A DNA stretch of 33,640 nt from Catajapyx aquilonaris. Lineage: Eukaryota. Below the pieces are notes generated by a model, which saw nothing but the letters and a program-made list of their open reading frames with translations, did no database searches and was not told where the DNA came from. This document shows, piece after piece, positions 1 to 33,640 of this stretch; the first letter of the stretch is position 1, and every line of letters begins with the position of its first letter. A program made the position numbers and the translations under genes. The stretch spans positions 1 through 33,640 of the forward strand of contig JYFJ02004251.1 of assembly GCA_000934665.2 (NCBI GenBank), read 5' to 3'.

Positions 1-1267
1 GCCAATGATGAGCGAATTTGATCCAGTCTCCATCGTGTTCTCCTTGTGTCCTAATGTAATACCACCTCCTGTCCTATATATGCGACACATGACAGACGAC
101 CAGTGGCCATATAGATCAAAGCGCACCCCCATACATCAGCCTTAATTCCATCTGTCACTGGATTAATTGAGTACTTAACAGGCACCAAGTGCTAAGGGTA
201 TGCCTTTTGCTCTCCAGAGTCGCCCTTCCCACTCAGCACAACATTTCCTACTGTTCTATTACACTTTTACGGCCCCACGCCTGAGGGAGAGGACGGGGTG
301 TTGGGGGAACAACCTACGAAATCTCCTTGGGACTAACTCACTACGACCTAGGGAGAACTGGGTCGAAGGACTTTCCCTTGCCTTGCCTGATGCTATATAC
401 TTTTTCCAAACCCCCCCGGTGCAAACGAGAAAAATTAAATTATTCCTGCGCGTTTCGGTAAAGAAGAAATAACGCGAAACTGCATTTACAAAGTTACTCC
501 TGCCTCACAAACTGCTGTACGCTGTAATTTACGCCAGGCTAGAAAACTGGAGCAGCGCTTTATGAATATACTTGAAGACGGTACCCAGCACGGGTCATCA
601 AGAGTTATGTAAATCACTTACGTTTGTATTTTCTTGCTGAAGTGGATTAGGCTATCAGTGCGCATCCGCTCCTTCACAAAAGAATGGCTCTCGTTATTAC
701 CCGCCTTCGACTTGGGAGGAGGCCTGAAAGCGAGTCGTTTCTGCCTCACATCCCCCAATAGTGCGGCAGGCCTATCAATCAACCGTTAGAGGAAAACCCT
801 AGGAAACCTATACTTCAAAGACGACGTGTGTATAGTACAGCGTACAGGCACAAAAAAAAAGGACTCCAGAAGAATGCAAATGCCTTTCCAAGGAGTCACT
901 CGATAGTAGCGTGCAGGTGAACAGTTCTCAAGTAGTCAATAGTCCGATAACTTCATTTTCAACTAGGATGTCAGACACCAGCTCTCAACTTCAGACCACT
1001 ATCAATATTTACAAGCCTGCTCGTAATTTCCTCAAATTAATTTTTCCAGCTCATCAGACCAGCAGCACAAACTCTTAAGTTCTAATCCCCACCCCCTAGA
1101 AACTTCTTGGGAGAGTCTCAACACGTCCTTTGGCGTCTCCCCCCATTTCCTCATTATTGCAGGACTTAACTCGTCATCTATTCTCCGTGCAGCATCGCAC
1201 CCGCCACTATTCCCTTTAGCTGGGGTCTCCCAATTACAGCTTCCTTCCTCCCTTTTAATCGTTTCAG

Positions 1268-1554
1268 CTGGCTACAGCAAGGCCTTCCTCATGTTGTCCC
1301 GCAAGACCCCGGTGGAATTGGCTCGTCGGAGGTTCCCGAGGCCCACGGAGAAGAGACTTCGTAAGGCCCTGAAGAACTCGCTGTCCTTCCTAATTGTGCG
1401 GCATCCCTTCGAGAGACTGTTGTCCGCCTATAGGGACAAGTACGAGAGTGTGCGGTACTACTTCTACCGCAACATCAGCCGTGCCATAGTGTCCAGGTAT
1501 CGTACCACGGCCAAACCGGAACTCATCACTGATTCGGCCGGGAAGCCCAAGCAG
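1268..1554 (+). CDS. Carbohydrate sulfotransferase (Sulfotransfer_2 / CHST8-14-like), penultimate coding exon
   Basis: Pyrimidine tract and tttcag acceptor ending 1267; CAG|gtacgc donor at 1555. Translation (A)GYSKAFLMLSRKTPVELARRRFPRP...FLIVRHPFERLLSAYRDK contains the 3'-phosphate-binding motif typical of HNK-1ST/CHST enzymes. The upstream exon with the 5'-PSB motif was not found in the window. Confidence 0.9.
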
Positions 1555-1616
1555 GTACGCTGGACAATTTCCCGAATCGGTACAGTACAGTGTTCACCAT
1601 TCTGGCTTTTTCACAG

Positions 1617-2018
1617 ATGCGGTACAAGTTCCTGGGCCCCTGGAACGACGGTGGTCCCACGTTCGACGAATTCGCCAGGTACGTGGTGGACATCTGGCGT
1701 CGCAACCAGACATTCGACGAGCATTGGGCCCCATACTACCGCTTCTGCACGCCCTGTCAGGTGAACTTCACAGTGGTGGCACACCTGGAGACCCTCCCTC
1801 GCGACCAGAACTACATCGTGGACAGAGCCGGACTCAGGAGCATCATCCAACCAAGGAGGATCAACCGCGCCAAGGGAGCGCCCACCTCCAAAGTCGAAGC
1901 CCGTTACTTTGCTCAGCTAGACCGAAACTTGTTAAAGCAGTTGTACGAAGTGTACCGGATCGACTTTGAAATGTTCGGTTACAACGCTACCAAATACTTT
2001 AACTACCTACAGCAGTGA
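1617..2018 (+). CDS. Carbohydrate sulfotransferase, last coding exon
   Basis: 62-nt phase-0 intron 1555-1616 (gtacgc...ttttcacag) joins it in frame. PTFDEF, DEHWAPYYRFCTPC and LYEVYRIDFEMFGY match family C-terminal motifs. TGA stop ends at 2018. Confidence 0.92.
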   Translation: MRYKFLGPWNDGGPTFDEFARYVVDIWRRNQTFDEHWAPYYRFCTPCQVNFTVVAHLETLPRDQNYIVDRAGLRSIIQPRRINRAKGAPTSKVEARYFAQLDRNLLKQLYEVYRIDFEMFGYNATKYFNYLQQ

Positions 2019-2160
2019 AATTGATCAAATACTTTGTTCCGGATATGACGATCAAGTGCCAAGTCAATTGTTACGCGTTATGTACACAACACCCCCGCAA
2101 CAATTCTACAGTTTTATAGATCTACACTCACTTGTATACTTCAACTTGACTGTGTATAAA

Positions 2161-2166
2161 AATAAA
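2161..2166 (+). terminator. Probable polyadenylation signal of the sulfotransferase gene
   Basis: AATAAA about 140 nt after the stop codon, followed by T-rich sequence. Confidence 0.6.
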
Positions 2167-3202
2167 CAAAATTAAATCACCGAGTTTTAACAACTTTTAG
2201 TATGAAACTACCATATAAGCCCTACAGCCACAATATGCAAATTCCCACATCGGAAACTTACGCATGCAGCGCACAAATGAACGTGAAGCCAATGGGGTTG
2301 TTGGCACACATTGACACTGCCGCCTAATTGGTAAGATAGTCCTGTTGCCTGACTCTACTCCCAAAAATTATAATCACAGCCATGTCAACCCCCCTGTTTC
2401 AGTACAACACCGTGCACCGGTGTACAAAAAGCCTTATTTTCCCTGCATGGCGGGCGTTTACAGTGCACACTTTTCATCTGCAAAGTTCGCACTGCTCAAA
2501 AAGAACAAGCGAAAAAAAAGTCCTTTTTCACTTCAAAGACCTCTTTTTCTGCGCAGTAAAAATTTACAATCATCCGGTCCCAGCTCTTCAAAGGAAATCA
2601 TTAGTCCACACCTTATATGCGACTCTTCTATAGACTCTCGTTCACATTTTTATAGGCTAGTCTAAGGCAATTTCCTGCACTCCTTAACAGGGGATGGCAA
2701 AAAAAAAACACACGGTTTCAATAGCATTTCTCATGCGATCTGACCTCACAAGGTATGGCACCCATGAACCTACCCCCCCAAAAAAGTGCTAATGACCCCC
2801 CCCNCCCCCCCCCCCCCCTACGAAGTAACTCATTCATTATGAAGGGATGTACTGCACCGACACACCACCGTTGTCAAGGAACGTGTTTCCACAATACCGG
2901 TACATATTAATAATAGAGCGGGACTGGGTACAGTTTGTGGCATCAACAATGCATGACCATCGCTCTGGGTAATTGAATGGTGCGGGAGGCCCTCCGATAC
3001 GTGGCTAAAGGCGTAATTACTGGAGCGGGCAAATGCGTTCCAAATATATAGGCTCATTTCAAGAATTTTATGCCGATGTTGAGCGGATGCGACGTTGAGT
3101 GAGATGAAGTCATTTCGTGGCACACCCTGTACTTTGAAAGCTACGGAGTCAATTGGCATGCCTGGCTATATTTTCACGCAAATTGGCGTGCAAGAATGGA
3201 CG

Positions 3203-3389
3203 TACAGGGTATCTCATTACATTGCAAGCAGATGGTTACGAGTGATATTACGAATTGTTAACCCCAGCAACTTGTTACAAATAAGAAACATGCGTACAGA
3301 ACAATCAGCTAATTTCAATTGTTGTGACGGAAATGGCCAATCGATTCCTTCTTCTTGATCAGGAACATTGGGCAATGAGCCACCCTGTA
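3203..3389. mobile_element. Tc1/mariner-type MITE (~183 bp plus TA flanks)
   Basis: Left end TA-CAGGGTATCTCATT and right end AATGAGCCACCCTG-TA form imperfect terminal inverted repeats with TA on both sides. No coding capacity. Confidence 0.65.
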
Positions 3390-3878
3390 CCAAGATCTAA
3401 AGCTAGCATGTTAACTTACAAAACCCTCATTAGCCACACCGACAGTTCAATTACACGGAAGTCCTGCTGTGTTTATTAACTAGAAATACTAAAAGCACGC
3501 TCTGTCTGATACGAAATATTGGGCACCTGCAAATTTTGGAACCGTCGCGCAAAAGCACTTCAACAAGCAAAAACAATCCGTACTTCCCTATATTTCGTAA
3601 GGTTGATGGACTGAAAGGATTTTTATGGGCCGCAAAAGCAACACGTCAAAACTGTGCCAGAACAAAAGCCTCAAGACTATAAACCTTGTCCAATAGAAGA
3701 AGGCTATAGCAGCTGTCTGCAAGAAAGCAAAAAAAACCCAAAACAGAAGGATAAGCATCAAACTTTCAAGAGTGCCCAGGTTGCACTTAGTAAAAGAGGA
3801 TTTTGTTGCACTTACAAGCACATAGTGTATTTTACAACAAAACTGATTTTTCCCATGAATATTTTAGGGGGGGAAAAA

Positions 3879-4117
3879 TTGGGCTGCTATAAAATTACTC
3901 CATAGCCATAGTGTAATTTCAGTAAAGTTGCTCCACAGAACTTATATTGGCAGCCACCGGCAAGTACATTACTTATTAACGGCAAGTAATTTTTGCCTCA
4001 CCCTGCACTCTCTAAACTTCTCATAATTAGGCACTCGACCTGCCACCGTCCAATATGAATGCAGGCAAAGTAACAAGCCTGCCGGTACAAGTTACACAAA
4101 AGTTATGGCAGTCCCAA
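3879..4117. mobile_element. Possible degenerate MITE
   Basis: Imperfect inverted ends TTGGGCTGCTATAA / TTATGGCAGTCCCAA and internal repeats of CGGCAAGTA. No clear target-site duplication. Confidence 0.3.
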
Positions 4118-4620
4118 GGGGGGGTGGAGCGGCTGAAGGGTGGGAGGGGGGGGGGGGTGTCACAAGTTCATTTCTCTCCTGGAAAACCCCCTCAAAGCAA
4201 AAGTCCCTCTGAAGTGCTGTCCATCCCTTCCCATTCCACTCCACCATTTGCAAAAGGGGGCGCCCGCCGTGTGATTAATAATCCTGAGGCCATGGTCCTG
4301 CTACGGCTACAAAACGCTTTGGGAAAGGGAGGGAAGGGCTTGTCTCCATACCCCCCTCCATACCACCCCCATTCTCTCTTAATTGCGTGCTTACGGGGCG
4401 TTAATTAAGCAAGGCCCTTGTAATATCCCTCCCCTTACACTGTACCTCAAAATAAAAATGTGTATTTCACTTGGTTGCCGTGCACTCACTTTGCCACGGC
4501 ACTCTGGCTCAAAGTTAGGGGACGGCAAGTGGACCGTTTTCATCCCGGTTCCATGTAATTTCCAGGGGCATGCGAGGTCGTGCAAAACATGCCGGACTGG
4601 GGAGAAAAAGTCTCACTTAC

Positions 4621-4735
4621 TGGACAGCACGGTGAGGAGGAAGATGTAGTCGGAGAATGATATCAATCCGGCACTGCCCAGCTTGTAAAAAATGCTGTCC
4701 TCATCCAGTGCCAGCTCCAGTTTCTCCCTAGGGTT
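4621..4735 (-). CDS. MICU1: MICU1 coding exon ([38 protein letters not shown])
   Basis: ttttcag acceptor and gtaagt donor on -. 115 nt, phase 0 to 1. Closely matches human [28 protein letters not shown]. Not in the ORF track. Confidence 0.95.
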
Positions 4736-5753
4736 CTGAAAACATTTGGGAGTGGTTCAAGAAATTAGCTGCTGCCGTTTTACACTCGCAGTCTAAGTGC
4801 TAAGAGCCATTCCTTTCTTTGCTACCAGGCGATATAATTATAGGGGGAGTTGGTTATTAAAAATCCTACTCTGGTACTACTGCTAATTGCCTCATGCAAT
4901 TTCACTCGTCTGATACCAGGTCGATATGCCACTAAAACTTTTATTATCCACAAAAAAATGATGAGTGGCTGCAAAAAACTTTGGCTACATGCCCTAAGAA
5001 GCTCAGCTATGAGTTGCAGTAAAGTCAGATCGACTCATTATATTTTTAATAATTCCACGACGCTACTGCACGTTACAGATTTTTATGTCCACATCGCCAA
5101 GTCGTAATGTACCAGTAACTGTGAGATACCTGTCATTGAAAGAAATGGTCGTGTCATTAGCGAGGAAGTGCTATATTTGGCATTTTATAACATATCTGTG
5201 CTGCATGTGTGTGTCATTAGCCTTAGCCTATTTTAAAGTGATTTCGTGTGTATCAGAAATAAAAAGAATGAATCATGACCCTGGAATAAGTGAATTTGCA
5301 TATATTAATTCTGGAAAGCAACAGAATTAAACTCCAAAAATGTGTTTTAATCATCAAAAAAGATGCCAAATTAGATATGCATAGTCATTGATGACTCAGT
5401 AATAACATTCCAGGAGTTGATTCACTGTGCATGAACTTTGTACATGAGAGGCTATTGCACTTCTGGCACAGGTGTGCACCAGGCATGGAAAAATAAATAA
5501 ATAAATATGGTCATTATAACTCCATACATAATACTGCTGTGAATAACAAAAACAATAGTCACTTTTCCTACCAATACAATGAATAGTATAAATCTCCTCC
5601 ATAAGTGCATGTGACGTGTGTGTTAAAAAACCAAAAAATGCAAGGAACTTGTAAGTCATGGTGCTGAGCCGACTTTGGTTCCTTTTTGAAATATCATGGC
5701 ATCCGTGCACATGCATAGTCACCCAGGAGTCATACGTGCAATGGGAGAAGAGT

Positions 5754-5797
5754 AGAGAGATAGAGATAGATAGAGAAAGAGTGAGAGAGAGAGAAAA
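5754..5797. repeat. Imperfect (GA)n tract, read as CU-rich on the MICU1 pre-mRNA
   Basis: agagagatagagatagatagagaaagagtgagagagagagaaaa, immediately downstream (on -) of the candidate micro-exon. Confidence 0.8.
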
Positions 5798-5806
5798 GGT
5801 ATGTAC

Positions 5807-5818
5807 CTCTCCATTGCT
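5807..5818 (-). CDS. MICU1: Candidate 12-nt MICU1 micro-exon (SNGE)
   Basis: Minus strand reads ctattaatgtcctgtttgttctttgtcatttttgcag|AGC AAT GGA GAG|gtacat. Phase 0-0, matching the flanking exons, with no stop. Confidence 0.55.
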
Positions 5819-6310
5819 CTGCAAAAATGACAAAGAACAAACAGGACATTAATAGTTCAGTAAAAGTAGACACACTGTTTTCTTTTTTATCTTTTTTAAA
5901 AAGATATGTATGCGAAAAACGATGTTGAAGCCAGCACAGTTGCGTAATGGGCTTGCAACTGTGATGTATGATATTCAGCGAGCATAACATAGGGAAACGG
6001 GAGAGCAAAATATTGCAACATCAGCAATGTTAGTAAATGATTAGAAAGCTTGGGATATTAGGCACTGAAAATAAGAGGAAGTTTGGGACATACAAAAAAT
6101 CCCCAAAGCTCATGTGAAAACACAGGATAGTGGAGGACATGAAAGTTACAAACATGAGAAAAAAAAGGCTTGTAATAGTTTTCAATTGGAGGTATGTGTG
6201 TACGGGTCGACAGATATGGTACTCTACATGTGAGCCCAAGAGTGATTTACTGAGAGAGAAAGACTCTACTGTGAAATATGTAAGTTGATATGTATAGAGT
6301 TGAGGCTTAC

Positions 6311-6348
6311 CTTCGGATCATATCGCTTGAACTGATCCAATCCCAGTC
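6311..6348 (-). CDS. MICU1: MICU1 coding exon ((G)LGLDQFKRYDPK)
   Basis: ctctcttttag acceptor and AAG|gtaagc donor. 38 nt, phase 1 to 0. Matches human LGLDQYIIKRFDGK. Confidence 0.93.
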
Positions 6349-7877
6349 CTAAAAGAGAGAGCAACAGAATTAAAAACAGAGTCCCACATTTTTATTTTGG
6401 GGAATAAGTACACATCTTAGCCAGCTGGGTTAAAAGCAAAATAATACTACACACAGCACATATACCCAAAGCCACCATTTGGCATATGACACAAAAATGA
6501 CAGAAAAATGACACATAGCTTGACAGTACAGGCTTACATGGAGTCAAAAAATCATGCCTTCACAAAAATAAGGGCAAAGAAGCTATCACTTTCACTGTCT
6601 CTGTTAGCTGTTGGATAGAATTTTTGCAAAAAACTTCCATGCAGAAAAAAGGACACTTAGAAATGACTGCAAAAAATCTATGGCACTGAAAAACATTGCT
6701 TCTCAATGTCACAGATGGAATTCAGTAGAAATTGGCTAATTATTGAATTAACATGTTTTTGTCTTAAAATGTGATGTCCCTGTCCTATGCAGACCTTTTT
6801 AAAAATTTTTATGAATTTATATAGAAAGTATGTCAAAATTATTAATCTTTCCAGAGGCACATTTTTATGCAAGGCGCGGACAACACAGCAATGAGAAATC
6901 ATTAATTACTATTGAATATCTGCAAGATACTGAAATAGCATGTTACCATGTAACACTGCCGTATCCTTGCTTAATAATCAAACATCAGGTGATAAATATT
7001 CAAGTGCACTGCCACGGTGCAGCCCTGAAATTAGGCCATGCCTGAGCATGGAAAAGACTTTCTTGGGTTTAAACGTACAACATTACTGCAGCAACATTTG
7101 GTGCTAGATTCAGCAGCATATGAAAGGTCTTCGAATAAGGCCCTTTAAAAATTATACTTGCTGAACAGTTCATTGAAGAGTCGACTTTAAAGCTTAATAA
7201 ACTGAATAGCAAACGAGCCAAATTCAGGAAATAAAATGACTTGTACAGTAGCACGAATGCTCTTTGCTGCAGGTAATAAGGTACAGTATCCCGTTCCTTT
7301 TGTTCCAGGTTTATATTTATATGCATTCTTTCTGGTGTCCAAAACACTAACTCGGAACTGTAAGTTTAATACCAAGAAGATAATTCTGTATGTTGGGCCA
7401 AGACTAACAGGCAGCATGGCAAATACTGAGGTCAAAAAAGTGTTAACTTTACTCAGTAAACCGTGCTAGATCCCTGCAGGTCTCAAACTTTCATTCCGTT
7501 ACACTGTGTGCGCTTCTGAAATTGTGCAGTAGATCTCTCGATTTCTAAATGATGATTACCAGTTCACGTGTTGTGATTTGTATTAAAATTCTGTCGTTAC
7601 TTACTGTTCATGCAATTTTATTTCTCACATCATTAGTTTAAAAAAAGTGGAGATGAGAAAACATTTTACAGTCAACTACTTCCAAACAGTACTTAGGACT
7701 GCTACTTCCAAACAAACAGTACAACTCTGTCTTAGGACTTCACGTGACTTTACTACACCTGATTTGGGATTGCCTCAAGCATTATTTTGTTATCAATATT
7801 AGCCAAGTTTCACTATATAGCTATATGCAGGCCATAACAAGAGGAAACAACATGGAACATCTGTGCTTGACTGTTAC

Positions 7878-8040
7878 CCTCTGGCTGCTTAAGACCTGGA
7901 GTCATGGATCGCAAGAAATCATCAGGAGTCATGAACACTTCATTTTCGCCATTTGGATGCAGGGTTTGCAACGTTGCAAAATATCGGAACACTTTATCTG
8001 GGGTGGAATACTGCCGGATGCGGTTTTCGTACTCGATTAT
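7878..8040 (-). CDS. MICU1: MICU1 mutually exclusive exon B ([54 protein letters not shown])
   Basis: ctaacag acceptor and G|gtaaca donor. 163 nt, phase 0 to 1, open frame. Homologous to human [24 protein letters not shown]. Absent from the ORF track. Confidence 0.94.
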
Positions 8041-8652
8041 CTGTTAGTTGGGAGACAGTAAATGTTGGGAGAAAAAAAAAAATTCAGGGGAAAAAAAGGT
8101 TTGAAGTAAATGTCATGAGTGTCACAAAATGCATCACAAATTGTTGAAATCAATGCAGTAACACTGGACCTGAGGTAAGGCCACACATATTCATATTCAC
8201 ACGGATTTGCATCCCTGCATCGCTTGCATTTTGGAGGGAAAAAACATATGGGATATAAGCAATACAATTGAGGATTTATATTTTTATGTAATTAAAGCAA
8301 TACAGTAAGAACACACCTGTTGTTAGCAGTTTACAAATATCCATGAAGCAAGAGTTGGCAGTAACCATGAAATTTTTGGAATATTTTCGTGGCAACATAA
8401 TACGTGAGCATGTCCATACAAAAATTAAAACCTACATACTGCAAATTCAATTCATTCTAAATTTATCCCCGCACTCATTTTAAAAAGGTCAACACTTCCC
8501 AATATCCGTCCTGTGTATAAATTCACAAAATCCTCAATTATTTAAGTGGGGAGAAAATTCTCACTGACATGTTAAAGCACACACAACCCTGGTGCTCCAA
8601 TAATAAAACGTCACTGCACTTTCCAAAAACAAATATGAACATGTGTGCTTAC

Positions 8653-8815
8653 CCACAGGCTGCATCATCCCAGGTGTAATTGATGTGAGGAGGTCAATTG
8701 GAGTCATGAACACTTCCGTCATCCCATTTTTAGCAATCACTTTGTAGGTTGCAAAATAACGAAATATCTTGTCAGGTGTGGAATAATTCCTCAGCCTGTT
8801 TTCATACTCGATTAT
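8653..8815 (-). CDS. MICU1: MICU1 mutually exclusive exon A ([54 protein letters not shown])
   Basis: ttccag acceptor and G|gtaagc donor. 163 nt, phase 0 to 1, same length and phases as exon B. Lies within ORF 8561..8845. Confidence 0.94.
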
Positions 8816-8936
8816 CTGGAATGTGTTGCAGCTTAACAAATGCAATTATGCTCATGTGACAAAATTACCTTGCAAAATGCCACAAAAAAACTCCAAACAA
8901 CCACAAATTATTTCATGCAGTATCTAGATTCAATTA

Positions 8937-9090
8937 TTATTCAAGAGCACAATAATTGCTCAGCTTGTTTTCATACTCAATTATCTGAAATGTGTTGCAG
9001 CGTAACGAATGCAATTACGATTACATTAAAAAAAACACTTTGCATACCACAATATCCACTAATTATTTCGTGCAGAACCTAATTCAATTA
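8937..9090 (-). pseudogene. Truncated tandem duplicate of the exon A acceptor and first 11 codons (pseudo-exon IIEYENKLSNYCALE*)
   Basis: 8951-9090 aligns by eye with 8782-8940. tttcag acceptor intact at 8985-8990; in-frame TAA at 8939-8937. Confidence 0.8.
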
Positions 9091-10276
9091 AGCTTCCTTT
9101 TGATTCTACATAAACAGGTGAGAAGTTCAGTTTCAAAGCAAGAACTCCAGTTAAACACATTTAAAGTAAAGCACTCGAATATGTTGGGCAATACTACATT
9201 GTTTAATGATTCCATTAATTTAATGCAACTGAGTGTATCAATTGTAGTTAATATTCATATTAGCTTTGATATTACTGTGCAAATTGTTGATGTATTACAT
9301 CATCACTAGTTTTCATGAGAGCCAAACACTGCAATCAAATTTCCCATGTAATATACATGCAACCCAGTAAAAATGACATGTATTTGCCCATCGTAACTTG
9401 ACTTCAAAGGGATGTCACTCTACCGGACTAAATATTTCAACAAGTTTGAATCAAATATCCTAAAAACAGTTTTGCAAAGCTCAGTCACATTTAAATTATC
9501 AACTAGTCCAAACACTGGGTGTTTCAAACTGAATGCTCTTACATTTAGTGGCACTTTTTGGGGTACTATCCCGCTTATTTATAAGAGGTTACTCTGTAGC
9601 TAAAAAGCAATGGCCGCCAATCAATCGCCTTCCCACTAATAGGCTTATTAATATGCCATTTTCGTCTGTCACGACCACACATGCTATTCCCATGTGTTCT
9701 GATCACTCCCTCAATGTCCAAAAGTGAGCTTATCTAATGCACTTAACTCTTTATCTTTTATGTGTGCAACAAGCATTGTAAATGTGCACCAATTTTACAG
9801 TGAGTGACATTGCAAACAGGTGAGCTCCCAGGATCATTGATGTTGAAAATACCATGAATGTCCTCGACCCTCTTCCAAAATCCTAACAGGATCCTAGTTT
9901 TGCAAGAAGGCTTGTGTAAATGTGATTCAAAAGCTCAATTTGAGGGGAGAACCAACAGTAGCAATATGTGCATTTGACATGGGGGAGAGTCAAAAATGTG
10001 GAAATTCAGTGTGACACACTTTATGGGTGTCCTCTAATTGCCATTTCATCATCTACTTATCATGACTTGATATTGATTTCATGACCTGGTTTCAAAATCT
10101 GCCCTCGAAACCTAGAAGATCTGGTCAAACATAAACACACCTCATCCTTCAGAGTGCTGGTAGCCTGAATTAAGGCATCGAGTAGGTAATTGGTGAAAAG
10201 AGTGGTGGGAAAGTAAATGTTATCTATACACCTCTGCAACTGATGTATTCTCCTGCACAGTCCTACATCCCAGACA

Positions 10277-11483
10277 TGAGCTAACCAAAATGAATAATAG
10301 CACACACGGAGAGTCAGGTTAACAAAACAGCCAGGAACTCTTATTCAGGAACAAACTACAAGATGTCCATCCAGCACGACGGTCAATACAAAACGAACTT
10401 GACATTATAAACAACACTAAGGTTACTGATCTAACATCAATCGATTAGTTAACAAGGAGGTAGTCAACAATAATTCCGGGACGACCACTTATGGACGACA
10501 TTCTTGGCAGATCCCATCGGCTGTCGCATGGCAACATCAGGTCGCCTCCCATTGTTGGCCCCATCCGGTGTGTTTGGTGCATCGCCAAGGTGTCCCCTCA
10601 GCAGTTGTGTGGCAACACCACCTTGCCTCTCGTTGTTGGCACCATCTAGTTTGTTTGGTGCTGCGATGTGGGTAATGATTGCATTCTAATGCTACTTGCA
10701 GTGGGAGAGACCCCGCTTGCTCTAGGCTCATTAGCAACCTCCCTTACCAAAAACTCCAGAACATCTTGCAATTTTTTCAGTTGCATCTGAAGCTCCTAAT
10801 CATGGCACCCATCTCCACCTCCATGGCCATCTGCATAATGCCAACTCTTCCTTCATCCCCCTCCGGAGCTCCTCTCCTCCATGATGGCAACTCTCTCATT
10901 CGGCAGGGAGCCACCCCACATTTTCTCCAGGGTAAGAGCACCATTGAAAGTTGTCGGGGAGACCTGCCCCTACTCGTCCAGCACCAGCAGTGAAGTAGTA
11001 GAGCCACCACCTTGCAACACTGGGGAGTGACCATCCAGACTAGTGAGACTACCCTTGCTTCCTTGCCACCCATGTTTTAAGGAGAGCTGTTATGCTCCGA
11101 AGTTTTCACCTCTCTGGCCTCCATCTTGCACAATGCTTCAACCACATTCCTCTAGCTCTCTTGGCCAGTTCCACTGCTTCCTTCCTCCAGGATGGCTTGC
11201 AGCTTGTTTCAGAGTGCCATCTTCCTGTGTGAATCTTAGTCCCATCAGGCAGTTCCACTAGCCAACCTTGTGATTCTGAGATCCCCCTTTCTTGACACCA
11301 TGAAAGAGGCACCACAAGAAATAATAGAACACATGAGGGGGCCAGATATAACAATCACTTAGGAACTCTCATTCAGGACCATGCTACAAAATGTCCATCC
11401 AGCAGTACAGCTGATACAGAACTGACATTCTAAAAAAACGAAGATTATCAATCTAACATCAATAGACGGTTAAAGGGGCAACA
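10277..11483 (-). mobile_element. Decayed non-autonomous LTR retroelement (Gypsy-like PBS)
   Basis: Diverged direct repeats 10277-10469 and 11301-11483 share AGGAACTCT(T/C)ATTCAGGA, ATGTCCATCCAGCA and ATCTAACATCAAT, and both end in CA on -. TGGTGTCAAGAAAGGGGGAT directly follows the 5' copy (PBS-like). Purine-rich GGTAAGGGAGG near 10748-10738 is PPT-like. No TSD seen. Confidence 0.65.
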
Positions 11484-11772
11484 ACTAACAGTCCATTGCC
11501 AGCTCACTACAGTACGGTACTCATTTCACTACCTGATATTGACTGAGCTTTCTAAAACTGATTTAAAGTAATAAAAATCATTCCAAGTTACGTACGTGAC
11601 AGTCATCTGAAAGTCAAAGTCACCTAGTCCCTTGTTTTAAATTTTAAGCAGTGTCATTACTATTATTGTTTGCTGTTCGTGAAAGTTTAAACATCTAATG
11701 CTGCAATGCACATACAATAAAAACCTGGGATGAATAATTTTTTCTCCTGTAGGCCTCTATAGAGTAACTTAC

Positions 11773-11932
11773 CTTGCGACCCCTAAACCCAACTTTGTCC
11801 TTCAGCTTTTTCTTCTTCTTATCACCCTCTTCAGCCTCATCAATGTCATCCTTGGATTTGGCGATCACTACTTGACCTTTTTCTGTGATGGAACTTGCTG
11901 CATCCACAGTTGGGACAACCAGTGACTTGATC
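11773..11932 (-). CDS. MICU1: MICU1 coding exon with polybasic motif (IKSLVVPTVDAAS...GDKKKKKLKDKVGFRGRK)
   Basis: tttcag acceptor and AAG|gtaagt donor. 160 nt, phase 2 to 0. The poly-Lys tract and GFRxRK correspond to human KKKKRSGFRDRK. Confidence 0.92.
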
Positions 11933-13378
11933 CTGAAATATTAATGATTACTGTCATCATCAGTGCAACAAAATATTGGCTTATTATATACATCATGTAC
12001 AGTAAATTACTGCAGAATATTCTAGAATCTAGGCTCTAAAAATGAATTAAATGATTCCAGTCATATGCCAATTAGTGCCAGTGTAACTTACTCAAATTTC
12101 TTCAGAAGGAAACTCATATAGTAATTCCTAGCCTTAATAAATCTTCTATTCAACCTAATTACTGTAATCCACAATATTTTTTTTAGCAGTTGCTGTTCAG
12201 GAGTAATTATGTACTTATTGAGTAACAAGCATGTAATTAATTAGAGAGGATTACTAAGCTGTCATCAGGTAATCATAAAATGGTATCACTCAGCAAATTG
12301 TGTATTGTGTTCCAGCAAGTTTTAGAGCAAAACGATTCTGCAATCATGAAAATGGCTGAAAGGGTCTAGTAATTATCCTGAATGCCAAGCGAATGTTCAA
12401 TAGTACATGGGTCATTCTAAATTTACTTGCACTTTTCACGTCCTGAAAATTGAATATTAATTTTTCGTCAGCCTTTAGTTGTTTTTGCTTCGTGTTAAAG
12501 TATTTTATTACCTCTTACAAAATGTATTAAATCAGTGTCAAACTTTATTTTAACAAGAGGTTTAAAAAAATTCCATCACATCTCGTCTTTTTCTCACTGT
12601 CTGTGATACGCTTTTTTGGGAATAGATTGTTCCTGTAGTTCTGTACCATTATTTTCTCCTCTTTAAACATTTTATCACAATAGGAAACACTATGGTAAAC
12701 AGGATATTACAAAAATCAATTCTTGAAATCAATTTCCTGTATATATTTTTTTCTGAAAAAGGGCTGTATGGGGTTTTGTAACTTCTGTTACATGGCCTCT
12801 GTTATCATTTGTGCAGTTTTCAATTCTTATCACAAGTGGGGCAACACTGGACAGAAGTGAAGTTCAGGAGGGATCAAACAATCCCAGTATACATTTTGGA
12901 GGATTATAATAGTATTTTCCATGTGGGTGTTTTTTCTCTTTGCAGCCTCTGTTACAGAGCCTTTTTGTTGATATTTTAGAAAAGCTACAAATGTCACCAG
13001 TGTAAATTTGGTAAGACCTCTATCAGAAAATTTGACTGAAAATTTCAGTAAAAATATCCTGCCTTCAAAAAATATTTTTTGCATAGTGAATGTAGCCTCT
13101 GTTACATGTAGACTACCTACCCATCAGAAACAGATATTACAGAACCTTTTTTTTTTTTTTTAAATAGCAGAGGTTATAAAATGGATCAGATCTTACAGTG
13201 TATTGTAATAGGTGTAAGATCTAGGCCTAATTAGGCCAATCTTACCACAACATTTTTTTTAAAGAATTCATAATGGGACCCAATAAGAAGTGCAGTCACA
13301 AGCTAACAAATGCAGGAAAGCAGTGCCTTTTTCGTACATGGAAAACAAATATATTTTTATCTGGTTTATCCCTTCAAA

Positions 13379-13689
13379 CAGTAGTTCACAACCCTAGGGT
13401 TGCCAACATGTTTTCATGGGTCGTGGGGAGGGCCTAAAAGAGGGAAGAAAAATAATAATTAAAAAAAAAAAAGTGAAGAAAATATAAGCCAAGGAAGGAA
13501 AATTTTTGTGGGAAAATTCATATCAAAAATCTACAAAAGCTTTGTTCTGTACCTTGATGAACATTTTGGGAATAAAATATTAGGGGGAAAACTCAAGATT
13601 TGGCAGAGGAGGAGGGGAGGCATATGGGTCGCCAGGGCAAGAAAAGTTTGCAGATAGGGTCATGACGAAAAAAAGGTTGGGAACCACTG
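13379..13689. mobile_element. hAT (Charlie-type) MITE
   Basis: Termini CAGTAGTTCACAACC ... GGTTGGGAACCACTG (13/15 complementary) with subterminal GGGTCG motifs. The 8-bp flanks are only partly alike (CCTTCAAA / GTTTAAAA). Confidence 0.7.
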
Positions 13690-13771
13690 GTTTAAAATGT
13701 GGCTGTAAAGCCATTTAACTAACTTAAACTTAAACTTTTGCTGAACTTAACTATCAAAGTCATTGGTAATG

Positions 13772-14835
13772 TGCATGACAATGACAAGTTGCATTCGGCA
13801 AATTATTATCAGTTTGAAATTATACTCTCTTTCACTATTTACTCCCATTCATTGTAGTAAAATGTTATCTGAAAGCCAACTGAATGGTACACGACATTAA
13901 GTGACAAGTTGCTTTCAGTAAAACGTAATTCACTTGCAAATATACCATGTGTTTCATTATTTAACTCACATCCATTGTATGAGGGACGCCAATAAAGAAG
14001 GAGAATGGTTTTTTTTACGAATCACGTTGTGAACATACGGTGGAGAAACAATTTTTTGGGGGGGAAGATCATGTCTTGAGGGATTGGCTAAAAATGGTGA
14101 GCTTGTATATGCGCATGCGTCAGATAGCATAGAGGTTGTTCGGTCAGCAGGAAAGGCAATGACCATTACCTTCTTCGAGTCCCAGGAAATGGTTTACTAC
14201 GGTTTACTAGTATGAAGTGCCCCGGCATACAAGTCACTGATAAGTATTACGTGACAGTTTTGAAGGTCCTGGCCGAACACATCCGATGAAAGAGCCCTTA
14301 GCTGCATCCTGCCTGCACCAGGATAATGCATGGCCACACATTTCCAACGTTGTTGCCCAATATTTGACCCAACAAAACATCAAATGTGTGCCATGCAGCA
14401 TGGACCTAGCTCCCTGCACTGTTTTCTGTTCCCTTGTCTGAAATCGGTACTGCGGGGCCACCGTTTTGGATCATCAGCAGCCATTATGAAGAAGGCGGAG
14501 GCGATTCTGAAGATAACGTCAAAAAAAGGGGTTCTGGCATGTCTTCCACGACTTACAGAAATGTTGGGCCAAGTGCATACAACTCAATGGGGACTTTCTC
14601 GAAAAACACAATATCAACCTGGACCCTGCTTAATGTATTCCTCGAAAAATAAATTATTTCTCACTCTTTATTGACTTGCCCTCGTAGCAAAAAGTTCTCC
14701 GAAAGTCAACTGAATGGCTGACAATGGACTTGCATGACATTGACAAGTTGCATTCAGTAAATTACGATCCAATATTGCAAACAATGTGCTTCATTATTAA
14801 ACTCACATCCATCAGCAAAAATCTTGTGAATGGTC
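13772..14835. repeat. Degenerate ~120-bp tandem repeat, 3 copies, second copy split by the mariner remnant
   Basis: TGACAAGTTGC, ACTC(A/C)CAT(C/T)CAT and TGAATGG recur in order in units starting near 13772, 13890 and 14732. Confidence 0.75.
13978..14686 (+). mobile_element. Internally deleted, frameshifted mariner transposon
   Basis: TIRs TATGAGGGACGCCAATAAAG / CTTTATTGACTTGCCCTCGTA with TA flanks. Transposase relics in different frames: SAGKAMTITFF, LHQDNAWPH, DLAP, FLFPCLKSVLRGHRF, WAKCIQLNGDFLEK. Confidence 0.92.
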
Positions 14836-14951
14836 ATTTCAACTTGATTGGCACCTCCCTTTCAAGTGAAATAGAGTTACATCAATAGAAACTTCATTAA
14901 TGGACAGTTGCATAAGGTTACTATCAATCCTGATCACTGATTAATATCTAT

Positions 14952-15530
14952 TACAGATGGAAAATCCTTCATCTGAAATGCTTGGCACTAGAAGTCTTTC
15001 GGATTTCGGATTTCTTTCAGATTTTGGAATGTTTGCATATTTGCATCTATAAATTACGATTTTTTGGGATGGGATAAATGCTTCAACATGATATCTATGA
15101 GACACATTTCTTAATAGAGGTTATACATTAGCCCTGGAGGTAGATAATAAGTATTTAATAATTTTGTATATGTACAGAGAAACATGTAATGATGCTATAG
15201 ATTAATTTTTAATGAGCACAACCGAATGCGCAACTCAGTTTGCGCAAATTGTTTCCAACACTAAGCTTGTGGGGGTAACAATATGGCTGACTTTTGTGAT
15301 GTTGCCCATACTCTGCTTAGAGGCTACGCAGTCTGAATTAGGCCCCTGAGTAACTGTGACAACGCTGTTGTCGGAACAATGGACTTGGACCAGTGTGGGT
15401 GTGCACTTGGTTGCGTTAATTAAAAAATTCATCTATAGTCATGTTCTACTTATGTGGAATTTTCAATTTGCGGCAAGTTATGTCAGCACTTTGGAACTTG
15501 CAGACTGATAAAGGATTCTCTCAACTTGTA
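14952..15530 (+). mobile_element. Non-autonomous pogo/Tigger element resembling Tigger4 (Zombi)
   Basis: TA-CAGATGGAAAATCCTTCATCTGAAATGCTTGGCACTAGAAGTCTTTCGGATTTCGGATTT...CAGATTTTGGAATGTTTGCATAT at left and TGTGGAATTTTC...GGATTCTCTCAACTTG-TA at right resemble the Tigger4 consensus as I recall it. TA flanks on both sides. Confidence 0.7.
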
Positions 15531-15758
15531 TTATATAAAGCAAGGTTTGTATGTATGTTTGTTTGTCCATGTTTGATTACCAAGGCAACCTGTTTTCATG
15601 CCAACAGCTGATTGTTGTTGATTGCAATGGCGCATGCAAAGTGCGTCTTCCATTATTCATTCGGTGCTACCCTTAGAAGCAATTTGAATCAAAGAGTCAT
15701 GGCCTGTCAAAAGAAACAACTCCGTGGCCACTTGTTCCGCTCAACCAAACCTGCTTAC

Positions 15759-16003
15759 CACTTCCAGTCGAGCGCAGGCAGGACGACTCCGGACCCGATG
15801 ATGAGATACCAAATCTTGGTGAAGAGCGGCGTGGACTGCGGGCGGTGGCCGAAGTCCTTGTAACCCCTCCTCTGACGGCCTCCTCCTGACCCACCATCCC
15901 GACCCTCAGCCTTGACGTTCCATGCAAGGCAGGCCTGTCCAGGAGGTCCAATCTGCCTGAGAAGCCTGGCCTGGACAACTCCAGGCCTCACCAAACGCAG
16001 CAT
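15759..16003 (-). CDS. MICU1: MICU1 first coding exon (mitochondrial targeting peptide and hydrophobic segment)
   Basis: tttccag|G ATG acceptor at 16005. MLRLVRPGVVQARLLRQ is Arg-rich and acid-free, followed by GYKDFGH and hydrophobic IWYLIIGSGVVLPAL. The TG|gtaagc phase-2 donor joins the next exon as TGG (Trp). Confidence 0.88.
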
Positions 16004-16084
16004 CCTGGAAACCAAATCAATCCGAAAAAAGTGATCACCCTTTCCCTCTGCTTGTGATTGGCCTTTCTACAGTGACACACTCAC

Positions 16085-16260
16085 TTTCCTTTTTTTTTTC
16101 TTCCCCTGCACAAATCCAGAGAGAATCACCAGTCACTTAAATTCCGCCTTTTCCGAATCACTTCTCCGCCATGTTTGGAACACTTTTGAACTTTTGGAAG
16201 AGATTGATCCATCCTGAGACATCTAGCGGGAAATGGCCGCACTCGACCGCCATCGAGAAG
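16085..16260 (-). promoter_or_regulatory. MICU1: Probable MICU1 5'UTR exon and proximal promoter
   Basis: GTGAGT donor at 16084 gives an 80-nt intron to the 16005 acceptor. YY1/Pho-like ATGGC motifs at 16166-16176, 16231-16240 and 16247-16254. The upstream boundary is a guess. Confidence 0.45.
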
Positions 16261-16328
16261 ACTCAATTGCACTTGTGCTGACATCTATCCATAGCGATGA
16301 CTTAAATACGGCAACCGTAACCGAAGGC

Positions 16329-16560
16329 TTGTTTGTTTGTTTGTTTGTTTGTCCAGGTGTGGCTGTCGTGGAAGCCCAGTTGCCATGGTGAGAAATGCCC
16401 TGGACAAACAAACAAATGATTGATTAATAGTTGATACAGTTGATAGAAACATCAAAGTTTGTTTGTTTGCTTGTTTGTCCAGGTCTGGTTCGTCACCACA
16501 GAAAACCTGTCGCCATGGTATAACCAATTACAATGGACAGACAAACAATAAAACAAACAA
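16329..16560. repeat. Two related (GTTT)n-GTCCA ... TGGAC-(AAAC)n foldback units
   Basis: Perfect 18-bp inverted repeat 16340-16357 / 16399-16416, a weaker second unit 16455-16560, and a related half unit at 15545-15590. Confidence 0.75.
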
Positions 16561-16680
16561 ATGTCGATTACATTTTTACTATGGAAACAAGCCATGCGAA
16601 GAACGGATTCCACTGCTACACTGTAGTATAAAATATGCGATGTAATGACAATTTGCTGGTTGGAGAGAAAAAAGAGCAGG

Positions 16681-17065
16681 AAATTGTTCAAAATATTGAT
16701 GAAAAATTGCTGGGAATTGTTCTAAATATTGTTGAAAAATTGCTGGAAATATATTGTTCTAAATATATTGTTGAAAAATTGCTGGAAATATATTGCTCTA
16801 AATATATTGTTGAAAAATTGCTGGAAATTGTTCTAAATATATTGTTGAAAAATTGCTGGATATTGTTCTAAATATATTGTTGAAAAATTGCTGGATATTG
16901 TTCTAAATATATTGTTGAAAAATTGCTGGAAATTGTTCTAAATATATTGTTGAAAAATTGATGGAAATTGTTCTAAATATTGTTGGAAAATTGCTGGAAA
17001 TTGTTATAAATATATTGTTGAAAAATTGATGGAAATTGTTCAAAATATTGTTGAAAAATTGATGG
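16681..17065. repeat. AT-rich minisatellite, 11 copies of a 33-39 bp unit
   Basis: Consensus AAATTGTTCTAAATATATTGTTGAAAAATTGCTGG in head-to-tail copies with no unique spacers. Confidence 0.95.
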
Positions 17066-20000
17066 AAATCTGGTTCAAAAAGTGTTTCAACCATTGTTGA
17101 ATGAAGCTGGGATATTAAAAAATCGTAGCATGATATACAGGGCATTTATTCGGAAAATAATTGCATTGCGGTTCAATTTCAAGGGCGGAATAACGATGAC
17201 CTGCACATATATAATGCCGATTCTTAGAATTTCGGCAAAATGTAATGGCATACCTAGCCGGGTCGTTTTTTTTATAAGCGTGGCCATAACAATGCGAAAT
17301 TTGGATCAATAGGAGCGGGCGAGGAAATTCCTAAGTCGCTTTCAGCATTCTTGCTCCCTAGCTATGCGATGAAACAACAGTTTTCCGCGGGTTCCGAATC
17401 AAAAAAGTGCAAGTGTGAAATATGCGCGCGACTTTTAACCAGTCGTTGAAGTTTTAATGGCTGGTGATGCTTCTAAAAGTTTAATTAGCCGCTCGAAGTA
17501 TTACGAGCCGACAGCGTGCCTCGTCGGTTCCTCATTATTGCAACAGTAAAAAATATGCGGCTGGCATTATTTTGTCATGTCAGCAGAAGACGTAAAAAGT
17601 CATACTCGCATAGTCACATCACTCTCAATAATTGCAATCGGAAAAAGTTATTACAAACATAAACATTGACTATCACCTCACACTGAAGAATTACAGCGAA
17701 TTCAAATGTGTAGCCTTATTTACTCCCATGCCGAATTTGTGTACATTTTACACATAATTCATGTGCTAATTGCTTGTTAGCCACACTGTAGGCCCTACTA
17801 CTTTTGGATAATTGTTTAATGAGATCAATAATTGGAAACACTGCCCAAGCGTGTGTGGGTTGCCCATTAAGAAAGGTTTTCCAGTCAACAGCACTTGCTA
17901 TTAATTTCTCAGTAACACTTCTAATGCATTCATATTAAACTGCAATGCATATTTATCATATTTTATATTCAAAATTGAACAGTCATATTCAGACTCTGTG
18001 AACCAACACGTCATTTAAATTTCCTCAAGACATTACACCCTATACCCACTTCATGTTGAATCAGCACAATAATCGCATCAGTAATAGATCCTCTCAATCA
18101 TGTAATGCTCAAGGTAACCCCTTTTTTTAAAACAACCTATGTTATCACTCTTATCAGCATTCATCTAATCACATAATTGACCACGCTCCAATAAAAAAGC
18201 ATAACAAACGGTATCATTGGTATCATTAAAATATTCTGAAATGTACTACTGTACAGCAGGTGACGGTATTGCAGTATGACTCGTGAAATTACAACAGATG
18301 TGTCGCAATAAATTGACATTGCGCCTATTAGCTGCATGTAGGTGCTAGCTCTTGCATAAATATATCATAGCTAATTGTTAATCTGCAGATCATCTGATTT
18401 GCTTTGCTTGTGAAGCTTGTCAAAGCATTACACAACAATCATTACATAACGCCAAGTTAAAGTGCATAAAACCGCTTACAACTTGCTTACAAAAAGGTAA
18501 AGCCAAGTTCAACAACAGGCAATATACGCCCTGGGAGAAACGGCAAGAATTTTTATGAATGAGATAAGCAACAAACATGCAACTAAAAATGAATGAAAAT
18601 TTTACCATTTTTTTTAACGTCACAGTTTCATTTCCCATGAGAAATATATGTGGTAACATAAAGTGACTCAAACCTGTCACGTTCCCTTTTGTTACACCCT
18701 GCCCTTGAGATTTACCGCCTGTTTTTTTATGCAACAATTACTAAGCGATTCTCATCCACCCGGAAATAGTGGTAAGAATCACAGAGGTGAACTCAAAGTC
18801 ATCATTGCGAATTTGCAAATAAAGTTCTGGCAAATATAAACCTTATCATACAAAATTTCGCAGTCCCAACCAGCATAAACATCCGGCGTCAAAGAATTTC
18901 AAACAACTTGGAATCACTGCGCCCTGGTCTTAAAAATAGCGGTTTTAAAATAGCCAATTTAATCATAGGTATGTCATTTTCGGCGTTCCTCATGTGTCTA
19001 TTTTAAGGGCCCCATTCACACTTAAAAACCAGGCTCCAAAAATCTGCAACGTATCACTCAAGTGCCGCCCTAAAAAAAAATAGTCGCGGTTTTAAAATTG
19101 GACCTAAGTTCAAGGCTACAGGATGCGAAATTTTTGCCAAAAGAAATTGTATTTAAGTGCAAACGCCTCCCTGCAAATTCAAAGAAGCAAGTCAAAAAAT
19201 CCGATGGAATGTGTCCAACTTTGCAAAATTTTTGGCGCGACTCGACGTCGCCTAAATGCGAAAAGTGCAACAAGTCGGCCACAAATACATCCTTAAATTG
19301 ACGTAACACATGGGAACCATGTCCAAATCTGACCGAAAGCGTGACTACTGCGGACGCTCACCAGGTGGTGATGTCACGCCTGATTATAATTAGCGACGTC
19401 CGAGGAGTTAAAAGCATCGAGGTTAAACAGTGTCATTACCACCAATGCTACGAGTTAAAAGCACGTGGAGTACAGGACAGCAAATGGCATTTTACTGTAG
19501 GCACCAACTTGCCAAAATGAGGTAAAAAATTAGGCAAAAGTGCGAAAATGGAAAAAGACGCAGCATCGAAGCGACATCCGACGGTGAAGTGCAGAAGTAA
19601 GGAAGTCGCCACCCAGGAGGTGGCGCCGGAACGGCGGAAATGGGAATTCCGTGGAAAGGCCCCGGTCGGACTTTTTTGAGTTTTACAGTCATTCGGCACC
19701 GTTTCCAAAAAAACAAAAGTGGTTTGCAAATATAGAAAACACGGGCAAGATTTTGACACCACTCCCAACGCTGTAGGCCGTTCGGTGCGGGAGAGTTGCC
19801 ATGACAGTAGATTATTGGCTTAGGCGAATTCTACTCACGGTGACTCATCACCAACGTGCATGTAGTGCTACTTTTCCCCTGAGAACGGCAGCAGTGTGCA
19901 GAGAGCTAGTTTGTGCGCCACCTGGTAGTGTCAAGTTTTGGCAACTGGTTCTCGACCATTTCCAGTAATATTTTACTGTAATCTACTTATTAAAAATACT

Positions 20001-21961
20001 TACAGTAGGTATCTAACATTGTTTTGTACAGGTTCTTCTACTGACAGGAAAAGATAGAGCAAAATGTAGCTGTCATTTCCTATGCAAAATAATGCCGGAA
20101 ATTTATCTGACGCAAGCTGTACATTCCCATCAATGTGACATCTGTTCTCTATGTATAGTTTCAGTTATTTACCAACCAGCACACTTTGCATCTGCACATA
20201 CCACTGTTCGGCCTGCTGTACTCCGAAGGTCACCTACCATATGCCCAATTCTATAATAAATTCGCAACAGGCCATTGTGAGTTAGTGACCTGGTAGCATA
20301 TTTTGGTACATAAGTGCAAATAAATTCCCAGGCCATCGAATTGGCTCCTGACCTCGCTCATGCCGGAATTAATAAACACCCAGTGTTGATGACCCAAGCC
20401 AACTACATACGACGCGGAAATACGAGCAGGGTGAAGAATGTCGCCAGTAATAATTCNCCCCCCCCGAACACTCCAACAAACTGCGCAGTATTACAACTCT
20501 ATAGTCCTGGGGGATCTCCTGTAAAATTGCGTCGCACAAAATATTGGCCAGCCCAAGGCTTAACATGCGAAAGTTCATTTGCTTCTTGGAGAAGGCAAGG
20601 TCATGGGTAGGCCTTTTTTTATACTTCAGAACATATAGGATATTATTTTTGTTTAACCACTTCCTCGTAGGCCGGTTTTAAGCGGAGAAACAATGTCACT
20701 TCCTTTTTACGACCATGTTGTCAACTGGAGCGGTTATGACAAACATATTTGCATGCTTCGTTGGTGGTGTTGGTCGTATGAAACATAAAAGGACGCGGAA
20801 GAGGCGCGTGCTGACGACAATTGCTCTATTGTTGGGAAATGTATTTATATCAATATTGCTATTGTTGTGCAGTACCTCTGCGATGAGCATATAATCAAAA
20901 TTAATCGCAACTATAATTGGTCACATCTGGATATTCTGCCTGTCAATTGAGCTGATAATAAATAAATTTGTTAGTTATTTATTTACAGTATTATCACCGT
21001 GATCTGTTTTAATTCAGATTTTATTTGACTATTTTGCAAACTTAAGTGTGAATTAATTTTCAAATGGTTTACGATTTTAAAATATTAATGCGTTTGATTA
21101 ATTTCCATTAAATATTTGACAGTGAAAGGGAAAGAATCCATAGAAAACCCACGCTAATACGGAGAGATACGAGATGAACATAATAATATTGAACTCGACC
21201 TGACTGCCAGTGAGGATTAAAATTAAAATTATAAAAATTGCTTAATCCCGCATGTTCCAAGCATAGATTTATTCCCACGCGTTCCTTACATTCTTTTTCG
21301 TAATCTTGAATTGATTACTGGCTGTAACACACGGAATCCACACAAATATAACCTTGATTTCGTAACATTGAACCGGGAAGCGTAATACATCGGTAATAAC
21401 TAGCCGAGGCATATAATTTTTCTGGAACTACCAGAAACCCATCTTACCTCGTAAACAAGCCTGACTTTATAGTACTTCATTCCCTCTATTAATAGTCGCT
21501 AATGACCTTCACCAAGGAAAAGGCACGATAACAGCATGACGTTAATGCTCACCCGAAGATGCCCCCGAAGATTCTTTTCTTCTTCGTTTCTCACATACAC
21601 TTTTGGCAACTGAATTGTACTGGAGCAAGGTTGCACATAACTGAAGATGTGGAGCTTACGACCCACGACCCATATTTTTTTCTCCTTAACCTACATGCTA
21701 AAAATATGTAAAAACAATTATTGCAAGTACTTAACCTCGTTTTGAGCCGAGTCTTTTTTAAGCCAATATTATGGTTTTCATAATTGCTTTTTGCCTTATT
21801 GATACGATTTTTTAGTTAATATTGGGGTTAACTTCATGGCTGACTAACCCTGTACAGTTGTTGTTGTAAAATGCATGATTGCATGTGAAGGTATTTCGTG
21901 ACATTGAATATACATTTCCCCTAACGTGTAAACAACGACACTTTTAGAAAGCCGACTTCCG

Positions 21962-21969
21962 TATCGATA
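21962..21969. promoter_or_regulatory. DRE palindrome TATCGATA (DREF-type core promoter motif)
   Basis: Exact match to the insect housekeeping-promoter element. A single 8-mer can occur by chance. Confidence 0.3.
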
Positions 21970-24900
21970 ACCGTTATCAAAGTCAATAGGTTATTGAACT
22001 CAATATTTGGAACCAAGCCTAATTCAATAGGCGGCGTCCCTTTAAAAAAATTTTGAACCATGTTTTATTTGACCGATAACACATTTTGAGCTGATTCTAT
22101 CCTTCTCAATCAATATATACTTATCCACGACAGGCTATTCTTCAACCCCATTTTTTTTTACCAACCCCCAAATATTTCCGGCCAAATACTGACCAACCCC
22201 AAGCTTTCACCTTCCAAACTTGGCATCCATGCATCATTTGTCGGTCATGGACTTCTATCGAACCAGCACTAGGCTTTTTGGTCGATATTAAACTCCCCAA
22301 GCTAGCTCTCTCTGTAAGCTAACTGCGTAGGATGAGTTGAACAAACAGATGGAACATCTTAGCCAAAATAATACGATGCGAATTTTTGTTACATCCTGTC
22401 ACGTGTGTCTCGAATGTGCGACACGCGAGTGGTACATACTTACCGTACTTCATGGAAGTCAGACGTGCATGTACTCACACGTCTGCATTCCACACATGTT
22501 CAGACCCATAGAAATATTTGGGATAAGCATTGTTTTGTCGTTCGTCGAAAGACAAGACCTGACACAGCTGTACGGATGATATATCGTGGAATTTTTGAGG
22601 TAGACACATTTTAAACCACCATCCGAAGCACATTTTGAGGTCAAAGTGACATTGAATTAATTGCGACTATTCAGTTGTAATATCCATCACTATGGATCTC
22701 CTGCCAGCTTCCATTTGTTCCGCAAACCCGGATGACAAATTCAGCGTAAGCTTCGTCCTTGAAAGGTCGTCGATGCAAAAAAACGGATGGTCAACATGCC
22801 CCAGATTCTACTTCCTAATTGATTAAAATTTCTGTCCAAAATTATTAAAGACATGCAAATTCATATCGTGGCATTTAAAATATATGCAACAAAATTGCTG
22901 AAAAAGAGTGCCATCTATATTAATATCTTGACTTATTATCACATATGCAATAATATCTATTGCTGGCTTTTGCAGACCAGGTCAGTGAGAAGCCAATAGC
23001 TACGTCGAACAAGGGGGTGTGGATCAAAAGTCATAACGTCACCATTGGAAGTCAATCAAAAAGTCATTTAGATTACTTGGAAAAATATTGCAAACATCTT
23101 TGCATAACTCAGATCATAAAGTACGCGAGAATATTTTTGCACATTTCTGATAATTGTAGAATGCTAGGAAATATCTTGAGCTTATCCTATGAGGTAAGTA
23201 ACCTTTGCGTCTCAATTGATTAACGCATTGCTGCCCTTTAAGGGGCTAGTTATTTTTCAATGAACGATCCGCATACTGGATAAGTGACTCTATCTACGAA
23301 CTGAATAGGAGGGGGGGGGGGGCGGGGAAATTGCATAAACTTTCTTACCCAGTGGCCCCTCTTTACATACCCACCCACCTGAGACATTGCTCAAGGTCAA
23401 CAATGCAATGGGTAGATATGGTGCATGCTTATTTCATTGTCAAGGTCAAATCTTTGATGTCTCATGCAGTATTTATGCAGGGTTACGGTGCAAAAATAGG
23501 CCTACTATTGTTGCATAGTAGGTCCATAAGTTGATTACTTGGCTTGCCTCCCTGTAATGAGCAGTAATTAAATTGAATAAGCGCCCTTTGTAGGTTCCCT
23601 CACCAGAGAGCCTATTAAAAAATGTGCCTCTACAACTTTGTCTCTTGAAGCACAGTAACGCGAAGTAATTAGAATAGTATCAAAAGGGATTTTCCACTCC
23701 TGCAAATTCCATCTTACAGATGTGCATACGTGCCTCTCGAGTTACGTCATACCCATTAAGAAATCCATACAAAGTACGGTCCTACAGTAACATCACATAA
23801 GAACAGGTAATCAACTTAGCCCTTATGCAATAATATGTAGGCCAAATATTGCATTACAATGTTCAAAGAACACGAATTTTATGCTTTTTAAAGAAGTAAT
23901 TGAATTATTATATTACATAGGCTACAATCAATATTGCAAATTACGACATTCAAAAATACGAATTTTATTTAATAAATAAAATAAAATAATTTCATAAATT
24001 AATTTAACTATGTTCAAAGAATCTGAATTTTTCTGCTTCTTTATTAGAAGTAATTACATTATAAGCAATAGGGGCAATACGCAAATAAACAACGAAACAA
24101 GTACCGGTATGTAAATAAACAAACAACTAAATTTAAATCAATTGATTAATTGAAAGTCATTATAACTAACTGTAAGAATATAATGAAAATTATTATCCGC
24201 CTTTTAAAAACATATTTTATAAATGGATGTCCAACATTCAGCGCATTTCATAATCTCGAGAGATATTACCATAATGTAGGCTAATGATAAGACCGCATGA
24301 CAACTGCTCATCATAACTGACGGTCAACTTATCACACTCTGCACCTGCCCCAAACACATCAATCCGCCTCTTTTATCACCCTCCGATAAAGCCCGTTATA
24401 AATACAACAAANNNCCCCCCCCCCCCCCCAAGTCATTGCGCTCTGGATAAGATTAAAACCGTTCATCTTTCAGGAAAACCCTATTTACCACTTTCAAAAA
24501 AAAAAAAACTGGAACTCCCTAGATGGCGCAGGCATCGTTCTTCACTCAACAATAAATAACAATTGCGGCAGGTCAGCTCCAACAATTTTTTTAAATACTA
24601 TTATTCCGTTGGCATCTGGCAAAAGTCCTTCGGTTTAACTACAATTTACCAACAACAAAAAACCTGTCCTCTAAAAACCTTGAGAGGCCAGCAGCCATTG
24701 GCCACTCCTCCCCTTCCCCATCTCCTAGCATTGGGTTGTGCCCACCAGGCCTACAACACCAACTCCTATTGGACCACAATATTACACCCCCCTGTAAATT
24801 TCTCTCACTTAAAAAAAAAAATACAAGGGGTATCAAAAATACTGTACAAATTTTTTTAAAAAACCACCCTGTAGTTTCAAATGGTGCTGTTCATGTACAG

Positions 24901-25469
24901 TGTGGGTAGTAAAGGTGGTAACCAGAGTTTTGTTTGTGCTGAATCGATTCTGCAACCAGCGGCACATAGCGAGCTTTTGCACAAGGATTTTCTCCCCCAC
25001 ACTACCCCCCCCCTGACTGCCCCCCTGACTACACCCCCTTTACCACTGTAGTAACACAAACCCCCTCCCCCCTCTCTCTAGACGTATCCGAGTGCGGGCT
25101 TGGACTGGGTGGTATTTTTCCGGGTTCCGGTACTTGTCTACCCAAGTTTTCATCCGGAGACAACATCCAAGAAAAAAAAGAAGGGGTGTGACCTTATCGA
25201 GCACAGGACAACTAGCGACACAGCGAGGTACGGTAAATATACATACGTACTACATACGTGTAATCCGCAAAAAAAAAATATTACGCGATTTTTTGGTACC
25301 AACCTGCCGGATGTATTTTTTTTGGACAATTAAATTAATGGCGGCATATTTAGGTTGGTAGTACTGATGGAAGTTTCCAGAATTTTTGTGGGGCTGTTTA
25401 TCAAGGATATCCAGCACATTGCTCTGAGGTGGGGGGAAGGGGAGGGGGGAAGGGGGAGGGACAACGCCC

Positions 25470-25965
25470 GAAGGAGTACCGTGTCCTATTTTTTGCAAAA
25501 TTTAAAAAATATATTTTTTAAAAATTGGGTTGACACCTGATTACTTATTAAGAGTACTGATTACAATATTGTGAGTGCTGAAGGAGTACCGTGTCATTTT
25601 TTTCCTTCAAATTTTACATGATATTTAAAAAATTGGTGTGATACCTGATGACCTATTATGAGTAATGATTACGAATTACTGAAGGAGTACTGTACCATAT
25701 TTTTGCAACATTTAAAAGACATTTTTAAAAATTGGCTGGACGCCTCATTACTATATATGAGTACAGATTACTTAATAAGAATGCTGATGATGAATTATGA
25801 ATGCTGATTACAAAATATTATTATGAGTACCGATTGCTGAAGGAGTACCGTGTCATATATGTTTTAACATTTTACAAGATATTTAAAAAATTGGTTGAAC
25901 ACACATTACTTAATGTGAGTATTGATTACTTATTTTAAGTAGTGATTACTCAATATGATTACATG
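25470..25965. repeat. Degenerate tandem repeat, 4 copies of ~100-160 bp
   Basis: Units begin GAAGGAGTAC(C/T)GT at 25470, 25580, 25681 and 25839. Each contains AAAAATTGG and a variable number of GATTAC/ATGAGTA sub-repeats. Confidence 0.85.
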
Positions 25966-28900
25966 TTACTTGTGATCCACGCAATTATTTTCCAAAATAA
26001 GAAACATCTTATGCAAGTGTGTTGAAAAATTGCTTATTAATTTAGAACACTTATTATTTTATTCATAATCTTACATGCACTTTGACATATGAAGCAATAC
26101 TCAAGTTTGCAATGTATGACAGCCATATCAGCAGTTTGACTCCCCAAAATCAATACTGGGCTTGAGAGTATTAGCAGCTAACAGTTAATATTTAATATTA
26201 TTTTTCTGCTTTCAACACTTAGGGCACGTTTATGTTTAAAAAAAATATGCCTACACAAAATGGCGGAAGATCAGCAAATGGCGGCCGTTTGTCAATGTCT
26301 CCTACATTATTTTTTTGAGTTGTGAGGGGGTGATGACAGGGACCTTGATGACAACACTCACGCTTCCATTTGGTTTAATAACCTGCTGGAAAAGGGTCTG
26401 GCATATAGTCACAATCTCTCCATCGATCCTGGTCGACTCCGGGTCCCCCCCGGGGGAGGGGGGGGGGAGGCTGAAATAACCCGGAAAAGAGGAACCATAT
26501 TCAACAGGCCTTGAATCATTACCAAGTCTGTTGTCAACACAAATATTTTTTTGGGGGAAATTGACAATATGAATTTTAAAAAATATGATACAGTATATTG
26601 CAATAATTGCAATATACTGTATCATATTTTTTTTAATTGCATAATTATTATGCAATACAAACCAGTCAAAATTTGATGGTGCAATCTGGCCATTAACCGA
26701 TGGTTACCTCAACATGTTTACATTCCGATTTGCCGACCTTTGCAAATTTTTTACATGCAACTTGAACATATTGATGCAAAGATACATGCCAAGCTCTTTT
26801 TACTATTAGTTTTGGATCGATGCCCTACTATCTACCCAAACATGTTTCCTGATATGGTATCGATTCACAAACAAACTTAACCCTCCAAGTAAAACTTGGT
26901 TTGTAGGCGGAAATATACAGAGTTTTGCCCCCCTCAGTTCGATGGATCAATGTTTGGAATGAGGGGAACTCAGGCCACATTTTGGGAGCCATGTTTCGTG
27001 TATACTCAAAATGTCAATACTAGACGATATGCGTGAGGAATTGTTCTACCCATATTTTTTATATATATCAAGTGTTGGCAAGCACATGAACCGTACGAGC
27101 GAGAGGCGAATCAGGCTACAAGGCACGAAGAAGGTTGGCTCTTGCATTCCTCTGCAAAGTTCACTGCCCTACTGACGTATTAGTGTTCCACATTAGCCCT
27201 CGTTGGTGCACCAACGATCGGCAAGGACAGTGTAAAATGCCCTGCAAACCCTCTTCTTGGAACCGGATCTTTAAAGCCAGCCGGTGTCTACCTGAGAGAT
27301 ATATACACACATGTCTAATTGCAATGGTAATTGAGTCAATTGGAATGGATTAAGCCATTTAATGCACGGTGTCTAGACGGATTGGAACCGGTCATTAAGT
27401 AGGTTGTAGAGTGAATTCGGACGCGAGCGGGTGATATCACTGTGGGTGTTGATTGGCTGAGGATGAATTCGGATGCGACCGGGGCGACTGCGATTGGCTG
27501 ATTGGATGCGACGTTGCCACTCTTCAGCGGTACAATACGCCTACACATCGAATTTGGGATGGGTAATTTAAATGTTAAATTCAATTTCAAATTAAATTTA
27601 AAAGGCCAGATAAGTGTAGGCAATGTAAAGGATTAAAAATAACTAACCAAATATTGGCATGCATGTTAAATATTTACCCATTTCTGTACAATCTATGTAC
27701 GTAGATAACATACTGTACCCACACAGGCAGTTGTAATTAATTTAAAAATTACAAACCATATTATTTAATTGAATGCGATGTATTTTGATCTTTCGAAAGT
27801 ACGTTATTGCATTGTAAAGCATGCCAATCGATATTTATGTCATACCAATTTCCAATGTACAGTACGCATCTAAATGCCTGCTGTAATGTGAATACAATTT
27901 TTTACAGCAGTCATAATGACAAAGCATTTTATAAGAGATGCGAAAAAACTTGCATCATCCTGCAATATTGTTAAGATCACAAGGTGTTTACATCATCATT
28001 TATTGCCCAACATTATGGGGATTTTCCCCTTGTGGCATTTAAAGAAACCGTTTTTATTACATGGTGTCGCAATATACAAAGTTTTAAGAAGCTGTTATCT
28101 GGTTTTCTATTTAATGTTCACATGCCTTATTACTCATCCGGAGTAACATAAAATCATAAAAGGTACATACTGTATAACTGCATACATCCCAAGTGCAACC
28201 TGCATACATTTTGTTCGGAATTTTTAATATAACATTGTTAATCATTAAAACCGCAGCTGGTTTTCCACAGATAAGCCATGGGGCGTTTTAAAATCGTGTC
28301 GTAGTAATCTTATCGGTTGGGAAGAGGTTATTTCCAGTCTTTGCCTATGATTAGAACTGGGTTTCGTGCATTGGAAGTGTAAAAACCTTAAAATTCGCCA
28401 ACCTTGACAACTCCAATGGTACCACCCCGAGTTAAAATACGATTATTTTAAAATGGTGGAATTTTGACACGTCAACTTGCATGCAAAATGGTTGTTCCCA
28501 AATTAATCGAACTATGACGTCACAATCATGCGTAAGGTTCAGAACAACACGTGCCATTTTTCCGTGGGGACAGTTTGAATTGATTTATACCACTGCTGCA
28601 TTAACGAGAAAATTAACGAGGGGTAAGGACACTTGCAGAAAACTCAAGGCTACAAAATTGACAAAACCTTGACCCTTATCTATACATTTTACAGGGTTAT
28701 GCCCTATCACTGGGTAACTAAATAAAGTAAACAAATATTAATAAATTTTGCAGCCACACCAGCTCGTTTCTACATATACAAAAGGCAACGTAGGTTTGTC
28801 GATTTTAAACTCATTTTATACCCATTTCATACCCATAATCATGAAAATATGCTAAGAACTGGTTCTCGCCTAATTTTTTAAATAAAAAATAAATAGAATG

Positions 28901-31900
28901 GATTTCTTTTAGAGGGTTTTTGGGGGTTCCCAAGGCATTGAACCCCCTCCAGCTTTGACATGTTCTAAAAATGGTGAGACCCTAGACCGACTGCCAGAAA
29001 TGGAGAGCAGCCACGTAATAGTTTTAAGGTGACTCGGTTCTTGCCATACAAAAAGGAAACTCGACACTATTCGTGACGTAACAATCTGTATTTATAGCCA
29101 GAGATATTCTTTCAGATCATTATGGCGTAACAATGCATAGATCGGGAGTTGGTGTAATTAGATTGCGAATTGGGTCGAGATGTATCGACCCCTAGAAAAA
29201 AAAAGTCAATGGCCTCCTTTTTGCATGGGTCAGAGGTGGATCGAACATCCTTAGCGTAACGCTAGTATTGCGTATACTTGATGGGGTAATATCCAGGTTT
29301 ATGTAAGTAATGGGCGGATTACATGTACGACAAATTTTTTTACTGATAGGCGCCTATTATTGCGTAATATGATTGATTGCCTGCCAAATTTTAATTGTGA
29401 ATCATATATGGGTAAAAATCCCATATGTGAAGTTCCACGTGGAATGGTGTGATAAGAGGTTATTTTTGTATTTTTGGCTTTTGTCCACCCCTCGGGCCCA
29501 GCAGCCTGGTAAAACCTTTCTGTCTGCCTCCAGAGTCTGTTGCCAAAGCAGCGTGGTAAAATCCAATTGAGTCTATATCTATTCAGCTTACTAATAATTG
29601 TCTTTTATCTATCCACAGATCAAGCAGTTGGAAATCAACCCAGGCCACCGTCAGGGGTGGCAGCATAAAGACATAATCGTGGGGGAAGCATAATCGATGC
29701 TAACCTTACGTTTAGTGTCAACTCACTTCTTGAAACAGCCGTAGGCTGATACGACAACTCGACCGACAATGTGCCGTGATCGTGATATGACTCCTTAAAC
29801 TGGAACTTCTTTTTTTCTTCCTCCCCCTCCCCTTACACACCCCTACATAAGTGTCAAAAAAAAAATTCCAACCAACCTAGCTGCCATATTTGTTACCCAT
29901 GTATTTTGTACCATCGATGAACACCACACGCACTTTTGACATGTGCATTTTGTCTCTGAAGTAAATTAGTTCGGGACTTTGTTACCGTCGAGGGAAGAAA
30001 AAGTTAGCAACAGTTTTTTTAAAAAAGAAGGACAGTTTTGTACCAGCAACAAGATTTTGAGGAAGGTGTAGATGAAGCAGCTAGTGACGGAAGGTGAAGG
30101 ACTGTAGAAGAAAGAAACACTGGTGAGTACTCACATTTTTTGGTGATTTTTAATAAAGTGGAATATGGTCATATTTGCCTAAAAACTCTTTGAAATTGTT
30201 CAGAAACTACGCAAAATTTTCCATAACCAAAGAACGATATGACGTCACGTTCAGGCCGCCTCCACCTGGCTCTGCAAGCATCTGCGCATGCTCAGAAAAC
30301 AGCCGGTGTGACGTCATGTCGTTCTTTAGTTTAACGGTGGCTATTTTGTGCTGTTGCCAACAGGCCTTAATTTTGAGTCAATTGAAAGGTTTCCATCTGA
30401 AAAAATAGTTAAATGCAATTTCATCAGAGAAAAATTGACCACTCTTAGAGACAGTGCCCGTTTCATCGTTTTGACCTCGATAGTACTGTACTTTGTGCAG
30501 TTATATTTCATGATCTAGAACCAATGCAGTGGAAGCCGGTTTTCCGCACTACCCTCATGGGTGTTGATTGTCGGCTATATTTACGTGTGGGAAATCAAGG
30601 ACCACATCCCACGAAGATTTTAAATATCAACACCTCGCCTGACCTTATCTACACATGTGAAAGGGTATACAGCCTTTCGTGTTTACATTCTGAGTGTTAG
30701 CCTAATGAAAACATTCGATTCCGTGTGCTTTACAATTTCGTTTTTGCTGACACATGAATCGCCTTTAACTTTATAATAATAATATAGTTAAGTGCATGAT
30801 ATGCAGGACATTTCCCTATAAAAGGGATAGTGATGAAAGCGAAAGTAGTGGATAAATAACTAAAGCGCTCAAAGGGGACTTATAGTTGCAATATCACATT
30901 AAATACGATGCAGCAAATAAAATAAATAAAAAGGGCTCGTAGCCATGATTTTATGGCAACAAGCACTCTTGTTGCCCCCATAAAAAAAACTCCCGAGTAA
31001 AAACACCATTACAGTAAGAAAGTATCTTTTTTCCGCGATTTAACGTGGGCGTCATTGACTAAGGGAGTCACGCCAAGAGCACCACATTTAATAATATAAG
31101 ACGTCATAACTTTTGCATCCAGGTACCTCATCCGACGCTATTTATAAAAACCAGTTTTTATTTTTACACCCGCTTTGATAAAAAACAAAGTGCTGGAAGG
31201 TTCTAGTCGCAGTTAACTAATCGTTCAAACAATAGGATTGAGTACAATTGTGTTTCAGACAGCCTGTGGCAATCGCTGTCACAACTTTGTTCCAAACTGT
31301 CACTTTGGAAAACTACTTTTTAAGATGTTTACCAAGCGATTTTGTAAAGTTGTCTGGAGCAGGATTTGGCTGAAGACTCCGGACATTTTCCATTGTCGGT
31401 TGAGGAAACGAGGGTCGGTTTCTTTTTCCTCATTCAGAGCAGAGCCAAGTCCTCGGAAGGAATTTGTCCTCCAAGTCTTTCCGAAAACTCTATAATGCAC
31501 CCTTCATCGACTTACCATAAGGACGATCGTTATCCGGAACAATTTTTTTTTCTTCCGCATGCTCCTAGTGTAATGAGCCAAAACATCTGACGCAATGCTT
31601 TTCAAGTGTCCATTTCCACATTGCCCTTTAAAAAAAGACATTGATGAATTACTAGGCATGTATAACGAGGTCTTCCAGACTTCTTAGGGAGCTGAATGGA
31701 AATTCCTAGAATTACAAAAAAAAGCAGTGGCCTCGTGATGAGGACAATGGTGTTATTGACGTCTTGTTGTTTCGGACGTCATTATGACATTTTTGTGTAA
31801 ATTGCGCTTTAGGCGTGAATGAAATTCCATATGGTTCAGTACTGACAAGTGAGTGATACGAAGGTGATATCTGGGAACAATGGGCGTTGACAGGAACAAT

Positions 31901-33640
31901 AAAAATGCAGTGTGTCGGTGATGTCACCACTCATCTTTAATGTGAATGCCTGCCACATCTTCCATATTTGGTCTGAATTTATTTTCCCACTTATGGCACT
32001 GTGTGTAATGTATAGTTTATTCTTATATTAAATCAACAAAAAATATAAAAATCGGCATACTTGTTCGCATAATCACACGACGCTATATTAGAGTAACCTA
32101 ATATTATCTGGATGTGCCAGTTCCCACGAGACTTCATACTGACTTATATTCTTCCGGGTATATGACACTGAGAGGTGTCACCTTCCCGTCGCGACCTGCT
32201 TCTTGAAAAATTCTATGTACATTACGCCATAAAACGGCTGCGACATCACGTGAGGTGTCTCATGTTGTCATACAGTATTGAGTCATTCACAAGCGTATAG
32301 CATAACCGAGCAAGAAAAAAAATATTACAACCCACGCCCTCGGTGAGGCGAAGACTTTTGAGGGTCAATTTTAACACTTCTGCGTCGTAGTTGCTCGTAA
32401 AAAAAAGTGAGATCATCCGACATGCTAAGTACAGATAATATGAGGAAAAGACATTTATCTGCAAATTGCTTAATGCGTCATGTGAGCAATTTTTATTGGA
32501 GCGTTCTTAACAGGGGCAAACTCCTTGATAAATATGTAATACGGAGCATTTTTACTATTTACATGCCATAAACCGTCCATATATCATCTATAAATTTTAT
32601 GTACAAAAGTTACACCCATGAGTCATCCTTGTAACCCACATGTAAATACCCCATAAATGTTATGCATTTTTCATAACCCGCTACGTAATTCATAAATTAT
32701 GTAAAACCAGCCGTATTCATAAATTTCCCAATAAAAATAATAAATCCGTAATCAGATAATACAATGACGTACTTGTGATCATTAATTGCCATTTTCGCCC
32801 ATTGTTACTCCATTTATTGCAATTACAAACGAATTTTAACACACGGTACCATTCGTATTGAGGTACCGGCGGCGAATTTAATGTCCGGCCTGTTAAAGTT
32901 CTGACCCGCTTCAATACGAAATTAAAAATTCATTGCATACCACCTTATCGCAAAGTACTTATATTATTTGCTATACCCAGCCAGTCTAATTGCTGTTCGA
33001 CCACACATTTTCCCAGAAGCACACTTAATGTGTGTCGATAGTACGTGACAGACTTCACGTTTTCTGTCCTATTACCCTTTACCGAGCTGGAGTCACGCTA
33101 TTGCATGTGCACCTCGTATATAGGACCGGCGCAAAAGTGTGAACCTGGGCGCATATACCTGGACTTTATCGATTACCGATATCTACGTCGCACGGTCATG
33201 GAAGTTCGTCCGTACGTAGTACCGGCGTTATAGGCGCGCGCAGATGCCAGGCCACATGTGCAGCATAAATGTAGGTGGGTGTTGTCAAACACGAGGTTGT
33301 TGACTGGACCGGTGTTGTGTTCCGAGTGGGAAACATTCCAAGGTCTCTTCAGAGAACCAATAGTAAAAAGAAATATGTAGTGTCTATAGTATCGTAGAAT
33401 CGAGAAAGTGTGTCGTGAGTCATTTGGCGAGTGCTTTGGTGCAGTTTGCCGTGACCTATCCAAGTATGGCGTGTGTTTAAGGCGGATATTCCTGGTTTAT
33501 TGTTGCGAACCTAACCTAGCGCAATACCGGGAGTGATGTCCTATTGTGCTAGGGCAGATTATAGCGAATCAGGTAAACATAATTAATTACCAGTGTTGAT
33601 AATGAATATTCTTTTTCTAATCATCCGATTTATTTATTGG

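Follow-up and report, generated by a model that had tools for sequence, protein, structure and literature searches.

Positions 5818–5807 on the minus strand of the window (the whole stretch of 33,640 nt that was analyzed) most likely form a genuine, alternatively included micro-exon of the MICU1 (mitochondrial calcium uptake 1) gene, the counterpart in this species of a four-codon exon of Pancrustacea. The candidate, which encodes the peptide SNGE, is credible because four-residue inserts were found at the same junction in 30 of the 173 homologue cluster representatives that span it. The species of the window very probably inserts four residues too, with textbook micro-exon signals. MICU1 sets the Ca2+ threshold of the mitochondrial uniporter, and in vertebrates a four-residue micro-exon suffices to change this threshold in muscle and brain. 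The four-residue inserts of insects and crustaceans occupy the junction used by vertebrates, which makes such a "tuning site" testable in tractable arthropods, e.g., Tribolium.

Host gene and reading frame of the candidate

The minus strand of the window encodes the 5' half of a protein that, by homology, is a MICU1 orthologue. Exon B and the stop-to-stop frame around exon 5 were used as queries for homologues; the best identities with proteins annotated as "calcium uptake protein 1 homolog, mitochondrial" were 89% for exon B and 97% for exon 5. The best exon identities were with Odonata, Ephemeroptera, Collembola, and Blattodea. No protein of the species itself or of a close relative was among the matches, and the nearest comparisons span orders. 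The Ischnura orthologue (P0054) matched the human MICU1 chain 6k7y_I with an E-value of 1.5e-147. A Pfam search on single exons gave no match, the exons being too short.

All exons described here are on the minus strand. The coding part of exon 1 (15759..16003, ATG at 16003–16001) was located by homologue matches and a frame check, and exon 2 (11773..11932, 160 nt) by a frame check. Homologue matches identified two mutually exclusive exons of 163 nt each, exon A (8653..8815) and exon B (7878..8040). Exon 4 (6311..6348, 38 nt) encodes ...GLGLDQFKRYDPK and has the donor AAG|gtaagc; its homologues carry GLGLDQ[FY]K[RK]YDPK. Exon 5 (4621..4735, 115 nt) encodes 38 residues, which are 80–97% identical to arthropod MICU1.

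The candidate cassette micro-exon AGCAATGGAGAG (5807..5818, minus strand) encodes S-N-G-E, from phase 0 to phase 0, and was proposed from its signals, frame, and the inserts of homologues. It lies in phase inside the 1575-nt intron between exon 4 (...KRYDPK) and exon 5 (NPREKLE...). Exon 4 ends with the codons GAT CCG AAG (D P K) in phase 0, and exon 5 starts with AAC CCT AGG (N P R); splicing in silico, with or without the 12 nt, gave no stop codon. Inclusion would add S-N-G-E between ...KRYDPK and NPREKLE... with the frame unchanged, and the insert would fall in a flexible linker that immediately precedes the first EF-hand lobe. In size, the candidate is of the MICU1.1 type: 12 nt in length, bordered by AG and GT, and frame-preserving. 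It is also of this type in position, lying in a phase-0 intron between a KR[FY]D[GP]K exon and a K[IL]SQ../N....LE.. exon. The elements listed by the first-pass annotation (the TTAAT, the U-rich tract, the AG, the SNGE codons, the donor, the CU tract, and the TGCATG) were all confirmed in place.

Inserts at the same junction in other animals

The search yielded 223 matched proteins (90% cluster representatives), 173 of which span the junction: 114 were without an insert, 30 had an insert of exactly four residues, and 29 had inserts of other lengths. The earlier proposal of an arthropod four-residue insert at the junction equivalent to that of MICU1.1 was thereby borne out. SAEE was found in decapods (5 species). 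Ischnura, Hetaerina, Cimex, and Halyomorpha had NHAE, and odonates, bugs, and a termite had NHAE, NHDE, or NHDK; Lepidoptera had NIDE or NIGE, and a thrips had VRLH. Beetles (7 species) had H[KDG]x[EQ], including HKLE, HDFQ, and HG[FLVM]Q, with HDFQ in Tribolium. Apart from VRLH and a doubtful AFFQ, the inserts (28 of 30) began with S, N, or H, small or polar residues, and ended with E, Q, or K; the codon of the last residue (E, Q, or K) of the pancrustacean inserts ends in AG. SNGE, with S first and E—the commonest last residue of these inserts—at the end, fits their composition. It has S1 and E4 in common with SAEE and G3 and E4 in common with NIGE; an exact match to SNGE was absent from the 30 inserts.

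Eight species contributed distinct representatives of the two forms, with and without the insert: Homarus, Penaeus japonicus, Tribolium castaneum, Zootermopsis, two Danaus species, Megalurothrips, and Molorchus. Four inserts (P0128, P0133, P0151, and P0185) were encoded on contigs of 1.65–2.26 kb with proteins of 475–549 aa; these contigs must be spliced transcripts. The insert was also found in 22 named insect and decapod species (the Ranatra model was set aside) in NCBI isoform models X1, X2, and so on, which contradicts the earlier expectation that gene predictors would miss such an exon; predictors that draw on RNA data do find it. As far as our searches show, the arthropod exon is present in gene models, and its description was not found in the literature searched, which covers vertebrates only. 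For annotation, the lesson is that 12-nt exons call for junction-level evidence.

No insert was found among the 90% cluster representatives of Diptera and Hymenoptera, nor among those of Collembola and Branchiopoda. Isoforms of Homarus, Panulirus, and Palaemon had longer inserts at this junction, of 14–27 residues. AlphaFold2 modelling of the NHAE isoform of Ischnura (insert at residues 214–217) gave pLDDT values below 50 for residues 196–212 and 215–224; this low confidence around the insert is consistent with a remark in the available text of PMC8909990 that the loop is not resolved in crystal structures. Judging from these proteins, a four-codon exon at the exon 4–exon 5 junction is probably old within Pancrustacea and common to decapods and insects. 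Some lineages have lost the exon, and the lineage of the window could also be without a functional copy. The pancrustacean four-residue isoforms and the SNGE candidate are identical in junction and length and similar in composition; the former are gene or transcript models, whereas SNGE is a new peptide known here from genomic signals alone.

By alignment, the junction of the candidate is the one used by the vertebrate four-residue exon 5', and the equivalence drawn by the first-pass annotation was upheld. Exon 5' lies between exons 5 and 6 and encodes EFWQ, the form of mouse and human, after residue 181 (PMC8909990, available text); isoforms of shark, frog, lungfish, and bowfin have DFWQ (or TE) directly after KRYDGK at the aligned junction. 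In the HMMER alignment, the insert region of Ischnura faces a gap of four residues in the human chain. SNGE, SAEE, NHAE, and EFWQ/DFWQ could be regarded as one orthologous exon, inherited from the bilaterian ancestor, of which only length and position have been conserved. We consider this unlikely. The intron, its phase 0, and the 12-nt length are indeed alike in Pancrustacea and vertebrates (PMC8909990, available text), and because arthropod inserts diverge fully between orders at constant length, the dissimilarity of SNGE to EFWQ is weak evidence against homology. Some inserts also have an acidic–aromatic flavour: HDFQ in beetles, SEDF.. in oysters, and DFWQ in vertebrates. Mollusc representatives are 7–8 residues apart at the junction (Mactra versus Mercenaria and Mya, and likewise Ostrea, Saccostrea, and Mytilus versus Potamilus), which suggests mollusc cassette exons.

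However, SNGE and EFWQ/DFWQ are without a common residue, and the inserts of molluscs have other lengths and were deduced from between-species comparison only. No insert was found in the single representatives of Strigamia (centipede), Glandiceps (hemichordate), Capitella (annelid), and Tubulanus (nemertean). In addition, according to the available part of PMC8797185, micro-exon programmes have been rewired nearly completely between flies and mammals, and convergence is argued for most exons at shared positions. As the link with vertebrates, we prefer a "hot-spot" intron common to both, situated in a disordered linker, to a proven orthology of the exons. The name of an "ancient or convergent tuning site", given to the junction earlier, is reasonable, except for the homology with the vertebrate exon that it may imply. 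A bilaterian-old "tuning" micro-exon of MICU1, with SNGE and EFWQ orthologous and under the same Srrm-eMIC/Rbfox/PTB logic, is doubtful. If bilaterian ancestry were true, an exon of the mitochondrial Ca2+ gatekeeper, lost in Drosophila, would join the very short list of micro-exons shared by arthropods and vertebrates.

Splice signals, chance expectation, and exon borders

The local four-codon exon, which we prefer as the explanation, is preceded by a branch-point-like TTAAT (5848..5852), which agrees in 4 of 5 positions with CUAAY, the fly consensus (PMC8797185); its second A precedes the exon by 31 nt. A U-rich polypyrimidine tract (5821..5847) follows and ends with TGC (5823–5821) directly before the acceptor AG (5819..5820, CAG|A). 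Pyrimidines occupy 16 of the 20 positions from −23 to −4, which is level with the best acceptor in the gene. The acceptor context is tttttgcAG, and the nearest upstream AG is at 5876–5875, leaving an AG-free zone of 54 nt. The donor gtacat (5801..5806, GAG|GTACAT, with GT at 5806–5805) scores 6/9 against MAG|GTRAGT and lacks +4A and +5G; three accepted donors of the same gene have the same score.

Among AG..GT combinations of 3–63 nt in multiples of three, 77 were found in the intron, and 44 of them were stop-free. The candidate was the best of the 44 and the only one to combine a pyrimidine count of 16/20 or more, a pyrimidine at −3, the AG-free zone, and a donor of at least 6/9. The other 43 had a poorer pyrimidine tract, an AG inside the tract, or a poor acceptor combined with a donor not above 5/9. 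One of them, 6223–6212 (STIS), is the sole further 12-nt candidate in the intron; its donor scores 2/9.

The 12 nt could nevertheless be a chance pseudo-exon of an AT- and pyrimidine-rich intron, never spliced, in a lineage that is without the micro-exon, as flies and Hymenoptera are. The weak GTACAT donor, the lack of an exact match to SNGE among the 30 inserts, and the absence of the insert from all dipteran and hymenopteran representatives point in this direction, as does the presence in the window of 23 acceptor-like sites that are equally good (9 on the plus and 14 on the minus strand). Against it, the candidate was the only match of 3–27 nt at the above thresholds on both strands of the window (67,280 nt scanned), and dinucleotide shuffles of the intron contained at least one 12-nt match in 8 of 2000 cases and any match of 3–27 nt in 68 of 2000, figures that are optimistic because the thresholds were set afterwards from the candidate itself. 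Intron and length match the four-codon exon of the 22 named pancrustacean species and the 4 transcript contigs, the final GAG supplies the commonest last residue of the inserts, and the only long CU tract of the window adjoins the candidate. On this balance, a pseudo-exon seems distinctly improbable.

The CU-rich tract (5743..5799, 57 nt), revealed by a pyrimidine scan, begins 7 nt into the downstream intron; no other stretch on either strand of the window reaches 90% pyrimidine over 50 nt or more. TRF, at a score of at least 50, did not call it a tandem repeat. A TGCATG hexamer (5710..5715) begins 92 nt into the same intron. This hexamer occurs 38 times on both strands of the window, compared with a shuffle mean of 28.0 (2 of 100 shuffles reached 38). 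At this density, roughly one per 1.8 kb on each strand, finding one site within 100 nt has a probability of only about 1 in 18, and the lone TGCATG is near chance expectation. The RNA fold of 5905–5700 was no more stable than that of shuffled sequences (−33.3 kcal/mol, z = −0.18; 79 of 200 shuffles folded equally well or better), and Rfam gave no match in the window at the gathering score. A repeat or transposon origin was rejected, self-BLAST of 5600–6000 against the window having returned only short A-rich matches of up to 22 nt.

Use of the acceptor 5820–5819 with another in-frame donor, TGG|gtgact, about 96 nt further on, which would give an insert of 32 residues, is very improbable: the frame is open through the CU tract (ORF 5396..5848) and long inserts do exist in Homarus, Panulirus, and Palaemon, but the proximal donor is no worse, CU tracts are typical of introns, and the resulting peptide—SNGE followed by a Ser/Leu-rich stretch—was rejected as a low-complexity hydrophobic sequence unlike any of the longer inserts.

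Comparison with known micro-exons

Because 12 nt are far too short for self-definition, inclusion of the SNGE exon would rely on its flanks. Control would be exerted through a strong U-rich acceptor whose AG is directly preceded by UGC, the 54-nt AG-free zone, and the weak GTACAT donor, followed at once by the unique 57-nt CU tract and by one UGCAUG at +92. This arrangement resembles that of tissue-regulated (neural or muscle) micro-exons and may be under the control of Srrm eMIC, PTB, and Rbfox-type factors. According to the available text of PMC8797185, fly and mammalian eMIC exons have a UGC near the 3' splice site, a long AG-free zone, and a weak 5' splice site. The same trio is found in the candidate, with the TGC at 5823–5821, 54 nt free of AG, and a donor of 6/9. 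The strong CUAAY and the UCUC-rich upstream tract of this type were not found: UUAAU stands at −31, G residues are scattered through the U-rich upstream tract, and the UCUC-rich tract stands downstream of the candidate, not upstream. In vertebrates, zebrafish micu1 micro-exons are reduced in an srrm3 eMIC mutant (PMC13281805), and the mouse 12-nt Micu1 exon is classed as "ASE", not as eMIC-dependent or neural (PMC8797185, Table S2).

Drosophila has an eMIC-dependent exon of 9 nt in CG4495 (MICU1), the same host gene, and this exon, like the candidate, is not longer than 27 nt (PMC8797185, Table S2). However, it lies two junctions further downstream, with flanks 7184203 and 7184615, and not at the junction of the candidate. 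The equivalent intron of Drosophila, as read from the exon coordinates in the same table, is only 56 nt long, which is why the work on Drosophila never saw the exon. In the part of PMC8797185 available, only four exons are reported at a position shared by fly and mouse.

With regard to the vertebrate exon, SNGE is identical to EFWQ or DFWQ in none of the four residues, and the [ED]FWQ pattern is absent from the candidate. Vertebrates also have a 6-nt exon 5'', which inserts TE. Inclusion in muscle and brain, raised Ca2+ affinity, and dependence on RBFOX2 were demonstrated experimentally for the vertebrate exon, whereas the candidate is represented by genomic sequence only. In the available text of PMC8909990, MICU1.1 binds Ca2+ about ten-fold better, RBFOX2 drives its exon, and sites for PTBP, QKI, and RBFOX flank it. 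By analogy with MICU1.1, the SNGE insert may give MICU1, the gatekeeper, a shifted Ca2+ affinity or threshold in excitable tissues. The vertebrate mechanism is not simply transferable, because its effect is described for MICU1.1–MICU2 dimers and MICU2 is absent from Drosophila, as stated in the available text of PMC6506686. Vertebrate exon 5' and the candidate nevertheless have in common the gene family, the intron, the phase, the length of 12 nt, and the position after KR[FY]D[GP]K, as well as pyrimidine-rich flanks with UGCAUG-type motifs, in the candidate a single near-chance site, and an unresolved or low-confidence linker.

MICU1 host gene and the candidate exon

A MICU1 orthologue is encoded on the minus strand of the window, which contains its 5′ half; the remainder lies past the window's start. 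Exon 1 extends from the ATG at 16003 to 15759, and exon 2 occupies 11932–11773. They are followed by a pair of alternative 163-nt exons, A (8815–8653) and B (8040–7878), by exon 4 (6348–6311, 38 nt), ending in ...KRYDPK in phase 0, and by exon 5 (4735–4621, 115 nt), whose first residues are NPREKLE. The exon B protein query gave 659 matches (E ≤ 0.001) and the exon 5 query 736, hundreds of them insect and crustacean proteins that bear the name "calcium uptake protein 1 homolog, mitochondrial". Among the matches listed, the closest exon identities were with Odonata, Ephemeroptera, Collembola, and Blattodea; the best single-exon identity was 89%, and the species and its near relatives are therefore absent from the protein database searched.

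The tandem 163-nt exons encode alternative IIEYENR...FMTP...QP segments with 36 of 54 residues identical (counted by hand). A length of 163 nt is not divisible by three, so that joint inclusion would shift the frame, and the two exons must be mutually exclusive; both types were seen in separate isoforms of one species, e.g., Portunus X5 versus X7. The plus strand carries a Sulfotransfer_2 (PF03567) gene at 1027–2018, downstream of MICU1 exon 5. It consists of two coding pieces that differ in frame (E = 1.2e-12 and 3.6e-24; profile positions 64–126 and 128–252) and appear to be joined by a GT..AG intron of ~63 nt near 1554–1616. As the remaining MICU1 is outside the window, this gene presumably lies inside the next MICU1 intron. 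A 35-bp minisatellite (16679–17069, 11.2 copies, 91% matches) precedes the MICU1 start codon by ~0.7 kb.

All sequence elements listed in the first-pass annotation were present on the minus strand of the exon-4/exon-5 intron (6310–4736, 1575 nt): a branch-like TTAAT (5852–5848), a U-rich tract ending in TGC (5847–5821), an acceptor AG (5820–5819), the candidate 12-nt exon AGCAATGGAGAG encoding S-N-G-E (5818–5807), a donor GAG/gtacat with GT at 5806–5805, a CU-rich tract (5799–5743), and a TGCATG hexamer (5715–5710). In silico splicing of the window's exons left the frame open both with and without the 12 nt, in agreement with the proposed in-frame position between KRYDPK and NPREKLE.

This intron contains 77 AG..GT combinations of 3–63 nt in multiples of three, 44 of them stop-free. 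The candidate was the only one with at least 16/20 upstream pyrimidines, a pyrimidine at −3, an AG-free tract, and a donor of at least 6/9 consensus, and the sole 3–27 nt site at these thresholds in the whole window on both strands; dinucleotide-preserving intron shuffles (n = 2000) produced a 12-nt site in 8 cases and any 3–27 nt site in 68, the uniqueness and shuffle figures being somewhat flattering as the thresholds were derived from the candidate itself. Its acceptor (16/20 pyrimidines) was the best within the gene, tied with that of exon 4, and the nearest AG on its 5′ side was 54 nt away. By a crude consensus score, the donor tied with three accepted donors of the gene; GTACAT is without the usual +4A and +5G. 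The CU tract starts 7 nt into the downstream intron, and no other run of 50 nt or more on either strand of the window reaches 90% pyrimidine; therefore, it is not a background microsatellite. The window contains 38 copies of TGCATG, where shuffles average 28.0, and the hexamer taken alone is weak evidence for the candidate.

Inserts at the exon-4/exon-5 junction of relatives

The junction was read in all 223 proteins among the matches listed for the exon B and exon 5 queries; both anchors were present in 173, the other 50 being fragments or divergent at the anchors. Standard spacing was found in 114 of these 173 representatives, four extra residues directly after ...DPK in 30, and other lengths in 29, among which the values of ±1–2, and the +6 of one unnamed group, are probably due to an exon-5 length that differs between lineages and not to cassettes. 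The inserts were SAEE (Homarus americanus, three Penaeus species, Portunus, one unnamed transcript), NHAE (Ischnura, Hetaerina, Cimex, Halyomorpha, one unnamed transcript), NHDE (Homalodisca), NHDK (Zootermopsis), NIDE (two Danaus species), NIGE (Hyposmocoma), HKLE (Photinus, one unnamed transcript), HDFQ (two Tribolium species), HG[FLVM]Q (Dendroctonus, Molorchus, Diabrotica, Aethina, one unnamed transcript), and VRLH (Megalurothrips). AFFQ of Ranatra was discounted, as it resembles a translated intron end (cf. the genomic ORF calls P0124 and P0126).

In eight species, insert-bearing and insert-free forms each had a representative of their own: Homarus, Penaeus japonicus, Tribolium castaneum, Zootermopsis, Danaus plexippus, D. 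chrysippus, Megalurothrips, and Molorchus. Contigs of 1653–2255 nt encoding proteins of 475–549 aa carried four of the inserts (cluster representatives P0128, P0133, P0151, and P0185); contigs of this kind can only be spliced mRNA. SNGE matches SAEE at S1 and E4 and NIGE at G3 and E4, and it ends (GAG before the donor) in E, the commonest last residue of the inserts; judged by these peptides, it fits the four-residue insert family. Gene predictors had been expected to miss such an insert; on the contrary, the arthropod exon is already in many public gene models, and the window's exon thus adds a member, not a new kind. Judged from listed entries and available passages, the literature found on MICU1.1/EFWQ, MICU1 micro-exons, and Drosophila MICU1 splicing was vertebrate-centred throughout, and we failed to find in it a description of the arthropod exon at this junction.

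Longer cassettes occupied the same junction in Homarus (14 and 24 residues), Palaemon (22), and Panulirus (27), identifying it as a splicing hot spot; one Homarus isoform carried the 14-residue insert and SAEE together. Further junction inserts were found in Schistocerca (19 residues), Bicyclus (4+8), and Helicoverpa (15); the representatives with longer inserts were P0143, P0198, P0200, P0222, P0176, P0059, P0100, and P0106. A scan for AG..GT candidates revealed no convincing second cassette exon in the window's exon-4/exon-5 intron.

The insert was seen in no dipteran or hymenopteran representative of the 90% clusters. For Drosophila CG4495 (MICU1), the available part of PMC8797185 (Table S2) gives 160-nt and 163-nt exons with common flanks, the latter labelled "Neural"; they are equivalents of the window's tandem pair. 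By our own reading of the Table S2 coordinates, not a statement of that source, the next fly exon would be 38 nt (7183778–7183815), followed by a 115-nt exon from 7183872; exons 4 and 5 of the window have these sizes, and an intron of just 56 nt separates the two fly exons. A 9-nt eMIC-dependent micro-exon is placed two junctions further downstream (flanks 7184203/7184615; Table S2), in a MICU1 region whose match is outside our window. Because of the 56-nt intron and the different position of the 9-nt exon, the fly work missed the exon-4/exon-5 junction, and the fly state there shows that the exon can be lost.

Vertebrate counterpart and ancestry

The first-pass annotation assigned the candidate to the junction used by MICU1.1. 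Comparison of named, non-human entries agreed: DFWQ or TE stands right after KRYDGK in shark, frog, lungfish, and bowfin isoforms, and this KRYDGK aligned with the arthropod KRYDPK. HMMER aligned the human chain with a gap of four residues where Ischnura has its NHAE region. According to the available part of PMC8909990, exon 5′ lies between exons 5 and 6 and encodes EFWQ, which is inserted after residue 181, and MICU1.1 has an approximately tenfold higher Ca2+ affinity and needs less Ca2+ to activate MCU, bearing out the four-residue insert of higher affinity cited in that annotation. The same source reports a 6-nt exon 5″, PTBP, QKI, and RBFOX sites flanking exon 5′, inclusion driven by RBFOX2, and an insert-bearing loop not resolved in crystal structures. 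The mouse 12-nt exon is labelled "ASE" and the 6-nt exon "Neural" (PMC8797185, Table S2, in part), and two micu1 micro-exons lose inclusion in a zebrafish srrm3 eMIC mutant (PMC13281805, in part). An AlphaFold2 model built for the Ischnura isoform from an alignment of 60 sequences (mean pLDDT 68.6, pTM 0.55) has the insert at 214–217, with a nominal helix at 212–222 and pLDDT <50 at 196–212 and 215–224.

The arthropod 12-nt exon and vertebrate exon 5′ are identical in intron, phase, and length, but SNGE has zero residues in common with the vertebrate insert; this dissimilarity says little, since insert peptides turn over fully between arthropod orders. Mollusc representatives with 7–8-residue differences exactly at this junction also speak for orthology; against it, the insert was absent in single representatives of a centipede, a hemichordate, an annelid, and one nemertean. 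In addition, the available part of PMC8797185 concludes that the fly and mammalian micro-exon programmes were almost completely rewired; the positions of just four exons are shared, and none of these is in MICU1. We consider orthology unlikely; in our preferred view, a conserved phase-0 intron, located in a disordered linker, has repeatedly hosted small cassette exons. The idea of an "ancient or convergent" tuning site, as initially suggested, is reasonable.

The bivalve differences lie exactly after ...FDPQ (representatives P0241, P0261, P0262, P0247, P0274, P0253, and P0238): KDNIAAL is present in Mactra and missing from Mercenaria and Mya, and eight residues in Ostrea, Saccostrea, and Mytilus are missing from Potamilus. 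This between-species comparison hints at mollusc cassette exons at the junction.

Proposed splicing control and function

Exonic signals cannot define an exon of 12 nt, so its flanks must bring in the spliceosome. A U/C-rich element just past a weak donor is a classic site for TIA-type U1 helpers or PTB-type repression, and a downstream UGCAUG is in position for Rbfox activation of exons. From the positions of the CU tract and UGCAUG and from flank features resembling the eMIC code, we propose that inclusion of the candidate may be regulated in neurons and/or muscle; the particular factors named are tentative. By analogy with vertebrates, the insert may tune the Ca2+ threshold of MICU1. Drosophila has MICU1 and MICU3 only, without MICU2 (PMC6506686, in part), and such tuning therefore could not work exactly as in vertebrates.

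The code of eMIC-dependent exons in flies and mammals, as described in the available part of PMC8797185, includes UGC immediately next to the 3′ splice site, an extended AG-free zone, and a weak 5′ splice site. The candidate's flanks agree with most of this code, all three of these features among them; they differ from it in the branch sequence, UUAAU instead of CUAAY, and in having the UCUC-rich tract downstream and not upstream.

Follow-up and report, generated by a model that had tools for sequence, protein, structure and literature searches.

MICU1 sets the Ca2+ threshold of the uniporter by plugging the pore, and the locus described here encodes the plugging segment twice. In a 33,640-nt stretch of Catajapyx aquilonaris DNA (the window, at its full length), the minus strand carries the 5' half of an arthropod MICU1 gene. 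A sequence-only reading of the window had claimed that tandem, mutually exclusive exons swap the MCU-contacting segment of MICU1 and that the two products may be gatekeepers of different MCU affinity. A conserved splice switch of this kind would let a single arthropod gene supply two gatekeepers.

All MICU1 exons reported below lie on the minus strand. The N-terminal coding exon was placed at 15725..15862 by similarity only (tblastn with 116 MICU1 proteins; best match, residues 44-85 of P0095). The constitutive exon upstream of the duplicated segment (11773..11932) is preceded by AG at 11934-11933, is followed after 11773 by the donor GTAAGT, and ends with ..GFRGRK at phase 0. It also encodes a polybasic, K-rich stretch (..GDKKKKKLKDK..) just before the uniporter interaction domain (UID). 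The constitutive downstream exon (6311..6348; 38 nt, phase 1 to 0) encodes (G)LGLDQFKRYDPK, and the flanking junctions that had been named, 11773 and 6348, were confirmed by reading the sequence. The next constitutive exon (4621..4735), established by sequence reading and tblastn, is the final MICU1 exon found within the window; the EF-hand exons lie outside it, beyond its start.

The MICU1 intron downstream of exon 4735..4621 hosts a second gene on the opposite strand. On the plus strand at 1027-2018, two overlapping ORFs match Pfam Sulfotransfer_2 (PF03567), with E values of 1e-12 and 4e-24 at profile positions 64-126 and 128-252, respectively, marking a nested carbohydrate-sulfotransferase-like gene. 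The reading frame switches between the two pieces, indicating an intron or a frameshift.

Between the two constitutive junctions lie exon A (8653..8815), the alternative UID exon, and exon B (7878..8040), the canonical-type UID exon. Both are 163 nt long, run from phase 0 to phase 1, are preceded by AG, and are followed by the donors GTAAGC (A) and GTAACA (B), all exactly as the sequence-only reading had placed them. Read from phase 0, each yields 54 residues plus one base. When the exons were joined in silico, the combinations of upstream exon, A, and downstream exon and of upstream exon, B, and downstream exon remained open, whereas the A+B join met a stop 16 codons into B and the skipping of both exons led to a stop 37 codons after the upstream exon. 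Since the reading frame breaks with both exons or with neither, as had been claimed, A and B are mutually exclusive. One in-frame option that contains part of B is also present, in which A is joined to B through an internal acceptor (163 + 120 nt).

Exons A and B are identical at 109/163 nucleotides (67%), and the protein identity is likewise 67%. By codon position, the identities are 38/54, 44/54, and 26/54 for the first, second, and third positions. The 60-nt stretches of flanking intron are no better than random (18/60 and 14/60 identical). Adjacent, homologous, equal in length and phase, and bounded by canonical splice sites, the two exons display the features by which mutually exclusive exons are recognised. 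Collectively, the structural claim is supported: the locus appears to carry a tandem, frame-enforced, mutually exclusive exon pair that would swap the MCU-contacting segment of MICU1, and the isoform pairs of flies described below add weight to this reading.

Both exons align to human MICU1 residues 111-164 (full-length chain 6k7y_I), which make up most of the UID. In a phmmer search against the PDB, exon B matched this chain at an E value of 2.7e-21 and exon A at 2e-18, and the strong matches of both exons (about 1e-18 to 1e-21) were to MICU1 chains only. Identity to the human segment is 39/54 for exon B and 35/53 for exon A. Pfam holds no model matching the 54-residue segment. The exon encodes the end of helix alpha1, the Pro124 turn, and the pore-blocking helix alpha2, followed, to judge by alignment position, probably by a small sheet and alpha3.

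The residues expected to touch the channel are common to the two copies. In the alignments, Y114, R117, R119, Y121, P124, K126, and R129 are retained in exons A and B, in agreement with the earlier claim, and so is the R-x-R-x-x-S motif, which has been claimed to be an Akt site. The copies part at the equivalent of R154, which, as had been stated, is Arg in exon B (DDFLRS) and Thr in exon A (IDLLTS) when aligned with human MICU1. The 11-residue sequence of the hairpin loop differs as well, as had also been noted. In exon A, charged residues at human positions 150, 154, 161, and 164 are replaced by Ile, Thr, Met, and Val.

The list of MCU-contacting residues on which the earlier reading relied (Y114, R117, R119, Y121, K126, R129, and R154) agrees with the accessible text of three papers (PMC6347451, PMC7434445, PMC10120041). 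Wang et al. (2020; PMC7434445) describe a pore mouth occupied by helices alpha1 and alpha2 and the Pro124 turn, and report that F106A, R117A, Y121A, K126A, and R129A relieved inhibition in mutagenesis; Y114, Y121, K126, and R129 are given elsewhere as conserved interface residues (PMC10120041). For R154, the main source is Phillips et al. (2019; PMC6347451), who report that among 18 conserved basic residues R119A and R154A alone abolish co-immunoprecipitation with MCU, that replacement by Lys is tolerated and replacement by Glu or Gln is not, and that R154A, R154E, and R154Q of the human protein abolish or strongly disrupt the interaction. In the same report, all mutants except R154Q, which was wild-type-like in the flux assay, were less competent in restoring regulation, and no basic residues other than R119 and R154 are described as conserved in MICU1 from animals to plants and protists. 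R154 has 0 occurrences in the accessible text of the cryo-EM paper (PMC7434445).

The sequence-only reading had suspected that similar isoforms may already be annotated in other insects. A protein search with exon A matched 575 proteins at E up to 1e-5, and 120 of these were listed. The highest-scoring proteins reach 117-137 bits because they contain the segment twice; most matches with a single copy score about 70-75. Among the 120 listed proteins, 19 have two full copies, arranged A-like then B-like in 18 of the 19. The listed sources with this A-then-B arrangement are Phlebotomus, Anopheles, Anthophora, Cotesia, Trichomalopsis, Vespula, Mischocyttarus, Cyphomyrmex, Athalia, Aromia, Exocentrus, Rhynchophorus, Danaus, Megalurothrips, and Timema; models of Rhodnius and several Drosophila are likewise A-like then B-like. 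Such models span Diptera, Hymenoptera, Coleoptera, Lepidoptera, Thysanoptera, and Phasmatodea, and with Rhodnius adding Hemiptera they cover seven insect orders. Further models fuse the A-type exon with B, in whole or in part (P0031-P0037, P0075, P0020, P0035), the RefSeq 'isoform X1' of Athalia rosae and of Anthonomus grandis are among the models chaining A to B, and some chained models use an internal CCAG/AT acceptor that restores the frame. The chained models are best read as gene-prediction artefacts which reveal that both exons are present in the DNA. A separate observation is that P0005, a crustacean-like MICU1 model, has two identical tandem copies of the segment, to be explained by a duplication of very recent date or by an artefact of assembly.

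Fly annotation bears out the suspicion. Same-species RefSeq isoform pairs differ in the UID segment in 8/8 cases and nowhere else in 7/8: Drosophila hydei X3/X4, D. erecta X1/X2, D. innubila X3/X2, Scaptodrosophila lebanonensis X1/X2, D. gunungcola X1/X2, D. nasuta X1/X2, D. miranda X5/X6, and Musca autumnalis X3/X4, the D. innubila pair having one additional 3-residue difference outside the segment. Annotation also includes both exon types in two species close to D. melanogaster, namely D. simulans and D. erecta. Outside the flies, P0053, 513 aa long and encoded on an intron-free contig of 2,255 bp, carries an A-type exon; compared with a damselfly B-type isoform, it is identical at 391/455 residues outside the exon and at 37/54 inside it. 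An intron-free sequence with an A-type exon indicates that the A form is transcribed in an odonate-like insect. The two types are also told apart by fixed or nearly fixed residues: column 17 is Ile in 13/13 A-type versus Val in 19/19 B-type segments, and column 51 is Ile in 11/13 versus Met in 17/19. The A/B pair is thus real, old, conserved, and already in public fly annotation, which lowers its novelty. Literature searches for MICU1 or CG4495 together with mutually exclusive exons or exon duplication found no paper discussing the pair, and CG4495 was not found in the supplements of the WebScipio mutually-exclusive-exon paper (PMC3228551).

The relationship of the two Catajapyx exons to those of insects was then read from the exon tree. 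Exon B groups with the B-type exons of a mayfly and a damselfly, to both of which it is 89% identical. Exon A falls inside the insect A-type clade (support 88/87, not starred), adjoining the Rhodnius A exon, on a terminal branch of 0.62 against a median of 0.072 (about nine times). A clade of exon A plus exon B was not rejected by the AU test (p 0.31, lnL difference 6.6). The genomic order, A upstream of B, is the same as in insects. Orthology of exon A with the insect A-type exon is therefore favoured by these comparisons, although not proven. The libraries searched yielded no close relative of exon A: among 1.84 billion representatives, a search with exon A gave 474 matches at E up to 0.001, and none of the best 150 of these was >79% identical to it; in metagenome contigs, the same query found 3 loci, each with one unpaired copy of 68-80% identity and none a close relative.

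Position 154 was surveyed in 171 distinct homologous segments (42 A-like, 77 B-like, and 52 other). All 42 A-like segments have Arg (exon A itself has Thr). The B-like segments comprise 57 with Arg and 20 with Thr, and the Thr-bearing ones are non-acidic at position 150 without exception (20/20); those that are named are dipteran, and the others share the same dipteran-type signature. The remaining 52 segments have Arg in 50 cases, Thr in one, and Ala in one. Among the newly added representative matches, Thr154 occurs in 14 of 125 motif matches, all 14 of the dipteran B type. On a 56-row tree, Thr154 needs three changes: in the dipteran B type, in exon A here, and in one copepod-like sequence. 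Exon A is the sole A-type copy with Thr154 among those examined, and R154T is one of three changes that it carries at nearly fixed positions, the others being F152L and K161M (human numbering). Thr154 in exon A, which reverses the fly pattern, is the one protein feature that we consider new.

Selection on the pair was assessed by the Nei-Gojobori method, which gave dN 0.29, dS 1.63, and dN/dS 0.18 for A against B. The ratio indicates that the pair evolved under purifying selection, and the dS of 1.6 together with unalignable flanking introns indicates that the duplication is old. A column-wise comparison used 13 insect A-type and 19 insect B-type segments, in which 26 columns are invariant in both types. 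Exon A retains 26/26 of these columns, and the 18 A/B differences avoid all of them; the chance of this if the differences were randomly placed is 1.4e-7.

The splice signals of the two exons are unequal. The exon B acceptor has a long T-rich tract (pyrimidine fraction 0.65 at -23 to -4), and the exon A acceptor has a mixed and weaker one (0.55 over the same positions). The order is opposite at the donors, where GTAAGC of exon A is stronger than GTAACA of exon B. The exon A donor is, however, predicted to be paired. A 5' arm at 8629..8655 (minus strand), which covers the exon A 5' splice site (GG/GUAAG) and the next 19 intron bases, is complementary to a 3' arm at 8172..8199 (minus strand), which precedes the exon B acceptor by about 130-160 nt and includes the sequence CUUACCU, complementary to the donor of exon A. 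The predicted stem has 24 bp with a 2-nt bulge and an energy of -30.6 kcal/mol, reached by 0/1000 dinucleotide shuffles of the intron (mean -17.5, sd 2.35), and the A-B intron contains it in its MFE fold as well as in its centroid fold. The equivalent duplex test for the exon B donor was unremarkable (30/300 shuffles). The whole A-B intron is no more stable than its shuffles (z -0.76); the specific stem alone stands out. On the predicted fold, the stem may mask the donor of exon A and thereby bias splicing toward B.

Two other accounts of the stem were considered. Competition between docking and selector structures of the Dscam type was rejected, as one significant duplex only was found, that of the exon A donor with 8199..8172, and alternative partners of the stem arms in the upstream and downstream introns did not beat shuffles (60/200, 87/200, 168/200, and 128/200). 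An abundant transposon was likewise rejected as its source, the donor arm having no second ungapped match with <=3 mismatches on either strand of the 33.6 kb.

Upstream of exon A, a truncated duplicate of it at 8951..9033 (minus strand; 83 nt, 84% identical to 8782-8864) comprises the acceptor together with the opening 34 nt of the exon. The spacing from the exon A region is 169 nt, and the frame of the duplicate stops after 15 codons, indicating that it is a pseudo-acceptor or decoy. A second duplicated piece at 9051-9081 matches 8896-8926. This partial tandem duplicate is recent; together with Thr154 in exon A and the donor stem, the partial third acceptor copy is one of the lineage-specific twists of the locus.

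Considering these results together, we regard it as likely that the tandem UID exons A and B are used one per transcript and yield two isoforms that may differ in docking. On this explanation, which is drawn from sequence, the gene would make two MICU1 isoforms by mutually exclusive splicing, and transcripts with both exons or with neither would be removed by nonsense-mediated decay. Exon B would be the default, being ancestral-like, keeping R154, and having the long T-rich tract upstream, and exon A would be a regulated minor form with a weaker acceptor and a donor buried in the 24-bp stem. The isoforms would be alike in the direct pore contacts (Y114, R117, Y121, K126, and R129) and would differ in the hairpin loop and alpha3. 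Because human R154 mutants wholly or largely lose co-immunoprecipitation with MCU, the A isoform is expected to dock more loosely or with other kinetics, so that its gate would leak more or be tuned differently.

It is plausible, as the sequence-only reading had proposed, that the two gatekeepers would differ in their affinity for MCU. Tufi et al. (2019; PMC6506686) report that Drosophila MICU1-A and MICU1-B each fully rescue null lethality and climbing and that either isoform suppresses the MCU:EMRE eye phenotype, B being 'slightly more effective'. The accessible text and supplements of that paper are silent on how MICU1-A and MICU1-B differ; the two may correspond to the exon pair. Any functional difference between A and B may be small, since R154Q is wild-type-like in flux, both fly isoforms rescue, and the cryo-EM paper is silent on R154 in its accessible text.

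It is possible, although on the whole unlikely, that both isoforms are made and are functionally equivalent, the pair being kept for regulation through tissue-specific or unproductive splicing and not for affinity. The rescue of the null and the suppression of the eye phenotype by either Drosophila isoform (PMC6506686) would suit such equivalence, as would the identity in A and B of the residues that directly contact the D-ring. The type-specific residues at columns 17 and 51, however, are constant in 13/13 of the A-type and 17-19/19 of the B-type segments, across insect orders from dragonflies to flies, which argues for distinct selected functions, and rescue by over-expression is a coarse assay in which B was nonetheless the slightly more effective isoform (Tufi et al., PMC6506686). 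An account in which exon A arose by a separate, lineage-specific duplication, its A-type likeness consisting of retained ancestral residues, appears improbable to us. It draws on the AU test, which tolerates a clade of the two Catajapyx exons; on the shared Ile17, Lys25, and Ile51, which also occur in outgroups (Limulus, decapods, and Ciona among them); on the absence from exon A of the derived Val24 and column-50 Ala of many insect A-type exons; and on the 84%-identical partial third copy, a sign that exon-scale tandem duplication is active at the locus. Against these stand the best tree, in which exon A is within the A-type clade, the gene order shared with insects, the high dS and unalignable introns of an old event, and Thr38 and Met55, which are common to exon A and A-type exons.

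Quite improbable, in our judgement, is the view of exon A as a relic, in which an ancient pair was inherited but only B is spliced, the weak acceptor and the masked donor of A having silenced it and drift having set in. Drift out of use would also fit the long terminal branch, the loss of R154 and Lys161 among the three unique changes at nearly fixed positions, the weak tract, and the sequestration of the donor in the -30.6 kcal/mol stem; the Arg154 kept in all 42 other A-like segments and the lack of any match above 79% identity among the best 150 point the same way. Exon A nevertheless has an intact frame, a canonical AG, and a strong GTAAGC donor, and it retains every insect-invariant column (p 1.4e-7) at a dN/dS of 0.18. 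This pattern is unlike that of a long-dead exon, so that only a recent loss of use is compatible with it.

Returning to the preferred explanation of two isoforms that differ in docking, a broader and speculative reading can be built on it, to which we give little credence as a whole. Insects and their relatives might splice between a tight-docking and a loose-docking MICU1. On the exon tree, R154 would have disappeared on three occasions, always together with a non-acidic residue at 150, and in both pair-bearing lineages from one copy only (B in flies, A here). The stem would set the choice in Catajapyx, and the R154-less isoform might serve as a non-blocking partner in MICU1 dimers in animals lacking MICU2.

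Clusters of mutually exclusive exons that arose by tandem duplication are familiar from arthropod genes such as Mhc, Dscam1, and others. The MICU1 pair resembles them in having homologous tandem exons of equal length and phase, with one used per transcript. Unlike those clusters, it consists of two copies only, and its exclusivity comes from frame incompatibility. It also differs from the Dscam type in that no competing docking and selector structures were found, a single stem lying over the exon A donor.

In comparison with the human UID (PDB 6k7y, 6wdn, 6wdo, 6xqn), all named contacts are present in A and B, and R154 is present in B. Literature searches found no paralogous alternative exon for this segment in human MICU1. 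Two paralogues without the UID contacts, MICU2 and MICU3, are reported to have diversified the vertebrate system instead (PMC7434445), and the micro-exon of the vertebrate muscle form MICU1.1 is reported to sit in another part of the protein (PMC5840707); together they provide vertebrates with a range comparable to that of the proposed arthropod switch.

The closest known system is the fly MICU1 gene (Drosophila CG4495). As in Catajapyx, the same exon is present there in an A-like and a B-like copy, one per isoform, with either UID copy spliced to GLGLDQ.., and in both animals Thr replaces R154 in one of the two copies. In flies it is the B-type exon that has Thr154 together with a non-acidic residue at 150, and the A-type exon keeps Arg, whereas the arrangement is reversed here. 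The natural replacement of R154 by Thr in one fly exon, and independently in the other exon here, constitutes a natural experiment on the role of this residue in gating.
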